Positions 1 to 64,000 of a stretch of DNA of 64,000 nt are shown piece by piece. Numbering within the stretch: position 1 is the first letter of the stretch; every line of letters begins with the position of its first letter. A model generated the notes under the pieces. It was given only the letters and a program-made list of their open reading frames with translations. It was not told the origin of the DNA and searched no databases. A program made the position numbers and the translations under genes. Origin of the DNA: Candidatus Heimdallarchaeota archaeon (lineage in GTDB: Archaea > Asgardarchaeota > Heimdallarchaeia > JABLTI01); NCBI GenBank assembly GCA_019058275.1, contig JAHLVW010000094.1, positions 1 to 64,000 on the forward strand. Direction: 5' to 3'.

Positions 1-30
1 ATACTATATTTAACACGCAGGAATGTTGAA

Positions 31-1287
31 ATGAAATCAAAAAAAATCCAGACATTAATGGTAATCTCTCTGTTGTTAACTATCTCTGTTTTTGCATCTT
101 TAAGTAATAATAGCTACAATGTTAATCTGCAAGTACCAAATGTACGTACATTTGTTTTTAATCCAAATGCTGAAGGTGAATTAGTCATTTACACACATGA
201 TAGCTTTCTTACCTGGGGACTTGATCCTACCTCAGTAAAACAGAAAGCATTTGAGGATTTTGGCCTTTTACATGATGTAACAGTTAGGGTTCAGGAATTT
301 AGTGGAATGGTTGAAGCATTAAACTCTTTAATTAGCCAAAAGGAAAACCCGCAAGCTGATATTGTTATTGGTTTAGATTCAGTTATGATTAATCGTGCAA
401 AGGATGAAGAAATCCTTAAACCAATAACAAGTGGTGTGAACATCTCGAGTATTCCTACATGGTTAATAGATGCACTTGATTCTGAAAAATACCTTTTGCC
501 AATTGACTTTGGATTAATAGCTATTATCTTTGATACTGAATTTATTACAACATCAAGCTATCCAGAGCTTCTAGACTTATCTTTCGATGATTTGATAACA
601 TTATTTGGTGAGGATTTTGTCTTGCAAGACCCAACACTAAGTGCAACAGGTCTTAATTTTCTATTGTATCAAATAATCTTTTATGAAGAAGTGCTTGGTT
701 TGGAATGGGAAAGTTGGTGGGAAGAAGCTAAAGATGTTGTTACAATTGATAAAAGCTGGTCTGATTCTTGGGCAAGAGTATTTGACACCAAAGAAGATCA
801 TATAATGGTTTCTTACGGTACTGACCCAGCATACAATGACTTCTTCAATTATAGTTCTGAACAAAATGCAGTTATTATCTCTGAGGACTCACAAGAATAC
901 AGCTGGATGCAAATAGAAGGCATTGGTATTGTTAAAGGAACCACAAATGAAACTCTATCAAAAGCATATGTTGATTATGCTCTTAGTAATGTTGTTCAAG
1001 ACTTAATTGCTACAAATAATTGGATGTTTCCAGCAAATTCAGAAATTGAGCTACCACCATGTTATGATTATGCCATCACTATAGAAAATGTTACCTTGTT
1101 GAACACTCTTGTAACTTCAGCATTTGTTGGTGATAATTATCAATCATGGTTAAACACTTGGGAACGCTTGATCTTTGGTAGAGGTACTTGGTGGATTTGG
1201 ACATTAGTTAGTGCTGTAGCTGTTGTTGCTGCTATAGTTATTACCATTTATGTCTTCAGAAGAAAAACAAGACTAGATATTGAATAA
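31..1287 (+). CDS. thiB: Thiamine ABC transporter substrate-binding protein (ThiB/TbpA family), membrane-anchored
   Basis: YTHDSF, ADIVIGLD, DPTLSATG, SYGTDPAY, QIEG and NWMFP motifs typical of TbpA; N-terminal signal peptide and C-terminal TM helix followed by RRK. Confidence 0.85.
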   Translation: MKSKKIQTLMVISLLLTISVFASLSNNSYNVNLQVPNVRTFVFNPNAEGELVIYTHDSFLTWGLDPTSVKQKAFEDFGLLHDVTVRVQEFSGMVEALNSLISQKENPQADIVIGLDSVMINRAKDEEILKPITSGVNISSIPTWLIDALDSEKYLLPIDFGLIAIIFDTEFITTSSYPELLDLSFDDLITLFGEDFVLQDPTLSATGLNFLLYQIIFYEEVLGLEWESWWEEAKDVVTIDKSWSDSWARVFDTKEDHIMVSYGTDPAYNDFFNYSSEQNAVIISEDSQEYSWMQIEGIGIVKGTTNETLSKAYVDYALSNVVQDLIATNNWMFPANSEIELPPCYDYAITIENVTLLNTLVTSAFVGDNYQSWLNTWERLIFGRGTWWIWTLVSAVAVVAAIVITIYVFRRKTRLDIE

Positions 1288-1334
1288 TATTGACGAGAAA
1301 TATTAATTGGAGGAATTTTTTTCCTCTCCTTCAA

Positions 1335-2219
1335 TTAATGTGAAACTAGATCAAATGCTAAATCAGTTGCATGCAAACCATGTCCCTTTCTTTTTAATGC
1401 TTTGTAAGCCATACTAACTGTTACAAACAAAAGTGGTCTTATAATTCCACATTTCATTTTCATATTTAGATACTTAGATTTTGAAAAGGGTTTTACATTT
1501 GCCATAAAAGAGTCCATTAGAGCGCCAATCTGATCTACACTTGGAATTACTTCTTGTAAGAAGATACCACTAAAGTTGATTTTTTTTAGTAACTCAAAAA
1601 ACTCATTGTAAGGTAACTCCCCCATTCCTAATGGTAAATGTAAATCAGCATTTTTTGTACAATCTGAAATATGTATATACTCAATTTCTTTTACAAGTTC
1701 TTCTGGTATATCAAGCCAAGTTTCACTGTTTGTTACATATCTATGTGGTATATCTACAGCATGACCTGCAAGTTTCTTGCCTAAACGGTCTTTTGCTTTA
1801 AAGTAAAATTCTGTAAACTCCTCATCTGTTTGCCCTATAATATTCTCTATTAAAATTGGCACATCTATTTGCTCTAATCTGTTGAGTAAAGTTTCATTAG
1901 ATGAACTAGAATCCTCTGGTGGATGAGTTAAAATATACTTGAGATTCATATGCTCTTTCTGTTCATTCAAAAATGAAATGACATTTTCTATTCTTTCTTT
2001 GAACAACTCGTTTGTCGAACCTATATCATAGTAAAATCTATCATAAATGGGAAGATGAAATGTTGTTGTAAATTTCTTGATACTCTTTACAAATTCATTT
2101 ACACGTGGAATTATCGTTGCATTTACTTCTAGATGGTCTAATCCAATTCTCCTCAATAAGAACAGGATTTGTTTTAAAGACATCCCTTTAATTGGTTCTA
2201 TAGTCATACCTATTTTCAT
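1335..2219 (-). CDS. Sugar phosphate isomerase/epimerase (AP endonuclease 2) TIM-barrel protein
   Basis: FHLP, IEN, DIPH, HISD..D.HLPLG.G and QE metal-binding motifs. Confidence 0.8.
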   Translation of the reverse strand: MKIGMTIEPIKGMSLKQILFLLRRIGLDHLEVNATIIPRVNEFVKSIKKFTTTFHLPIYDRFYYDIGSTNELFKERIENVISFLNEQKEHMNLKYILTHPPEDSSSSNETLLNRLEQIDVPILIENIIGQTDEEFTEFYFKAKDRLGKKLAGHAVDIPHRYVTNSETWLDIPEELVKEIEYIHISDCTKNADLHLPLGMGELPYNEFFELLKKINFSGIFLQEVIPSVDQIGALMDSFMANVKPFSKSKYLNMKMKCGIIRPLLFVTVSMAYKALKRKGHGLHATDLAFDLVSH

Positions 2220-2402
2220 AACATTTATCTACTCTCTAATTTTAGTTTAAATATCTACAAATTTTCTGATTGTTTGTTACTTTATAGAATAAGAGTGGGT
2301 GGTACTAATCTCAATTTTCAACTAAGAGTAATTTCGACAATTTTTCCACTATAAGTTGAATATAGTCTATACACTTAGAAAGAAAAAAAGGAGAAAAAGT
2401 AG

Positions 2403-3224
2403 CTATTTTGCTGCTTGATTTATTCTTTTTCTCAATATAGGATTCAATATTGCATATTTAGCTTTCAATTTTAGAAATCGAGCTTTATTTACTACCTTTA
2501 AGATATTTAAGCAAGAATCCATTATGCTTTCAAGATCTAATCCTTTTGGTTTAATTTCTTGGTTAATAACTCCATTGTATTTATTGTTCTTTAAAAATCG
2601 TAAGAAATCTTGATATGGCATCTCTCCTTGTCCTAGAGGAAGATGATCATCATCTTTTGATGTAGTATCTTGCAAATGGACATAAATAATATCATTAGTT
2701 AATACTTCTGGAACATCAAGCCATTTCTTGCCATAGGTTAAAAATCTGTGAGGACCATCAATTGCATGTCCTGCTAATTGTTTTCCAAGAACATCTTTAG
2801 CTTTCAAATAGAATTCCAAGAACTCTTCATCCTTTTGCCAAGGGATATTTTCAAGGACAATTGGAGTATTAATTTGTTGTAATCTTTCCATCATCAACTC
2901 AAATGAGGAGCTAGAGGATTCAGGGGGATGAGATAATGTATATAGCATGTTCAGATCTTTACTATAAGTATTAATGAATGAAATATTCTCTTCCATTTTC
3001 TTCGAATGTTCTTTTCCTTTTGAGCCTGTATCATAACCTTCAACACCGATAATTGGTAAGTGATACGTTGTTGTTAATTTCCCTAGCTTTTCTAGCACTC
3101 CTTCTATATCTGGAATAATATTCACATTGATTTCTATATGATCTAATTCAATTGCATGAGCAAAAGGTACAAGATGACCAGCAGAAATTTCTTGATAAGG
3201 TTCAATTGTTATCCCAATTTTCAT
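2403..3224 (-). CDS. Sugar phosphate isomerase/epimerase TIM-barrel protein, tandem paralog of 1335..2219
   Basis: Same motifs (YHLP, LEN, DGPH, HLQD..DDHLPLGQG); start moved to ATG 3224 (MKIGITIEP) to match the paralog's MKIGMTIEP. Confidence 0.8.
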   Translation of the reverse strand: MKIGITIEPYQEISAGHLVPFAHAIELDHIEINVNIIPDIEGVLEKLGKLTTTYHLPIIGVEGYDTGSKGKEHSKKMEENISFINTYSKDLNMLYTLSHPPESSSSSFELMMERLQQINTPIVLENIPWQKDEEFLEFYLKAKDVLGKQLAGHAIDGPHRFLTYGKKWLDVPEVLTNDIIYVHLQDTTSKDDDHLPLGQGEMPYQDFLRFLKNNKYNGVINQEIKPKGLDLESIMDSCLNILKVVNKARFLKLKAKYAILNPILRKRINQAAK

Positions 3225-3323
3225 AGGCAAAAAACTCACTTCCACATAATATCAACTGCAAGTGAGTTTTGTGAAAAATAAAGGTTTTTCCTGCCGATGA
3301 GGTATAGGTAAAAAGCATCGAAA

Positions 3324-3983
3324 TTACTCCAAGTCTATTTTGATAAACTTTGTTAATTCCTTTCGTATTTCTTGACTACGTTTGTTTTGTGAAGCATATT
3401 GAGCTGATATAAATCCTAAAACAGCTTTCATCTGATTGCCAGGGATATTTCCTTTGAGATTTTTAGCTGCCTTCACAACATAACTATGATTTATTGAAGC
3501 ATATTCATCAATAAGCCTTTGAGCATCCTCTTGTTCTTTCTTTGATAAATTGAGCCTAAAACCATCATCAATGAATTGTATCAGAGGGTTTTCTCGAATT
3601 CCTTCTTGACGTTCAACTTCATCAATTGAGCTTGCTAATATAAAAGCAGGGGCAGTTCTTTCATAATAAGTAATTGAGGTTCGTTTTTTCTTCTCTTCTT
3701 TAGCTACTCTTACAAAACCATTTTCCAATAAGAGGTCAAGATGGTGATAGCATTTTGGTGCAGAAACACCTAGTTTTCTAGCAATTTCTGGAACCGTCAT
3801 TTCATTTCGTATAGTGCCATCTTCGTTTTCAATACCGCTACGCATTGTTCCTAGAATTCTACGACGCATAGGGTCAACTAATATTTTTATTTTTGCAGGT
3901 TCGCTTACAATCTGGACCCTACTATCTGTACCTTCACTATTGAGTTTATTTTCTTTGTGAATTTCGTCAGACATGATAATCAT
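3324..3983 (-). CDS. ArsR-family winged-helix transcriptional regulator
   Basis: KILVDPMRRRIL...MTVPEIARKLGVSAPKCYHHLDLLLENGFV...YYERTA. Confidence 0.85.
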   Translation of the reverse strand: MIIMSDEIHKENKLNSEGTDSRVQIVSEPAKIKILVDPMRRRILGTMRSGIENEDGTIRNEMTVPEIARKLGVSAPKCYHHLDLLLENGFVRVAKEEKKKRTSITYYERTAPAFILASSIDEVERQEGIRENPLIQFIDDGFRLNLSKKEQEDAQRLIDEYASINHSYVVKAAKNLKGNIPGNQMKAVLGFISAQYASQNKRSQEIRKELTKFIKIDLE

Positions 3984-4071
3984 TCTCTTTTTATCATCGG
4001 TTATTAGATATTTATTCCTTTTAAATATCTTACTCTAGCAATCAAATTTGGTTTTTTGCTCTAAATAATTT

Positions 4072-4097
4072 AAATGTTTAAAATAATTTAAACATTT
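4072..4097. promoter_or_regulatory. Inverted repeat, candidate operator upstream of the ArsR gene
   Basis: AAATGTTTAAA-ATAA-TTTAAACATTT, perfect 11-bp arms about 90 bp upstream of the regulator start; AT-rich, so chance is possible. Confidence 0.4.
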
Positions 4098-4130
4098 TTG
4101 GTTTCTTTTAAGAAAAAACAATGTTTTTTG

Positions 4131-5132
4131 TTATTTCTGTTGTTTTAAGTAGGTAATGATACTTTGCACCTTTTCGTCTGGAACATTTATTGGAATAACG
4201 CATCCTGGGGATATTATTAACCTTTGACCATCTACTGAATCAATAACCTCTTGTATCTTTGAATTGACTTCCTCAGAAGAAGCATCAAGTAGGAATTCTT
4301 TTTCTTCGATCCCTCCCATCAGTATACCGTTAAATTTCTTGTATGCTTCTGCAATAGTTGGTTCTGTTAATTGATCATGCCAGTTTAAAGCTTGAATTGG
4401 ATAGTTTTTTGCTATTAAATCAAACATGATTCTATCGCCATGAATATGCATTATATTGAATTCAGCTTTTTTCTGAATTGCTTTTAATATCTTCAAATCA
4501 TAATTCATACTGAATTCTTTGTATTCTTCCTCTGTTAGCAAATCATATGTTGCTTCCTGTGTTGCTAAGAATAATCCTGATGCACCTTTTTCTATTGATA
4601 TTTTAGAAAATTCAGTCATTACCTTAGTTATAGTTTTTAATCCTTCGTGTAATTCTTTAGGATTTTCTCTTAAGGATTTCAAGAACAATTCTCTATCTTC
4701 AACCATTTTAGCAGCTACCATCAGCGGATTAAAGACAGTTTCAACAAAGGGTGTTTTCTCTTTCATTCCTTTGTTTATCAATTCAAGTGCTTTGAGTTGT
4801 TCCCCAAACATCCCTTGGTTGACATCAAGATCTTCTAAAGTGCCCCAATCATCAATTGATTTTATTCGATAATTTGTACAATATGCTGATCCAGACATTT
4901 TCTTATCATCAAAAGCAATTTCACAACCCCAATCAACAACACAATACCTTCCATTTGGGCTAACTTTCATTACGATCGAATCGAATTTCTCATTATATTC
5001 CAATTGCTTCATAGCCAATTTATCAGCATATAGATCATCTTTTGGAAAATGTCTCCACATAGCGTATGGCGTTTGTTCTAATTTTTCTCCCTTTAATACA
5101 GCTATAAGTTTTTCAATTTTAGAAATGCTCAT
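4131..5132 (-). CDS. Uroporphyrinogen decarboxylase (URO-D/MtaA-CmuA) family protein
   Basis: WRHFP, TVFNP, GASGLF, HIHG, LMGGI and IISPGCVIP motifs. Confidence 0.8.
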   Translation of the reverse strand: MSISKIEKLIAVLKGEKLEQTPYAMWRHFPKDDLYADKLAMKQLEYNEKFDSIVMKVSPNGRYCVVDWGCEIAFDDKKMSGSAYCTNYRIKSIDDWGTLEDLDVNQGMFGEQLKALELINKGMKEKTPFVETVFNPLMVAAKMVEDRELFLKSLRENPKELHEGLKTITKVMTEFSKISIEKGASGLFLATQEATYDLLTEEEYKEFSMNYDLKILKAIQKKAEFNIMHIHGDRIMFDLIAKNYPIQALNWHDQLTEPTIAEAYKKFNGILMGGIEEKEFLLDASSEEVNSKIQEVIDSVDGQRLIISPGCVIPINVPDEKVQSIITYLKQQK

Positions 5133-5148
5133 TGTTTGTCACTTTCTC

Positions 5149-5508
5149 TCACTTTACTTCTAGGTCTAAAACTTCTTTTGTTCCTTTTTTAGCTAGGATT
5201 TTGTATTTTCCTTTTTTCAATCCTTTAACTTCTACAACAATCTCATATGGTTTTAGTGCATGAGCACCCATCATACCTGCTTTCTTTTTGCCAATAACTA
5301 TAACAATTATCTCCTTCTTGCTAACTTCTGTATCAGCTAAATCCATGCTCCAACTTAGGTTTGAAAAGTAACCACTAACTTGAATTTTTAGAATGTCACC
5401 TTCCTTAATGGAACCCGGAGCGGATATTTTCTCAATTACTGCTGCTCTCTTTATTTCCCCGGATATTGGTTCTTTTTTCTTTGAAAACCAACGTTTAATT
5501 ACACCCAT
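5149..5508 (-). CDS. Hypothetical basic beta-sandwich protein
   Basis: 119-aa ORF preceded by an AGGTGA Shine-Dalgarno sequence; alternating beta-strand pattern ending L..G.Y.I. Confidence 0.6.
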   Translation of the reverse strand: MGVIKRWFSKKKEPISGEIKRAAVIEKISAPGSIKEGDILKIQVSGYFSNLSWSMDLADTEVSKKEIIVIVIGKKKAGMMGAHALKPYEIVVEVKGLKKGKYKILAKKGTKEVLDLEVK

Positions 5509-5719
5509 TGTTATTCACCTTCAATACTAGAATCAGATTACAATTTTTTTACATTTAAGGTTTCTTAATCTATTTTTTACTTTATTTAAGCATAGAATTC
5601 ACTAAATATTTATCATATTAGATATTTTTATGTTAAAAGTTGATATTTTACGCAAAATTTTAATTTGCATAATATCCCACAAGGATTGTTAAAACCAATC
5701 AAATTAAGGTAGGTCAGCT

Positions 5720-7384
5720 ATGCCAGTTATTGATATTCCTCTAAAACGCATTAACAAGCTTCTTGGTAAAGAATTAACTTTGGAAGAGCTTGAAGAATAT
5801 TCCTTACAACTAGGAGCAGATATTGACGATAAACGTGAAGATGGTATAAAGGTAGAATATAATCCAAATCGTCCAGATTTTTGTAGTATAGCAGGTTTTG
5901 CACGTGCAATAAAGGGAATAGCTGAATTTGAAACTGGATTGTCTAATTATACTCTAAAGGACAGTGGAATTACTGTTAAAGTTGAAAAATCTGTTTCAAA
6001 AGTAAGACCTTTCATTCAATGTGCGATTATTCGTGATGTCTCATTTGATGAGGATGACATTGCTGGATTAATGAATGCCCAAGAAACTCTCCATTGGGTT
6101 ATTGGAAGAGATCGTAAGAAAGTTAGTATTGGTGTTCATGACATGCGTGACATTCAAGGTCCTTATCGATATTATGGTGTAGAAGCAGATACTAATGCTT
6201 TTGTTCCTCTTGGTGAAGAAAAGGAGATGACTCCTAAACAGATATGTAAGGATCATCCTAAAGGAGCTAAGTATGCTCATCTCGTTAATCTTGATGGTAT
6301 TGTTCCATTTCTTGTTGATAAAAATGACGGTGTTTTATCTTTTCCACCAATAATCAATGGTATTCTTACACTTGTAACTGAAGAAACTCATGATCTCTTT
6401 ATTGACGCAACTGGAACGGATGTTAAAGCTGTAAGGAACGCTTTAGAAATACTAACTAGTTCTTTTGCAGAAGAAGGCTATCAAGTTGAAACAGTTACAG
6501 TAGAATATCCTGATGGTAAGAGATTGATTACTCCTACATTCGCTAATGAAACATGGGTTCTAAGACAGAAATATGTTAAAGAAGTTCTCGGACTTGATCT
6601 TACTCGAGACGAAATCAAGAAACATCTCGAGAGAGCAAGGTTTGGTATATCTAAAGCATCAGCCAAAGATACACAAAAAATCTCAATTAATGTTCCTTCC
6701 TATCGAGTTGATATTTTACATGAAGTTGATCTTATAGAAGACATTGCTATATCCTATGGCTATCATTTAATGGAACCACTATTAGATGAGATAGTTCAAG
6801 TGGGTGAACAGCATCCTGTCTTCAAACTCCAAAACAAATGTAGGGATATTCTTACTGGTTTAGGATTCATAGAAGTCGTCAGTTGGACCTTAGTCTCAAA
6901 AGATTGGCATTATAATAAAATGAGAACTACTGGAAAACCAGTAGAACTTCTTAATCCTGTAAGTCAAGAGTTCAATATTTTCCGTGATAGTTTGATTCCT
7001 AGCTTAATGAATATTTTACAGAAAAATAAGCCATATCCATTACCACAAAAAATATTTGATATTGGTGACATCTCAAAAATAGATGAAAAACAAGAAACTG
7101 GAACTACTCGAGAAATCTTCCTCAGTGGTGTAATTATTCATTCCAAAGTTGACTTTGTTGAGATTAAATCTAACGTAGAAGCTGTTCTAAAAGCACTAGG
7201 TGTTTCAAAATACAAGCTTGAACCTACTGAGCATCCAAGTTTCTTTGAGGGTCGTTGTGCTAAAATCATAGTCAAAAATAAGAAGGTAGGAATCTTTGGT
7301 GAAATTCACCCAGAAGTTCTAAACAACTTTGAATTAGAAAATCCAGTAGGCACCTTTGAAATAGAAGTAGAAAAACTCCTATGA
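5720..7384 (+). CDS. pheT: Phenylalanyl-tRNA synthetase beta subunit (archaeal type)
   Basis: NPNRPD, GRDRKKVSIGVHD, SFPPIIN, YRVDILHEVDLIEDIAI, GEIHPEVL. Confidence 0.97.
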   Translation: MPVIDIPLKRINKLLGKELTLEELEEYSLQLGADIDDKREDGIKVEYNPNRPDFCSIAGFARAIKGIAEFETGLSNYTLKDSGITVKVEKSVSKVRPFIQCAIIRDVSFDEDDIAGLMNAQETLHWVIGRDRKKVSIGVHDMRDIQGPYRYYGVEADTNAFVPLGEEKEMTPKQICKDHPKGAKYAHLVNLDGIVPFLVDKNDGVLSFPPIINGILTLVTEETHDLFIDATGTDVKAVRNALEILTSSFAEEGYQVETVTVEYPDGKRLITPTFANETWVLRQKYVKEVLGLDLTRDEIKKHLERARFGISKASAKDTQKISINVPSYRVDILHEVDLIEDIAISYGYHLMEPLLDEIVQVGEQHPVFKLQNKCRDILTGLGFIEVVSWTLVSKDWHYNKMRTTGKPVELLNPVSQEFNIFRDSLIPSLMNILQKNKPYPLPQKIFDIGDISKIDEKQETGTTREIFLSGVIIHSKVDFVEIKSNVEAVLKALGVSKYKLEPTEHPSFFEGRCAKIIVKNKKVGIFGEIHPEVLNNFELENPVGTFEIEVEKLL

Positions 7385-7407
7385 TTTCTCCTTTGATTGA
7401 ATAACAA

Positions 7408-8934
7408 TCAAAAGATTACTGGAGTATTTCTTAATTGATTAATATTAGTGCTATAGACTTCTCTTATATCATCTAAATCTAGTTTCAGCATGACCAAGCG
7501 ATCTAATCCTTGTCCCCATGCTAATACTTTTTCTTTCACACCGAATGGTAAAGTCACTTCTGGTCTGAATATACCTGATCCTCCCATTTCTATCCATGAT
7601 TTAAACTTATCAACATAAATAAGTGTGGACATTGAAGGTTCTGTATAGGGATAAAACGATGGGATTAATCGTATTTTCTTGAAGCCTATTTTTCCATAGA
7701 AAACTTTCAGATTACCCATGAGGTGTCTTAATGTGACATCCTTTTCAACTATGATGCCTTCGAATTGCATAAATTCAGCTAAATGTGTAAAATCAATTGC
7801 TTCATTTCGATAAACACGATCAATTGAGAAAACTTTCTCTGGGGGGGTCCATTCTTTGTAAACTTTTGCTAAATGCCTGCAAGTTGTTGCAGTTGTGTGT
7901 GTTCGTAGACAAATTTTTTCTGCTTCACTCATCTGCCATTTATATCCCCAACCAGTGCTTTTTGTTTTCCAACCATTTTCATGGGTTTTCGCAATGTTAT
8001 CAACTATCTCTTTTGATGGTAGCTTAGCTTTACTTGGTTTTGCAATTTTGAACGTATCAGCTAGTTCCCTTGCTGGATGGTCCTGTGGTTGGAATAATGC
8101 ATCGAAATTCCAAAATTCAGATTCAATTATGGGTCCTCTGATTTCTTTGAATCCCATCTCGAGGAAAATCTCTCTTAGCTCATTAATTACTTCGATTACA
8201 GGATGTTTCCTTCCAAAATAAGTGACAGGTACATCTTCAGTTGGATCATAAGATTTGAATTCTTTTTTCCTCCAACTTCTTGAAATAATCATTTTTGGTG
8301 TTAGTGTAGTCTCTAGCTTTTGCTGGACTTGCAATCCTTTTTTGAGTAATTTTTCTCCTTCATGAGTTAGTTTAGCAATTCGAATTCTAGTCTCTATTAC
8401 CTCAACAATTCCTCTTTTTCTTAGGTTTTTGATGCTATCTTCAATTTTAGGTTGTCCAAATTTGCTGACAATCTCCCCATTTGAGGTCAATTGAATGACT
8501 TCTTTGTCTATATCTTTTGTAAGCTCTTTCACTTTAATGTAAGTCTTTTTTCCTTCTTTGGAAAATTCAACCCAGTTCTTTCTTCTGAGCCAGCCCATTG
8601 CGATATTAATCAATTGAGGATCTATTCCCGATTTTTCTTTGAAATCTTCTAATAGAATTCTATCTTTTTCTTTTTTCAATATGCTAAATACTTGTTTTTC
8701 AGGTAATCCTTTCTTCACGTATCCTTTTCCTTCATCAGTTAATACAACGTCTCTCATTGTCTTTTCAATACTGTCAACATAACCTTCTTCAGCTAGTTCC
8801 AGTATTGTTTTAGCAACTTTTACTTGTTCAAACTTAGTAATCTCAATAATTTCTTTTTGAGAGATTTCTTTCTTATCCTCAATTAGCTTCAAGATTACTG
8901 ATTGATCTTTTGTAACAATATTACTTGGTGGCAT
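7408..8934 (-). CDS. pheS: Phenylalanyl-tRNA synthetase alpha subunit (archaeal/eukaryotic type with N-terminal winged helices)
   Basis: FWNFDALFQPQDHPARE, LRTHTT, YRNEAID.THLAEF, YPYTEPS, GSGIFRPEV. Confidence 0.97.
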   Translation of the reverse strand: MPPSNIVTKDQSVILKLIEDKKEISQKEIIEITKFEQVKVAKTILELAEEGYVDSIEKTMRDVVLTDEGKGYVKKGLPEKQVFSILKKEKDRILLEDFKEKSGIDPQLINIAMGWLRRKNWVEFSKEGKKTYIKVKELTKDIDKEVIQLTSNGEIVSKFGQPKIEDSIKNLRKRGIVEVIETRIRIAKLTHEGEKLLKKGLQVQQKLETTLTPKMIISRSWRKKEFKSYDPTEDVPVTYFGRKHPVIEVINELREIFLEMGFKEIRGPIIESEFWNFDALFQPQDHPARELADTFKIAKPSKAKLPSKEIVDNIAKTHENGWKTKSTGWGYKWQMSEAEKICLRTHTTATTCRHLAKVYKEWTPPEKVFSIDRVYRNEAIDFTHLAEFMQFEGIIVEKDVTLRHLMGNLKVFYGKIGFKKIRLIPSFYPYTEPSMSTLIYVDKFKSWIEMGGSGIFRPEVTLPFGVKEKVLAWGQGLDRLVMLKLDLDDIREVYSTNINQLRNTPVIF

Positions 8935-9083
8935 TTAGCATACCTCTATTAGTTATAGCAAATGACAAATTAATATATTGAAAAATTTTTCCATGGCACG
9001 AATCAACATATCTATATAGTATATACATTTAATTTTAGAAAACTAAATAACTCACTCTAGTCAGAGTTTACCATGTTAAATCG

Positions 9084-9626
9084 GTGAATAAAATGGTTGT
9101 CATCACAATATCTGGACCACACGGATCAGGAAAAAGTACCATTGCAAAAGAAATCGCAAAAGCTCTCAATTTGAAATATGTTTCTTCTGGACAGACATTT
9201 AGAAGATTAGCAAAGGAGTATAATTGTGATCTTGAAGAGTTTTCTAGAAAATGTGAGCAAGACCATTCAATCGATAGAAAAATTGATCAAATAACTATTG
9301 ATGAAGCAAAGAAGGATGATGTGGTTCTCGAGGGGCAATTAGCTTCTTGGATGGCAAATGATTTCGTCAATTTTAGCATCTATGTTACTGCTTCTCTTGA
9401 TACTCGAGTTGAAAGAATAGCTAAAAGAGATGATATTGATTTTAAGACCGCCAAGAAAATTACTTTAGCTCGAACGAAAAGTGAGGTTCAGCGATTCAAA
9501 CGAATGTATAAAATTGACATTGAGAATAAGGAAATCTATGACTTAATCCTAAAAACTGATCGCTTAACAAAAGAGGAAGTCAATAACATTCTCATCGTTG
9601 CTTGTAAGGGATTCATTGAGAAATAA
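9084..9626 (+). CDS. cmk: Cytidylate kinase (archaeal)
   Basis: ITISGPHGSGKST P-loop, RVERIAKRD; conserved cmk-rpl14e-cbf5 gene order. Confidence 0.92.
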   Translation: MNKMVVITISGPHGSGKSTIAKEIAKALNLKYVSSGQTFRRLAKEYNCDLEEFSRKCEQDHSIDRKIDQITIDEAKKDDVVLEGQLASWMANDFVNFSIYVTASLDTRVERIAKRDDIDFKTAKKITLARTKSEVQRFKRMYKIDIENKEIYDLILKTDRLTKEEVNNILIVACKGFIEK

Positions 9627-9719
9627 ACTGGAAATTTTTCTTTTCATTTTAACACAAAAAGTTAAAAACTGATGAATTTGCAAATAAGTTAATATCCATA
9701 ATAGATGTTCAATAAGGCT

Positions 9720-9761
9720 TTTCCGCAAGGCGACGCGGAAATCAGATTGAAAGTAAATCTG
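9720..9761 (+). promoter_or_regulatory. Two hairpins in the rpl14e 5' leader
   Basis: TTTCCGC-AAGGCGAC-GCGGAAA and CAGATT-GAAAGTA-AATCTG directly before the AAGGAG Shine-Dalgarno sequence. Confidence 0.4.
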
Positions 9762-9777
9762 TGAAGGAGAAATAATT

Positions 9778-10053
9778 ATGATTGAAATAGGTCGAATAGT
9801 AGTAAAAACTGCTGGCAGAGAAGCATTAAGAAAAGCAGTTGTTGTAGATATTATTGACAAGAATTACGTGTTAATAACAGGACCTCCTAGCCTTAACGGT
9901 CTCAAGAGACGAAGAATAAATGTTGGTCATCTTGAACCTACAGGTAAAAAGCTGGAGATCACTAGAAAAGCAACTGATGCAGACGTTCTTGCTGCAGCAA
10001 AAGCTGCAAATCTTGATGCATTCATTAAAGAGCGAATTAAAATTAATGTTTAA
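9778..10053 (+). CDS. rpl14e: 50S ribosomal protein L14e
   Basis: IEIGRIVVKTAGREA..KAVVVDIIDKNYVLITGP...RRRIN..HLEPT. Confidence 0.97.
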   Translation: MIEIGRIVVKTAGREALRKAVVVDIIDKNYVLITGPPSLNGLKRRRINVGHLEPTGKKLEITRKATDADVLAAAKAANLDAFIKERIKINV

Positions 10054-10195
10054 TTTGGTTCTTAACGAAACAAATCATTTAGATAAAATTGATTGAAATC
10101 TAGCTTTCCTTTTGTTTAAGGAAAGACTTTATTTTTTCTTTAATTATACATAATAACTTAAGTGTTGAATTGTGTTATGAATTACTGGTGATTTC

Positions 10196-11209
10196 ATGTC
10201 CTCTAAGAAAAACCTCTTACCTTCAGAAAAGAAAAAAACCCTTCTAGTGAAATCGGAAGATTTTGAAACCACAAAATACGGTAAAATCCCGGAAGAAAGA
10301 GAGGTCCCTGAGCTGATACGTTTAGGAGTCATTAATGTTGATAAGCATCCTAATCCAACAAGTCAAGAGATTGTTGCTTACATTAAGAGGATTTTCAGCT
10401 TAAAGAAAGCTGGACATTCGGGAACACTTGATCCTGCAGTGAGTGGTTTATTACCTGTTGCTTTAGAAGATGCTACTAAAATAACAGATGCTCTTTTGCC
10501 ATCTGGCAAAGAATATGTTTGTATTATGCACCTTCATGATAAAGCTGATCCGGAAAACATCAAACAGGTTATGAAGGAATTTACTTGTGAAATCTATCAA
10601 AAACCACCTGTTAAATCAAGTGTACGACGAATTTTACGCAAAAGGACCATTTATTATATTGATATACTTGAGTTAGAAAATCAAGATGTTCTGTTTAAAA
10701 CAGGTTGTGAAAAAGGAACGTACATTAGGAAATTCTGTCATGATGTTGGACTTGTTTTAGGTACAGGAGCACATATGAAAAAATTACGAAGAACAAAAAC
10801 AGGACCTTTTAGAGAGGATGAAACTCTATCTTCACTAACAAGGATATTCGATGCTTACGAATATTACAAAGAATCTGGTGATGAAGAAGAACTGCGAAAC
10901 GTTGTTTTGCCTATGGAACGTGGTTTGACACACTTGCCAAAAATAGTTATTAGAGACAATGCAATAGGAGCAATTTGTCATGGAGCCAGTTTGGCTGTAC
11001 CTGGTGTAATTAAAGTTCATAATGTAATTGAAAAGGATTCTTTAGTTTTGTTGGAAAGTGTAAAAGGAGAAGCAGTAGCATTAGCAAAAGCAATAATGAA
11101 TTCTCAACAAATACTAAATACAAACCATGGTCTTGCTGCAAAAACCAATCGAGTGTTAATGGATAGAGATGTTTATCCAAAGATTTGGAAGGAATCAACT
11201 AAGAAATGA
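10196..11209 (+). CDS. cbf5: H/ACA RNA-guided pseudouridine synthase Cbf5 (TruB family)
   Basis: GHSGTLDP catalytic motif, YQKPP.KS.V.R, GTYIRK, C-terminal PUA domain. Confidence 0.96.
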   Translation: MSSKKNLLPSEKKKTLLVKSEDFETTKYGKIPEEREVPELIRLGVINVDKHPNPTSQEIVAYIKRIFSLKKAGHSGTLDPAVSGLLPVALEDATKITDALLPSGKEYVCIMHLHDKADPENIKQVMKEFTCEIYQKPPVKSSVRRILRKRTIYYIDILELENQDVLFKTGCEKGTYIRKFCHDVGLVLGTGAHMKKLRRTKTGPFREDETLSSLTRIFDAYEYYKESGDEEELRNVVLPMERGLTHLPKIVIRDNAIGAICHGASLAVPGVIKVHNVIEKDSLVLLESVKGEAVALAKAIMNSQQILNTNHGLAAKTNRVLMDRDVYPKIWKESTKK

Positions 11210-11808
11210 GTAGCCACTATTACTCGCAAAAACCAGCTTCTTCTGGGAAAACAACAACCATCCAAACGTATCAACTAGGCAATCGTTTGTCATTCAAAAG
11301 CCAATCGGGAGTTTTTGGTTGGATGAAAGTAGATAAAGGAAGTGAGTTGCTTCTCAATAATGTTGATATTCCTATTAAGAAAGGATTGGTTTTGGATCTT
11401 GGTTGTGGTTATGGTCTGATTGGGATAGCACTAGCAAAAGCCTACACAAAAGTGAATTTTGTTCTAGCAGACATAAATGAATTAGCAATTAAATTAACCA
11501 AAGAAAACTGTAAGACAAATGGTGTTGAAGATAATACTGAGGTTTGTCAAGGAAATATCTACGAACCTGTAAAGGACTTGAAATTTAGCGTAATACTAAC
11601 AAATCCACCTTTAATGGCTGGAAAGAAAATTCTTTGGGAATTTGTGTCAAAAGCAAAAGATCACTTAGAGCATAAAGGATCAATCCAACTGGTTGTGCCA
11701 AAGAAGAAAGGATTAAAATCAATGCAAAAAATGCTCGAGAGTGTATATGATGAGTATGAGGTCATAGCAAAGGGATCTGGTTTCTGGGCATTAAAAGCTA
11801 ATAAATAA
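11206..11808 (+). CDS. Class I SAM methyltransferase, RsmC/MTS family
   Basis: HYYS, GVF...VDKGS.LL, LDLGCGYG and TNPP motifs; overlaps the cbf5 stop codon (ATGA). Confidence 0.9.
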   Translation: MSSHYYSQKPASSGKTTTIQTYQLGNRLSFKSQSGVFGWMKVDKGSELLLNNVDIPIKKGLVLDLGCGYGLIGIALAKAYTKVNFVLADINELAIKLTKENCKTNGVEDNTEVCQGNIYEPVKDLKFSVILTNPPLMAGKKILWEFVSKAKDHLEHKGSIQLVVPKKKGLKSMQKMLESVYDEYEVIAKGSGFWALKANK

Positions 11809-11885
11809 CATAGAAATTTGCTTAAAATCGTTCTTAGAGGAAAACTAAAAAAGATAGAGAAACGAAAAAATAGATGTCTAAAAAT

Positions 11886-12006
11886 GCTGCGGTGGCCTAG
11901 CCTGGTAGGGCGATAGCCTGGAACTTTTGGATTCTCCCAAGAGATCCACGCCCGGAAAGCTATTGTGTGTAAGCACGCGCGAGTTCGAATCTCGTCCGCA
12001 GCACCA
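11886..12006 (+). tRNA. tRNA-Ser(GGA) with a 34-nt intron at position 37/38 (11924..11957), long variable arm and encoded CCA
   Basis: Acceptor stem GCTGCGG/CCGCAGC, anticodon stem ATAGC/GCTAT, anticodon GGA at 11920-11922, T-loop TTCGAAT; CTGG/CCGG central helix of a relaxed bulge-helix-bulge motif. Confidence 0.92.
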
Positions 12007-12124
12007 TTTCTTCTTTTGTACTTGATTATTTTCGGCGACCTCTACTCCTTTTTCTTTTAAATTTAGGTCTTTTTATACAAAACTAGCTGATATCTATTGA
12101 GGAAATTGCTTCGAGCTGATATTT

Positions 12125-12421
12125 ATGGCAACTGGGGAAACGACTAATAACTATCAAAATAATAGTAAGATAATATGTGACATCATACATTTTTATAATA
12201 AAAAGCGATCTAATGGCATGCAAGTTTATGTTGAGGATCCTTATTTGAAAGATGGTCGCTGGCTTACAAGTGGTTCTATTAGATTAGTCATGACTAAATA
12301 TGGAGAACCAAATCAAGTTAATGCTATCAAGCTTACTTTTGCAGAAGCAACTGAATTAATATTTCGATTGCAAAAGGGTCTAGAGCAATCCTTAGACAAG
12401 GAGATAGATTTACAACAATAG
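12125..12421 (+). CDS. Small hypothetical protein (several beta strands then a C-terminal helix)
   Basis: 98-aa ORF with ATG start; no recognised family. Confidence 0.6.
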   Translation: MATGETTNNYQNNSKIICDIIHFYNKKRSNGMQVYVEDPYLKDGRWLTSGSIRLVMTKYGEPNQVNAIKLTFAEATELIFRLQKGLEQSLDKEIDLQQ

Positions 12422-12651
12422 AATTAATTTCCATTCTTTTAGAACTTTGTTCATTTTCTTCTTTCTTTTTACTTCTCTATAATATACTAGTTATTAAAAT
12501 AATAGAAAGAATAAAATAATTCAAATAACTTTGAAGCATGTATTAATTATAAAGCAATGAAAAATTCTTGCAATAAGAAGAGCTTAATGGTATATTAGTA
12601 TCATTATTCTCTTTTCTATTGTTCAATGATTTTTACAAAACATAACAGGAA

Positions 12652-13560
12652 TTGAAAAAATTGAGACGACCTAATGGCGGTGTTATTTGGCTTTTAATTG
12701 GTGGAGCAATTATGGCCATCACTTTTTCAGAAATTATGGCTTTTTTCTTTAATGTTCAATATTTAATTGCTGCTTTCATTATCCTTATTATTAGTGGTTA
12801 TATTTGTGCTAGGGTCATTGGCAGAGTTGGTGGAGAATTCTCTGCTGGTGCTAAGAGCTATTCGATTCTTCTAGTTGGTTTCGTATTTGGTATGGCTTTT
12901 GATTTGATGCGTTTTCGATACGATTGGATTATTAATGTGTTCAAATACATTGCAATTGGTACTTTCTTTATTCTCATAGCTGTTGTCTATAAGCGTAACC
13001 TCGAGAAATATACTGATCAAAATCCTACAGATGGTCCACATCTAGGTTTAATGCGATTATCCATTCTTTATATCATTACTGGCTTTTCGTTTGCTATGAG
13101 TGTTAACTCAATTGTTGAAGCTTTCCTTGGTTCAATCTTCTTTGTTGCTACACTACCTTTTCTAGTTGCAATAGCCATTTTTATTATGATAACTGCTAAA
13201 GCTGATTATGATCTTCTTGATGATCGATCTGGTATTTGGAACCAGATGTTAGCTGGTGGAGCTTTAGGTATTGCTTATGACCTGATTTTGTTTAGAGTCT
13301 ATGTTACCCAAGATCTACTCAAAATGTTCATTGTATTCGGTATTTTCATGATTACTGCATCAGTTGTTCGTATGAAAGAAGCAACAAGAATTAGCCCTGA
13401 AGGAATCCAACTTGATTTAAAACAGACTAAAACAAAGAAGAAATCGAAAGAAGTAGGCTCAATTACTATAACAAAGAAAAAATCTTCTCAATCTACAACA
13501 TCAAAGAAGCGATCTTATTCCAAATCTAAAAAGTCAAGTTCCAAGAAAAGGAGAAGTTGA
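12652..13560 (+). CDS. Multi-pass membrane protein with Lys/Ser-rich C-terminal tail
   Basis: About 8 hydrophobic segments, internal duplication (FGMAFDL / LGIAYDL), basic tail. Confidence 0.75.
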   Translation: MKKLRRPNGGVIWLLIGGAIMAITFSEIMAFFFNVQYLIAAFIILIISGYICARVIGRVGGEFSAGAKSYSILLVGFVFGMAFDLMRFRYDWIINVFKYIAIGTFFILIAVVYKRNLEKYTDQNPTDGPHLGLMRLSILYIITGFSFAMSVNSIVEAFLGSIFFVATLPFLVAIAIFIMITAKADYDLLDDRSGIWNQMLAGGALGIAYDLILFRVYVTQDLLKMFIVFGIFMITASVVRMKEATRISPEGIQLDLKQTKTKKKSKEVGSITITKKKSSQSTTSKKRSYSKSKKSSSKKRRS

Positions 13561-14928
13561 TTGATTATGAGAACAAAATTAATGCTAATTGTGGTTCTCT
13601 CAACCTTTGCTATCTCCTTAATTGCTACTCCTTATCTAGGATATACTACTACAGAAGCTTATGGCGAAAATGTTAAGATAGGATTTTCTTGGATTAACGG
13701 ATTAGTCGGTGCAACTGAATTAACTAATATAGGTTATACCAAGGCCTTAGAAATCGGTTGTCAAATAGAGCATAGAGAATATCGTTGGGATTACCTAAAT
13801 TTAACTCTCAATCAACTTTATGAATGGAGTGAAATCTATCTTAAGAATTATCCTCAAATTGAATCTTCGTTATCAATGGGTGTTATCAGTGGAAATACTA
13901 CTGCATTACCTATAACATACAATTTCACAAGATATACCTCTCTCACTCCTGGTCTTTTACGCTTTAATGACACAGCAATTGTTGAAGATCTAAAAAACAT
14001 GACTGACAGCATTATGGAAGTAATTGATTTAGATTACATCAGTTTCGGTAGTGAGATTAATGGTTTCTTTGAAACCTACTATGATTATGAAACTAAAAAT
14101 CTTACAAATACTGTTATGCTAGTTGATTATGTTGACCTCTGTGAGCAAATGTATGATTACGTTCATGCAAAATATCCAAGTGTAAAGATTTTCACCGTCT
14201 TTCGTTATCAACCAACTTCTGATATAAAAAAAATAGAAGCAATTGTTAATTCATTCAATGACACTTGTGATTTCTTTGGTCTTTCTACAAGAGTCTTTAC
14301 CAATGATTTTGGATTATTAGCTTCTTTAAACCAAACAGAAGTTATTGGAAGATTTTCTTCATTTGCAAATATTACAGACAAGAATTTTGCCATTACGAAT
14401 GCTTATACTATATCTGATAGCCGTGCTGGTGGTTCTGAATATTATCAAGCAAATTTTGTGAGATATCTATTTGATGTCATTGAACTCTACGAAAATAGGC
14501 TTGAGTTTGTTTGTTGGTATACAGTTTTTGATTATCCTCCTGGTTACTTAGGGATGATTTTCAGTCCTTATCTCGAGGCACATGCAACTGCTGGATTGTT
14601 TACAACCAATGGAGATCCAAAAATGTCTTACTATGCGTGGTTAGAAGAAATGCAAGCAGCTGGCCGATTGGAAGACCATAAAATGCCCTGGAAAATAGGT
14701 GTTAGTGCACTTGCAGTTGCAGCTATTATTGGTTTTGTTGTTTTTGCATCTGTTATGGAAGGTTGGGATTTCAAAAAGCAACTTGATAAAGATGCTGAGA
14801 CTATAGGTATGAAACCTGTAGAATCTAAACCACCTAAAAAGAAGCAAAAGAAATCTGAATTAATTGAATTTACAACTATTAGTTTTGAGGATGAAGATAA
14901 AACATTTGAAGAAACTGAAGAAGAATAG
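13561..14928 (+). CDS. Membrane-anchored extracellular glycoside-hydrolase-like TIM-barrel protein
   Basis: Signal peptide, YISFGSEIN (acid/base-like Glu), QANFV, GLFTTNGDPK.SY..W end motif of clan-A-like GHs, C-terminal TM and charged tail; the usual nucleophile Glu looks replaced (AITN). Confidence 0.6.
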   Translation: MIMRTKLMLIVVLSTFAISLIATPYLGYTTTEAYGENVKIGFSWINGLVGATELTNIGYTKALEIGCQIEHREYRWDYLNLTLNQLYEWSEIYLKNYPQIESSLSMGVISGNTTALPITYNFTRYTSLTPGLLRFNDTAIVEDLKNMTDSIMEVIDLDYISFGSEINGFFETYYDYETKNLTNTVMLVDYVDLCEQMYDYVHAKYPSVKIFTVFRYQPTSDIKKIEAIVNSFNDTCDFFGLSTRVFTNDFGLLASLNQTEVIGRFSSFANITDKNFAITNAYTISDSRAGGSEYYQANFVRYLFDVIELYENRLEFVCWYTVFDYPPGYLGMIFSPYLEAHATAGLFTTNGDPKMSYYAWLEEMQAAGRLEDHKMPWKIGVSALAVAAIIGFVVFASVMEGWDFKKQLDKDAETIGMKPVESKPPKKKQKKSELIEFTTISFEDEDKTFEETEEE

Positions 14929-15038
14929 CAGATTTTCGCTCATTCTTCTTTGTTTTTATTTCTAAGCTTAGCTAAGATTTCAGCTGTCAATTCCAAAATT
15001 TCTAGTTTAAGATAAATTTTCTAAGAAAAAATAAAATA

Positions 15039-15764
15039 TTATCTTCCACCTAAACCGGGGAAGTAATATTTCTTACCTTCAGCATAGCTGGCATCAACTC
15101 GTGCGATTCCAGTATCTCTCATTGATTCAAGAACCCTTTCACATCTTTCTTGAGTCCATCGAGTTTTTAGCAATAATTCTTCAAGAGAAATCCAACCCTT
15201 TCTGGTTGATAATGATAAAACCTCTTCCTGATCATCTGAAAGGTTTGCAGGAATAAATTCTACGATAATTACTCCGCTCTTGAGTTCTTTTAATTTAGGT
15301 ATCAATTTTGCTTCAACGAGGTTTTCAACAGCTTTCACAACATCTTTTGATGCGATTATTTTTCCTGGTCGATCCTTATTGACTAGTAATACTACTTCAC
15401 CCAATGTCATGAGTCCGCCAGTATATTCTTGAGTATCTTTAGCCTTTTCAAGAATTTCTACAGCAAGCCTTTCAAAGAAATCTCCTCCTCCAATTCTATC
15501 CCAGAATGAAGCACTTTCCTTCCATTCATATATTCCCATTTCTTCAGGTAAGCCTAATTCTTGTCTTAGTTCTACAAGTTTTTTATATGAAACTTCATTT
15601 TTCTCGACATCTTTCTTCCATTTCTTCTCAAATTTCTTTAGCTGACCTCTAAGGTCTCGAATGTTTTCAAGCATTCTTTCTAGATCTACTATCATTAATT
15701 CTGCTTCTTTTGCTTTGTATGCTGATTTTATTCTAATTTTCTTCTCGATATCTCTTAAACCCAT
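15039..15764 (-). CDS. vps22: ESCRT-II Vps22/Vps36-like (EAP30/SNF8) protein
   Basis: Recalled SNF8 pattern: FW..G.GDF...LAVEI.E......TGGLMTL.E, DV.KAV..L, P..LS.DQ..VL, W...R...VL.......A.VD; two winged helices. Confidence 0.93.
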   Translation of the reverse strand: MGLRDIEKKIRIKSAYKAKEAELMIVDLERMLENIRDLRGQLKKFEKKWKKDVEKNEVSYKKLVELRQELGLPEEMGIYEWKESASFWDRIGGGDFFERLAVEILEKAKDTQEYTGGLMTLGEVVLLVNKDRPGKIIASKDVVKAVENLVEAKLIPKLKELKSGVIIVEFIPANLSDDQEEVLSLSTRKGWISLEELLLKTRWTQERCERVLESMRDTGIARVDASYAEGKKYYFPGLGGR

Positions 15765-15833
15765 GACTATTCTTACCTCACTAGGATTTTAGTGCGAATA
15801 ATAATTATAACGTTTCGAATTAATTTCTCCTTT

Positions 15834-16172
15834 TTACATTGGAACTTTTTTATAGTATTTCTTCATCCAATCTTGGATTTTTTCTTTTAGCTTTTTCTCA
15901 TCTTTTTCTTCAAGAGGTAAAGCTTTCTTATCTATGTATTTATTATATAGATACTTCATTTGATTTCTTATTTGAACAGCAAATTGGTGCCTTTTACCAA
16001 ACGTACTTTCACATTCGTATAATGCCGCATCTAGCTCTTCTAAAATAAAATCAGTATCCAGTGCAATCTCAATATAGTTTAGAATCTCTCGTAGATGCCT
16101 AAACAGATTTCGATAAGCTACTGGATTTCCTCGCATTACTCTTGCCTCTAATCTTTTTTTGGATGAAGTCAA
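15834..16172 (-). CDS. Helical protein resembling a stand-alone Vps28 C-terminal domain
   Basis: Co-oriented between vps28 and vps22; aligns by eye to the C-terminal half of the neighbouring Vps28 (see findings). Confidence 0.6.
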   Translation of the reverse strand: MTSSKKRLEARVMRGNPVAYRNLFRHLREILNYIEIALDTDFILEELDAALYECESTFGKRHQFAVQIRNQMKYLYNKYIDKKALPLEEKDEKKLKEKIQDWMKKYYKKVPM

Positions 16173-16202
16173 ACACTTTTAGTAGAAATATTCCAATTAC
16201 AC

Positions 16203-16841
16203 CTATTGATTTCTTAACGATCTTCTAAAGCTGTTTAACCATCTCACAGCTTCAAATTCCAATCGCTTGATTAAACCTTCTTCTAAAACTTCATCAGGAG
16301 GTTTGACAGCTAACATTTCTTTCCAATTGATAATTTCCTTGACTGTTTCTGAATCACTGCCATAGCCTGGATAATCAGCTAATATATCTTCCATTTCATC
16401 AAGATTTGGTACTATTAGTTCTACGCGTGCAATTGAACCTAATCTTAACAAATCAATAAGCTCTATAGCACCTGCAACAAAATCTGCACTCTTAGCTGGA
16501 AGATTTTTCATTTGACTGAATGGCATTGCTACGGTTTCGACAGATTCATCAATTGGTATTGGTGCTACTCCTTCAGCAAAACGCAGTTTCTCTGCACCAT
16601 ATGGATATTTTTCAACTACTTTTTCCCGGTTTAGAAAGCTATCAAGATCAAAACCCTTTTTCTGTAATTGAAAACGTGCCTTGAAAGCATCTCTAATCAA
16701 AGCTCTTAATTGTCTTCGATACATTCCGGGATCTAATATCCCATCAGTAAAACTATGACTTAGATTATCAATTGTAGCAATACAAGAGAATAATTCAGCC
16801 TCTAATTCAAGTTGGGATTTGTTTTTTGACGAATATGACAT
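16203..16841 (-). CDS. vps28: ESCRT-I Vps28-like protein
   Basis: AELFS.I.T.D.L...F..G......Y, A..L...G and I.L.D.LRL......I.P.L motifs, C-terminal four-helix bundle. Confidence 0.9.
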   Translation of the reverse strand: MSYSSKNKSQLELEAELFSCIATIDNLSHSFTDGILDPGMYRRQLRALIRDAFKARFQLQKKGFDLDSFLNREKVVEKYPYGAEKLRFAEGVAPIPIDESVETVAMPFSQMKNLPAKSADFVAGAIELIDLLRLGSIARVELIVPNLDEMEDILADYPGYGSDSETVKEIINWKEMLAVKPPDEVLEEGLIKRLEFEAVRWLNSFRRSLRNQ

Positions 16842-16860
16842 TTTTTTTACCTCTAATTTA

Positions 16861-17613
16861 TCATAATTCTAATTCTTTATGAACAACATACAATTCCTTA
16901 GTATATTTTCTGTATAATTTAGCAAAATCTACTGGGCTAATTTCACCATCTTTGAATTTCTCATCGAGTGTTGAGAGAAGATCTGCTAACGCAACGTTCT
17001 TAGCTTGTAACATCAATTTACTGCTTCTTTCTTTGTCCTTTGGAAGAACCATATCTAGATTATCTATTCTTGATATTTTTTCATTGGAACCTGTTACTAA
17101 CTCTGCTCTTAATTTTCTCAACTCTTCATCTCTTTCTCTTATTTTTTCTTGAAGAGCTGTTATTGTTTGATTAACATCCTCGACTTGTTGTTGATTCTTT
17201 GTGACGTCCATTTCCTTTGCTTGAACGATTGCTTTTTGTTTGGGTGTTTTTCCAGTTCCTGGGAATTTTGGCGGAACTTTTTCAAACAATTTTTGCAATG
17301 CATGAACAACTTGGTAAACATGTACATCTGGTTTCCATTCATGGGTAATATTTAGCAATACATTTCCATTACGCTCAATATTTGGATGTTGAATGTTTTT
17401 TTCCAAGACAATTACTTTAGGTGGGTACTGTGGATACTTTAATGGTATGAACACTTCAACTGGAATCTTTCTTTCTCCCTGAGGTGTTTTTACGAGTATT
17501 TCTCCTTTCCACCTATTTAGCTCATTACCTATAGGACTAAATCCTACTGTATAGGTAAACATTAATTGCGTTTCTCGGGCTAACGCCATATCGTTAATGG
17601 TATTTCGCGACAA
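16861..17613 (-). CDS. vps23: ESCRT-I Vps23/TSG101-like protein (UEV domain, coiled coil, steadiness box)
   Basis: E2 fold (P..YP..PP, HPN) with the catalytic Cys replaced (GNVLL); coiled coil; C-terminal A..D.L..L...F..GEI....F.K.YR steadiness box. Confidence 0.92.
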   Translation of the reverse strand: MSRNTINDMALARETQLMFTYTVGFSPIGNELNRWKGEILVKTPQGERKIPVEVFIPLKYPQYPPKVIVLEKNIQHPNIERNGNVLLNITHEWKPDVHVYQVVHALQKLFEKVPPKFPGTGKTPKQKAIVQAKEMDVTKNQQQVEDVNQTITALQEKIRERDEELRKLRAELVTGSNEKISRIDNLDMVLPKDKERSSKLMLQAKNVALADLLSTLDEKFKDGEISPVDFAKLYRKYTKELYVVHKELEL

Positions 17614-17936
17614 AGTATTCGATTTCTCCTCTATAACAAATTAACACAAACTAAGATTTAAACATTGATAAACAACTATAGTTCTTCTTTGGAATAGATT
17701 TTCTTCTTCCACATAATTGAATAGTATCTTTATGATTATATAATTTATGAATTGCAGTTAAAAACCTTCAAAATATCTAATAAAAAGGAAAAAACACAAT
17801 CAACGGAATTGTTATAAACTATTTTTGTGAACCTTTCTTGTTTAACAATATCTGTAGACAGATAACCCAATAATAGTGTCACATGTTAAACTTAATAAAG
17901 AATTAAAAAACATAATATAGTTCAGTATTTGAAAGA

Positions 17937-19040
17937 GTGATTAAAATGAGTGAATTTTCATTCTGGGACCGTGTAAAACAAAGAGTAAGTCTTTTTAGAC
18001 CTCCAAAGATTGAAGAAGAATCTGAAGTCTATGAGATCTCTGACGATCCTGATTTATTAGTTGCAGTTCGAAACTTGAAAAAGCATTTTCTTGTAGCAGG
18101 TGGAGGATTAATTTTTAATAGAACTCCAATCTTCTTAAAGGCAGTTGATGGCATTTCTTTTGATGTAAGAAAAGGTGAAACTGTTGGTATTGTAGGTGAA
18201 TCCGGTTGTGGAAAATCCACAGCAGCAAGAGCTATCCTACTTCTTTTGAAACCAACATCAGGGAATATTTTCTTTAGAAATGAAGAAGATGAAATGGTTG
18301 ATTTAACTGGTCTTGAGAAGAAAGAACTTCGAGATATGAGAAGACAAATGCAAATTGTCTTTCAAGATCCCTCAGCTTCATTGAATCCTAGAATGACCGC
18401 TTTTGATATTATCTCAGAACCTTTAATCATTCACAACGTAGCTTCAGGGGACGAGCTGAAAATTAGAACTATTGAATTGATGGAAAAAGTAGGTTTGATG
18501 ATTCATCATGCATTCCGATTTCCACATGAATTCTCAGGCGGTCAGAAGCAACGTGTAGGAATTGCTAGAGCTTTAGCGTTAAATCCAAGGTTTGTTATTC
18601 TTGACGAACCAGTCTCTGCTCTTGACGTATCTGTAAGAGCTGCGGTATTAATGCTGTTAAGAGACTTACAAAGAGAATTCAACTTGGCTTACATTTTCAT
18701 TGCTCACGACTTATCAGTAATCAGAATGATTTCTGATACTGTTGGTGTAATGTATCTTGGAAGACTTGTCGAGGTAGGAACAGTAGAAGAGATATTTGAA
18801 GACATGAGACATCCATATACTCGTGCTTTAATTTCTGCGATTCCAATTCCAGATCCTACAGTTAAACCTGAAAGAATTTTCCTTGAAGGTGATCCCCCCT
18901 CACCAGTAGCACCTCCTCCAGGGTGTAACTTCCATCCTCGGTGTCCAATTGCTACATCCATTTGTACACAAGAAGAGCCACCAAGAATTCAAATCTCACC
19001 AACTCACTTTGTAGAGTGTCATCATGTAACTACAAAGTAA
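17937..19040 (+). CDS. oppF: Oligopeptide ABC transporter ATP-binding protein (OppF/DppF)
   Basis: GESGCGKS, FQDP..SLNPR, FSGGQKQR, DEPVSALDVS, HPYT..L, GC.FHPRCP. Confidence 0.93.
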   Translation: MIKMSEFSFWDRVKQRVSLFRPPKIEEESEVYEISDDPDLLVAVRNLKKHFLVAGGGLIFNRTPIFLKAVDGISFDVRKGETVGIVGESGCGKSTAARAILLLLKPTSGNIFFRNEEDEMVDLTGLEKKELRDMRRQMQIVFQDPSASLNPRMTAFDIISEPLIIHNVASGDELKIRTIELMEKVGLMIHHAFRFPHEFSGGQKQRVGIARALALNPRFVILDEPVSALDVSVRAAVLMLLRDLQREFNLAYIFIAHDLSVIRMISDTVGVMYLGRLVEVGTVEEIFEDMRHPYTRALISAIPIPDPTVKPERIFLEGDPPSPVAPPPGCNFHPRCPIATSICTQEEPPRIQISPTHFVECHHVTTK

Positions 19041-19072
19041 GACCATTAGAGAGGTATTATTCTACCTCTTTT

Positions 19073-20413
19073 CTATTTCTCTTTTATTTTTTCATCAAGT
19101 GTTGATTGTGAGTTTTTCTCAATTTGCAATATGCCTAGTAACAAAATGATTGTTGATATACAAACTATTGCTGCAATTAGAAACACCCAAGGATATCCAC
19201 CAAAATTGGATAAGCTTGTGTTTACTTCTTTATTTTCCAACAGCAACCCTTGTATAAAAGTTGCTAGAGGTTTAACTGCTGTACCAAAAACAAAGAACAT
19301 CCCCATAAAACTAGCTACTCGATTTTTCGGAACAATATCAGCTGGTAACGCAATCTGAAGTGTACTTAGGAGAATATTACATGCACCTCCAATAAAGACA
19401 ATGTAAAAAATGGCATTGAAATTTTGCATTGTAGATAGTAGTATGCAAAAAACGGAATAAAGTAAACTAGTTAGAATACTAGCTCTTATTTTGCCGATTT
19501 TATTGATTAACCATAATGCTGGGAACAATAAAATGACAATATAGACTCCCATCAAAATATTACTTGAAAAAGATGCTTTAGTATCGCTAACAATAAATCT
19601 TTCAATTAAAGAATCCACTACTCCAGTTTCAATTAAATGAGAACTAAAAGCCCATAATAGATTTACAATTAAAAGTAGAACCCAAACCACTCCACCATAA
19701 TTCCAAATTAATCCTAGAACATTTCTTAATTGTGAGTTTTCAACTTCTGTTACTTCAAAATAATAATTTTCCTTTGGAATCAAGATAGTAGTAAAAACTC
19801 CTGATATTAGCAATACTAAACCAGTTATTATCCAAATTATCCATGATTGTCCAATATCTATCAATTTTGAAAATAAAATTGCTGCAATTGCAGCACCAAT
19901 TGCACTGAAGATATTAATTGAAATACCTGCTGCTGTTCTTTCTTCTTTTTTGAAAAGATCTGCAACTAAAGCCAGCCATGGTGAATAAGCAGCTCCTAAA
20001 CTAAGATGAAGTAAAACAAAGATTCCTAATAATAAAGGATAAATCACTTGAAGTTTCTTTGTATATTGAGTCATTAGCGGTATTATTAGGAAAAAAGAAG
20101 ATGCGAGTAGTGTACCAATAAAAATCAATGGAGCTCTTTGACCATATCTTGTTTTAATCTTATCACTAATATAACCACCAATAAGCGCTCCAAAACAAAG
20201 TGCTATCAAAGAAATTCCTAGCAAAATGGATATTTTTGTTGCACTTGTAAAACCAATAATTCCCATTATTTGTCTGAAGTTTACGTATTCCAAAGTGGTA
20301 ACAAAATTATAGCCAAAATTAAACAGGCTTGTAGCAAAAAATAACTTGAGTAATCTTCTCGAGAGAGTAGACTTAACTAGTGTTTCAAATGTCTTCTCTT
20401 TCTCAGCGTACAA
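19073..20413 (-). CDS. MFS transporter
   Basis: About 12 TM helices, G.ISD...TR.G.R.P motif A. Confidence 0.88.
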   Translation of the reverse strand: MYAEKEKTFETLVKSTLSRRLLKLFFATSLFNFGYNFVTTLEYVNFRQIMGIIGFTSATKISILLGISLIALCFGALIGGYISDKIKTRYGQRAPLIFIGTLLASSFFLIIPLMTQYTKKLQVIYPLLLGIFVLLHLSLGAAYSPWLALVADLFKKEERTAAGISINIFSAIGAAIAAILFSKLIDIGQSWIIWIITGLVLLISGVFTTILIPKENYYFEVTEVENSQLRNVLGLIWNYGGVVWVLLLIVNLLWAFSSHLIETGVVDSLIERFIVSDTKASFSSNILMGVYIVILLFPALWLINKIGKIRASILTSLLYSVFCILLSTMQNFNAIFYIVFIGGACNILLSTLQIALPADIVPKNRVASFMGMFFVFGTAVKPLATFIQGLLLENKEVNTSLSNFGGYPWVFLIAAIVCISTIILLLGILQIEKNSQSTLDEKIKEK

Positions 20414-20501
20414 CGATAAATTTTGCTCCTCTTAGAACCTTCTCTCTATCACTACCACTTTTACATTATAAAGCTACAAATTAGCTGTTGCTAATCATTA
20501 A

Positions 20502-21002
20502 TTGTTCTACAGCATAAAATACAAAAGCAATAACGTCTTTTTCCTATCGGTGATTAACTTGGCCTTCGATCAATGGTTCTGGGCATTAATCTTAGTAATC
20601 GAAATTTTAGTAGTTACATTAGCTCTTTATCTGAGCATGCGATTTATAACAGGACGTAAGAAGCTAGATGGCAGCTATTTCATGAGGCTTTTGCTGGTAG
20701 CGATTATTCTGGCAGTGGGCGTTACAGCCATTGCAATGGCAATCAATGCAGTGGCAAATCTTGGGTATAATTTTGCACCTATGTTCTATGTATTTCTAAC
20801 AATAGGGTTCATTGTTGTTATAAGATATCTTCTAACAACCCCCCAAGTAATACCCTATAGAGGGGATTCTGCAGACAAGTATTGGCAATGGTCAATTTGG
20901 ATAACGATTATATCTTTATTGATAATTTTCTTGATAGCATTCCTTGTAGAATTGATCTCCGGAGCACTAAACAATCCAATAGATATCTTACCTCACTTTT
21001 AG
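20502..21002 (+). CDS. Four-TM membrane protein (true start probably the TTG near 20559 after GGTGA)
   Basis: Four hydrophobic segments; followed by the hairpin GGGAAAT-TAT-ATTTCCC and a T-run. Confidence 0.7.
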   Translation: MFYSIKYKSNNVFFLSVINLAFDQWFWALILVIEILVVTLALYLSMRFITGRKKLDGSYFMRLLLVAIILAVGVTAIAMAINAVANLGYNFAPMFYVFLTIGFIVVIRYLLTTPQVIPYRGDSADKYWQWSIWITIISLLIIFLIAFLVELISGALNNPIDILPHF

Positions 21003-21150
21003 AATCCATTACGGGAAATTATATTTCCCATTTTCTATTTATTTTAAGACAAAAATTAAGTTTATATTTGTTCGTTCATTTTAACGAAAAGGTAAAAAAA
21101 GAGTTAAAAACCTAAATAACCTTGAATCTGATAAGATTAGAAGAGGATGG

Positions 21151-21585
21151 TTGTTGAAAATGAGCCTAGGAGCTAATAGTTTTGACCCTAATGTTATTCT
21201 TGATTCAACAGTATTGGTATTAGATTCAGGAGAATTACTTTGGTCTCCTAACAGAGGTCATCAAGATAAATGGGATGCAGATGTTCTTTTTGCGGGTTTA
21301 ATGGTTGCTTTAAATCAAATGTTCTCATCGATATACAAAGATAATGTCTACACTATCCAAAGTAAAAATCAAATGTCAATCATTGTTATGTATACCAATC
21401 CTGAGAATAATTGGCATCTAATCGCTCGTAGCAGTTATACAGAGAAAAGTGCTATCTATGATTTGCTTGAAGAGCTTGGAGAAACCCTCACAATAGGTTT
21501 AGGTAGTACTCTCTCTCATGAATCAGCAAACTTAGATATGATTGATTATGTCATTGATAATGTAATTAGCTCATTTTCTGGCTAA
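21151..21585 (+). CDS. Longin-like (profilin-like fold) domain protein
   Basis: VLVLDSGELLWS beta hairpin, D.LFAGLMVALNQM helix, three strands and a terminal helix; this is the longin pattern common in Asgard archaea. Confidence 0.6.
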   Translation: MLKMSLGANSFDPNVILDSTVLVLDSGELLWSPNRGHQDKWDADVLFAGLMVALNQMFSSIYKDNVYTIQSKNQMSIIVMYTNPENNWHLIARSSYTEKSAIYDLLEELGETLTIGLGSTLSHESANLDMIDYVIDNVISSFSG

Positions 21586-21777
21586 ATAAATCGCTTGAAA
21601 TTTTAATGAGAAAAAATCGACAAAATGCTACTTTGTTAAAATCGAAGCAGTTGTGGCGATATCCAAATAATTTTAAATTGATTTTCAAGTATTATTACTA
21701 GACAATTGTAAAACTTATTCTCAATTGTTTTATCCTTAAATAGTCCAATTGAAGACTAATATGGAGGTCTCTGATAA

Positions 21778-22392
21778 ATGTCTGAAGATGAACCACCAAA
21801 AACACCCGAAGTAGAAATGAAAGAAGCAGTTAACCCAGCTGAACTTAAGCAAAAAATTTCTGAACTTGAAAGTAAATTGACCGAGAAAGATTCACAACTT
21901 GAATCTGCAAATAATAATAAGAAAGATCTTGAAGGCGAAATTGCCACTCGAGAGGAAAAAATTGGAAAGCTTAATGATGAGCTAAATAAGGTTAATGAGG
22001 AAATTAAAGCGCTCAAATCAGCTGAAAGCAAAGAAGCAGTTAAAGACTTAGAACATCGTTTATCACAAAAAGAACTCGAGATAACTCGTCTAGAGGGATC
22101 TGTAGAAGACCTAAGCATTGCTAAGAAAAAGATAGAAGATCTTCAAAAAGAATACAAGAAACTTGAGGAAGAAATGCGAGCATTTCAAAAAATTGCCGAA
22201 AATGAACCACGATTCATTATACTCAAAGATCTTCAAGAATTTGGTGAGATGCGCTTAAATCAAGTTTCTATGAAAGCCGGAGTTTCCCCTGCTCAAGCAA
22301 AGAAATGGCTCGAGGAATTGGAACGAGCTGGATTAGTGGAAATTCATGGTGAAGGTCGAGATAGTAATCCACTAGTTTCTGTGAAGAAATAA
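21778..22392 (+). CDS. Coiled-coil protein with C-terminal winged helix
   Basis: About 120 aa of heptad repeat, then PRFIIL..L...GEM....V...AGVSPAQAKKWLEELERAGLVEI; GGAGGT Shine-Dalgarno sequence. Confidence 0.8.
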   Translation: MSEDEPPKTPEVEMKEAVNPAELKQKISELESKLTEKDSQLESANNNKKDLEGEIATREEKIGKLNDELNKVNEEIKALKSAESKEAVKDLEHRLSQKELEITRLEGSVEDLSIAKKKIEDLQKEYKKLEEEMRAFQKIAENEPRFIILKDLQEFGEMRLNQVSMKAGVSPAQAKKWLEELERAGLVEIHGEGRDSNPLVSVKK

Positions 22393-22562
22393 CACTAAGG
22401 CATTAGTATCCGGTTTTTTCTAAAACTTGGATACCTCTTTGTTTTTTTTTATTTGTTGAATTAAGTATTTTTTTTGTTTTCTTTTACCTTTAAACTATTT
22501 TTAAATGTTAAAAAAAATAGACAAAGCAATTATTAACTAGTGTATCTATTATAATTCAATTA

Positions 22563-22615
22563 ACGTACGTACTATAGAATCAGATCTGATAAACTAGTTG
22601 ATATGTTGACTAGTC
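22563..22615. promoter_or_regulatory. Cluster of perfect palindromes upstream of the 775-aa gene
   Basis: ACGTACGT (22563), ATCAGATCTGAT (22579), AACTAGTT (22592), GACTAGTC (22608), then GGAGGT Shine-Dalgarno sequence. Confidence 0.4.
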
Positions 22616-22638
22616 GTTAGGAGGTACTTGAACAGCTA

Positions 22639-24966
22639 ATGTCGAAACTAATCATATCTAGGAGAAGAATGGTTGGTAATTTTGTTCTTATAGCAGTTAT
22701 TTTTGTAACTCAGGTTCTAGGTACCTCCATATATAACAGTCATTCAATCACTTATTCATTCGAAGAAGTTTCTGATGAGGAATTAATTACTAGAATAAAA
22801 TCAGCTACCTCATCATTAACATCACTATTTAATGAGAAAGAAGGCATCTTCTTGTGGAATATTCAAAATCCATCTAATATATCACGTTATGGAGATTTTA
22901 GCGATCTTACTAATAGTGACGAGGGATTGGAAAATCTAGATGTAGAAATATGGATGGATTGTTTAGCTCAAGACATTTTATTACAATACTTTTTACTAAA
23001 ACAAAATGTCAATATTGCACTAGAGTTTGTTGGTGACCAACAAGAAGAATACCTCTTTAATCGTGAATGGATTTTTATGACTGAGCAAATAATTAGCTGG
23101 TTATTCACTAATATTGCTACTAATGACCAGCTTATTTCAATCTTGAATTTGCTTTCCGTTAATGATGATGGATTTGGTGAATTCTGGAATTATCTTATCA
23201 GACCCAAATATCAAAATTATCTCAATGAAAAGATTTCTTTATTGACTGACACTTTGGTTTTAGGCTCAAAAATATTGAAAGCAGTTGATTTTATGCCCTA
23301 TTTTTCTCCATATGAAAAGTTACGAATTTCTCTCCTAACTGAAATTGTTAGCAATTGGTGGAATGCAATAAATCAATATGCTCTTTCAGATCCAAAATTT
23401 GCTGTCGCAGGATTAGGTAAATCAAAGATATATTCTATATCTACAAAATGGGTTGGTTGGAAGGATTTTGGGAAAATGGCTACTAATGAGACCTTTATTG
23501 CTGCAGATTTATATGATGTTGAAAGTGTAGATTTCCAAAATTATCTTTATACTTCACCACAGCTTGCCAATTTATATATTTCATACATTATGAAAGCATC
23601 TATTGACACATCATATGCTTGGAATTATGAGGATTATCCATATGAACAAATAACAGATCCAGTACTGGTTAGCTATATTGAAACTATAACTACAAATTAC
23701 GCTGAACACATAGAAATTGTTGAAAATGAAATCGTTTATGTGATAGAACCTGGATCAGAGTTTTGTTACACACCTTTAGAACAAAAATTCTCAGGATATT
23801 CCTACTATTGGTCTAAATATTTTATTGACAGTCAAGATTCAGAAATGGATTATCATCACTATCGGTATAATTTACCAATGGGTATAACAAAATTAAGATC
23901 TTATCAAGGAGCAGGTGACATCAGGGGATTAATAGATGTATATCATTTACTATCAAATGCATTTGTTGATGATAATACTATTCAGATCGCAGAACATGCA
24001 GCGCATAATATAATTGAGGAAATTCTCAACTCACAAAGAGAGGATAGTAGTTTTGCATTTAGTCCTTATTTTGGAACTTCATTAAATCAAGATATTTTAG
24101 CTGAATCACTAATTAACGATGCAGAAATTATTATGTCTGACAATTTACCAGATGGACTAAATACTTTTACTGGAACAATGACAGTTTTGCACTTTTTACT
24201 TGAAGCCAGTAATACTTTAGAAAGATATGGGGTTGAGAACAATGAACGATTAACTCTCCTGAAAGAACGAGTAGACCAATCATTGGTTTCAGTCGGTGAT
24301 TCGCTTCTTGAAAAAATCGAAGATGCTACGATGGGCATTCCTAAACAAGCTATTGTAGGAACTAATTTGCTTCCTTTATATGGAGGAGAAATCTTCATTG
24401 CAAAACCAGTCAAAGTTACAATTAATTCATTAAGTGATAATTTCATTCATGGAGAAGTGCCAAGCTGGATTTATTCTTATAATAGTTACACTGATATTGG
24501 CAGATCAAAGTTATACCAATGGGATTATTTGACACAACTTAAGGATATATACCTAATAACAAATGATATGAAATATGTTGAACCTATGTTTAAATCACTA
24601 GAACTATTTGCCCTAGATTATCAAGAAGATGAACAATACCAACTTACTGCTATTTGTGAACGCCAAGATGCTATCGCCAGAACATTCTTTACAGAGAGTT
24701 TTGCAGATCAGAACGTAGAATTACAAGATACCACTGGTATATTTGGTAATTCCATTCCATATGTTTATAGAAGCGAGGTTTCCCCAGTAACAAGCGCTTT
24801 TGCTTCAGAAACTCCACAACGAATTATAGCTCTAATACTAAGAATCTTGCCCTTTTTACAATCAATCCTTGATGGTCCAATAAACCAAGTAGTCATTGTT
24901 GGTTTCATTTCTGGACTTATCATTACTATCTCTGTAGTATATTCAAAGCGTCCTAAGTATCAATAA
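22639..24966 (+). CDS. Large extracellular membrane-anchored hypothetical protein
   Basis: N-terminal signal peptide, acidic and aromatic-rich body, C-terminal TM followed by KRPK. Confidence 0.75.
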   Translation: MSKLIISRRRMVGNFVLIAVIFVTQVLGTSIYNSHSITYSFEEVSDEELITRIKSATSSLTSLFNEKEGIFLWNIQNPSNISRYGDFSDLTNSDEGLENLDVEIWMDCLAQDILLQYFLLKQNVNIALEFVGDQQEEYLFNREWIFMTEQIISWLFTNIATNDQLISILNLLSVNDDGFGEFWNYLIRPKYQNYLNEKISLLTDTLVLGSKILKAVDFMPYFSPYEKLRISLLTEIVSNWWNAINQYALSDPKFAVAGLGKSKIYSISTKWVGWKDFGKMATNETFIAADLYDVESVDFQNYLYTSPQLANLYISYIMKASIDTSYAWNYEDYPYEQITDPVLVSYIETITTNYAEHIEIVENEIVYVIEPGSEFCYTPLEQKFSGYSYYWSKYFIDSQDSEMDYHHYRYNLPMGITKLRSYQGAGDIRGLIDVYHLLSNAFVDDNTIQIAEHAAHNIIEEILNSQREDSSFAFSPYFGTSLNQDILAESLINDAEIIMSDNLPDGLNTFTGTMTVLHFLLEASNTLERYGVENNERLTLLKERVDQSLVSVGDSLLEKIEDATMGIPKQAIVGTNLLPLYGGEIFIAKPVKVTINSLSDNFIHGEVPSWIYSYNSYTDIGRSKLYQWDYLTQLKDIYLITNDMKYVEPMFKSLELFALDYQEDEQYQLTAICERQDAIARTFFTESFADQNVELQDTTGIFGNSIPYVYRSEVSPVTSAFASETPQRIIALILRILPFLQSILDGPINQVVIVGFISGLIITISVVYSKRPKYQ

Positions 24967-25090
24967 AAGTCTAATTTTTCCTTAAAATCAGTATAAACAT
25001 CTTCTACTAACAATAGTGCGAAAATTTATAAATAATATCAACCTCGTTAGTTTAGTAGTATCCACTTACTTACGCTAGGAGTAAAGTCAA

Positions 25091-25621
25091 TTGCAATCTT
25101 TCCAAAATGAAATAAATAATTTTCTAAAAAGCATAACTGAAGCTAGGAAGAAGTCCACAACTGATTTGCTTAGAATAGATGAAAATACTATTGCTATGGT
25201 GGGCTTACAATCCATTAAAGTACTTACTATAGCTCAAAAGGAGATGGTAGAGCTTATCTGTGACAATCCTAGAACAGGTGCTCAACTAGCGAAATTAACA
25301 AACAAAACTCCACAATTTATTTCGAAAATTATGAAGACTTTGGTTAAATATGGAATAGTTGATCATATTGAAGCGCCTTTTGGCCCATCCAAATTTTATA
25401 TCCTGAAAGCCAATCTAATAGGTGAAGAAGAGATTGGTAAAGTGAAGGAAGAGGCATTACCAAAGGAACTGCAAGGTGAAATTGATAGACGTGGAGTATT
25501 TGGTAATTTAATGTCATTATCATTCCGTGAAATTTTGGATATGATTAAAGAATTGAATGAGAAAGAAAAACAAAAAGTCCTCGACTTCATTATAGAATAT
25601 TGCCAAGTCGAGGGGGCATAA
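25091..25621 (+). CDS. MarR/winged-helix DNA-binding protein
   Basis: LT.AQ......I..NP.TGAQLAKLTNKTPQFISKIMKTLVKYGIV HTH with wing. Confidence 0.75.
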   Translation: MQSFQNEINNFLKSITEARKKSTTDLLRIDENTIAMVGLQSIKVLTIAQKEMVELICDNPRTGAQLAKLTNKTPQFISKIMKTLVKYGIVDHIEAPFGPSKFYILKANLIGEEEIGKVKEEALPKELQGEIDRRGVFGNLMSLSFREILDMIKELNEKEKQKVLDFIIEYCQVEGA

Positions 25622-26424
25622 ATGAACTGAACGATAAACAGTCTAAATCAGCTAAAACACCCGTTTCTACAAAAGTAGTAAGGGAATCACTTAAATCGAT
25701 CATCTTAAGCGGTGAGAGTGAGCTAGACAAGTTTGTCTCTCACCGTATCCTATACATTTTAGGTTTTTTAACTGGATGGAACACTAGAGTTTTTTCTTTA
25801 GAATTAATACCTATAGTCTATTTCTTTGTTTGGGCAATTGTGCTTTTTGGATTACGTGAAGTCCAATTTGGTTTATTATTCTTAGCATCTAATTTTGTGA
25901 TTGTTTTTTACTTTCTGCTATTGCACACTGTAATTTCATCTTGGAGTAAGATTAAGCACTGGTTTATTAAAAAAGCAAAAAAGAGAAATGGAATAGCAAA
26001 TATGACACTAGAAGATATTAAGTATCTTCTAATTTATACTCGTAAGATTTTTGGTGTAAAAGCTACGATACCTGCAAAAGTTGAAACCGAATTTGATTCA
26101 AATATATTACGGAAATATCTAAAGACAAACAAGAAATGGCAATTTGCGTTGAACATTACAGTCATTGTAGAATTAATGATAATAACAGCTGGAGGAATCT
26201 ATGGATTCATTCAAAAGATAGAAATTTTGGAATGGTTTGTAATTTGGTGGTATCTTATTTTTGTTTTTATTATTCCAATAATTATCTTGATAGTAGGTCT
26301 AGTAGTTTCAAAAGTAAAAATTAATTCATATATTAATATAATTTCTGATGAGAATTTTGATGAAGTCTTAAGAGTTCTGAATGACTTTGAGGTTTTTGGT
26401 GGAAAGTCAGCTAAAATTCCTTAA
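25600..26424 (+). CDS. Hypothetical multi-pass membrane protein
   Basis: 4-5 hydrophobic segments; overlaps the upstream regulator; start codon uncertain. Confidence 0.7.
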   Translation: MPSRGGINELNDKQSKSAKTPVSTKVVRESLKSIILSGESELDKFVSHRILYILGFLTGWNTRVFSLELIPIVYFFVWAIVLFGLREVQFGLLFLASNFVIVFYFLLLHTVISSWSKIKHWFIKKAKKRNGIANMTLEDIKYLLIYTRKIFGVKATIPAKVETEFDSNILRKYLKTNKKWQFALNITVIVELMIITAGGIYGFIQKIEILEWFVIWWYLIFVFIIPIIILIVGLVVSKVKINSYINIISDENFDEVLRVLNDFEVFGGKSAKIP

Positions 26425-26442
26425 TTAATATTTCATCTAATT

Positions 26443-26901
26443 TTATTCATTCTTAATTCTCGTTTTACACCATTCTACTAGTTCTTCTATAGAACATTGT
26501 GCTTTTTTCTGGGACAATTCTGTTAAAGCTTTATTCACTCTCGCTCGATCCAAATTGTCATTAAAAGTATTTTTTCTTGGAGATTGGTAAAACTCATATA
26601 AAGGTAAAATCGCACGTTCATCACCAAAATTACCTAGAGCTATAGCTGCGTTTCTTCTTGTTTCTTCATCTTTGTCTGTGTCAATTGCTCTTACTAATGC
26701 ATCAGCACATTCCTCATCACCAATTCTACCAAGTGCTAATGCTGCTCTCCTTCGTACACTACCTTCTTTATCATTCTCAAGAACATGAATTAAATCTACA
26801 ACAATATCTAGATTGGGAGCTAATGCAAGCTGATCAACAGCTTTCTCACGTATTTTCTTGTCCCTCTTTTTCAAATCTTCTCTTACTTTATCGATATCCA
26901 T
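26443..26901 (-). CDS. HEAT (PBS lyase-like) repeat protein
   Basis: Repeats IREKAVDQLA / VRRRAALALGRIGD / TRRNAAIALGNFGD. Confidence 0.88.
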   Translation of the reverse strand: MDIDKVREDLKKRDKKIREKAVDQLALAPNLDIVVDLIHVLENDKEGSVRRRAALALGRIGDEECADALVRAIDTDKDEETRRNAAIALGNFGDERAILPLYEFYQSPRKNTFNDNLDRARVNKALTELSQKKAQCSIEELVEWCKTRIKNE

Positions 26902-26922
26902 CTAACTCACCAACAATTTTGA

Positions 26923-27699
26923 TTAAATAGGATCACCATGTAATTTCTTCTGTTCTATTTGATGCATTAAACTCATAACAACTTGCAATATCTCTTGAGG
27001 ATCATCAATAATATAATCAGCTGTAAATTCATCTCTAGTTGAAAAACCCCATGTAACACCAATTGTATAGAAATTATGTTTTTTACCTAAATCTATATCG
27101 AATTGATTGTCACCAATGATAATACCATAAGCAATTCCCTTATTTTGAACTAATAAATCAAAATTCTCTTCTTTATTTGAAGAATCAGCTATCACTTCAT
27201 TGAATTGTATGGGAATGCCAAATCTTTGAAAAATTTTAACCCGTTCTTCTGGATCAAGTAATTCAGTTTCATGAGTAACGATTGCTAATTTTGCATTAAC
27301 GATTTTTTGTAAACGCATTAGTACTTCTGGAATTCCTGGAAATGCTCGTACTCCTTCCCAGAATTCTTCTTTGCGAATTTCTTCTAATTTGTTTTTTCCA
27401 ACTATAAGATACTTGAATGGATTAAATTTATACTTCCTCAGTAAAGCTACTTTGCTCATCTTTGGAAAATCTTTATACAAGCTTTTCACTTGATCAGGGG
27501 GAAAATTTCTGCTAAGAAATTTAGTGTAAGTTCTAGATAAAGCATCAACTGTATCAACTAAAGTTCCTGAATAATCAAAAAAAATCCAAGGTGTATCATC
27601 CATTTGGACTTCTTCTATTTCTTCTTGCTCTTCTAATTCCTCTTCAGCTTCTTCCAGAATGACTTCAGTTTCATCAATTGTTTCGTGGTTCTCTTCCAA
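26923..27699 (-). CDS. HAD-superfamily hydrolase (Gph-like) with acidic N-terminus
   Basis: FDYSGTLVD (motif I variant), AIVT, IIGD...DI..G, GVTWG. Confidence 0.85.
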   Translation of the reverse strand: MEENHETIDETEVILEEAEEELEEQEEIEEVQMDDTPWIFFDYSGTLVDTVDALSRTYTKFLSRNFPPDQVKSLYKDFPKMSKVALLRKYKFNPFKYLIVGKNKLEEIRKEEFWEGVRAFPGIPEVLMRLQKIVNAKLAIVTHETELLDPEERVKIFQRFGIPIQFNEVIADSSNKEENFDLLVQNKGIAYGIIIGDNQFDIDLGKKHNFYTIGVTWGFSTRDEFTADYIIDDPQEILQVVMSLMHQIEQKKLHGDPI

Positions 27700-27870
27700 T
27701 TTTCATCACCTTTATGCTCTAAGAAATTCCTTTGGTTTATTCGATTTTAAACTACAAATAAACTTTCGCTTTATATGTAATATTTGTTTACAAATGAAAT
27801 TGCTTTTTGTATATTTTTAAAGAAAAAACACTGTGAGTTATTTCGAGATATTACAAGAGTGTGAAAAATT

Positions 27871-29184
27871 ATGGCTATTAAAAAGAATCAAGATACCGCA
27901 ATTGAGAATTTTCTTGATAAAAACAGTAAGAAGTATGGTATACCTAAAGTAGCATTAAAGGCTTTAAAGGACTTTGGAATTTTTGACGCTAGGGTGCTTA
28001 GCGTTCTAACTGAATCAGAGATTGCTGCTATACCTAATGTTAGTGAGAAAACTGCTGTTGCTTTAGTAAGAGCTGCGGATGATAATTTTAGAGGTCCTTT
28101 ATTTCAAAAAGCTGCCGATCAATCACAACGTCTTCTTCAAAAAAGGAAATTTTTTACAACTGGTTCAGCCAATCTGGATGAGCTTTTAGGAGGAGGAATG
28201 CCAACAAGCGCAATTATTGAGATAAACGGTGAATATCGTACTGGTAAAACACAAACATGTTTGACTTGTTCCGTTACTGCTCAATTGCCTGAAGAGCAAG
28301 GAGGTCTTGGACGACCTGTTATTTACATTGATACCGAGAATTCATTTCAAGCACAGCATATTCAAGAAATTGGTAATCGCTTCAAAATTGATTCAGACAA
28401 TTTATTGAGCAATTTATTTGTTGTTCAAGCAGAGCAATTAAGATATCTAAATCAAGCAATAGATCGCTTACCCGGATACGTTCAAGCTTTAGATCCTGGT
28501 CTTATTGTTATAGATTCACTTATGGCTCCATTTAGAACTGAATTTCATCAGCTCAATTTACTGGCTGTCCGTCAAAAGAAATTGGGTCGATTAATTGGTT
28601 TGTTAAAGAGAATAGCAATAGCTTTCAATACAACAGTTATCTTCACAAATCAAGTTATGGCTAACATTGGACCTTCTGGAAAATTCATTCCAGTAATCGC
28701 AACTGGAGGACATGTTGTTGCGCATGCTTCTGATATCCGAATATTCATGAAGAAGTTGAAAGGTAATCAAAGAAGAGCTAAAATAGATGATTGCGCTTGG
28801 TTGCCAAATGAGCAAACAGAGTATTTTATAACAAAATGGGGAATTGCTGACGATGAGAATCCTACTGAAAAAGACATTGAAGTAGACATACAGATAGAAC
28901 AAGAACCTGAAGCAGTAGAAAGTCCTTTGATGGATGGCCTGAATGAAGCTACTGAGTTTCAAACTGAAAAGGTAAAATCAACAAAATCAAAGTCTAAAGC
29001 TAAAAAAGCAACTCCAGAGACAGAAGCTAAAGAACCAATAGACGAAACTATTATTGATAATCCTCTTCTTGATTTAGAGGAAAATTTGGTTACTATTGAA
29101 GAAAATGAACAAAAAGCAGAAGCTCAAACAAAGCAAAAAACAAAACCAAAATCCGCGAGAAAAAAATCAAAAGTTCCCGCTTAA
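27871..29184 (+). CDS. radA: RadA/Rad51-family recombinase with long C-terminal extension
   Basis: N-terminal HhH domain, FQKA polymerisation motif, TTGS..LD.LLGGG, GEYRTGKTQ, YIDTE..F, LIVIDS, TNQV, GGHVVAHAS. Confidence 0.88.
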   Translation: MAIKKNQDTAIENFLDKNSKKYGIPKVALKALKDFGIFDARVLSVLTESEIAAIPNVSEKTAVALVRAADDNFRGPLFQKAADQSQRLLQKRKFFTTGSANLDELLGGGMPTSAIIEINGEYRTGKTQTCLTCSVTAQLPEEQGGLGRPVIYIDTENSFQAQHIQEIGNRFKIDSDNLLSNLFVVQAEQLRYLNQAIDRLPGYVQALDPGLIVIDSLMAPFRTEFHQLNLLAVRQKKLGRLIGLLKRIAIAFNTTVIFTNQVMANIGPSGKFIPVIATGGHVVAHASDIRIFMKKLKGNQRRAKIDDCAWLPNEQTEYFITKWGIADDENPTEKDIEVDIQIEQEPEAVESPLMDGLNEATEFQTEKVKSTKSKSKAKKATPETEAKEPIDETIIDNPLLDLEENLVTIEENEQKAEAQTKQKTKPKSARKKSKVPA

Positions 29185-29193
29185 AGCGGGAGC
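29173..29193 (+). terminator. GC-rich hairpin over the radA stop codon
   Basis: GTTCCCGCT-TAA-AGCGGGAGC. Confidence 0.5.
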
Positions 29194-29201
29194 CCTTAGT
29201 T

Positions 29202-30551
29202 TTGATTGGTATTAAATCTGCAAACGTGCTTGAATATAAGAAAACAAATAAGACGACAGGTAAGCGATTCTCAATGACAAGCTACAATAGCAGAAATATT
29301 GCGCTTATAGCTTTTGGAGCATTCATTTGGTCTATATATTTCGCAATTCAAGGACAATTTCTCAATGATTACATAGCAGATCTAGCCAGTTATTCTCCCT
29401 TAATTATTTCTTTAATGATTAGTTTAGTTTCCTTGACAGGAGCAGTTACCAGTGTCATTGCTGGAGCAGTAAGTGATAATTTAAACTCTGATTTTGGAAG
29501 AAGGAAAGTGTTTATTCTATCTGGAGGTGTTACCTCTGCTTTAGTTCTGTTTTTGTTACCTTTGAACCAATCAATTGTTTTCATAATTGGGCTTAATGTT
29601 GTAATGAGCATTTTAAATACAGCAGCTTTTGTTTGCAATAATTCATTTATTCCAGATATATCTAATGGCCAAAAGCTTGGGAAAACAAATGCATTTGCAT
29701 CTTTGGGGACATCAATCGGAACAGTAGCTGGATTTACTATAATGCTCCTTAATCTTTCCTCCAATGTCTTCTTCTTTACTGGAGCAATATGCTCTCTTGG
29801 ATTTCTACTTGTAGGATTTCTATTCCAAGAACCAAAAACTTTAATTCAACCGAAGAAATGGTATCTTGCTATAAGAGAAACTTTTCAATTATCCAATTTA
29901 AAGATGGAAAAGAAATTCTTTAGGTTTCTAATCAGCCAATTTCTATTGCATATTGGGATTAATTGCTATATGCCTTTTCTATTGATTTTTCTCACTCAAG
30001 AAAATGATCCTATAAGTGGTGAATTAATAGGTCTTGGTTTATCATTACAAAATGGAGAAGTTCTAATTGTCTTTGCAGTTATGACATGCATTTCTTTACT
30101 TTTCACGCTACCTTTTGGAACTATTATCGATAAAACTGATACTCGCTTTGTTTTAATTATTTCAAGGATAGCTTTTGCATTTGCTACAGCATTAATTGCT
30201 TTAACACCTATTTTTAGAACAGTTAATCCATTAATACTAGGAATTATATTTATCATTCCTTTTGCTATTGCTAATACTGCAGATATAATCTCTAGAGGAG
30301 CTTTAATGCACATTCTTGCACCTAAAGAGAAAAGAGGTCAATTTCTTGGTATTTTATTTCTAGCTAAAATCTTAGCTCAAATACCTGGAGTATTTATTGG
30401 GGGTATAATTGCACAGTTTTTCCAAAGAGGTTACATGTTTGGATTCATAATTGGGGGAATATTCTTGTTATTATCTATTCCATTCATCATTTTATCTGGG
30501 TTTAAGAATTTACATGTAAAACGTATAGAAAAAACAACAACACCAACCTAG
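29202..30551 (+). CDS. MFS transporter (likely start ATG 29274)
   Basis: About 12 TM helices; GAVSD....FGRRK motif A. Confidence 0.88.
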   Translation: MIGIKSANVLEYKKTNKTTGKRFSMTSYNSRNIALIAFGAFIWSIYFAIQGQFLNDYIADLASYSPLIISLMISLVSLTGAVTSVIAGAVSDNLNSDFGRRKVFILSGGVTSALVLFLLPLNQSIVFIIGLNVVMSILNTAAFVCNNSFIPDISNGQKLGKTNAFASLGTSIGTVAGFTIMLLNLSSNVFFFTGAICSLGFLLVGFLFQEPKTLIQPKKWYLAIRETFQLSNLKMEKKFFRFLISQFLLHIGINCYMPFLLIFLTQENDPISGELIGLGLSLQNGEVLIVFAVMTCISLLFTLPFGTIIDKTDTRFVLIISRIAFAFATALIALTPIFRTVNPLILGIIFIIPFAIANTADIISRGALMHILAPKEKRGQFLGILFLAKILAQIPGVFIGGIIAQFFQRGYMFGFIIGGIFLLLSIPFIILSGFKNLHVKRIEKTTTPT

Positions 30552-30576
30552 AAAAAAACCAGAAGACATTTTGAAT

Positions 30577-32877
30577 CTAAAATGATAATCTTAAAACCTC
30601 TGATAGAATTTTATCAAGTGATTCAAAATTCTTACTAATATCTGTTAAACCTAAATATTCTGCAAGAGGTGCTAAACCAGAAATTATTGACTTAATACTA
30701 ACTTCAATACGCAGCAAATCCCCTTCATATAATTGATGTTTCCTAATTACACTTAACATATCTCTTCCCAGAATAACATGCTCATAGATGGGTCGTTTGA
30801 AACTTAAAATATCAATAAAATAATCGGAATCCTCTACTACCGGAGCTATTTTTTGACATTCGAATAACAATTGAGACAAGCTTGGTTTCTTAGCAAAAAG
30901 ATCTAACATGAGCCAATCTTTCAAATATTCAAATTTTTCACGTGTAATGCCCATTTCTGCACATATACTGCCTTTAATGGTTGTATTCATTTTCCCTTTG
31001 GCAGTTTCAATGACATAATTATGTTTTTGAAGTTTACTTAAAAATGAAAATTCTTTATCAATGATTCTTTTAACTCTTACTTTAGGCAGTTGTTTCAAGA
31101 CAAGAAGTCTATGTTTGCAAAAAAGGTCATTATGTGTACATGAACAAGTAAATTCATCCTGCTTAAGTGATACATTATTTTCGCATTCATTCTCTTTCAC
31201 ATAAATGACTTGACTGATTTCCCCTTCAATTGTTTTGCTGATTTCTAAGTTGTCTATCTGATAGTAGAGCTCTAATGCTGATAGTTTCTCCTTCTCAAAA
31301 TCCTCACCTGTTTCAACTAAGGTTTTAAAGTAAACTTCACTAAAGTAGTCAATATCAATTTCATTGTCAACATTTCTCTTTAACATTTTCATCATTTTAA
31401 AATCAAGAAATGTTCTTTTCAGTAATTGTATTAACTCCTTTTGTGTAGGTTTATTACTGTAAATTAATGTTAAAATTAGTTTTTCAAACTCATCTTTGGT
31501 CAATATCATGCTACTTATTTCATCAAAGCGAGGTTTTGCATTTATCTCAGAAGAGAATGTATTTTTTGATTCTATATTACTCTCCCAAAAACGGTTTAAT
31601 ATAGCTCCTTTTTCTTGAGTATCATTTGCTAAAATGCTACAATTTCCATAAAAATCATAATCAGGTCTACCAGCTCTTCCTGCAATCTGGTGAAATACGT
31701 TTCTGGAAAGCCATTCATTATTCCATCTCTTTGTATCTACGATTACTACTTCTCTAGCTGGTAGATTGACGCCAGCACCAAGTGTTTCTGTACAAAACAG
31801 TACTTTGACTAACTTTTGACGAAATAGCTCTTCTACAACTTTTTTTGTTATCCTACTTAATCCTGCATGGTGAAAAGCGGTTCCTTTTTGCATTAATTCA
31901 TATAATTGCTTATTACCCAAAGTGTCATTAGGTAACGATATGCTTTCCAAAAAAGCTAAAACCTTTCCAGGATCAAAATCCTTTTTCTGTTTTGCTCTTG
32001 TAAAAATGAACTGTGAAAAATCTTCAGCAAATTCCTCTGCTTTACTTCTTGTCCCACAAAAGACCAATAATTGTGAATCATTTTTTATGTTATAATCAAT
32101 TTTCTTGCTAATTTGTTTATAGGGATCCAATGAAGTTAATATACTATACTCAAGAGGTATATGCCGCTCTTCACTAACTAGTAACACCCCTCTTAGCCAA
32201 TCTGCAATGTCTTTTGGATTGGCAATTGTAGCAGAAAGAAGAATTAAGCGAACTTTGTCAATTATTGTAGTCAAAATGGTCTCGAGAATAGGACCACGTT
32301 TTTTATCACCTAATAAATGAAATTCATCAATAATCACATTTTTTGTATAATAAACTAAATCAGGCATTCGTCCAAGTATTGTACGAAATCTCTCATAAGT
32401 TGAAATCAGGATATTGCACTTGCGTATTTCTTCCTCGTTAAAATCGATTTCAGACATAGACATGTGGATTTTTACTTTTAGATGTCTGTAGTCTTTAGCA
32501 AAATTACTTGCTTTTTCTTCAGCTAGTGCTCTTAAGGGTACGAGGAAAATAGTTTTTGCAGGAACGTTTTCAAAGTTCTTGCTTGACAGTTGATTATCAA
32601 ACCTATTCTCATGTCCACTTATGTATATATTGGATTCAGAATCCCATTCATTCATAATGTCCCTAATAGCAACCATCTCAGCAATGAGTGTTTTACCAGC
32701 TCCGCTTGGTGCAACAATGATTAGATTATCATCTGAGAAGAGATATGGGTAAGCCTTTTTTTGTATGTCAGTTAATTTCGTAATACTTTTCCAAGTCAAT
32801 ATTTCTTTTAGAATTTGATTAGTATTTTCCTTTGCTTCGTTATCAACTACCAATTCAATTATTCTCCACTTCTTCAT
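30577..32877 (-). CDS. Ski2/Hel308-like SF2 helicase with inserted SWIM zinc finger
   Basis: APSGAGKT, PLRALA.EK, DEFH, LSAT, AFHHAGL, TETL.AGVNLPA, QIAGRAGRP; FTCSC-x6-CKH near 31108-31152. Confidence 0.88.
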   Translation of the reverse strand: MKKWRIIELVVDNEAKENTNQILKEILTWKSITKLTDIQKKAYPYLFSDDNLIIVAPSGAGKTLIAEMVAIRDIMNEWDSESNIYISGHENRFDNQLSSKNFENVPAKTIFLVPLRALAEEKASNFAKDYRHLKVKIHMSMSEIDFNEEEIRKCNILISTYERFRTILGRMPDLVYYTKNVIIDEFHLLGDKKRGPILETILTTIIDKVRLILLSATIANPKDIADWLRGVLLVSEERHIPLEYSILTSLDPYKQISKKIDYNIKNDSQLLVFCGTRSKAEEFAEDFSQFIFTRAKQKKDFDPGKVLAFLESISLPNDTLGNKQLYELMQKGTAFHHAGLSRITKKVVEELFRQKLVKVLFCTETLGAGVNLPAREVVIVDTKRWNNEWLSRNVFHQIAGRAGRPDYDFYGNCSILANDTQEKGAILNRFWESNIESKNTFSSEINAKPRFDEISSMILTKDEFEKLILTLIYSNKPTQKELIQLLKRTFLDFKMMKMLKRNVDNEIDIDYFSEVYFKTLVETGEDFEKEKLSALELYYQIDNLEISKTIEGEISQVIYVKENECENNVSLKQDEFTCSCTHNDLFCKHRLLVLKQLPKVRVKRIIDKEFSFLSKLQKHNYVIETAKGKMNTTIKGSICAEMGITREKFEYLKDWLMLDLFAKKPSLSQLLFECQKIAPVVEDSDYFIDILSFKRPIYEHVILGRDMLSVIRKHQLYEGDLLRIEVSIKSIISGLAPLAEYLGLTDISKNFESLDKILSEVLRLSF

Positions 32878-32900
32878 TTTATCTTAGTAGTTTGATTTTG

Positions 32901-33170
32901 CTATAATATTGGTATTTTACAACAGAATTCTTTTGATAGAGCAAAATCAAATAATCCGCGCTCTATTAACTCATTAGTAATGATTTCTTCATACGTTAAA
33001 TGACCAAAACAATTAGTTAAACTACACATTTGACATTGTGTGACTTCAGTTGGAGAACAAAAGCTGTTAATGTGTCGAATTGTTTGCCATTCTGAGATTA
33101 GATTGTTATTAGTCATTTTTTGAATTTTCATTTTTATTTTTGATAATCTCTTACGCCCTGTTAAAACCAT
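32901..33170 (-). CDS. Small Cys-rich protein
   Basis: C-x7-C-x2-C-x4-C-x2-H plus terminal CC; AGGTGA Shine-Dalgarno sequence; 23 bp upstream of the helicase. Confidence 0.65.
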   Translation of the reverse strand: MVLTGRKRLSKIKMKIQKMTNNNLISEWQTIRHINSFCSPTEVTQCQMCSLTNCFGHLTYEEIITNELIERGLFDFALSKEFCCKIPIL

Positions 33171-33310
33171 ATTAGCTATTCACCTGACTTTTCCAAAGGG
33201 TTATTTACATATGTAATTTATTTCCAACGAATTTTTCACTCAATTGGATACTATCAATTAAGAATCTACTTTTTTTATTTAAAAACAAACAAATATGAGA
33301 AGAAAAATGA

Positions 33311-33862
33311 TTAATTTCTTCTATCTCTAGTTTTTCTTTTATTTTGATAAAGTCTAAAAGTAATTGTGATGATAGCTATAACTCCAATGATTTCTAGATT
33401 TACTTCACTTGTAGTTAATTCTGTTCCAGTTCCAAAAACGAATGGATAACCTTTTTTCACCCACTCATTAAATCCTTCCACCATATTAGAAACATTCGTG
33501 TATCCTATATCAACCAATTTGTTAGCACCAGTTTTTGATCTGACACCATTATCACAGTAAACTATGATTCCGGTTTTGTTATTTTCTGGGAGTTTGTGTA
33601 CATTTGAATAAAGGTAGTAAACGTTAATGTTTACTGATCCATTTATATGTCCATCATCTGCAAACTCTTTAGATGATCTAACATCTAAAAGAAAGATTGA
33701 TGGGTCGCTATCTAATCTACTCTTCGCTTCTTCTACTGAAATATTTTCATAATCTGCACTCATAACTTGTGAAATATTTAGAAAAAGTATAATCATAGTA
33801 ACAAACAAATATGTTTTTTTGATTATTTTCTTCATTGTCTCTCTATACTCACAATATTTCAT
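33311..33862 (-). CDS. Exported, membrane-anchored rhodanese domain protein
   Basis: LLDVR...EF..GHI.GS.NI, YCDNGVRS active-site loop, GF.EW; signal peptide and C-terminal TM. Confidence 0.9.
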   Translation of the reverse strand: MKYCEYRETMKKIIKKTYLFVTMIILFLNISQVMSADYENISVEEAKSRLDSDPSIFLLDVRSSKEFADDGHINGSVNINVYYLYSNVHKLPENNKTGIIVYCDNGVRSKTGANKLVDIGYTNVSNMVEGFNEWVKKGYPFVFGTGTELTTSEVNLEIIGVIAIITITFRLYQNKRKTRDRRN

Positions 33863-34004
33863 AAGATCATACTATATTATTGATAAATTGTAGAAAATAG
33901 ATAAAAATGTTTTACTAATTAAAGCTTAAAAGATATAAGGAAATTAACATCAAGTACCATTAAGATTATTAATGAACAAAATACCAAGATGAAAGTGAAT
34001 TACA

Positions 34005-34451
34005 ATGTCTCTGACAACAAAATCTCTAATAGAAGTAGTTATGGTTCCTCCTGCAATGGTTGATGAAAATGATAGTATTGCTATAGTTGCAAAAGTTCTA
34101 TTACAATCAAATAAAGGGTGTGTATTTGTTACAAGTGTTGGTGAAGTAGTAGGCATCATTACAGAAAGAGATGTTTTAAGAGTGATTTTGAAAGATGGAG
34201 GAATGCTTTCACCAGATATTGAAGCAAAGGATTTCATGATAAAACCTGTTACAACTATTTCTAAAACTGCCTCACTAGCAGAAGCAGATGATCTTATGCA
34301 TCAAATGAATCTCAATCGTTTAGCAGTTGTAGAAAAAGAAGATTCACTTATAGTAGTAGGTCTAATCGATACAGAATTACTTCAAGTATCTATCAAAACT
34401 GAATTGATAAAAACTTTGAAGAAACGTCAAAAATACTCCCAAGATAAATGA
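34005..34451 (+). CDS. CBS-pair domain protein
   Basis: VGIITERDV, DFM.KPV.TI, two CBS repeats. Confidence 0.88.
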   Translation: MSLTTKSLIEVVMVPPAMVDENDSIAIVAKVLLQSNKGCVFVTSVGEVVGIITERDVLRVILKDGGMLSPDIEAKDFMIKPVTTISKTASLAEADDLMHQMNLNRLAVVEKEDSLIVVGLIDTELLQVSIKTELIKTLKKRQKYSQDK

Positions 34452-34469
34452 ATACAAATGAATTTCTGC

Positions 34470-35417
34470 TCATTTATTTTTAGTTTCTTTTTTATTTAGA
34501 TATCTTTTCAGAAAGTATGAGCAATTATCTGTAAATTGACAGAATTTGCACATCCATTGCTGAGGACATTCATTTGGGGTTCGTTCACCTTTCCAATATC
34601 CAACAGCCCATTCCATATCCACTTCAAAACTTTCTTCATGGAAATATGTACGGTCTGCAAACACCACTTGCTGATCAATCTGATGCATATAAATTGCTTT
34701 AAGCTCATTAGAAAGACTAGGTAAACACTTGAAAATCGAAAAAACTTTCTCTAATAGCTGATGGGGACTAGATTTCTCCAATATTTCTTTGTGTTCATCA
34801 GGCAATTGCTGTAACAATTCATCAGATGGAACCAATTCTTCAGGGACCTCGAAATATTCCTTGAACATCTCAATTGTAAATTTTTTCTCTCTCAAATCTC
34901 GTATCATGTGCCAATATACTTGCAATTGAATTCGGTTTCGTCTTTTTTGTTCATAAGAAGGAGCTCTCTTTGATTTACGTGTCTTATAATCAGTTATAAC
35001 CATCTTTTTATTATCAGATTCTGCTTCTTCAATTTCTATTTGATCTATAATTCCTAAGCATGGGATATCTTGTATTTTGCCAATTACTGGTAGTTCTCGA
35101 GTGATATTTCTATTTAGTAAAGTTTGTAATTTAGTATAAATTTGCAAAATATAAGCGATTAAATTATCCTCAAATGTTGTTACTACAACTTCAACCACAG
35201 GACCAAGCTCTTCTTCCAAATTTCTATGAATTTCCGATCCAGTTATCATTTCTTCTGTTGGTTCCATGCCTAAATGTAATTTTAGATGGAGCTGCATTTC
35301 ACACCAAAATTGATTAGCAATTTTGGTTGGTGAGAGGTTTTTTATGCTTGGTATGATTGTCAGGTCAATTTCAGTTTCCTCTTCCTCATCATTGACCAAA
35401 TTCTTATCTTTGCTCAT
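34470..35417 (-). CDS. Exonuclease V (EXO5/Dem1)-like Fe-S PD-(D/E)xK nuclease
   Basis: WCE, G..IH..LE.E, RELPV.G, GIID, DYKTR, Q.Q.Y, C-terminal CKFCQF...C. Confidence 0.82.
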   Translation of the reverse strand: MSKDKNLVNDEEEETEIDLTIIPSIKNLSPTKIANQFWCEMQLHLKLHLGMEPTEEMITGSEIHRNLEEELGPVVEVVVTTFEDNLIAYILQIYTKLQTLLNRNITRELPVIGKIQDIPCLGIIDQIEIEEAESDNKKMVITDYKTRKSKRAPSYEQKRRNRIQLQVYWHMIRDLREKKFTIEMFKEYFEVPEELVPSDELLQQLPDEHKEILEKSSPHQLLEKVFSIFKCLPSLSNELKAIYMHQIDQQVVFADRTYFHEESFEVDMEWAVGYWKGERTPNECPQQWMCKFCQFTDNCSYFLKRYLNKKETKNK

Positions 35418-35575
35418 TATAGACTATCATCACCAACAATAGCATTTAATATTTTAGTTTGTAAGGAAAATTGATTTTTGTGGTATTTTTATTTTTCAAT
35501 TTTAAGAATAATATTGTGAATTAATGTTGCTGATGAATGTTAAAAATGATAATCTCATAGATATAAGCCAGTTTA

Positions 35576-35812
35576 TTGGACAAACTGAAGGAACTCCCAA
35601 ATAACTTTGCAACTATAATCAGCAATGCAATTGCTTTTTTAGTTGCAATTTGTTTTGCTCTGGGTGTGGTTCTAGCAATTGTTGGTGCAATAAAATGGGC
35701 TTCAGGTTGGGATGATAAGGGAGGTAAAAAGACTATCGTAAAGGGGATTTTCCTCATCGCACTTTCCTTGGTTGCTGGAGGAACTGGAATTTCAATAGTA
35801 TTATTTACATGA
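35576..35812 (+). CDS. Small two-helix membrane protein, TrbC/VirB2 pilin-like
   Basis: Two hydrophobic helices separated by G.KW...DDKGGKKTI..G; 78 aa. Confidence 0.5.
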   Translation: MDKLKELPNNFATIISNAIAFLVAICFALGVVLAIVGAIKWASGWDDKGGKKTIVKGIFLIALSLVAGGTGISIVLFT

Positions 35813-35909
35813 CAAGTTTTGATATGTTTCTTCCACAAAACAAATTTAATATGCTGAATTAATATTTGTTAAATGTGGTAAAGTATTTGTTTTATTTGGA
35901 GTAGTTCCT

Positions 35910-37211
35910 ATGTTGAAGATAAAAATTCCAAGAAGATGGTATCTAGTAATAGTTGGTTTAGCTGATTGGCGAAGAAATGCTCAAGAGCTCCCACATAACC
36001 AATTTAAAGAATTACAAGTTGTCATAGATAATTATATCTCCAGAATCTATAAGACATTTAGAAAAAGAGGGGCAATGGTTGGGAGTCTTTTATATTCTAA
36101 AGAGAATTTAGCTCCCTTCTTCTTATTAGAAGCAACAAGAGAAAATGAGCGCTTTTTAAAAGAAAGCAGAATACTTATCCAAAATATTTCTGAGAAAATA
36201 CATTCGAGTTTAACTATTGAAGAACAACAATCTGAACTTGGTAAAAATGTACTGCAAGTTCTTCTCGAAGGTCGATTGCTTATTTTAGATTGTACTATAC
36301 CATTTGATCCTGGATTCTTCCCAAATGAAGATTTCATTGCTAAAGCATTTAGTGATACGTTAAATTCAGAATTGTTGACAATTAAAAGATCTGAACATGA
36401 TTTTAACGGACGAAAGAATTGGCTTTCAACCTTGGATAGTATAGTAAATAGAGGTTTTATGAAAGATGTTGGTCCTGTAAGCAAACTAAAAGAAGCTAAA
36501 GTGGTTGAAGGTAAGAGATTATATGATAAGAAATCACCTGGAGATTTTGAAAAGATAACAAGAATTTTGTCTGAAGTTACACCCTACAGGACAAGCTTAT
36601 TTGAAATTGAAAAACTAACTGCATCATATGGCGATAGGGAACCTTTGGGTCATATAATTATCCAGTATTTGTCAACTGGCGGTGATTTGCCTATAAGACT
36701 TAACAAACGTTCAACTATTCATGATAGAATCGGGAGAAAAATAGAAGATCTTCAATGGATTCAATCAATGAATTTAGATTGGAAGGAAATCGACAAATTA
36801 CAAATTTATTCTGAAGAAATCGTTTATGACAAAGTTGAGAAATTAATTTCAGACGTAGGTGGAATTAAATTTGATGCATTATGGACAGAAAAGGATTTGT
36901 CAAATAACATTTACTTCTTATCTAAATTTGACTTCACAGAGGATGTATTGAAGAAACTTAATGAATTTGTAGCAAATCCAAGAAAGCAATTGGAAGAACA
37001 TGTTGGACCTGGAACAATAGCAATGTTTGAATTATGGCAAAAAGCAGGTTTGGAGTTTAATCTTCTCATCTTTGAAGTAAAAGGATTTGATCCTGATGAA
37101 GATAAGAACCTAACTGATTGGATAAAATCACTGAAAATAAAAGAAATTCCTGGACCTAACTATTGTGGTAATAGAGAAGTACTTCAACAAAGAAACTTTA
37201 GGCCTTTTTAA
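35910..37211 (+). CDS. Hypothetical soluble protein (433 aa)
   Basis: Long ORF with GGAG Shine-Dalgarno sequence; no confident family. Confidence 0.75.
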   Translation: MLKIKIPRRWYLVIVGLADWRRNAQELPHNQFKELQVVIDNYISRIYKTFRKRGAMVGSLLYSKENLAPFFLLEATRENERFLKESRILIQNISEKIHSSLTIEEQQSELGKNVLQVLLEGRLLILDCTIPFDPGFFPNEDFIAKAFSDTLNSELLTIKRSEHDFNGRKNWLSTLDSIVNRGFMKDVGPVSKLKEAKVVEGKRLYDKKSPGDFEKITRILSEVTPYRTSLFEIEKLTASYGDREPLGHIIIQYLSTGGDLPIRLNKRSTIHDRIGRKIEDLQWIQSMNLDWKEIDKLQIYSEEIVYDKVEKLISDVGGIKFDALWTEKDLSNNIYFLSKFDFTEDVLKKLNEFVANPRKQLEEHVGPGTIAMFELWQKAGLEFNLLIFEVKGFDPDEDKNLTDWIKSLKIKEIPGPNYCGNREVLQQRNFRPF

Positions 37212-37311
37212 CTAAAGGTCACTCTTTTTTTTCCACAGATAATTCATTTTTTGTGCTTTACTTTCGCTTCTTCCATCCTTTAAAAGGAATTTTGTCGATA
37301 TATCTTTTGAA

Positions 37312-37581
37312 GTGATGTATATGATGGCACAAATACATGGACATGAAGAACAATTGATTCACGATGTCTGGGGTGATATTTGCTTAGAATGTGATGGTAC
37401 TTGTAAACCCAAAATTCATCTTTATCATATTAAAAAAGAGGAAATTGCTGTCTTAATCTGTCCTAATTGCGATTTCACTATAGTAGTTGTAGAAGTAGAC
37501 AAACTGAAGAGCGAAACGATCCAAAAAGAGCTAGAGCAAAAAGAAAAGACCTTGATAGCAACACACCATTCCTTCCCCTGA
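37312..37581 (+). CDS. Small zinc-ribbon protein
   Basis: CLECDGTC and CPNC motifs. Confidence 0.65.
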   Translation: MMYMMAQIHGHEEQLIHDVWGDICLECDGTCKPKIHLYHIKKEEIAVLICPNCDFTIVVVEVDKLKSETIQKELEQKEKTLIATHHSFP

Positions 37582-37791
37582 TAAGTGGTGTTGCACTCAT
37601 AAGTGCCTAAGTATCACCCAACAAGAATCCCTAGTTCGAAAAAATATCCAGAAAAAGAGCTTTAAACAAGCTATAATAGGGTCCCATGAGTTTAAAGTAA
37701 ACATTTAAAATCGGAAATTTGTAAAAAAGGTCTGAAAACAAAGGATTTAATATACGAACATCGCAATTATCTTTAGATTAAACCAATTATT

Positions 37792-38376
37792 ATGGTGAGT
37801 GAATTGGGTAAAGTAATAGTTATAGTCTTTGCAGCATTATCCCTCATATTAATTCCAGTAAGCCTTTATTACGTAGCAGACACAAGTGGTTCTGAACCGG
37901 ATTTCTCACTAGTATTTCATGGTAGATTCTATGATGCTAAAATTGGAGACTATATTGATAACCCAGGTTTTAACTTCTTTAAGTTTACAAGTACTGGTGA
38001 AAATATCTTCAATCCAAGTGCATGGAATGATGCATTTTCTAGCGAATTGGTTTTAGGAATGCCCGCAGGAACTCTAATGATGATCTTGTGGTATGTCAGC
38101 ATGGGAGTTCTTCTAATAGGAATTATTGTTGCATTCTTTAGAGTAAAAATCTCAGGAATATTCTTCTTATTAGCCTTTATTGCAGATGGTTTACAAGCTT
38201 TATTCTGGTATTTGGCAATGAATCAGTTCTATTCATCTGATCCGAATGTTTTATTCTTCCCAATACCGATTACAGCATTGTTCTTATTAGCAACTGCTAT
38301 TATTGCCTTTACATCCAAGAAGAAGGAATCCTACTACTATTCTCCTGGATATTCCTATGGTTATGGTCGAAGATAA
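37792..38376 (+). CDS. Four-TM membrane protein with large first loop and Tyr/Gly-rich tail
   Basis: TM1, ~60-aa loop, TM2-TM4, tail YYYSPGYSYGYGRR. Confidence 0.75.
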   Translation: MVSELGKVIVIVFAALSLILIPVSLYYVADTSGSEPDFSLVFHGRFYDAKIGDYIDNPGFNFFKFTSTGENIFNPSAWNDAFSSELVLGMPAGTLMMILWYVSMGVLLIGIIVAFFRVKISGIFFLLAFIADGLQALFWYLAMNQFYSSDPNVLFFPIPITALFLLATAIIAFTSKKKESYYYSPGYSYGYGRR

Positions 38377-38560
38377 GAAAATTATTTCTTATAGAAGCTG
38401 ATTAATGGGGTAACCCCCTTTAACTCTTCACTTAAGAGTATATTAGTGACCTAGTTCGAATACTTTCAGTCACCTCCATCTCGAGTTATTGCTTTTTAAA
38501 GAAAATCACTAAGAATAACTTAGGAGTCGGTTCTCCTAGAAGAGAAAGGGTCAAATTAAG

Positions 38561-38887
38561 ATGGCATGTGACTTAAAGGAAAGTTTAATCGAAAAAGGAA
38601 AATTTGCTTTAGAAAATCGAGACTTTATAACTGCAACAGAAATTTTTTCCAATGCAATTATTGAGGAAAATAGTTCAGATCCAAACTATTGGTGTTGGTT
38701 AGCTGAATCCTTATTCTATCAAGCACAGTTTGAAAGTTCATTGAAATGCTGGCATGAAGCAGCATCAAAGGACCCAACAAATAAAATTGCTTGGATCAGG
38801 ATAAGTGCATTATATGCTCTGTTAGAAGAAGATGATTTGGCAATCCATTATTACAATATAGCTGATAGCTTACCAATAGAAGACTAA
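38561..38887 (+). CDS. Tetratricopeptide repeat protein
   Basis: Three TPR-like units (W..LA..L.....F..S...W..A...DP). Confidence 0.8.
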   Translation: MACDLKESLIEKGKFALENRDFITATEIFSNAIIEENSSDPNYWCWLAESLFYQAQFESSLKCWHEAASKDPTNKIAWIRISALYALLEEDDLAIHYYNIADSLPIED

Positions 38888-39000
38888 GGTAAAAATTCCT
38901 GTATAAAAACTCATCAACTATTTAGGCAATTTATTTATTTTAGTGAGTGTAATGTCTTACTAGTTTATCAATTGCTAACAAAAGTAAGGGGTAAAAATAA

Positions 39001-39567
39001 TTGACATATTTATTATCATTCCAAGTTACAGAAAAATATGATCCAACAAGAAAAGAGATTGGATTAAAGGTTTCAATAAGTGGATTTAAAGATTTTAAGA
39101 GTGCAAAGGTTAAATTTGCTGCATTCCCACCACAAGACAAAACTTTTTCCAAAACTGGCGCTTTGACGTTCACAGCTATTGGTCATCCAGGTAATAATAC
39201 TCTGGAAATTGTTGATCCTAAGAAGAGCAAAGTTTTGCAATTGATAGGTTCATTGAATGGGAATATCTTTACAGACGGAGATAAGGGGCAAGAAATAATT
39301 ATTACACACAAATCAAAAAAGGCTCAAATAGAGTTTAAAAAGGTCGCTAAACTAAAATTGGAAATAATACGTTTAGATGCTTCTCCAAAAATTTCATTGT
39401 TTTTTGGACTCGATCCTGAAACAAATCAGCAAATATACACTAAAAAAACAGACAAGAGAGGTTCTTTCAAAGAAGAAATAACTGGTGTAATGTCTGATAA
39501 GCATGAAGTAAAAGTATTAACTGGTCAGATGAGCAAGATTTGTTCGATTAAACCACCTGAACCTTAA
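39001..39567 (+). CDS. Hypothetical basic beta-rich protein
   Basis: 188-aa ORF, TTG start after AGGGGT. Confidence 0.65.
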   Translation: MTYLLSFQVTEKYDPTRKEIGLKVSISGFKDFKSAKVKFAAFPPQDKTFSKTGALTFTAIGHPGNNTLEIVDPKKSKVLQLIGSLNGNIFTDGDKGQEIIITHKSKKAQIEFKKVAKLKLEIIRLDASPKISLFFGLDPETNQQIYTKKTDKRGSFKEEITGVMSDKHEVKVLTGQMSKICSIKPPEP

Positions 39568-39667
39568 ACAAATTCTTTTAACAAATGCTTCATTTCCTTT
39601 TTATATTATCGATATCTATTTTTCATCTAATTTATAACTAAAGTCTATTTATTTCAGGTGAAAAAAA

Positions 39668-41083
39668 TTGGATGAAAGCCTATATCAAAAAATCTTTGAA
39701 ATGGCTTCAAAAGAAAATACTACTTATGCTGATATCCGAGATGAAGATTCACTATACACATCAATAGAAGTAATCGATGGAAAAGTACAATCATCTTCTG
39801 TCGGATCAGAAGCAGGTATTGGAATAAGATTGTTAATTGATGGGGCTTTTGGGTTTGCCTTTGGATCCAAGGAGCACTACAAAGAAGTTTTTAATATGGC
39901 ACTAAGTGCACAAAAAACATCTAAAAAACTCTCAAAGGATAATGTCGAACTCGCTCCCGTAAAAACAATCAAAGATAATGTTGTAATTAAACAGAAAAAA
40001 CCTGCTCAAGATGTACCTTTTGAAGAGAAGATGAAACTAGTTTTAGACGCAGACAGTATGTTACGTGATGAGGAAAATAAAATCAAATCAACAAGAACAA
40101 TTTATGTTGATGTATTGAGAAGACAGACACTTGCAACTTTAGAAGGAACACTGATTTATGAGGAAAGACCTTATACTAATTTCTATATGGTGCCCACAGC
40201 TCGAAAGGGTACAGAAACAAATCAGGGTTTAGGACGTGCTGGTCATGTAGGAGGTTTTGAGCTCTTTGATATGGTTGATATCAAGAAAAGAGCAGAGGAA
40301 ACAATGATTCGAACTATAAAGGGTTTAGAAGCTAAGAAAATCAAACCAGGAAAATATCCTGTTGTTTTTGATGGATCAATAAATTTCCTGTTTGCACATG
40401 AAGCAGCAGGACATAGCGCAGAAGCTGATTTTCTCAGAGCAGCAGGAGTATTAAGAGGAAAACTAAACAAGAAACTCGCTCCTAATTTTGTTAATCTTGT
40501 GGATGACGGAACACTCGAGTATGTTCTTAGCTACAAATCCAGAACTTTTGGGTTTATGCATTATGATGATGAAGGCGTACCTGTTGAACGAACCGAAATC
40601 ATAAAAGATGGAACATTAAAAACCTATCTTACAGATAGAACAAACGCCACTTATTTCAATCTCAAACCAACAGGAAATTGTCGAGCTGAATATTTCTCGA
40701 GTATACCAATTGTTCGTATGCGAAATACTTTCTTAGAAGCATCAAAAGGAAAGGACTTTTCTGAAGATGAACTATTGGAACTTGTTAAAAATGGTGCTTT
40801 GCTAAAACGAGGTGGTGGAGGACAAGTAGATCTCATAAGAGGTACATTTAATTTTGGAGTTTCTGAAGTTTTTGAGATAAAAAATGGAGAAATTAGTGAT
40901 GTTCGTAGAGCAACAACCCTAATAGGTAATACTCTCGAGACATTGGGAAAACTAATGGGAATCTCTAACAAAATGTCAGACCCATCTGCGAATACCGGAT
41001 TTTGCGGAAAAAGTGGTCAACGTGCTCCTACAGGCACTGGTGGTGGTTGGTGTGCTGTAAAAGTTATGACTATTGGGGGTTAA
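39668..41083 (+). CDS. tldD: TldD metalloprotease subunit
   Basis: HEAAGH zinc motif, YDDEG, GN.RA......P..RM.NT, FCGK.GQ. Confidence 0.93.
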   Translation: MDESLYQKIFEMASKENTTYADIRDEDSLYTSIEVIDGKVQSSSVGSEAGIGIRLLIDGAFGFAFGSKEHYKEVFNMALSAQKTSKKLSKDNVELAPVKTIKDNVVIKQKKPAQDVPFEEKMKLVLDADSMLRDEENKIKSTRTIYVDVLRRQTLATLEGTLIYEERPYTNFYMVPTARKGTETNQGLGRAGHVGGFELFDMVDIKKRAEETMIRTIKGLEAKKIKPGKYPVVFDGSINFLFAHEAAGHSAEADFLRAAGVLRGKLNKKLAPNFVNLVDDGTLEYVLSYKSRTFGFMHYDDEGVPVERTEIIKDGTLKTYLTDRTNATYFNLKPTGNCRAEYFSSIPIVRMRNTFLEASKGKDFSEDELLELVKNGALLKRGGGGQVDLIRGTFNFGVSEVFEIKNGEISDVRRATTLIGNTLETLGKLMGISNKMSDPSANTGFCGKSGQRAPTGTGGGWCAVKVMTIGG

Positions 41084-41086
41084 AAA

Positions 41087-42544
41087 ATGGTTGAATACTA
41101 CTCATTAGATAAAGCACTTGATTATGGACTCAAATTCGCCAAGAAAATCGGTGCTGAACAAGTGGAAGGATTTAGTAGTAATGCTAGAGAAATTGAACTA
41201 AGTGTAGAAAAGAAATTACCTAGTTTAACTAATGGTATCTCAACTGGAGTTTCATTCCGTGTAACTACTAAAAACAATCAAGGTTTTGGTTTTACAAAAA
41301 CACTTACAAAGGAACGAATTGAATCTACCATTAAAGCAGTACTACAAAATGCAAAATCAAAGGGAAAAGATCCTGATTTCAAGACATTACCTTTACCCTC
41401 AAAGAAACCAGCAATTGATATACCATTTGATAAACAACTAGAATCTTTAACTTCTGATATGTTAGCTGATGATACTGCTGATTTAATTGATACGATAAAT
41501 GATGTCAAAAACCTACATTTCTTGCAAAGCCAAATGTTTCTTGTAGTTCAGGAAAATCGTTTAGTTAATTCTAACGGTATTGATATCCCAACTAAAAGTG
41601 GTGCTATAGGTGGAATAGCTGCTGCTATAACCACAAAAGGATTAATTCCTAACTATTCTTTCGTCGTCAAAGGTGGAAATACAAAGGCAATGTTCAAAGC
41701 AGAAGAGCTTGCTCAAGAAGCTATTGTTCAAATACAACGAGCAGCAGCTCCTAAAACTATGAACTTTGAGAAAGAAGTTCCAATTATTCTTGAACCTGAG
41801 GCTACCATTGGAGTTCTTGGTGGTTTGTTTAGGTTATTAATGAACCAATTACAAGGTAATAATGTTGCCTCTGGAGCAACACCTTACTCCGATCAAGTAG
41901 GCAATCAAGTTGCTGTCGAAGGATTAACTCTAATTGACAATGGATTAAATGTGAATAAAATTTCTAGCTCATCTTATGATGACGAAGGTATACCTCGAGA
42001 GGAGACAGTTTTAATCGACAAAGGTATTCTCAAAACCTATTTGCTTGATACTTACTATGGTAATAAGCTGGGATTGGAATCGAATGGAAAAAGCACACGT
42101 TCAGGTATGATGGGTTTTGGAGATCCTATTAAATCTGCGCCATCCATTGGCTCTACTAATGTAGAAATTCTGGGTGGGGATTCATCTAAAGATGAGATGA
42201 TTGCTGAAACTCGAGAAGGATTTATGCTTCGATCTCTCATGGGCTTACATATGTCTGATCAAAGCTCTGGCAGATTCTCAATCACAGGATTCGGTTGGTA
42301 CATCAAAAACGGAGAGGTAAAATACCCCGTTCAAGGTATCTCGATCTCGGGTATGTTACCTGAATTGATCAAAAATATCGATATGATTTCAAAAGAACGA
42401 GAATCTATGTTACTTGCTGATGCACCCTATATTCGCTTTGCTAACGTACCTGCAATAAGCAAGAAATTTGATTTCAAGACTCGACTTCTATTAAGCGTTG
42501 CAAAAACAATCTCATTAGTTACAGGTAAACATCCAGCGTTCTAA
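41087..42544 (+). CDS. tldE: TldE/PmbA subunit
   Basis: YDDEG, SNG, SG.FS motifs without HExxH; 3 bp downstream of tldD. Confidence 0.9.
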   Translation: MVEYYSLDKALDYGLKFAKKIGAEQVEGFSSNAREIELSVEKKLPSLTNGISTGVSFRVTTKNNQGFGFTKTLTKERIESTIKAVLQNAKSKGKDPDFKTLPLPSKKPAIDIPFDKQLESLTSDMLADDTADLIDTINDVKNLHFLQSQMFLVVQENRLVNSNGIDIPTKSGAIGGIAAAITTKGLIPNYSFVVKGGNTKAMFKAEELAQEAIVQIQRAAAPKTMNFEKEVPIILEPEATIGVLGGLFRLLMNQLQGNNVASGATPYSDQVGNQVAVEGLTLIDNGLNVNKISSSSYDDEGIPREETVLIDKGILKTYLLDTYYGNKLGLESNGKSTRSGMMGFGDPIKSAPSIGSTNVEILGGDSSKDEMIAETREGFMLRSLMGLHMSDQSSGRFSITGFGWYIKNGEVKYPVQGISISGMLPELIKNIDMISKERESMLLADAPYIRFANVPAISKKFDFKTRLLLSVAKTISLVTGKHPAF

Positions 42545-42665
42545 GTTGAGATTCCTGATGCAACTATTGACCTTCGAGTTTGTTATGACTATATAATCAA
42601 AGAAATGAATGACTTCGATGTTTTTACGTTAGACAGTACAGAAGGAATTTGCTAATTTGCAAAAA

Positions 42666-42698
42666 AGATAGTATTTTGTTTCAAAACAAATACTATCT
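42666..42698. terminator. Hairpin between convergent tldE and fen1
   Basis: AGATAGTATTT...AAATACTATCT inverted repeat. Confidence 0.5.
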
Positions 42699-42710
42699 AA
42701 GTATTTCTTT

Positions 42711-43769
42711 TTAAGATCCACCAAAAAACGAATCCAATGTAGGTTGCTTTTTCTCTTCTGCGACTTTCTTCAATGTCTTCTCGAGAGCATTTCGTACCCT
42801 TGTCTCAGAGAATCCTCTTTGTCCTGATAAGAAGTCAACTATACCATCAATATCTGGGGATTTCCAGTTTAAAGTATAATCACTTATAACTTCTGGTTTC
42901 AAGAATATATTCCTAATTGACTCAATATCAAAATCGATCTTTGCTTCTGCCATCTTTGGAAGCTTTAAGATATTTTCAAGTGTTTCATGTTCTTGTATTA
43001 ATTTTAAAGCTGTTTTTGGACCTATGCCTGAGACTCCAATTCCATTAGGATTAAAATCTGTGCCCAACAAAATTGCAATATCAATTAACTTTTCAACTGT
43101 TAGATCATTAGCTTTTAATGAGCGTTCAAGATCAATCAATTCAGGTTTAACCTCTACGTAGACATTCTTGCGTGGTAATTTTCGTTTTCCAGAGATTGTC
43201 AAATTCCTAACTAATTTTGGTGTTCCAAAAAGCAAGCTATCATAATCTTGAGAACAACTAGCCCATACATCTCCCTTCTTTGCCATCACAGCTGCTTGTC
43301 CTTCCCCTTCCATTGGTGCATGAATAACAGGAACACCCATTAATTGCAGAAGCTGTGTTGCATCTTTCAACATAGGTGTTGTTAACCGAGCAGTTCGCTG
43401 TGCGTATTTTTGAGCTAACTCCATATCCCCTCTTTCTAATGCTTCTTCATAAGCAACTTCTGCTTCCTTCTTTACTTGCTTTCTTCTAAAAACCTCTTTG
43501 GCTTTTTCTTCAGGGGGTTTTCCATCAAAAATGAAAACTACTTTAATGCCACTCCCAATGGATTTGGTTACCCTGTAAAGTAAACCGGAAAGGTGACTAG
43601 TAACATTGCCCTTTTCATCTGTTAGTAAACTACCATCGGATTGTCTAATTCTAGTCAAAAATTGATAGAGAATATTGTTTCCGTCAAAAGCAATTGCTTT
43701 ATCGCGAAAGAAATCAAACGAAACTTCTTGACGTTCAGGAATTAAATCTCCAAGCTTTGTTACACCCAT
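42711..43769 (-). CDS. fen1: Flap endonuclease 1
   Basis: MGV start, LYQFL..IR..DG..L.D..G..TSHL.G, EGEGQA, SQDYDSLLFG, GTDFN, GIGPKTA, C-terminal PIP box QPTLDSFF. Confidence 0.97.
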   Translation of the reverse strand: MGVTKLGDLIPERQEVSFDFFRDKAIAFDGNNILYQFLTRIRQSDGSLLTDEKGNVTSHLSGLLYRVTKSIGSGIKVVFIFDGKPPEEKAKEVFRRKQVKKEAEVAYEEALERGDMELAQKYAQRTARLTTPMLKDATQLLQLMGVPVIHAPMEGEGQAAVMAKKGDVWASCSQDYDSLLFGTPKLVRNLTISGKRKLPRKNVYVEVKPELIDLERSLKANDLTVEKLIDIAILLGTDFNPNGIGVSGIGPKTALKLIQEHETLENILKLPKMAEAKIDFDIESIRNIFLKPEVISDYTLNWKSPDIDGIVDFLSGQRGFSETRVRNALEKTLKKVAEEKKQPTLDSFFGGS

Positions 43770-43890
43770 TGATAATGTTCTCCAAAATGTAACTTTCAAA
43801 CATGAACTATTAATATTTCCAATGCTATTTTCTTAAAGAGTTTTGTATAATTGATTGATTAAATTTTAATGCTTGAACATAGTATAGAAC

Positions 43891-44223
43891 TTGGGGAATG
43901 CGTTGCAAGAAACAAATTACAATAAACTAGTACGAGATAAAATCCCATCTATAATTCTGGCTGATGGACGTAAACCTAAAACTAAGAAAATCGAATCAGA
44001 TGAAGAACTCAAAATTCTCTTAGCAGACAAACTGATTGAAGAATCACATGAATATCTGAATAATAAGAAAATCGAAGAACTTGCAGATATTATGGAAATA
44101 ATTCTTACTATCCTGAAAATAGAAAATATTGACTTATCTGATTTTGAAAGAATGAGACTTGAAAAGAAAAGGGATAGAGGAGGATTTGACGAACAAATTT
44201 ATCTAATCTCTGTGCTAGATTAG
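43891..44223 (+). CDS. All-alpha NTP pyrophosphatase (MazG/PRA-PH-like house-cleaning family)
   Basis: YNKLVRDKIP, KL.EE..E, EELADI.E, R.EK...RGGF. Confidence 0.88.
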   Translation: MGNALQETNYNKLVRDKIPSIILADGRKPKTKKIESDEELKILLADKLIEESHEYLNNKKIEELADIMEIILTILKIENIDLSDFERMRLEKKRDRGGFDEQIYLISVLD

Positions 44224-44368
44224 TTTAAATCAAACTTCTCATGTAAAAATTACTTTAAGTTAACTCTCTTGAAATAACCTTCTTTTGATTGACTACTCCA
44301 TCATTTTCCCTAGAACCTTGTACAGAACCAAATGATTTCCTTGAGATGATTGGAAGACCAATTAAAAA

Positions 44369-44734
44369 CTATAGTGATCCTTCTATTACATTGGTTTGTA
44401 ATTTAAGATCTGATAGAAATTCCATTAATTGGTTGTTAACTTTGCTTTGAAAGTCATTCCATTTTTCCTCTTCATCTTGTGGAATATCTTCCCATGAAAT
44501 CACGTAATTATTAACTTCTGGTCTGTGGTTCGTATGAAAATTGTATAACCGAACATGGATTGCCTTCAAATGTTTTGGATCATCAGCGAAACAATTAGCG
44601 AAATATTCCAAAGAATAAGTGATAACTTTGCTATTCTTAATTTGTTTACTGAACTCCTCGCGACTATCCATTATTTTCTTTATAGAACTACTAAACCTCG
44701 GAGGTTTTTCAACAATCGTTGTCAAAACTTTCAC
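44369..44734 (-). CDS. Hypothetical protein
   Basis: 121-aa ORF; the AGGTGA Shine-Dalgarno sequence suggests a TTG start at 44725. Confidence 0.6.
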   Translation of the reverse strand: MKVLTTIVEKPPRFSSSIKKIMDSREEFSKQIKNSKVITYSLEYFANCFADDPKHLKAIHVRLYNFHTNHRPEVNNYVISWEDIPQDEEEKWNDFQSKVNNQLMEFLSDLKLQTNVIEGSL

Positions 44735-44977
44735 CTGCTACAAAATCAATATTTTCTCTTTACCCCCTCCCCTTGATTTCCAGTGGAACTCGAAATAAAG
44801 GGAGATACCTCTATGGGGCTAACTAGGCTAATACTGATTAAATAACTTATATAATTAATCATCTATAAGTATTTCGGTTCATCTATATTTTTAAGGTACT
44901 ATCTATATATTACATCAATAGTATATACTTTTAAATAGCAAGTTGAATGTATATACAATCAACAAAACAAAAAACTG

Positions 44978-45301
44978 GTGTTGATTAAGAAAATGATAAC
45001 AATTCAAGAAACCCAAGACAAACTCTTGGATCTGATTAACTCTCGATTATCTGTAAGACAATTGGAAACCCCTGGAGTTCAAAACCCAATGCGAATGCTT
45101 GGTGAAAGAATGCTAAACATGTTCGCAGGACAAATGATCTCAGATTCAATGATGGCTGAACAAAAAGAAGACATCAAGGAAGAACTTTTAGAAACTGTGA
45201 TGAGCTCATTAGCCTTAGCTGGTTTGCTAGGAATAGATCTTCAACGAGAATTAATGGATGCAATAGCATTACTCGAACAAGTTACTGCAGAAGGAGCTTA
45301 A
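44978..45301 (+). CDS. Small helical protein, degenerate MazG-like
   Basis: IKEELLETVMSSLALAGLLGIDLQREL resembles the MazG EEL.D.....LA..LGIDL segment but lacks the Asp. Confidence 0.55.
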   Translation: MLIKKMITIQETQDKLLDLINSRLSVRQLETPGVQNPMRMLGERMLNMFAGQMISDSMMAEQKEDIKEELLETVMSSLALAGLLGIDLQRELMDAIALLEQVTAEGA

Positions 45302-45537
45302 TCCTTAATTTTCTTATTGAAAATTCTTTAGGATTAAAGTTCCTCATAGTTTGTTTATTTAATAGAATTAAAATTTAGGTCTTAGTTTTAGTTGGAAACT
45401 AATAATTCAGCATTTACTTTTAATATTGACTTCAATTACTATTTGTTGAATCTTATCGTCTATCAAAAAACTTAAAGAAAGAACACAACACATAATTTAA
45501 GATAATAAGATACAATTACCATTTTGGAAGTAGACAA

Positions 45538-47031
45538 ATGTCTGATAATATTAACGTTCCAATACGTATGTTAGTCTTCACATCCCCGGATTGCTATGCA
45601 TGTCCTGATGTTGAACGAATTGTCCACAAACATGTAGGTACTTACTATTCCGATATGTGCCATATTAGTACGATAGATGTGCAGCAACAACCAAAGATTG
45701 CTGAAAAGTACAATGTGAGGACGTTGCCAACTGTTATGATTGACGATGAAATTGTTCTTCAAGGTTTAGTCACTGAGAGTGACATCAGAGACTTATTATG
45801 GCAGCAAGTAACTGGATCGATGATGGATAGAGAAGAGTCATTTGATGCAAGAAAGGAAACTCTTCTTACAATAAGCAAAAACAGTTTTGACTCATTACTG
45901 AATGAGGATTTCATCAGACCCAATATTGGTGATTATATTCATGTTGGTGTTATGCAACAAATGATGGTTTCACTTGTTGCGCTAGACAAACTTGTTCCTC
46001 AACTCCTTTATCAAGCAGGGAAGGATGTTGGATTGTATGGTGTTGGTACTTATCTTATGATTACTTTAAATCCAAATATTGGAACCGAGTTTAGGGCTAA
46101 AGAAAGATTTGAGGAAGTAATTAATGGCTTAGTAAAATACTTCTCAGACAATGAAACTATCAATATTCCAATGAAACTAGCAGATTCTGCTAAAATAGTT
46201 AAGATTAAAGATGACTTAGCAATTTTAAGAATTACTGGGTTAGCAAGTGCATGTGGTGCACCTTTTGTTGGCGAACCTTTGTGCCATTTTTCAGCTGGTG
46301 AAATGGCAGGCATAACTCAAGCCTTAACTGGAAAAGATTGTATTGTTCATGAGTCGAAATGCATCGGTTTGGGTCATGAGTACTGTGAATTCGAAATACA
46401 CGTTTCAGATGAACCGATAAGTAGAAGTCAAAGAGAAAGTAAAGAAGAATATATAGTAGAAGATCGTAGTCAGCACTTCCAAGGAATCTTACATGATATT
46501 TCAAGAAGGTTACATGAATCCTTCATTAGTCCAAAAGATGTTTTTAACAGAGGAAATATCAGTAATGAAGTGCATTTTACCAAGCTCCAGCAAGCAATTG
46601 TGAATATTAAAATGGCTGATCCATTTTCTGGTGCATTACTATATGCAGCAGGAAGACAGTTAGGCATTTTTGGTCCAGGAAGGGATATACTCCAGCGATA
46701 TTTAGAAGATGAAAATTATTCTTGGCCATTAACACTCGATCAATCTTTACATGTTCTGAATAAATTCTTTCATTTTGGGATGATGCAGGCAGCAAAAGAA
46801 CGAGCCGATGTCAAAATTATCGAAGAAGATGGAGTATTAAAAGTAAGAATTTTCGAATGTGCGATGTCATCTGGAGCAATTGATTCAGGTACCACTTTTT
46901 GTGACTTCATGGCTGGATATATTGCTGGTCGAATACAAATCTTGACCAGTAAAGATTGCATTGTCAATGAAACGAAATGTCATGGTCTTGGTCATAAATT
47001 CTGTGAGTTTGAAATTTCTTTTGTTGAATAA
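45538..47031 (+). CDS. Thioredoxin-V4R-V4R fusion protein
   Basis: N-terminal FTSPDCYACP and cis-Pro TLPT; two V4R domains each ending C...C.F.AG..AG...E.KC...G...CEF. Confidence 0.85.
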   Translation: MSDNINVPIRMLVFTSPDCYACPDVERIVHKHVGTYYSDMCHISTIDVQQQPKIAEKYNVRTLPTVMIDDEIVLQGLVTESDIRDLLWQQVTGSMMDREESFDARKETLLTISKNSFDSLLNEDFIRPNIGDYIHVGVMQQMMVSLVALDKLVPQLLYQAGKDVGLYGVGTYLMITLNPNIGTEFRAKERFEEVINGLVKYFSDNETINIPMKLADSAKIVKIKDDLAILRITGLASACGAPFVGEPLCHFSAGEMAGITQALTGKDCIVHESKCIGLGHEYCEFEIHVSDEPISRSQRESKEEYIVEDRSQHFQGILHDISRRLHESFISPKDVFNRGNISNEVHFTKLQQAIVNIKMADPFSGALLYAAGRQLGIFGPGRDILQRYLEDENYSWPLTLDQSLHVLNKFFHFGMMQAAKERADVKIIEEDGVLKVRIFECAMSSGAIDSGTTFCDFMAGYIAGRIQILTSKDCIVNETKCHGLGHKFCEFEISFVE

Positions 47032-47054
47032 ATGATTCATTGGAGATGTAATCT

Positions 47055-47543
47055 ATTAGCAAGAAGAAATCAAAAAGCAAATCATTAGCAATTGGTGACA
47101 AGGCACCATTATTTTCTTTACCAAACAAAGCTGGCGAAACAATCAAATTGGAAGATTATATTGGTAAAAAGGTACTAGTAGTTTATTTTTATCCAAAAAA
47201 TGAAACTGATGGATGCACAACTGAAGCTTGCACATTTAGAGATCGTTATGAACTTTTTACAAAAGCTAATGCAGAAGTTATAGGTATTAGCGGTGATTCA
47301 TTAGAATCGCATACTGATTTTTCCTCAAAATACAAACTACCTTTCATTTTGCTAAGTGACAGTGATAATAAAGTAAGAAAGCTCTATGATGTTAAGGCAA
47401 CCTTTGGATTAATTCCGGGACGAGTAACTTATATCATTGATAGAAAAGGAATTATCCAACAAATCTTTGTTTCTCAATTTAATCCAAAGAAGCATGTTGA
47501 TGAAGCTCTTAGGGTTATTGCTGAGATCAATAAAGAAAACTAA
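47055..47543 (+). CDS. bcp: Peroxiredoxin BCP/PrxQ
   Basis: L.IGD.AP.F.LP N-terminus, YFYPK..T.GCT.EAC.FRD, RVTYIID; start extended to ATT 47055. Confidence 0.93.
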   Translation: MSKKKSKSKSLAIGDKAPLFSLPNKAGETIKLEDYIGKKVLVVYFYPKNETDGCTTEACTFRDRYELFTKANAEVIGISGDSLESHTDFSSKYKLPFILLSDSDNKVRKLYDVKATFGLIPGRVTYIIDRKGIIQQIFVSQFNPKKHVDEALRVIAEINKEN

Positions 47544-47646
47544 AGTATCCCTTTTAATTAATGAATTATTGTTTTAGAGGTAGAAACAATATTTAAATTT
47601 GTTATTAATAAAACAACTTGGGATTATTGTCGAGTTCAAAAAGTGA

Positions 47647-48540
47647 ATGATTATGCCCTCTGAAACTAAAGGTAAACAGAATAATGAAGAATTAGAACAA
47701 GAAGAGGTTGACAAAGAAGAAGAAAAGAAATGGGAACCACCAGAACTACCTCGCTATCTTAGAATTATCTTAACAGTTATTGCAAATACAATAACTTTGC
47801 TCAACTTCGCAAGTGGAGTAACAGCAATAATACTAGTATCAATAGATCCAAGAAATTACCTATATGCATTATGGACTGCAAGGCTTGTTCTACTTGCAAT
47901 CATATTTGATTTTACAGATGGCATACCTGCAAGATTAGCAAAGAAGAAACCAGGATTCTTTGGCACATTTGTTGATTCTGCAGCAGATACAGTATCATTT
48001 GGTCTAGCACCAGCAGTTATGATTTCTTTAAGTTTGCCAATATTAAATACTGTAAGTACTGCTCACTTCATTCAAGCAATTTTTTCAATAATTGTAGGAT
48101 TGTATTTTGGTTTCTGTACAATCTTTAGATTGATAAGATTTACAAAAGAATCCAGCAAAAAATGGTTTAAAGGAATTCCCTCACCAGGTGCAGGTTGTGC
48201 AGCAGCTTGTTATATTATAATTAAATTATTCATTGAAGAACAAGTAGAATCCACTTCTATTGCGACACCCATTGTTGGATTAATACTAATGATATTGACA
48301 GGAACAATGATGATAGTGACAATAAGGTATCCAACTACAAAGTTACCAAAGAATTTCTTAGAGGTTTTTCTTTTAGGATTAGCTGCTGTAACCATTGTAG
48401 CTTGTGTAGCTACTCCTTTAACTTATGTCATTTATCCAGCTGCATTAATGGCAGCGCTAACTATCTTTTACGTCCTGTATGGACCATTTTATCTGGTAAA
48501 ACACATGCTAGTACGAGCAAAAGCTGCAGAAGATTACTAA
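47647..48540 (+). CDS. pssA: CDP-alcohol phosphatidyltransferase (PssA/archaetidylserine synthase-like)
   Basis: AN.ITL.N, D..DG..AR.......G...DS.AD..SFG.APA, RL.RF, F.GIPSP. Confidence 0.88.
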   Translation: MIMPSETKGKQNNEELEQEEVDKEEEKKWEPPELPRYLRIILTVIANTITLLNFASGVTAIILVSIDPRNYLYALWTARLVLLAIIFDFTDGIPARLAKKKPGFFGTFVDSAADTVSFGLAPAVMISLSLPILNTVSTAHFIQAIFSIIVGLYFGFCTIFRLIRFTKESSKKWFKGIPSPGAGCAAACYIIIKLFIEEQVESTSIATPIVGLILMILTGTMMIVTIRYPTTKLPKNFLEVFLLGLAAVTIVACVATPLTYVIYPAALMAALTIFYVLYGPFYLVKHMLVRAKAAEDY

Positions 48541-48603
48541 TTGCCATATAACAAAGGTTTTCAAATAAGTTAGTATAGAATAACAAGAAAGATACTTGCT
48601 TAT

Positions 48604-49386
48604 TTGGAGAACAAAAAAATGGATTTTCAACGAATACCAGCCAAAACGCCTATTGAGGAAGCAACTAAACCAAAAACTCAATCGAGTGGAATACCTGGAT
48701 TTGACGTAACAATTGGTGGTGGAATACCAGATGGTTCTCTCATATTGTTGTTAGGTGAACCAGGATCAAGTTATGAAATATTCGCCTTACAAATGTTGTA
48801 TAATCAAGCAAAAGAAGGGAAAAAAGTGTTCTATGTTTCAGTTGATAAACCTCCCTCAGAAGTGGATTTGGAAATGCTGACATTTAACTGGAATATTGAC
48901 ACCTACAAATCTATTGGTTCATGGTCATATATTGATGCATATGGGGCAAAATTTTCCCCAGATGATACCTCCCCTGTAATAGCTTGGGATAAAGGCTTAT
49001 TGAATCTATTAAGAACGAAATTTATTAAAAACGTAGCAAAATCTGTGCAACCATTTACGATCATTGATACAGTATCACATCTTTTACTAGATTACGATGT
49101 TGATCAAGTTCGAGAATTAGTTGAGAATTTGATAACAAGTGTTGTTAGAAAGGTTGGCGGAGTACATCTACTTCTTATGGTTAAAGGGATGCATGATCTC
49201 AAAACTGAAGTTTTGTTCAGTCATATCGCTGATGGGGTTATCGATTTTTACTTAAGAGAAAGATCAGATCAACTCCAGAGAACTTTCAGAGTAAGAAAAA
49301 TGAGAAAAGCAATTTATGATACAAGACTCTATCCTGTCAATTTAGGACCAGAAGGATTACAAATCGAAACTGCCCAAAGACTCTAG
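48604..49386 (+). CDS. Single-domain KaiC/RAD55-like ATPase with degenerate Walker A
   Basis: SGIPGFD..IGGGIP.GS.ILL.GEPGSSYE, IIDT, IADGVI, R...V.KMR. Confidence 0.85.
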   Translation: MENKKMDFQRIPAKTPIEEATKPKTQSSGIPGFDVTIGGGIPDGSLILLLGEPGSSYEIFALQMLYNQAKEGKKVFYVSVDKPPSEVDLEMLTFNWNIDTYKSIGSWSYIDAYGAKFSPDDTSPVIAWDKGLLNLLRTKFIKNVAKSVQPFTIIDTVSHLLLDYDVDQVRELVENLITSVVRKVGGVHLLLMVKGMHDLKTEVLFSHIADGVIDFYLRERSDQLQRTFRVRKMRKAIYDTRLYPVNLGPEGLQIETAQRL

Positions 49387-49517
49387 TTTAACCGATTCTT
49401 TTCTTATTCTTTTAATTAGAAATGGTAATAGTGAACCTTTTATTTTTAAAATGATACAAAGGATTAATGAAATAATCCTTTGTAATTTATTCCTTAACCA
49501 GTTGAGGTAATTGCATT

Positions 49518-51080
49518 TTGACAGAAAAAAATGTACCATGGACAGAACTTTATCGTCCAACAAATTTAGGTCAAGTAGTAGGAAATGAAGATGCAATTGA
49601 AGCTTTGAGAGATTGGTTTGATTCATGGTCACCAAAAGCAAAACGGAAAGTTGCCTTATTACATGGACCTGCTGGAACAGGAAAAACTAGTAGTGTTATA
49701 GCACTGGCTACTGAAAGAGGTTATGAACTCGTTGAAATGAATGCTAGTGATAAACGTAATAAAGATGCAATTTTGAGAATAGCAGGCAGCTCAGCAAAAG
49801 AAGGGACCTTAACTGGAGGAACAACTGGTAAACGGATTCTGTTAATAGACGAAGTTGATGGTATAACTGGGAGAGAAGATAGAGGAGGAGCAAAATCATT
49901 AGTTGATGTAATAAAGGAAGCCGCAGTACCTATCATCTGTACAGCAAATAATGCCTATCACAAAAAACTGAAAGCACTTAGGAAAGAATCAAAAGTGATT
50001 TCTTATCACCCCATTCATCAAGAGTATATTCTCAAAGTTTTGAAGAAAATAAGTAGAGATCAGAAATTAGAGCTTACATCTGAGGATTTTAACTTCATAG
50101 CAGAAAATGCTCATGGTGATTTAAGAAGTGCTATCAATGATTTAGAAGGCATGGTTTTACAAATTCGAAGTGGAAAAATATCTGATATTGAGTTATTAAA
50201 ACCTTATAGAGATAAAACAAAGGGAATACAAGAAGCATTAGTAGATATATTTAATGCTCAGGATTTTATTGAAGGTAAAAAAGCAGTAGATGGCTTAAAA
50301 ATCAAATATGATGAGCTACTTTTATGGGTATTCGAAAATGCTTACCTTCATTCCAGTGACCAACAGCTTGCTGAAGTTTATGAGACCCTTGCTTCAGCTG
50401 ATCGATTTCTAGGAAGAATAATGCGTAGACAAAGTTGGAATCTTCTTTCATATTTCTTTGATTTAGTATCAGGTGGAGTAGCAGTTGATGTTGATCGTCC
50501 AGGAAAGAATATTAAACAATATATTTTTCCTCAAAAAATCGGTATGTATGCACAAACAATGTTTACAAGAGCTCTGAGAGATTCCATTGCATCAAATATC
50601 GCTGAGAAAACTCACACTTCAACAATAGCTGCTAGAGGAGAATCGATGCATGTAGTTAAGCAAATACTCAACAGTGGTATTGGTGATGCAGCACAAATGG
50701 CTTATTGGTTAGAATTAGATGAGAATCAATTAAAATCACTAATAGAAAACCAAGAATCTATCAGGAAAATAAAGAAAGTAATGAAAGCCTATGATAAGGA
50801 AAAAATGAAGCTGCAAACATCAATGGGTGACCAAAGATTCTCAAGTTTTGATGATACAGGTGATAATTGGTCAGATATCTTAATTGAATACGAAAAGAAG
50901 AAAGAAGAGAAATTAGCTGAAGAAAAACGTAGAAAGGAAGAAGAGAAAAAACGAAAAGCTGAAGAAAGAAAAGCTAAAAAAGCTGCTGCAAAGAAAGAAG
51001 TTAAAAAAACAAAGCAAGTAGATGATCAAGATTTAGAAAAGAAAGCCAAAAAACAAGCATCTCTTGATCAATATTTCTAA
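49518..51080 (+). CDS. rfcL: Replication factor C large subunit
   Basis: PWTE.YRP, GPAGTGKT, EMNASD.R, DEVDG, GDLRSAINDL, C-terminal PIP box QASLDQYF. Confidence 0.96.
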   Translation: MTEKNVPWTELYRPTNLGQVVGNEDAIEALRDWFDSWSPKAKRKVALLHGPAGTGKTSSVIALATERGYELVEMNASDKRNKDAILRIAGSSAKEGTLTGGTTGKRILLIDEVDGITGREDRGGAKSLVDVIKEAAVPIICTANNAYHKKLKALRKESKVISYHPIHQEYILKVLKKISRDQKLELTSEDFNFIAENAHGDLRSAINDLEGMVLQIRSGKISDIELLKPYRDKTKGIQEALVDIFNAQDFIEGKKAVDGLKIKYDELLLWVFENAYLHSSDQQLAEVYETLASADRFLGRIMRRQSWNLLSYFFDLVSGGVAVDVDRPGKNIKQYIFPQKIGMYAQTMFTRALRDSIASNIAEKTHTSTIAARGESMHVVKQILNSGIGDAAQMAYWLELDENQLKSLIENQESIRKIKKVMKAYDKEKMKLQTSMGDQRFSSFDDTGDNWSDILIEYEKKKEEKLAEEKRRKEEEKKRKAEERKAKKAAAKKEVKKTKQVDDQDLEKKAKKQASLDQYF

Positions 51081-51085
51081 TCAAT

Positions 51086-51305
51086 TTGATAATGTTTACC
51101 AAATAATATTGCTATTATTATTTGAGGGAATAATGTTTTGAATTCAAAATATTGAATCATTAAAGCAATAGGTTTTGCATTCGGAACAATTTTGCTAATT
51201 TTACTTTATCCAGTTACTGCTATTATTCGACTCTTTCGATCCAAAAGACATGATGAGAGTATTAACAAATCAATAAGAACCGGGCAATATGGATATGACT
51301 ATTAG
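51086..51305 (+). pseudogene. Decayed small membrane-protein gene
   Basis: Hydrophobic reading frames IILLLLFEGIMF* and *IIKAIGFAFGTILLILLYPVTAIIRLFR..., broken by TGA codons and a frame change. Confidence 0.35.
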
Positions 51306-51372
51306 CTGTTTTAAAAGAAAATTCTAGCAGAAGTCTTTGAGAAGTATATCTTTTCAAGGATTGCTATAAACA

Positions 51373-53187
51373 TTGAATTCAGAAAGTAATCAAGGTCGAA
51401 ATGAATTTGTAAATTTCTGGGAACGTCTTAATGATATTTTTCCATATCACAACTATCGAAGAGAGCAATTTGCCATAATTTCTGCAATTCAAAAGGCGAC
51501 TAATAATGTTCTTTTAATTGATGCTGAAACTGGCAGTGGAAAAACAGCTGCAGTACTTTCTGCAATCTTAAGTAGCCAAGAAAAAAACGAAAAGATATTG
51601 ATTTTCACAAAAATGCTAGGGCAAATGGATGCTTGGTTTAGAGAATTAGGATTAATAAATGATTATAATAGAAAAACAAACCAATCAATTTACTCACTTG
51701 TTCCACTTGTAGGTAAAAGTCATGTTTGTCCATTAGTAACAAAAAATAACAGAAAACAATTCACGCAAATTGGTTGTCCGCTGTTTAACTGCTCCCATAA
51801 CAAAGCATTTCATCTGTTAGAAGAAGAATATTCTGCTGGAAAAACACTTTCGAATTTTGTTATTTCACAAATAAGTGATTTCATAAAGAAAGGTGTTGGG
51901 TTAGCAGAAGTTCTCTGGCTCCTTGAAAATAGAATAGAAAACATTGGTTGTCCATACTTAGCAATAAAAGCAGCGTTGAAAAATGCTAACTTAGTCATCA
52001 CGACATATCCCTTCTTATTAAATCCTAAATTGCGAGAAATTCTGTTTGAAAATATGGATATTGATTTAGCAAATACGACTATAGTAATTGATGAAGCACA
52101 TAATTTAGCAAAAGGAGATTTTGGGGAATTATCTTATAGAGCGCTTTATCGCGCAGTAAATGAAATAGGTCACCATCCTGCTTTTGAAATGCTCCAAAGA
52201 TTGCAAGGAAAAGAAGGTTTACATAAATTAGACATAGATGAAGGAACATTAGATGACTTGAGGAATAGTGGAAAACAATATCTCCTAAATAGATTCGAGC
52301 AAGGCCATAGAGATATTAGCTTCACGTTAAAAGTTAGTGAATTCCTTGAGAATCATTATAGTTGCTATTTAACATCAGATAAGAAATTCACGCTCTACTT
52401 GAAAGATCCTCGAAATATTCTCAATTCAATAAAACTTTCAAAACAAATGATTCTCTTATCGGGTACTTTCAGACCACTAAAGCATTTTAGTGATTTCCTC
52501 GGAGTTCCAGATGCAAACAAAATTATTGTTTTATCAGAGAAACTAGGGAAAAATAGAATCGTTCTAACAACCAGTGATCCTGAACTAACGATGAAGTACC
52601 ATGGTCGATCAACAGAGAGGTATTTACATTATAGAAAAACAATAAAGCATTTAGTAGATGTAATTCCAGGTCATACATTAGTTTTTACACCAAATTATGA
52701 ATTAACTGCCGTTTTCGCAAACTTGCTCAAGACAAAATTTGTTGAAATCCCAAATCAACCAATTACTAAGTTCATTAATGAAGTCAAAAAAAGCGAAGAA
52801 AAAGCTATTGTTGTTGCTCCTGCTCGAGGTAAGATTTCTGAAGGCATAGAAATCGTTCAAGGTGATCGCTCTTTGATCTCAGCGGTTATTATTGCGGGCT
52901 TACCTTTCCCACCACCATCTAGATCATTAAGAGAGATAATTAAAGAGTATAGTAAGTTTTGGGGAGATGTCAGAGCAACAAACTACATGAATTATTTGCA
53001 AGCTGCTGTAACTATGAGACAGTGTTTAGGAAGAATGATTAGATCTGAAAATGATATTGGCTCATGGATAATCTTAGATAATCGAATCTCATACATGGAT
53101 GTATTTCCAAGGGCAATAGAATGTAAGAATTCGTACAAAATGGTTGAACGACTAAAATTCTTCTACAAAAATCATAAAATGAGTTAG
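51373..53187 (+). CDS. XPD/Rad3/DinG-family Fe-S helicase
   Basis: YR.EQ, AETGSGKT, Cys cluster (CPL..CP..NC..CPY), IDEAHN, SGT, EGI, GLPFP, Q..GR.IRS..D.G....LD.R. Confidence 0.92.
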   Translation: MNSESNQGRNEFVNFWERLNDIFPYHNYRREQFAIISAIQKATNNVLLIDAETGSGKTAAVLSAILSSQEKNEKILIFTKMLGQMDAWFRELGLINDYNRKTNQSIYSLVPLVGKSHVCPLVTKNNRKQFTQIGCPLFNCSHNKAFHLLEEEYSAGKTLSNFVISQISDFIKKGVGLAEVLWLLENRIENIGCPYLAIKAALKNANLVITTYPFLLNPKLREILFENMDIDLANTTIVIDEAHNLAKGDFGELSYRALYRAVNEIGHHPAFEMLQRLQGKEGLHKLDIDEGTLDDLRNSGKQYLLNRFEQGHRDISFTLKVSEFLENHYSCYLTSDKKFTLYLKDPRNILNSIKLSKQMILLSGTFRPLKHFSDFLGVPDANKIIVLSEKLGKNRIVLTTSDPELTMKYHGRSTERYLHYRKTIKHLVDVIPGHTLVFTPNYELTAVFANLLKTKFVEIPNQPITKFINEVKKSEEKAIVVAPARGKISEGIEIVQGDRSLISAVIIAGLPFPPPSRSLREIIKEYSKFWGDVRATNYMNYLQAAVTMRQCLGRMIRSENDIGSWIILDNRISYMDVFPRAIECKNSYKMVERLKFFYKNHKMS

Positions 53188-53276
53188 TAGATTTTTGTTG
53201 TAGCAATTTAGACCTTTTAAAACATAATTTCTCGAGATAATAAATGAAAGAGAAATAGATTCTCAGAGGCAGTAAA

Positions 53277-56200
53277 ATGAAAAAGAAAGCACTAGTAGTA
53301 ATTATACTTTACATCTCCTTGTCAATCTTTACATCAATTGATCTTGCAAATGCTATTGGGTTAGAATATGTACCTGAAGCTATGCAATTAGTAATAAAAG
53401 AAAGTGAGAAAACACAAAATCCTGATCTACCTAACCAAATTAACGATCTTATTTCTCCATCTTATACAAATCTCTTGAGTTCTGAAGATGATCCAATTGT
53501 TGAAGGAACAGATGTAACGTTAACAAGTACAACTATTTCAACTGGGTATCCAGTTTCCTCAGGAAGTATCGATTTTAAAGATCTCAAGATTTATCATGTC
53601 GATAATGATGTAACCTCTGATGTAATCTATTCAAATAAATTTGCAGTTCGAGTTAATCTTCCACAGGATTTGATTATCTATGGATTTATTGTTGATATTA
53701 CAACAACAATAAGAGAAGACATAGACTTCTACATAAGAAGCAGTACAACAGGAGCAGATATACGATCAGGAACAATATCAGGTTACATAGCAAATAATGC
53801 TCACATTACTGGTCAACTTTTACATGTTCCTTTTGAGTATAGTGGTGGTGCTGCACCATTAACATTAGATGCACTTAACAGTTACTATTTCCTATTAGAA
53901 CCAACAGTGTCAACATCAGATACTTTTTTTGAACTAACTGAATCATCTGATGTACCAAATAATGTTCGGGTATACGAATGGTGGAATACTTATTATGCTG
54001 AAGTAATGACTGATGTAAATTTCTATTTGATTACTGACATTAATACAATTGCAGGTGATATTTCACTAAACAGTAGTGGTCAAGCTTCAACAGTTTGGAC
54101 TGCATCAAATCAAGGTAATCATTCTTTATTAGCTTGGTATAATAGAACAATATTCTATTCTGAAAGTTTTGGTTCTGTTTTAAGGTCTGTTGTTCATGCA
54201 ACTGAGACATTATTAGTATCTGTAGACCCAATAACAACAGAATATATGGATCCAGAAATTCTGCAAGCCACAGTAATGGTTGATCCTGTAACACCTGCAC
54301 CTGATAGAACAGTAACTTTTCTGGCAAGTGAAGACTTGCTAAGTTGGACAACAATTGGTTCTGCAGTAACAGACGGAAGTGGTATAGCAACACTAGAACA
54401 TCAATTTGATTTAGAACCAAACAACTATACATTGAGAGCAAAAGTAAATGAATTTTCATTAGCTGATAATACTTTGATAATTCAACCAGAACCTATTACC
54501 TGGAACTATATTGATTTCAATGGGCAATTTAGAAATAATCCTGGTTCTCCAACAACTACTCATTTCAATACAACTATCCAAGTAAAAGATAATGAAGGGC
54601 TTGATGTTCCCAACATGGACTTTGAGTTATGGTATTATTTAGATGGTGATTATGAGCGAATACCACACTATTATTCAACAAATGCTTCTGGAATGGCAGT
54701 TATTGATTTTGCAATTGATGATCTCCTAGCGGGTCATCATGTGGCAACTCACTATTTCTGCCCTGCGGATTATGATAAAAGCTACTCAGGAAATTCTAAT
54801 TATGGTGATACGATTATAGATAAAGGAATATTAGAAATTAATATACAAGATTTCTATGCTGAATGGGAGGACGACGTAAAATTATATGCTCAAGCCTTAT
54901 CTTTAGATGAAGGTTGGGAAGGATTAACGATAAGATTTTCTTATTATGTTGATTCACAATGGAATATCATAAGTGAAGCAATAACTAATTCATCAGGATA
55001 CGCTGAAATTATTTGGGTAGATATGCCCTTGATTGCTGGTGCATACTTAATTAAAGTAGAGGTTTTGGAAAGCTCATTATTTTATGCTGCAGAAAATAAT
55101 GCTAATCTCTTTATTGATAGAATAGCTTTATTGCTTTTCATCATTAATGAAGGAGAGGCTAGAGGGAATGGTGAGGAAATAGATTTAGAATATACTAGCA
55201 CAATGGACATTCTTTTTTATGTCACATTTGAAGATCTAACCCCAGCTGCAAATATTGATGTTGAGATAACTGGAAGACTACTTGATGAGATGTTCTACAG
55301 AAGTATGGGGTTTGTGACAACAAATGGAACTGGTTATGCTCACTTTAATAACTATGAGAACATGACTTTGGTTGGGTATCAATACCTCTTCATAGCAGAA
55401 ATTTATGAAACAGGTGAACATGAATCTGCTCAACTTAATTTCAAAATTAATTTAATCAAATGTACACCAATTATTTATCTTAATGATCATCAAGGAGAAA
55501 AAGGTTCCAATACAGAAATAATTGCTGATGTGAAGAACTCAGAAGGTAATCCACTAAGATATGTACAATTAGAGTTCATAATAGATGGACTAACTTATTA
55601 CGGAACAAGTGATTATTATGGGTTTGTTAGGGTATTAGTTGCACCTCAAATCGCAGCTGGAGAATATATTTTATATTGTTCTGTAGTAGAAGACGATAAA
55701 TACAATTTAGCTCAAGCGAATGCTACATTCCTTCTATTAAAAGGCATGCCCTATTTTACGTTTAATGATTCTCAAGCAATTCTTGATGGATACCTAACAA
55801 TTTACGTAATTGCTCAAGATTCATTAGGAAGACCAATACCAGATTTAACTGTGAATGTTTCACTCCTTGGATGGAGTGAAGTATTAACAACTAATGCTGA
55901 TGGAATAATTGAATATACATTCATAGTTACAGGTTATGATCTTGGATACTATCTCTTGGTTCTCTCATTCAGTGGAAATGATGATTGGTTTGACACCACA
56001 GTAACTAGTAATGTTTTGATTTATGCGCAAGATTCTAGCATCGAATTACTGTTTACAACTATAACTTGTACATATGGAGAAGAAATACTATTAGAAGCAA
56101 AATTAGAAACAATTGATGGTATACCACTTGGAAACAGAACCATTCAATTTGTGATTCTATGTGAAAACGGAACAATTATACTGTTAGGTGAAAACTTTAC

Positions 56201-58349
56201 TGATAGTAATGGAGTAGCACAATTTACTGCTGACATGTCAATTATCCCAGGTTCGTATGATCTGGGGGCCTTATATCTCGGAGCAAATGATTATGGACAA
56301 TCTTCGCAATATACCTCTTTAGTTATTCAGAAATCACAGGTAATTTTAGTTGGTAATGATTTTAATGCAGTAAAGGATTCAACAACAACTTTCCAAATAA
56401 CTCTATTAGATCAGTTTGGACAACCAATTGTTTTCGAGACAGTTACAATCTTCATATGGATAAACAATACTTGGATATTTTTGGGTGGATTTACAACAGA
56501 TCAAAATGGAAATGCAGTTGCATCAATTTTTATTCCTTATGCATATGGAGCTTATACTTTGAAGATTGAATTCAACGGCAATAGCTACTATAGTAGCAAT
56601 TATCTGAATATTGAAATAAATGTAATTGCTCCTCCACTAAAAATCAATCCAGATATTACAGTCGATGTAGATGATCTAGTTGTTGACCACCAAAATGTTA
56701 CAATTGATTTTATTATAATAAATGCCATTAATGGTTCTGATATAACAGTTTATGTTTATATCAATGGAGTGTTTAATGGAACATTTTTAGTAATCAATGG
56801 AATAGGTGAATTTTATTGGTGTCCAGATACTATTGGTTCGTATAATATCACTCTTATTACAAATGAAGATTCTATTTACTTCGCAACATCTGAAATGATT
56901 ACAATCGAAGTAATTCAAAATATTCCTCCTGAATTGATAACCTACTCTTTTGAGGATTATATTTGTGAAGGAGATCCATTTGATATTGAAGCAAAATTCA
57001 ACGACATCTCTGGGGTTGCTTATGTTTGGTTTACAGCAAATGGAAGAAGGTATGATTTGATTTACGATGGAAATGTTCATGCATTAACAACCTATCAACT
57101 TAGAGAAGGTATATACAATATTATATTGTTTGCTGAAGATTACCAAGGATTCATTTCAAACTATGATGTAGGACAGCTCCATGTTTTTCAAAGAAAAACA
57201 CAGGTTATGAAATATCAATACAATTCAGTTGTCATTGAAGAAGGTCAAGAATTCAGGTTAGAAGCTTTAATTTATTCAGAAAAGACTCTAACAAGTGTTT
57301 ACCTCATCATTAATTCAACAGAATATCTAATGACTTTGGGATATCAAATTGATAGCCACAAAAGCGTATGGTACATAAATATTGATTCTCTAGAAGTTGG
57401 AAGTTTTGAAATCAAGATCAAACTAGTCGAAGATTCAAGCAATGTTTACATTAATGAACTAAGTGAGGTTCTCATTGTTATACCAAACACTCCTCAACTA
57501 AATTCCTATGATTGGTACATTGAATCGAATAAAGATAGTGACTATATATCAGGAAACATAACTATCAGTTCGTATTATTCAATAGATATCATTGAAGTTT
57601 GGATAGATGGACAACTAGTAACTCTAGTAAAAATTGCTGATGGTATCTATAACTTCTATGGTTATGTTACTCACGCAAAAAATCATATTCTGAAAATAAG
57701 AGTAATCGATGTTATGGGTAGAGAACTTAATGATGAAATTACTTTAGGAACTCCTTCTGATTCACCTATTTTAGCCATCTCCTTAGCAGTTTCAATTGCA
57801 GTTCTGATTGCAATAATTGTAGGAGGCTTTTTTGTAATTTCCAAGTACAGAAATAGGAATCAAAACATAGATTTCTCATCTGAAGTAAATGTTCCTGATA
57901 TTAGCGATGAGTTAATTGATACATTTAATGATGAACCGTCAATTATAGATGATGATTTAGAGGAAGAAATCACAGCACCAGAAATTGACCTAACCAGGCA
58001 GCCAAGAGTTATTCGAGCTGAAACAGCATGCCAAGATAGCTCATTGGAAGAGGAATTCCTCAATCCTGATTTGGAACCGATACAGTTAGATGCTGAACCT
58101 CAGCTCGCAGAGGTAAAGGAGTATATTGCGAAAGTTAAAGGTGATGGATTAATTCCTGCGGAAAATGAGGGGATAGTGAAATCAATTGATGATCTTTCAA
58201 GTTTAGCAATAGAAATTGATCAACGATTATTACCTGAAGATGAACGGTTAAAGAAACTAGCTGAAAAAGAGAAAGAAGCTACTGCAAACCCAACAATTCC
58301 AAATTTAAAAAATATCACAGAAGAAATTGAGCAAACATTTGCTGAATAA
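53277..58349 (+). CDS. Very large cell-surface protein with tandem Ig-like repeats, single TM and acidic cytoplasmic tail
   Basis: Signal peptide; about 9 T(D/N)xxGxA repeats; TM near aa 1500-1525; roughly 165-aa acidic tail. Confidence 0.85.
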   Translation: MKKKALVVIILYISLSIFTSIDLANAIGLEYVPEAMQLVIKESEKTQNPDLPNQINDLISPSYTNLLSSEDDPIVEGTDVTLTSTTISTGYPVSSGSIDFKDLKIYHVDNDVTSDVIYSNKFAVRVNLPQDLIIYGFIVDITTTIREDIDFYIRSSTTGADIRSGTISGYIANNAHITGQLLHVPFEYSGGAAPLTLDALNSYYFLLEPTVSTSDTFFELTESSDVPNNVRVYEWWNTYYAEVMTDVNFYLITDINTIAGDISLNSSGQASTVWTASNQGNHSLLAWYNRTIFYSESFGSVLRSVVHATETLLVSVDPITTEYMDPEILQATVMVDPVTPAPDRTVTFLASEDLLSWTTIGSAVTDGSGIATLEHQFDLEPNNYTLRAKVNEFSLADNTLIIQPEPITWNYIDFNGQFRNNPGSPTTTHFNTTIQVKDNEGLDVPNMDFELWYYLDGDYERIPHYYSTNASGMAVIDFAIDDLLAGHHVATHYFCPADYDKSYSGNSNYGDTIIDKGILEINIQDFYAEWEDDVKLYAQALSLDEGWEGLTIRFSYYVDSQWNIISEAITNSSGYAEIIWVDMPLIAGAYLIKVEVLESSLFYAAENNANLFIDRIALLLFIINEGEARGNGEEIDLEYTSTMDILFYVTFEDLTPAANIDVEITGRLLDEMFYRSMGFVTTNGTGYAHFNNYENMTLVGYQYLFIAEIYETGEHESAQLNFKINLIKCTPIIYLNDHQGEKGSNTEIIADVKNSEGNPLRYVQLEFIIDGLTYYGTSDYYGFVRVLVAPQIAAGEYILYCSVVEDDKYNLAQANATFLLLKGMPYFTFNDSQAILDGYLTIYVIAQDSLGRPIPDLTVNVSLLGWSEVLTTNADGIIEYTFIVTGYDLGYYLLVLSFSGNDDWFDTTVTSNVLIYAQDSSIELLFTTITCTYGEEILLEAKLETIDGIPLGNRTIQFVILCENGTIILLGENFTDSNGVAQFTADMSIIPGSYDLGALYLGANDYGQSSQYTSLVIQKSQVILVGNDFNAVKDSTTTFQITLLDQFGQPIVFETVTIFIWINNTWIFLGGFTTDQNGNAVASIFIPYAYGAYTLKIEFNGNSYYSSNYLNIEINVIAPPLKINPDITVDVDDLVVDHQNVTIDFIIINAINGSDITVYVYINGVFNGTFLVINGIGEFYWCPDTIGSYNITLITNEDSIYFATSEMITIEVIQNIPPELITYSFEDYICEGDPFDIEAKFNDISGVAYVWFTANGRRYDLIYDGNVHALTTYQLREGIYNIILFAEDYQGFISNYDVGQLHVFQRKTQVMKYQYNSVVIEEGQEFRLEALIYSEKTLTSVYLIINSTEYLMTLGYQIDSHKSVWYINIDSLEVGSFEIKIKLVEDSSNVYINELSEVLIVIPNTPQLNSYDWYIESNKDSDYISGNITISSYYSIDIIEVWIDGQLVTLVKIADGIYNFYGYVTHAKNHILKIRVIDVMGRELNDEITLGTPSDSPILAISLAVSIAVLIAIIVGGFFVISKYRNRNQNIDFSSEVNVPDISDELIDTFNDEPSIIDDDLEEEITAPEIDLTRQPRVIRAETACQDSSLEEEFLNPDLEPIQLDAEPQLAEVKEYIAKVKGDGLIPAENEGIVKSIDDLSSLAIEIDQRLLPEDERLKKLAEKEKEATANPTIPNLKNITEEIEQTFAE

Positions 58350-59574
58350 AAACAAGGAGGATAAAGTAATTCCTAAGAAATCTACTTTCAGACAAGTATT
58401 TCGCTTAAGTAAACAAATGCTAGTACACTTTACCATTTTGTGTCTAATGATATCAAGTTTTACTATATCCATAAACCAAGTGTCATCAGAGAAAAACAAA
58501 TCAGAAATGATACAATCTACAAGTAGTTTACAAGAATACAGCTTTATTGAGCTTGGAATATATATTGAACCATTAAGCTGGGAAGGCTTGGGTTCATTTC
58601 AAATTTCATTAAATGAAACCTTTGATTTAGATAATGTTGGTCCTGTGATGATTATTTTAGATTTTACCTCACAAGGAGATCTTCCTGATAACCCAGGTTA
58701 TCAAATAAAAGGTACATTTAACTTGTTAGATTTTGAATCAGAAATAAGCCGATCAATGATATCCTCTGATGATGAAGAACTCGTGCGACAAATAGTCATT
58801 CCTACAGATAGTGAAGGCAGGTATTACAGCAATCAAATGGAGTTAAACATCAGCTGCTTAAATGAATATTCTAGTTTATCTTCAGGAACACTCGAGATAA
58901 AGAGTTCTTCTAGAGTATTAATTGGTGATGTCTTACTTATTGAAAACTTTGATAATTACCCAATACAAGTGTTCCCTAAGAACCAAATAGGTGTCTCTGA
59001 TATTGGGGGATTAACACTTTTTAGTTACATACAATTCACCATTGAAAATGAAACTCTGATCAATGCTGCAAAATACAGTTTGAATCTAACAATTAGATTT
59101 ACAGGGGATGTCAGAATTTCATTAACATTGTTCGATAATAATAGTGAAGCTAGTCCATTTACAAAAAATCAAACCACAGCTAACATAATTACAGCAACTG
59201 CAGAATTACAACCATCTCATGGAGTTAATTATTATTCAATTGGTTTGTCGATTTATGGAGATAGCCTTTGGGGTACGAACTTTAATGTTACCTTTGTAAA
59301 TTGCACTGTTAATCTGATAGAAGCTCTAGGTGGCTTTGGATTATTTAATCTAGATATTCCTTTCTTTCAATGGCCTTCAGTACCTATTGTAGGAGTAGTT
59401 GCATTGGTACTCTGGTTTGTGCCATATACTTTACTTAAGTTTCGTAAATGGCAAAAATCAACTAAGGAGTTCAGTTTCACATCTCTAGATGATGACCTTG
59501 ATATTGTTGATCCTGAGGGAATTGCTACAGATGATGATCATGATGATATAAAGGATGCTTTTGAATTTGTGTAG
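58327..59574 (+). CDS. Membrane-anchored extracellular beta-rich protein
   Basis: Signal-like segment, beta-rich body, C-terminal TM and acidic tail; start uncertain. Confidence 0.75.
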   Translation: MSKHLLNKNKEDKVIPKKSTFRQVFRLSKQMLVHFTILCLMISSFTISINQVSSEKNKSEMIQSTSSLQEYSFIELGIYIEPLSWEGLGSFQISLNETFDLDNVGPVMIILDFTSQGDLPDNPGYQIKGTFNLLDFESEISRSMISSDDEELVRQIVIPTDSEGRYYSNQMELNISCLNEYSSLSSGTLEIKSSSRVLIGDVLLIENFDNYPIQVFPKNQIGVSDIGGLTLFSYIQFTIENETLINAAKYSLNLTIRFTGDVRISLTLFDNNSEASPFTKNQTTANIITATAELQPSHGVNYYSIGLSIYGDSLWGTNFNVTFVNCTVNLIEALGGFGLFNLDIPFFQWPSVPIVGVVALVLWFVPYTLLKFRKWQKSTKEFSFTSLDDDLDIVDPEGIATDDDHDDIKDAFEFV

Positions 59575-59585
59575 GAGGATTTGAA

Positions 59586-60350
59586 TTGAATAGTGACCAA
59601 ACAATAATAATTGATAACCCAAATATAGCAGCAGATGTAAATTTAGCAGAGAAGAATTTTAAAGATAGATTATTAAAAATCCTATCGTATCTAAAACCAA
59701 CCATTATCAATGCATTAATCACATTTACTGCTTTTATTATCATAATTGCAATAACAAAGAAATTGGGCGTAACAGTTATTATTTCCATTGCAATATATTT
59801 GATTATTTCATTATTTGTTCAACCTCTTTATAGTGATAAATTAAGGAATAGATTTAACGGATTTTCATCAAAGAAAAAAAATGTACCCACAATAATTGCA
59901 TCAAATAATAATTCCATAGTGCTGTTAGCGAAAAATAAAACACTCATTGGTATATCATTACTAAAAGCAGAATGGCTAGAAAACTACCTAAATTTAAATC
60001 CTATTTGGGATTTATTGCAACAAGAAGGTGTTCAAATACAAGATTGCCGAGAAGGATGTTTCTTTGTTATTAGGAAAAATATCGAATTGAAAAGAAATGA
60101 TACATTTCAAAATAAGGCAATAAAATTAGTAAAAGAAATAGAAAAAACCATTCTTCTTCTAAAGAAACGATTTGATATTGAATATGATAATCTGAATTTG
60201 TATTTAGTAAAAGGGCAAGAAATTATTCTAACAACCATAAATCTTGGTTTGTATCCAATGAAGTTCGCATCAAACCAAGAGATTTCTGATGAAGATTTAG
60301 ATTATATTAGAACATCCTCACTGGATGTAAAGGAAGTTAGTGTTGAGTAA
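59586..60350 (+). CDS. Two-TM membrane protein with soluble C-terminal domain
   Basis: Hydrophobic hairpin at about aa 38-80; GGAGG Shine-Dalgarno sequence and TTG start. Confidence 0.72.
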   Translation: MNSDQTIIIDNPNIAADVNLAEKNFKDRLLKILSYLKPTIINALITFTAFIIIIAITKKLGVTVIISIAIYLIISLFVQPLYSDKLRNRFNGFSSKKKNVPTIIASNNNSIVLLAKNKTLIGISLLKAEWLENYLNLNPIWDLLQQEGVQIQDCREGCFFVIRKNIELKRNDTFQNKAIKLVKEIEKTILLLKKRFDIEYDNLNLYLVKGQEIILTTINLGLYPMKFASNQEISDEDLDYIRTSSLDVKEVSVE

Positions 60351-60383
60351 AAAATTAATGAAAAAAATTAAGGTGCTAAAGAA

Positions 60384-61058
60384 ATGGTACAAACATTTAA
60401 TTTGGAAATATTGTATAAAGCAATAGAACTTTTATTACTCTTTTGGATTTTAGGTTTACTATTCAAGTGGATTCTTATGTTCATATTTGGTGAAAAGGGA
60501 GCACACATAATTGGTTTTCTAGGTTATACAGTTAATTTTGCTTTGAAAAAATTCATGCTATCAAAAATCTTCAAAATAGAAGTATATGAATCGGATCCAT
60601 TCAAACTGAAATTCAAATTTGAAAAAACTGATAGATGGGATGTTCTATTTACCTCTTTAGTTTTAGCACCTATGGGAGTTGGTTTGCTTTTAGGAACATT
60701 AATTGGGACACTGGGTTTGTTAATGGAAGATAGTTTAGTAGTAATGTCAATTCTTCTTTACATCATAGGATTTCTCATTGCAGTCAATTCAATACCTTCC
60801 TTCCAAGATGTTAAAGAATTAAAAGAATGTTCGGTTAGGTCCATTGTAATTTGGTTTGTTATAGCTACAATCTTATGTGCGATACTTGCTTCTATCTTAA
60901 TACCTTTTATGGAAAATGCTTTGGGGGTAATAATTGCTGTATGTAGTGGAATTATTTTAACTACTATTATGACATTTTACATACCCCCTCTCTCTAATAA
61001 AATGACTAGTGATGAAAGCACTTCATTAATTGGAGGAACGGTTGATTTAGATGGTTGA
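60384..61058 (+). CDS. Multi-pass membrane protein, M50-like metalloprotease fold lacking HExxH
   Basis: About 6 TM segments; LAP and N..PS.QD motifs present; NFALK in place of HExxH. Confidence 0.55.
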   Translation: MVQTFNLEILYKAIELLLLFWILGLLFKWILMFIFGEKGAHIIGFLGYTVNFALKKFMLSKIFKIEVYESDPFKLKFKFEKTDRWDVLFTSLVLAPMGVGLLLGTLIGTLGLLMEDSLVVMSILLYIIGFLIAVNSIPSFQDVKELKECSVRSIVIWFVIATILCAILASILIPFMENALGVIIAVCSGIILTTIMTFYIPPLSNKMTSDESTSLIGGTVDLDG

Positions 61059-61743
61059 TCAAATACTAGTGAGTACAAGGGAAACAAATCGAGAATTTAT
61101 TCAAAATGGGAAAATTACTCACGTTTATGGTCCACCAAAGATAGGAAAATCTACTCTTTCAGCAAATCTTGCTTTAGAATTAGTGAAAATCGGTAAAAAA
61201 GTAAGTATCATTTCCACCGAAAGACCTATAGAAATAAGAATGGATTCAATGATTGAAGCAAATACTAGATATTCCATTGATTTACTTGAAAGTATTTTGA
61301 CATCAGATATTTTTACATTCACTGAATTGATTGAAGTAATCACTAATACATTACCTAATTATGAGCTAAAGGTTGATCTGCTTATTATTGATTCCTTAAC
61401 TGCATGTTACAGACAGAATTCAGGTCCTATAAATTTAACTTTGTTAAGAAAAGCATTGGCTTCTTTGCAATCATTAGCAATTAATAAAAACCTAGCAATC
61501 ATGTTTACAAATCAAGTTGCATCTCTTATGAATGAATCAAATGATTACCGACCAGTGGCATCTGCAACAACAAGGAATTATAGTGATATTACAATTCGAC
61601 TTAGCCAAAAGAATGATGGAAGAGCAGAAATCTCTATTGAAGATATTTTTGGTGAAGAGATAGAAGTTTTGAATCCAGCGTTTACTATTACTGAAATTGG
61701 AATTGAAGAATTTGATCAGTTATTTATTATTCCTGAAGAATAG
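61051..61743 (+). CDS. radB: RadB-like RecA-family protein
   Basis: ITHVYGPPKIGKST, ISTE, LLIIDS, TNQV; no N-terminal HhH domain. Confidence 0.75.
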   Translation: MVDQILVSTRETNREFIQNGKITHVYGPPKIGKSTLSANLALELVKIGKKVSIISTERPIEIRMDSMIEANTRYSIDLLESILTSDIFTFTELIEVITNTLPNYELKVDLLIIDSLTACYRQNSGPINLTLLRKALASLQSLAINKNLAIMFTNQVASLMNESNDYRPVASATTRNYSDITIRLSQKNDGRAEISIEDIFGEEIEVLNPAFTITEIGIEEFDQLFIIPEE

Positions 61744-61748
61744 ATGAA

Positions 61749-64000
61749 TTACTTGTATTCTTGATTTGATAATTTCACAAATTTCTGACTTTTCTTTGGT
61801 CCTAATCCATCAATAACCTTTAGATCATTTTCTGATGCATTAATAACATTTCTTACTGAACCAAGAGATTCAAGTAAACGTGAAGCTAATGTTCTATTAA
61901 TCCCAGGATATGAACTAATGACTTGAATAGCGCTAGCATTCGGATTAGATAATTTCATTGCTTTTCTAATCATAGGTTTTCTTCTTTTCGATTTTTGCTC
62001 TCTCATAGCTATTCTTTTCAGAATTGTTGCAGTTTCTTCTGAATTTTGTGTCTGTATAATAGAAACACCAAAATCTATCATAAATGATGATAATGCTCCA
62101 GCAATAGCTTCAGGATGTATTCCTCCTGATGGGAACCCCTCCAACAGCAATATTGGAATCTGATATGCGTTTGTAAGTAAACCTAATTGTTCAAATAATC
62201 TTCCATCAATTATTGAAGATAGCAAATCATCACCTTTTTTGTATTCAACAGCAACTCTATCACTTAGAACATAATCTCCACATTCCAATTGCTTGAAATC
62301 AAGATCAATTCCTTCTTTCTTCAAGTAAAATAAAATTTTGCTATTTCTTTCTCGGCTATCAACTATTATTTTTATACTGTCTTCAGATCTAGACTCTTTT
62401 TCTTCTTCTTTTTGATGTAGCTCTTCATTTTGTTGAGGTTTTTCTTGCCCCTTTAGCTCATCTAATGCTAAACGAAACGACTGGAGTTTCTCGCTATATG
62501 GATGCTTCTCTGTTTCTTTATCAGATTCAATTGTAATTTTTCCAGACTCAGCATTTCCTTCATTATTTATTGGAGCAAAAGCTCTTGTATCCTCAACAGG
62601 TTCTTTTCCTAATTCTTCTCTTAACCACATTATATCTTGTAACAATTTATTCATATGGCGCTCTCGAGCATTTGAAATGAAATGTGCAGCAGTATCAAAT
62701 GTATGGTGAGTGGTTAATACAAAGACCTTTCCTTCCTTCTTTCTTCCAGTTCTACCAGATCTTTGGATTTTTCGAATTGCTGAAGCAGTTCCATCATAGA
62801 AGATTACTAAATTACATTCTTCGACATCAAGTCCTTCTTCTAATACACTAGTTGAAACAAGGACTGGAAATTCATCTTTTCTAAAAGCATCTAATATTGC
62901 TATTTGTTTTTTTTGTGATAGACCACCTGAGCTACCTTTACTTTGCCCTACAAACGGTCTAGCGTCTATCCCACGTTCTTCTAAAGCTTCACTGATTGCA
63001 TAACATGTAGCTCTTAAATTGCAAAAAATTAGCACTCTGGAATTAATTAAATCAACTTTATCAAGTATGTCTATTAAATGAAGTAATTTAGGGTGAATTA
63101 CTCCTTGCTTATACAATGATTCGATATTTTCAACCATTTCTCTAAATTCGATTAGATTGAAAAGTCCTTTAATGCTCTTACTATTCTTTTCACGCCAATT
63201 TGTAACTATTGTGTGTGCACTAGGCATTCCTTGACTTTCTATCGTTTCTTTCAAAATTTGAATGTAAATCAAACGATTACAAGCCATTATCTCGATGTAA
63301 TTTGCCCTAAAATTTTTCGAAAGCTGTTTTTTAATTCTAAGTGTCTCACCTTTGTACAAGTACTGGAATTTCTTATCAGTTATGTTTTTGCTCTGTAAAA
63401 ATTCAACTTCTCGATTACCTAGTAAATTAACTACAGATAAAATAGCTTCGAATTCCATTGGTAGAGGAATCTCAATACGTTCAATCTTAGTGTTATGAAC
63501 GTATCTGTTTACTTCCGGGTCTTCCTTTGGTCTACTTTCAATTGCTTCAACGAACAAGTTTTTGCAGATTTCCAATATTGCTTCTTTTTTTGTTCCTGGA
63601 GAAGCAGTTAGAGCAATTATTCTTGCACTTGGATTCATTTGATGAATAATATCTGCAATTGGGACATAATCATAGTCACCTCTTGCTCGATGTGCTTCAT
63701 CAAAGTATACCAAACGACATTTTGCAGGATCTATATGATTATGAATAATGTCATTGCGAATTGTTTGAGGTGTAGCAATTATAATTAAAGCATTTTTAAT
63801 TATTTGTTTACGTTTTTGAGGGGATATCGCTCCTGAAAGTTCAACAATTTGATTTTCAGGTATTTTTAGAAACGATTTGAAAGATTTAACATGTTGGTTA
63901 ATAAGAGGTTTAGTTGGAGCCATTACTAGAACATATTCACCTTTTTTGAATTGCTCTTTTTGAAAAAGATAAGCTATATGTAGAATTGAGATTATTGTTT
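61749..64000 (-). CDS. hef: Hef/FANCM helicase-ERCC4 nuclease fusion (5' end truncated by the window edge)
   Basis: APTKPL..Q, TPQ, DEAHRA, LTASPG, EEGLD, IQR.GRTGR, VDSRE, GDY, C-terminal HhH; frame stays open past 63923 to the window end. Confidence 0.95.
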   Translation of the reverse strand, partial: TIISILHIAYLFQKEQFKKGEYVLVMAPTKPLINQHVKSFKSFLKIPENQIVELSGAISPQKRKQIIKNALIIIATPQTIRNDIIHNHIDPAKCRLVYFDEAHRARGDYDYVPIADIIHQMNPSARIIALTASPGTKKEAILEICKNLFVEAIESRPKEDPEVNRYVHNTKIERIEIPLPMEFEAILSVVNLLGNREVEFLQSKNITDKKFQYLYKGETLRIKKQLSKNFRANYIEIMACNRLIYIQILKETIESQGMPSAHTIVTNWREKNSKSIKGLFNLIEFREMVENIESLYKQGVIHPKLLHLIDILDKVDLINSRVLIFCNLRATCYAISEALEERGIDARPFVGQSKGSSGGLSQKKQIAILDAFRKDEFPVLVSTSVLEEGLDVEECNLVIFYDGTASAIRKIQRSGRTGRKKEGKVFVLTTHHTFDTAAHFISNARERHMNKLLQDIMWLREELGKEPVEDTRAFAPINNEGNAESGKITIESDKETEKHPYSEKLQSFRLALDELKGQEKPQQNEELHQKEEEKESRSEDSIKIIVDSRERNSKILFYLKKEGIDLDFKQLECGDYVLSDRVAVEYKKGDDLLSSIIDGRLFEQLGLLTNAYQIPILLLEGFPSGGIHPEAIAGALSSFMIDFGVSIIQTQNSEETATILKRIAMREQKSKRRKPMIRKAMKLSNPNASAIQVISSYPGINRTLASRLLESLGSVRNVINASENDLKVIDGLGPKKSQKFVKLSNQEYK

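Follow-up and report, generated by a model that had tools for sequence, protein, structure and literature searches.

The locus

The window, by which I mean the whole stretch of 64,000 nucleotides from a Candidatus Heimdallarchaeota archaeon that was analysed here, carries between positions 17613 and 15039 a run of four co-oriented genes on the minus strand. They encode, in this order, UEV-Vps23, Vps28, a small protein to which I refer as the free CTD (CTD, C-terminal domain), and Vps22 (Table 1).

Table 1. Genes and features of the ESCRT-I/II gene run in the window
Feature	Coordinates	Strand	Evidence and remarks
UEV-Vps23 (TSG101-like, 250 aa)	16861..17613	-	UQ_con 1.3e-15, UEV 6.5e-10, Vps23_core 8e-5; parts: UEV/E2-variant domain, coiled coil, Vps23 core (steadiness box)
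Full-length Vps28 (212 aa)	16203..16841	-	PF03997 3.5e-8, profile positions 2-188/188
Complete CTD of Vps28 itself	residues ~113-212 of the 212-aa Vps28		CTD profile matches 113-212 at 2.3e-47
Upstream part of the mechanical ORF, from TTG 16172	16137..16172	-	AGAGG Shine-Dalgarno-like site at 16149..16145; homologs lack this extension
Free-standing Vps28-CTD paralog (100 aa)	15834..16136	-	ATG 16136..16134 (most likely start), stop 15836..15834
Vps22/EAP30 (ESCRT-II, 241 aa)	15039..15764	-	PF04157 EAP30 4.7e-25; lies downstream of the gene for the free CTD, at 69 nt

In an earlier note on this DNA the free CTD had been taken for a protein of 112 residues, as read from the mechanical ORF at 15834..16172 on the minus strand, which opens with a TTG at 16172. 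The gene holds up, the length probably does not. All 25 of 25 database homologs are about 100 residues long, with a first residue that is the counterpart of M13, and the ATG at 16136 is preceded, 8 nt upstream, by an AGAGG motif. Because of these homolog N-termini and the position of the AGAGG motif I place the start at ATG 16136, which gives a protein of 100 aa and is most likely the true start rather than TTG 16172; the segment 16137..16172 is then probably a 5' leader, and the 12 residues read from the TTG are probably untranslated. The N-terminal half of the free CTD is near-invariant among close relatives, and the closest ortholog pair shows a dN/dS of 0.07; in the other pairs from the same genus or family, pS is saturated (0.70-0.86) at a pN of 0.12-0.25. 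The ORF is clearly a real gene, and one that is under strong purifying selection.

Relationship to the C-terminal domain of Vps28

The earlier note had also aligned the small protein, in five blocks, with the C-terminal half of the adjacent Vps28. The register of these blocks is the same as that of the profile-profile alignment described below (residues 12-99 of the orphan on residues 122-210 of Vps28), but the pairwise resemblance from which they were drawn is at chance level. BLASTP of the free CTD against the adjacent Vps28 gives nothing significant, the best segment (E 0.019) lying in the N-terminal region of Vps28 and the C-terminal block reaching an E-value of 1.4. When profiles of the narrow family (A1 and A3) are compared by hhalign with a profile built from an alignment of 19 full-length Asgard Vps28 proteins, the scores of 19.9 and 21.3 are on a par with the null (shuffle maximum 19.5). 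Scans of the free CTD against Pfam and NCBIfam return sub-threshold noise only, for instance RRF and Tfb5, and no Vps28 chain turns up among the PDB sequences when these are searched with either the narrow or the wide family profile. At E <= 1, PF03997 is matched by none of the 20 superfamily members; this model describes full-length Vps28 over 188 positions, and a divergent paralog of half that length may lie below its detection.

These comparisons at null level and the lack of any PF03997 match speak for a first alternative, a generic four-helix bundle which shares no ancestry with Vps28, the resemblance being convergent or compositional. The wider family speaks against it. An exhaustive HMMER search found relatives of 101 aa at 28-33% identity, additional free CTD families emerged when 400 Asgard genomes were scanned in six frames with profiles, and the superfamily alignment (A4) consists of 20 free CTD sequences. 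Compared by hhalign, A4 and Vps28 match with a probability of 91-93% and a P-value of 1.2e-6 to 2.5e-7 over 83-85 columns. The alignment places residues 12-99 of the orphan onto residues 122-210 of Vps28, with a 3-residue gap after K66, and the matched columns include E17/E127, D36/D148, G47/G161, L75/L186 and W90/W201 (orphan/Vps28). The score of 46.3 lies about 15 standard deviations above a column-shuffle null (n=150, mean 12.3, SD 2.3, maximum 19.5), the reversed alignment reaches 18.6 and a comparison with EAP30 17.3. An HHalign comparison with the Vps28 profile had been suggested in the earlier note, and with the wider family (at best P 2.5e-7) it comes out in favour of the proposed relationship.

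Two further observations count against a generic bundle. Small syntenic proteins of two families (f10 and f11) match both profiles: they reach 24-35 bits with a non-iterated profile of full-length Vps28, at profile positions 115-205, which correspond to the CTD, and about 1e-16 with the orphan profile, and so bridge the free CTD and Vps28 families. In the reciprocal direction, when the free-CTD profile is run against six-frame translations of the 400 genomes, the matches beyond the free copies are mostly C-termini of Vps28 or of UEV-Vps23-Vps28 fusions (21-27 bits), the remainder falling in a small number of other ORFs (65-476 aa). Judged on these alignments, the free CTD is homologous to the CTD of bona fide Vps28, with a significance that needs the profile of the wider family. 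It is a CTD-only paralog and not the ortholog of Vps28, since it consists of the bundle alone (100 aa, without the N-terminal core) and aligns to residues 122-210 of Vps28 only; the ortholog is the adjacent gene.

Predicted fold

Modelled by AlphaFold2 on the family alignment, the free CTD is predicted to be a compact up-down four-helix bundle of the Vps28-CTD type, about 95 residues long, with helices at 5-23, 28-46, 51-68 and 77-94 (pLDDT 90.1, pTM 0.82). Foldseek returned nothing at E <= 1e-3 for this model; the best TM-score in its list belongs to the yeast Vps28 C-terminus (2j9v, TM 0.76/0.76, rmsd 2.4), the others being 0.66 or lower. When the model was aligned, independently of Foldseek, with 48,161 PDB representatives, the yeast Vps28 CTD came first (2j9u_A, Z 12.1, rmsd 2.6, 92/94 residues aligned), followed by CheA P1 at Z 11.2 and by designed bundles at Z 10-11. 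After re-ranking of the Foldseek list the top three entries are all Vps28 CTDs, 2j9w from Xenopus (Z 12.7), 2j9v from yeast (12.1) and 2g3k (11.9), with the next at 10.2. The Vps28-CTD-like fold that had been expected for this gene is thereby supported, AlphaFold and the structural comparisons placing Vps28 CTDs at the top of the PDB matches.

The eukaryotic Vps28 CTDs of known structure (2J9U, 2J9V, 2J9W and 2G3K, corresponding to the C-terminal half of PF03997) thus share with the model a predicted four-helix bundle of about 95 residues, at Z 11.9-12.7 and an rmsd of 2.6-3.3 over 92-96 aligned residues. They differ from it in their tether to the Vps28 N-terminal core, which the free CTD does not have, and the identity to the solved structures is 6-10%. 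Taken by itself the predicted fold is not decisive for homology, because up-down four-helix bundles are common and unrelated ones reach Z 10-11, which is also the third point in favour of a generic bundle; taken together with the sequence evidence, the model is consistent with homology. However, that the first three PDB matches should all be Vps28 CTDs, and that vps28 should adjoin the gene in every locus with that side on the fetched DNA, would be hard to reconcile with a bundle of unrelated origin, and with the profile score, the bridging sequences and the reciprocal matches I regard this reading as disfavoured and as very improbable.

The similarity to CheA P1 raised the possibility of an HPt domain. 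Two histidines, H14 and H50, are invariant, though in the narrow family of the window only; no histidine is conserved across the superfamily and the genomic context is ESCRT and not two-component signalling, and this candidate was rejected.

A further alternative is that the gene encodes a free-standing steadiness-box (SB) subunit of ESCRT-I, resembling the headpiece of Vps37 or Mvb12. Such a protein has precedents in the small SB proteins reported from Loki- and Thorarchaeota and in the free-standing SB protein which Hatano et al. 2022 (PMC9192718) describe from ESCRT neighbourhoods, and the best BLASTP segment, at E 0.019, does fall into the N-terminal region of Vps28. The model, however, is predicted to be a closed four-helix bundle and not a helical hairpin, the profile alignment leads to residues 122-210 of Vps28 and not to its N-terminal SB, and the structural matches are CTDs. 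A hairpin of the Vps23_core/Vps37/Mod_r type was accordingly rejected as a candidate, the free CTD also having no Vps23_core match, and I consider an SB subunit to be hardly credible.

Gene order, distribution and duplication

In nearly every locus that was mapped, the free CTD gene lies between vps22 and either vps28 or a UEV-Vps23-Vps28 fusion, the latter being the upstream gene, of about 470 aa, in the large family f3. It is often part of a full cluster that also includes genes for Vps25, Vps4, two Snf7 proteins, ubiquitin and E1. Vps28 adjoins the free CTD in every locus for which that side is present on the fetched DNA. The exceptions to the slot are two lineages where vps22 lies at a remove of 1.5-4.6 kb, and one weak match at a contig end without any recognised ESCRT context. 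Linkage to ESCRT genes and conservation of position in other Asgard loci, both of which the earlier note had left to be checked, are therefore found for the vps28-vps22 slot in nearly every Asgard locus mapped.

Several individual loci deserve mention. In family f2 (L042:6950-7348:+, genome G010) the free CTD has 132 aa, some 30 of which form a C-terminal tail, and vps22 is on the opposite strand at a distance of 4.6 kb; in some genomes of the same genus as the window (L051, L012, L014, L015) there is a displacement of vps22 from the free CTD gene by about 1.5 kb. At the end of a contig, an ORF of 101 aa (L073:4187-4492:- on G132:C411, family f19) matches the free-CTD profile weakly, at 1.7e-8. 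No neighbouring ORF on this 4.5-kb contig matches the ESCRT queries, and the ORF may represent a free Vps28-C outside its usual slot. In family f6, which is without a free CTD, one locus (L068, G067:C1:3965000-3976000) contains an inverted gene of 447 aa between vps28 and vps22, which has no match to the ESCRT queries.

In seven Asgard families every genome sampled has the free CTD (11/11, 1/1, 31/31, 1/1, 4/4, 19/19 and 2/2), and 70 genomes in all carry it, Vps28 having been found in 261 of the 400 Asgard genomes. In the families that do not have it, among them three from the class to which the window belongs, vps22 comes straight after vps28, at a distance of 6-22 nt. As many Asgard families show this direct succession, the free CTD is accessory rather than core, and in general dispensable for a working ESCRT-I/II operon.

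Another alternative is that the small gene is one half of a split vps28, with the free CTD as the C-terminal part and the steadiness-box half encoded by a separate gene. According to Makarova et al. 2024 (mBio, PMC10936438), Asgard archaea can indeed have one gene for the Vps28-like SB domain and another for Vps28_C. Here, however, the adjacent Vps28 is full length (PF03997 2-188/188) and has a CTD of its own, as have 50 of the 50 neighbouring Vps28 or fusion proteins examined, and the free and the tethered CTDs fall into two separate clades. The complete CTD of the neighbouring Vps28 and the separation of the clades refute a split gene for this lineage, and more generally I give this reading next to no chance. 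As all 50 neighbours keep their CTD and a search of the window's genome finds a single Vps28, the free CTD is an extra paralog and not the half of a split gene.

When 18 free and 18 tethered CTDs are placed in one maximum-likelihood tree, the two kinds are parted by a single branch (support 100/99). The two subtrees show the same grouping by family, and the branches are longer on the free side. This topology fits a single old duplication of that part of vps28 which codes for the CTD, followed by co-inheritance of both copies and a faster evolution of the free one. The proline P145, invariant in the tethered Asgard CTDs, corresponds to a glutamate, E33, that is invariant in the free copies. The conserved surface of the free CTD includes E17, E33, Y67 and W90 and, in the lineage of the window, an N-terminal motif GNPVAYRNL. 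The small protein had been called more basic than its tethered counterpart, which is true in the window (pI 9.1 vs 4.6) but is a trait of this lineage that does not extend to the family, as the pI of the free copies ranges from 4.5 to 9.8 and net charge is not conserved. Because the free copies evolve faster and do not conserve their net charge, their binding surface may have been altered.

Known counterparts

In public records the free CTD proteins are listed as 'hypothetical protein' or without a name, and the earlier note knew of no description of such a protein. This claim to novelty does not hold up. Makarova et al. 2024 report that some Asgard genomes encode Vps28-C separately, alongside a full vps28, and that the Vps28-C domain occurs in many domain contexts; from the contact between Vps28-C and ESCRT-II in eukaryotes they inferred a similar interaction in Asgard archaea. 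A table of gene neighbourhoods in that article, as far as it is available, lists for the Heimdallarchaeote AB_125 an EAP30/Vps22 gene (cog.002769), then cog.004115, described as 'Vps28 protein, C-terminal region', and then a fusion of E2 and Vps23 core. The asCOGs originate in Liu et al. 2021 (Nature 593:553). A free Vps28-C is therefore a kind of ESCRT component that has already been described for Asgard archaea.

The small protein of the window is like cog.004115 in that both are small stand-alone Vps28 C-terminal regions and that the latter occupies in AB_125 the same slot as in the f3 loci, the two being likened by the slot and the description that the available part of the table gives. 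They differ in sequence, the family of the window being 26-31% identical to the AB_125-type (f3-like) proteins. The same Vps28-C domain also occurs in cog.003822, which, according to the accessible part of the source, combines an E3 UFM1-ligase domain, Zn-binding domains and adaptin-C with Vps28-C. In these proteins the domain is fused to cargo- or adaptor-type modules and mostly encoded elsewhere, whereas the free CTD is bare and part of the ESCRT-I/II operon. The best match of the model in the ESM Atlas (TM 0.75 over 92 residues) is to a 788-aa Asgard cluster of E3-UFM1-ligase/DDRGK/PCI proteins, which fits the cog.003822 architecture ending in a Vps28 C-terminal region, as described there.

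Open frames of 456-476 aa were observed in other Asgard families, in which the C-terminal 90 residues or so match the free-CTD profile at E-values of 7e-6 to 8e-4. Among them are L052:5-1423:- (genome G288) and L053:2243-3613:+ (G172), and G290:C19:2942-3211 was also listed. The first two were scanned with Pfam and have no Pfam domain. Frames of this type may be undescribed multidomain proteins that end in a Vps28-C-like bundle.

With the kind of protein already described, what is added here is homology evidence with controls, the single old duplication and co-inheritance with vps28, and a map of the Asgard families that have the free CTD against those in which vps28 abuts vps22. The latter provides natural comparisons, with and without the gene, for biochemistry.

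Possible role

In eukaryotes, the tethered CTD of Vps28 is the surface of ESCRT-I that contacts ESCRT-II or Vps20. To my knowledge, Asgard archaea are without Vps36 and its GLUE/NZF modules. [quoted passage not shown] The interactions of Asgard ESCRT-I and ESCRT-II were tested by Hatano et al. 2022, and 'yet undetermined factor(s)' were left as the bridge between the two; in the portions of that article available there is no mention of a free CTD protein.

I consider it very probable that the gene of the window encodes a stand-alone Vps28-C paralog that arose by one old duplication and has been kept beside a full Vps28, and that would act as an accessory subunit of ESCRT-I/II. The tree indicates that the CTD-coding part of vps28 was duplicated once, long ago, and the free copy has since been retained between vps28 and vps22, beside the complete Vps28, in a subset of the Asgard lineages. 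From the contacts that the tethered CTD makes with ESCRT-II and Vps20 in eukaryotes, and from the gene order, I infer that the product may belong to the cargo-recognition arm of ESCRT-I/II as an accessory subunit. Its putative partners would be those of the tethered CTD, that is Vps22/Vps25 or a Vps20-like ESCRT-III protein, or else the tethered CTD itself, and by binding them it would tune the hand-off from ESCRT-I to ESCRT-II. Complex prediction was applied to the pair of Vps22 (alignment of 21 rows) and the free CTD (19 rows used) only, and yielded an ipSAE of 0.01-0.02 (mark 0.32), a result that counts neither for nor against binding.

A more specific version holds that the free CTD is a stoichiometric subunit which either sits on one of the two equivalent sites that a symmetric (Vps22)2-Vps25 ESCRT-II of Asgard archaea would offer or pairs with the tethered CTD, so that the ESCRT-I/II junction would become asymmetric. 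I regard this as unlikely. If it were true, the free CTD would, in function, be a forerunner or an analogue of the module for Vps28 binding which eukaryotes have put on Vps36, and it would supply the 'yet undetermined factor' of Hatano et al. 2022.

Alternatively, the free CTD could be a decoy: by taking up the site on ESCRT-II or ESCRT-III at which the CTD binds, it would restrict the coupling to ESCRT-I rather than promote it. A CTD without a tether to the ESCRT-I headpiece, dispensable in the many lineages where vps28 abuts vps22 and evolving faster than its tethered counterpart, would suit such a role. However, all genomes sampled from seven families have kept the gene, co-oriented, within the ESCRT-I/II run and under strong purifying selection, a pattern of retention as compatible with a stoichiometric subunit as with a regulator. 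A decoy thus seems possible, with the odds nevertheless against it.

The ESCRT-II side and the rest of the genome

In the earlier note the free CTD had been proposed as a possible stand-in for a Vps36 GLUE/NZF bridge, on the ground that the Vps22-like protein has no such domain. For the adjacent Vps22 this is correct: a domain scan finds GLUE and NZF modules to be absent, and the NZF finger of yeast Vps36, which binds the CTD, has no counterpart in it. The genome, however, holds two further EAP30 paralogs away from the window, at G000:C61:24476-25165 (L066:4476-5165:+) and on G000:C94 (L065:4286-5335:-), so that there is more to the ESCRT-II side than can be read from the window alone. One of these EAP30 (Vps22/36) paralogs has 229 aa and matches PF04157 at 3.3e-11. 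The other has 349 aa, with a PF04157 match at 1.2e-6 over residues 128-329, and begins with a helical extension of about 125 aa that has no Pfam match; this protein could be a Vps36-like partner.

On yet another contig (G000:C2), a Vps4 gene (L067:5422-6612:+, 396 aa, with MIT, AAA and Vps4_C) adjoins a Vps25 gene (L067:6737-7549:+, PF05871, 270 aa). With these two encoded on a different contig, this genome keeps the cargo arm of ESCRT-I/II apart from the Vps25/Vps4 arm. In families f3 and f12, the ESCRT-I/II, Vps25 and Vps4 genes are located in a single cluster. Finally, in family f4 an ORF that matches Vps4 (L070:6464-8674:+ on G043:C149) measures 736 aa, roughly double the 380-400 aa that are usual, which suggests either a fused or extended Vps4 or a read-through by the simple ORF caller.
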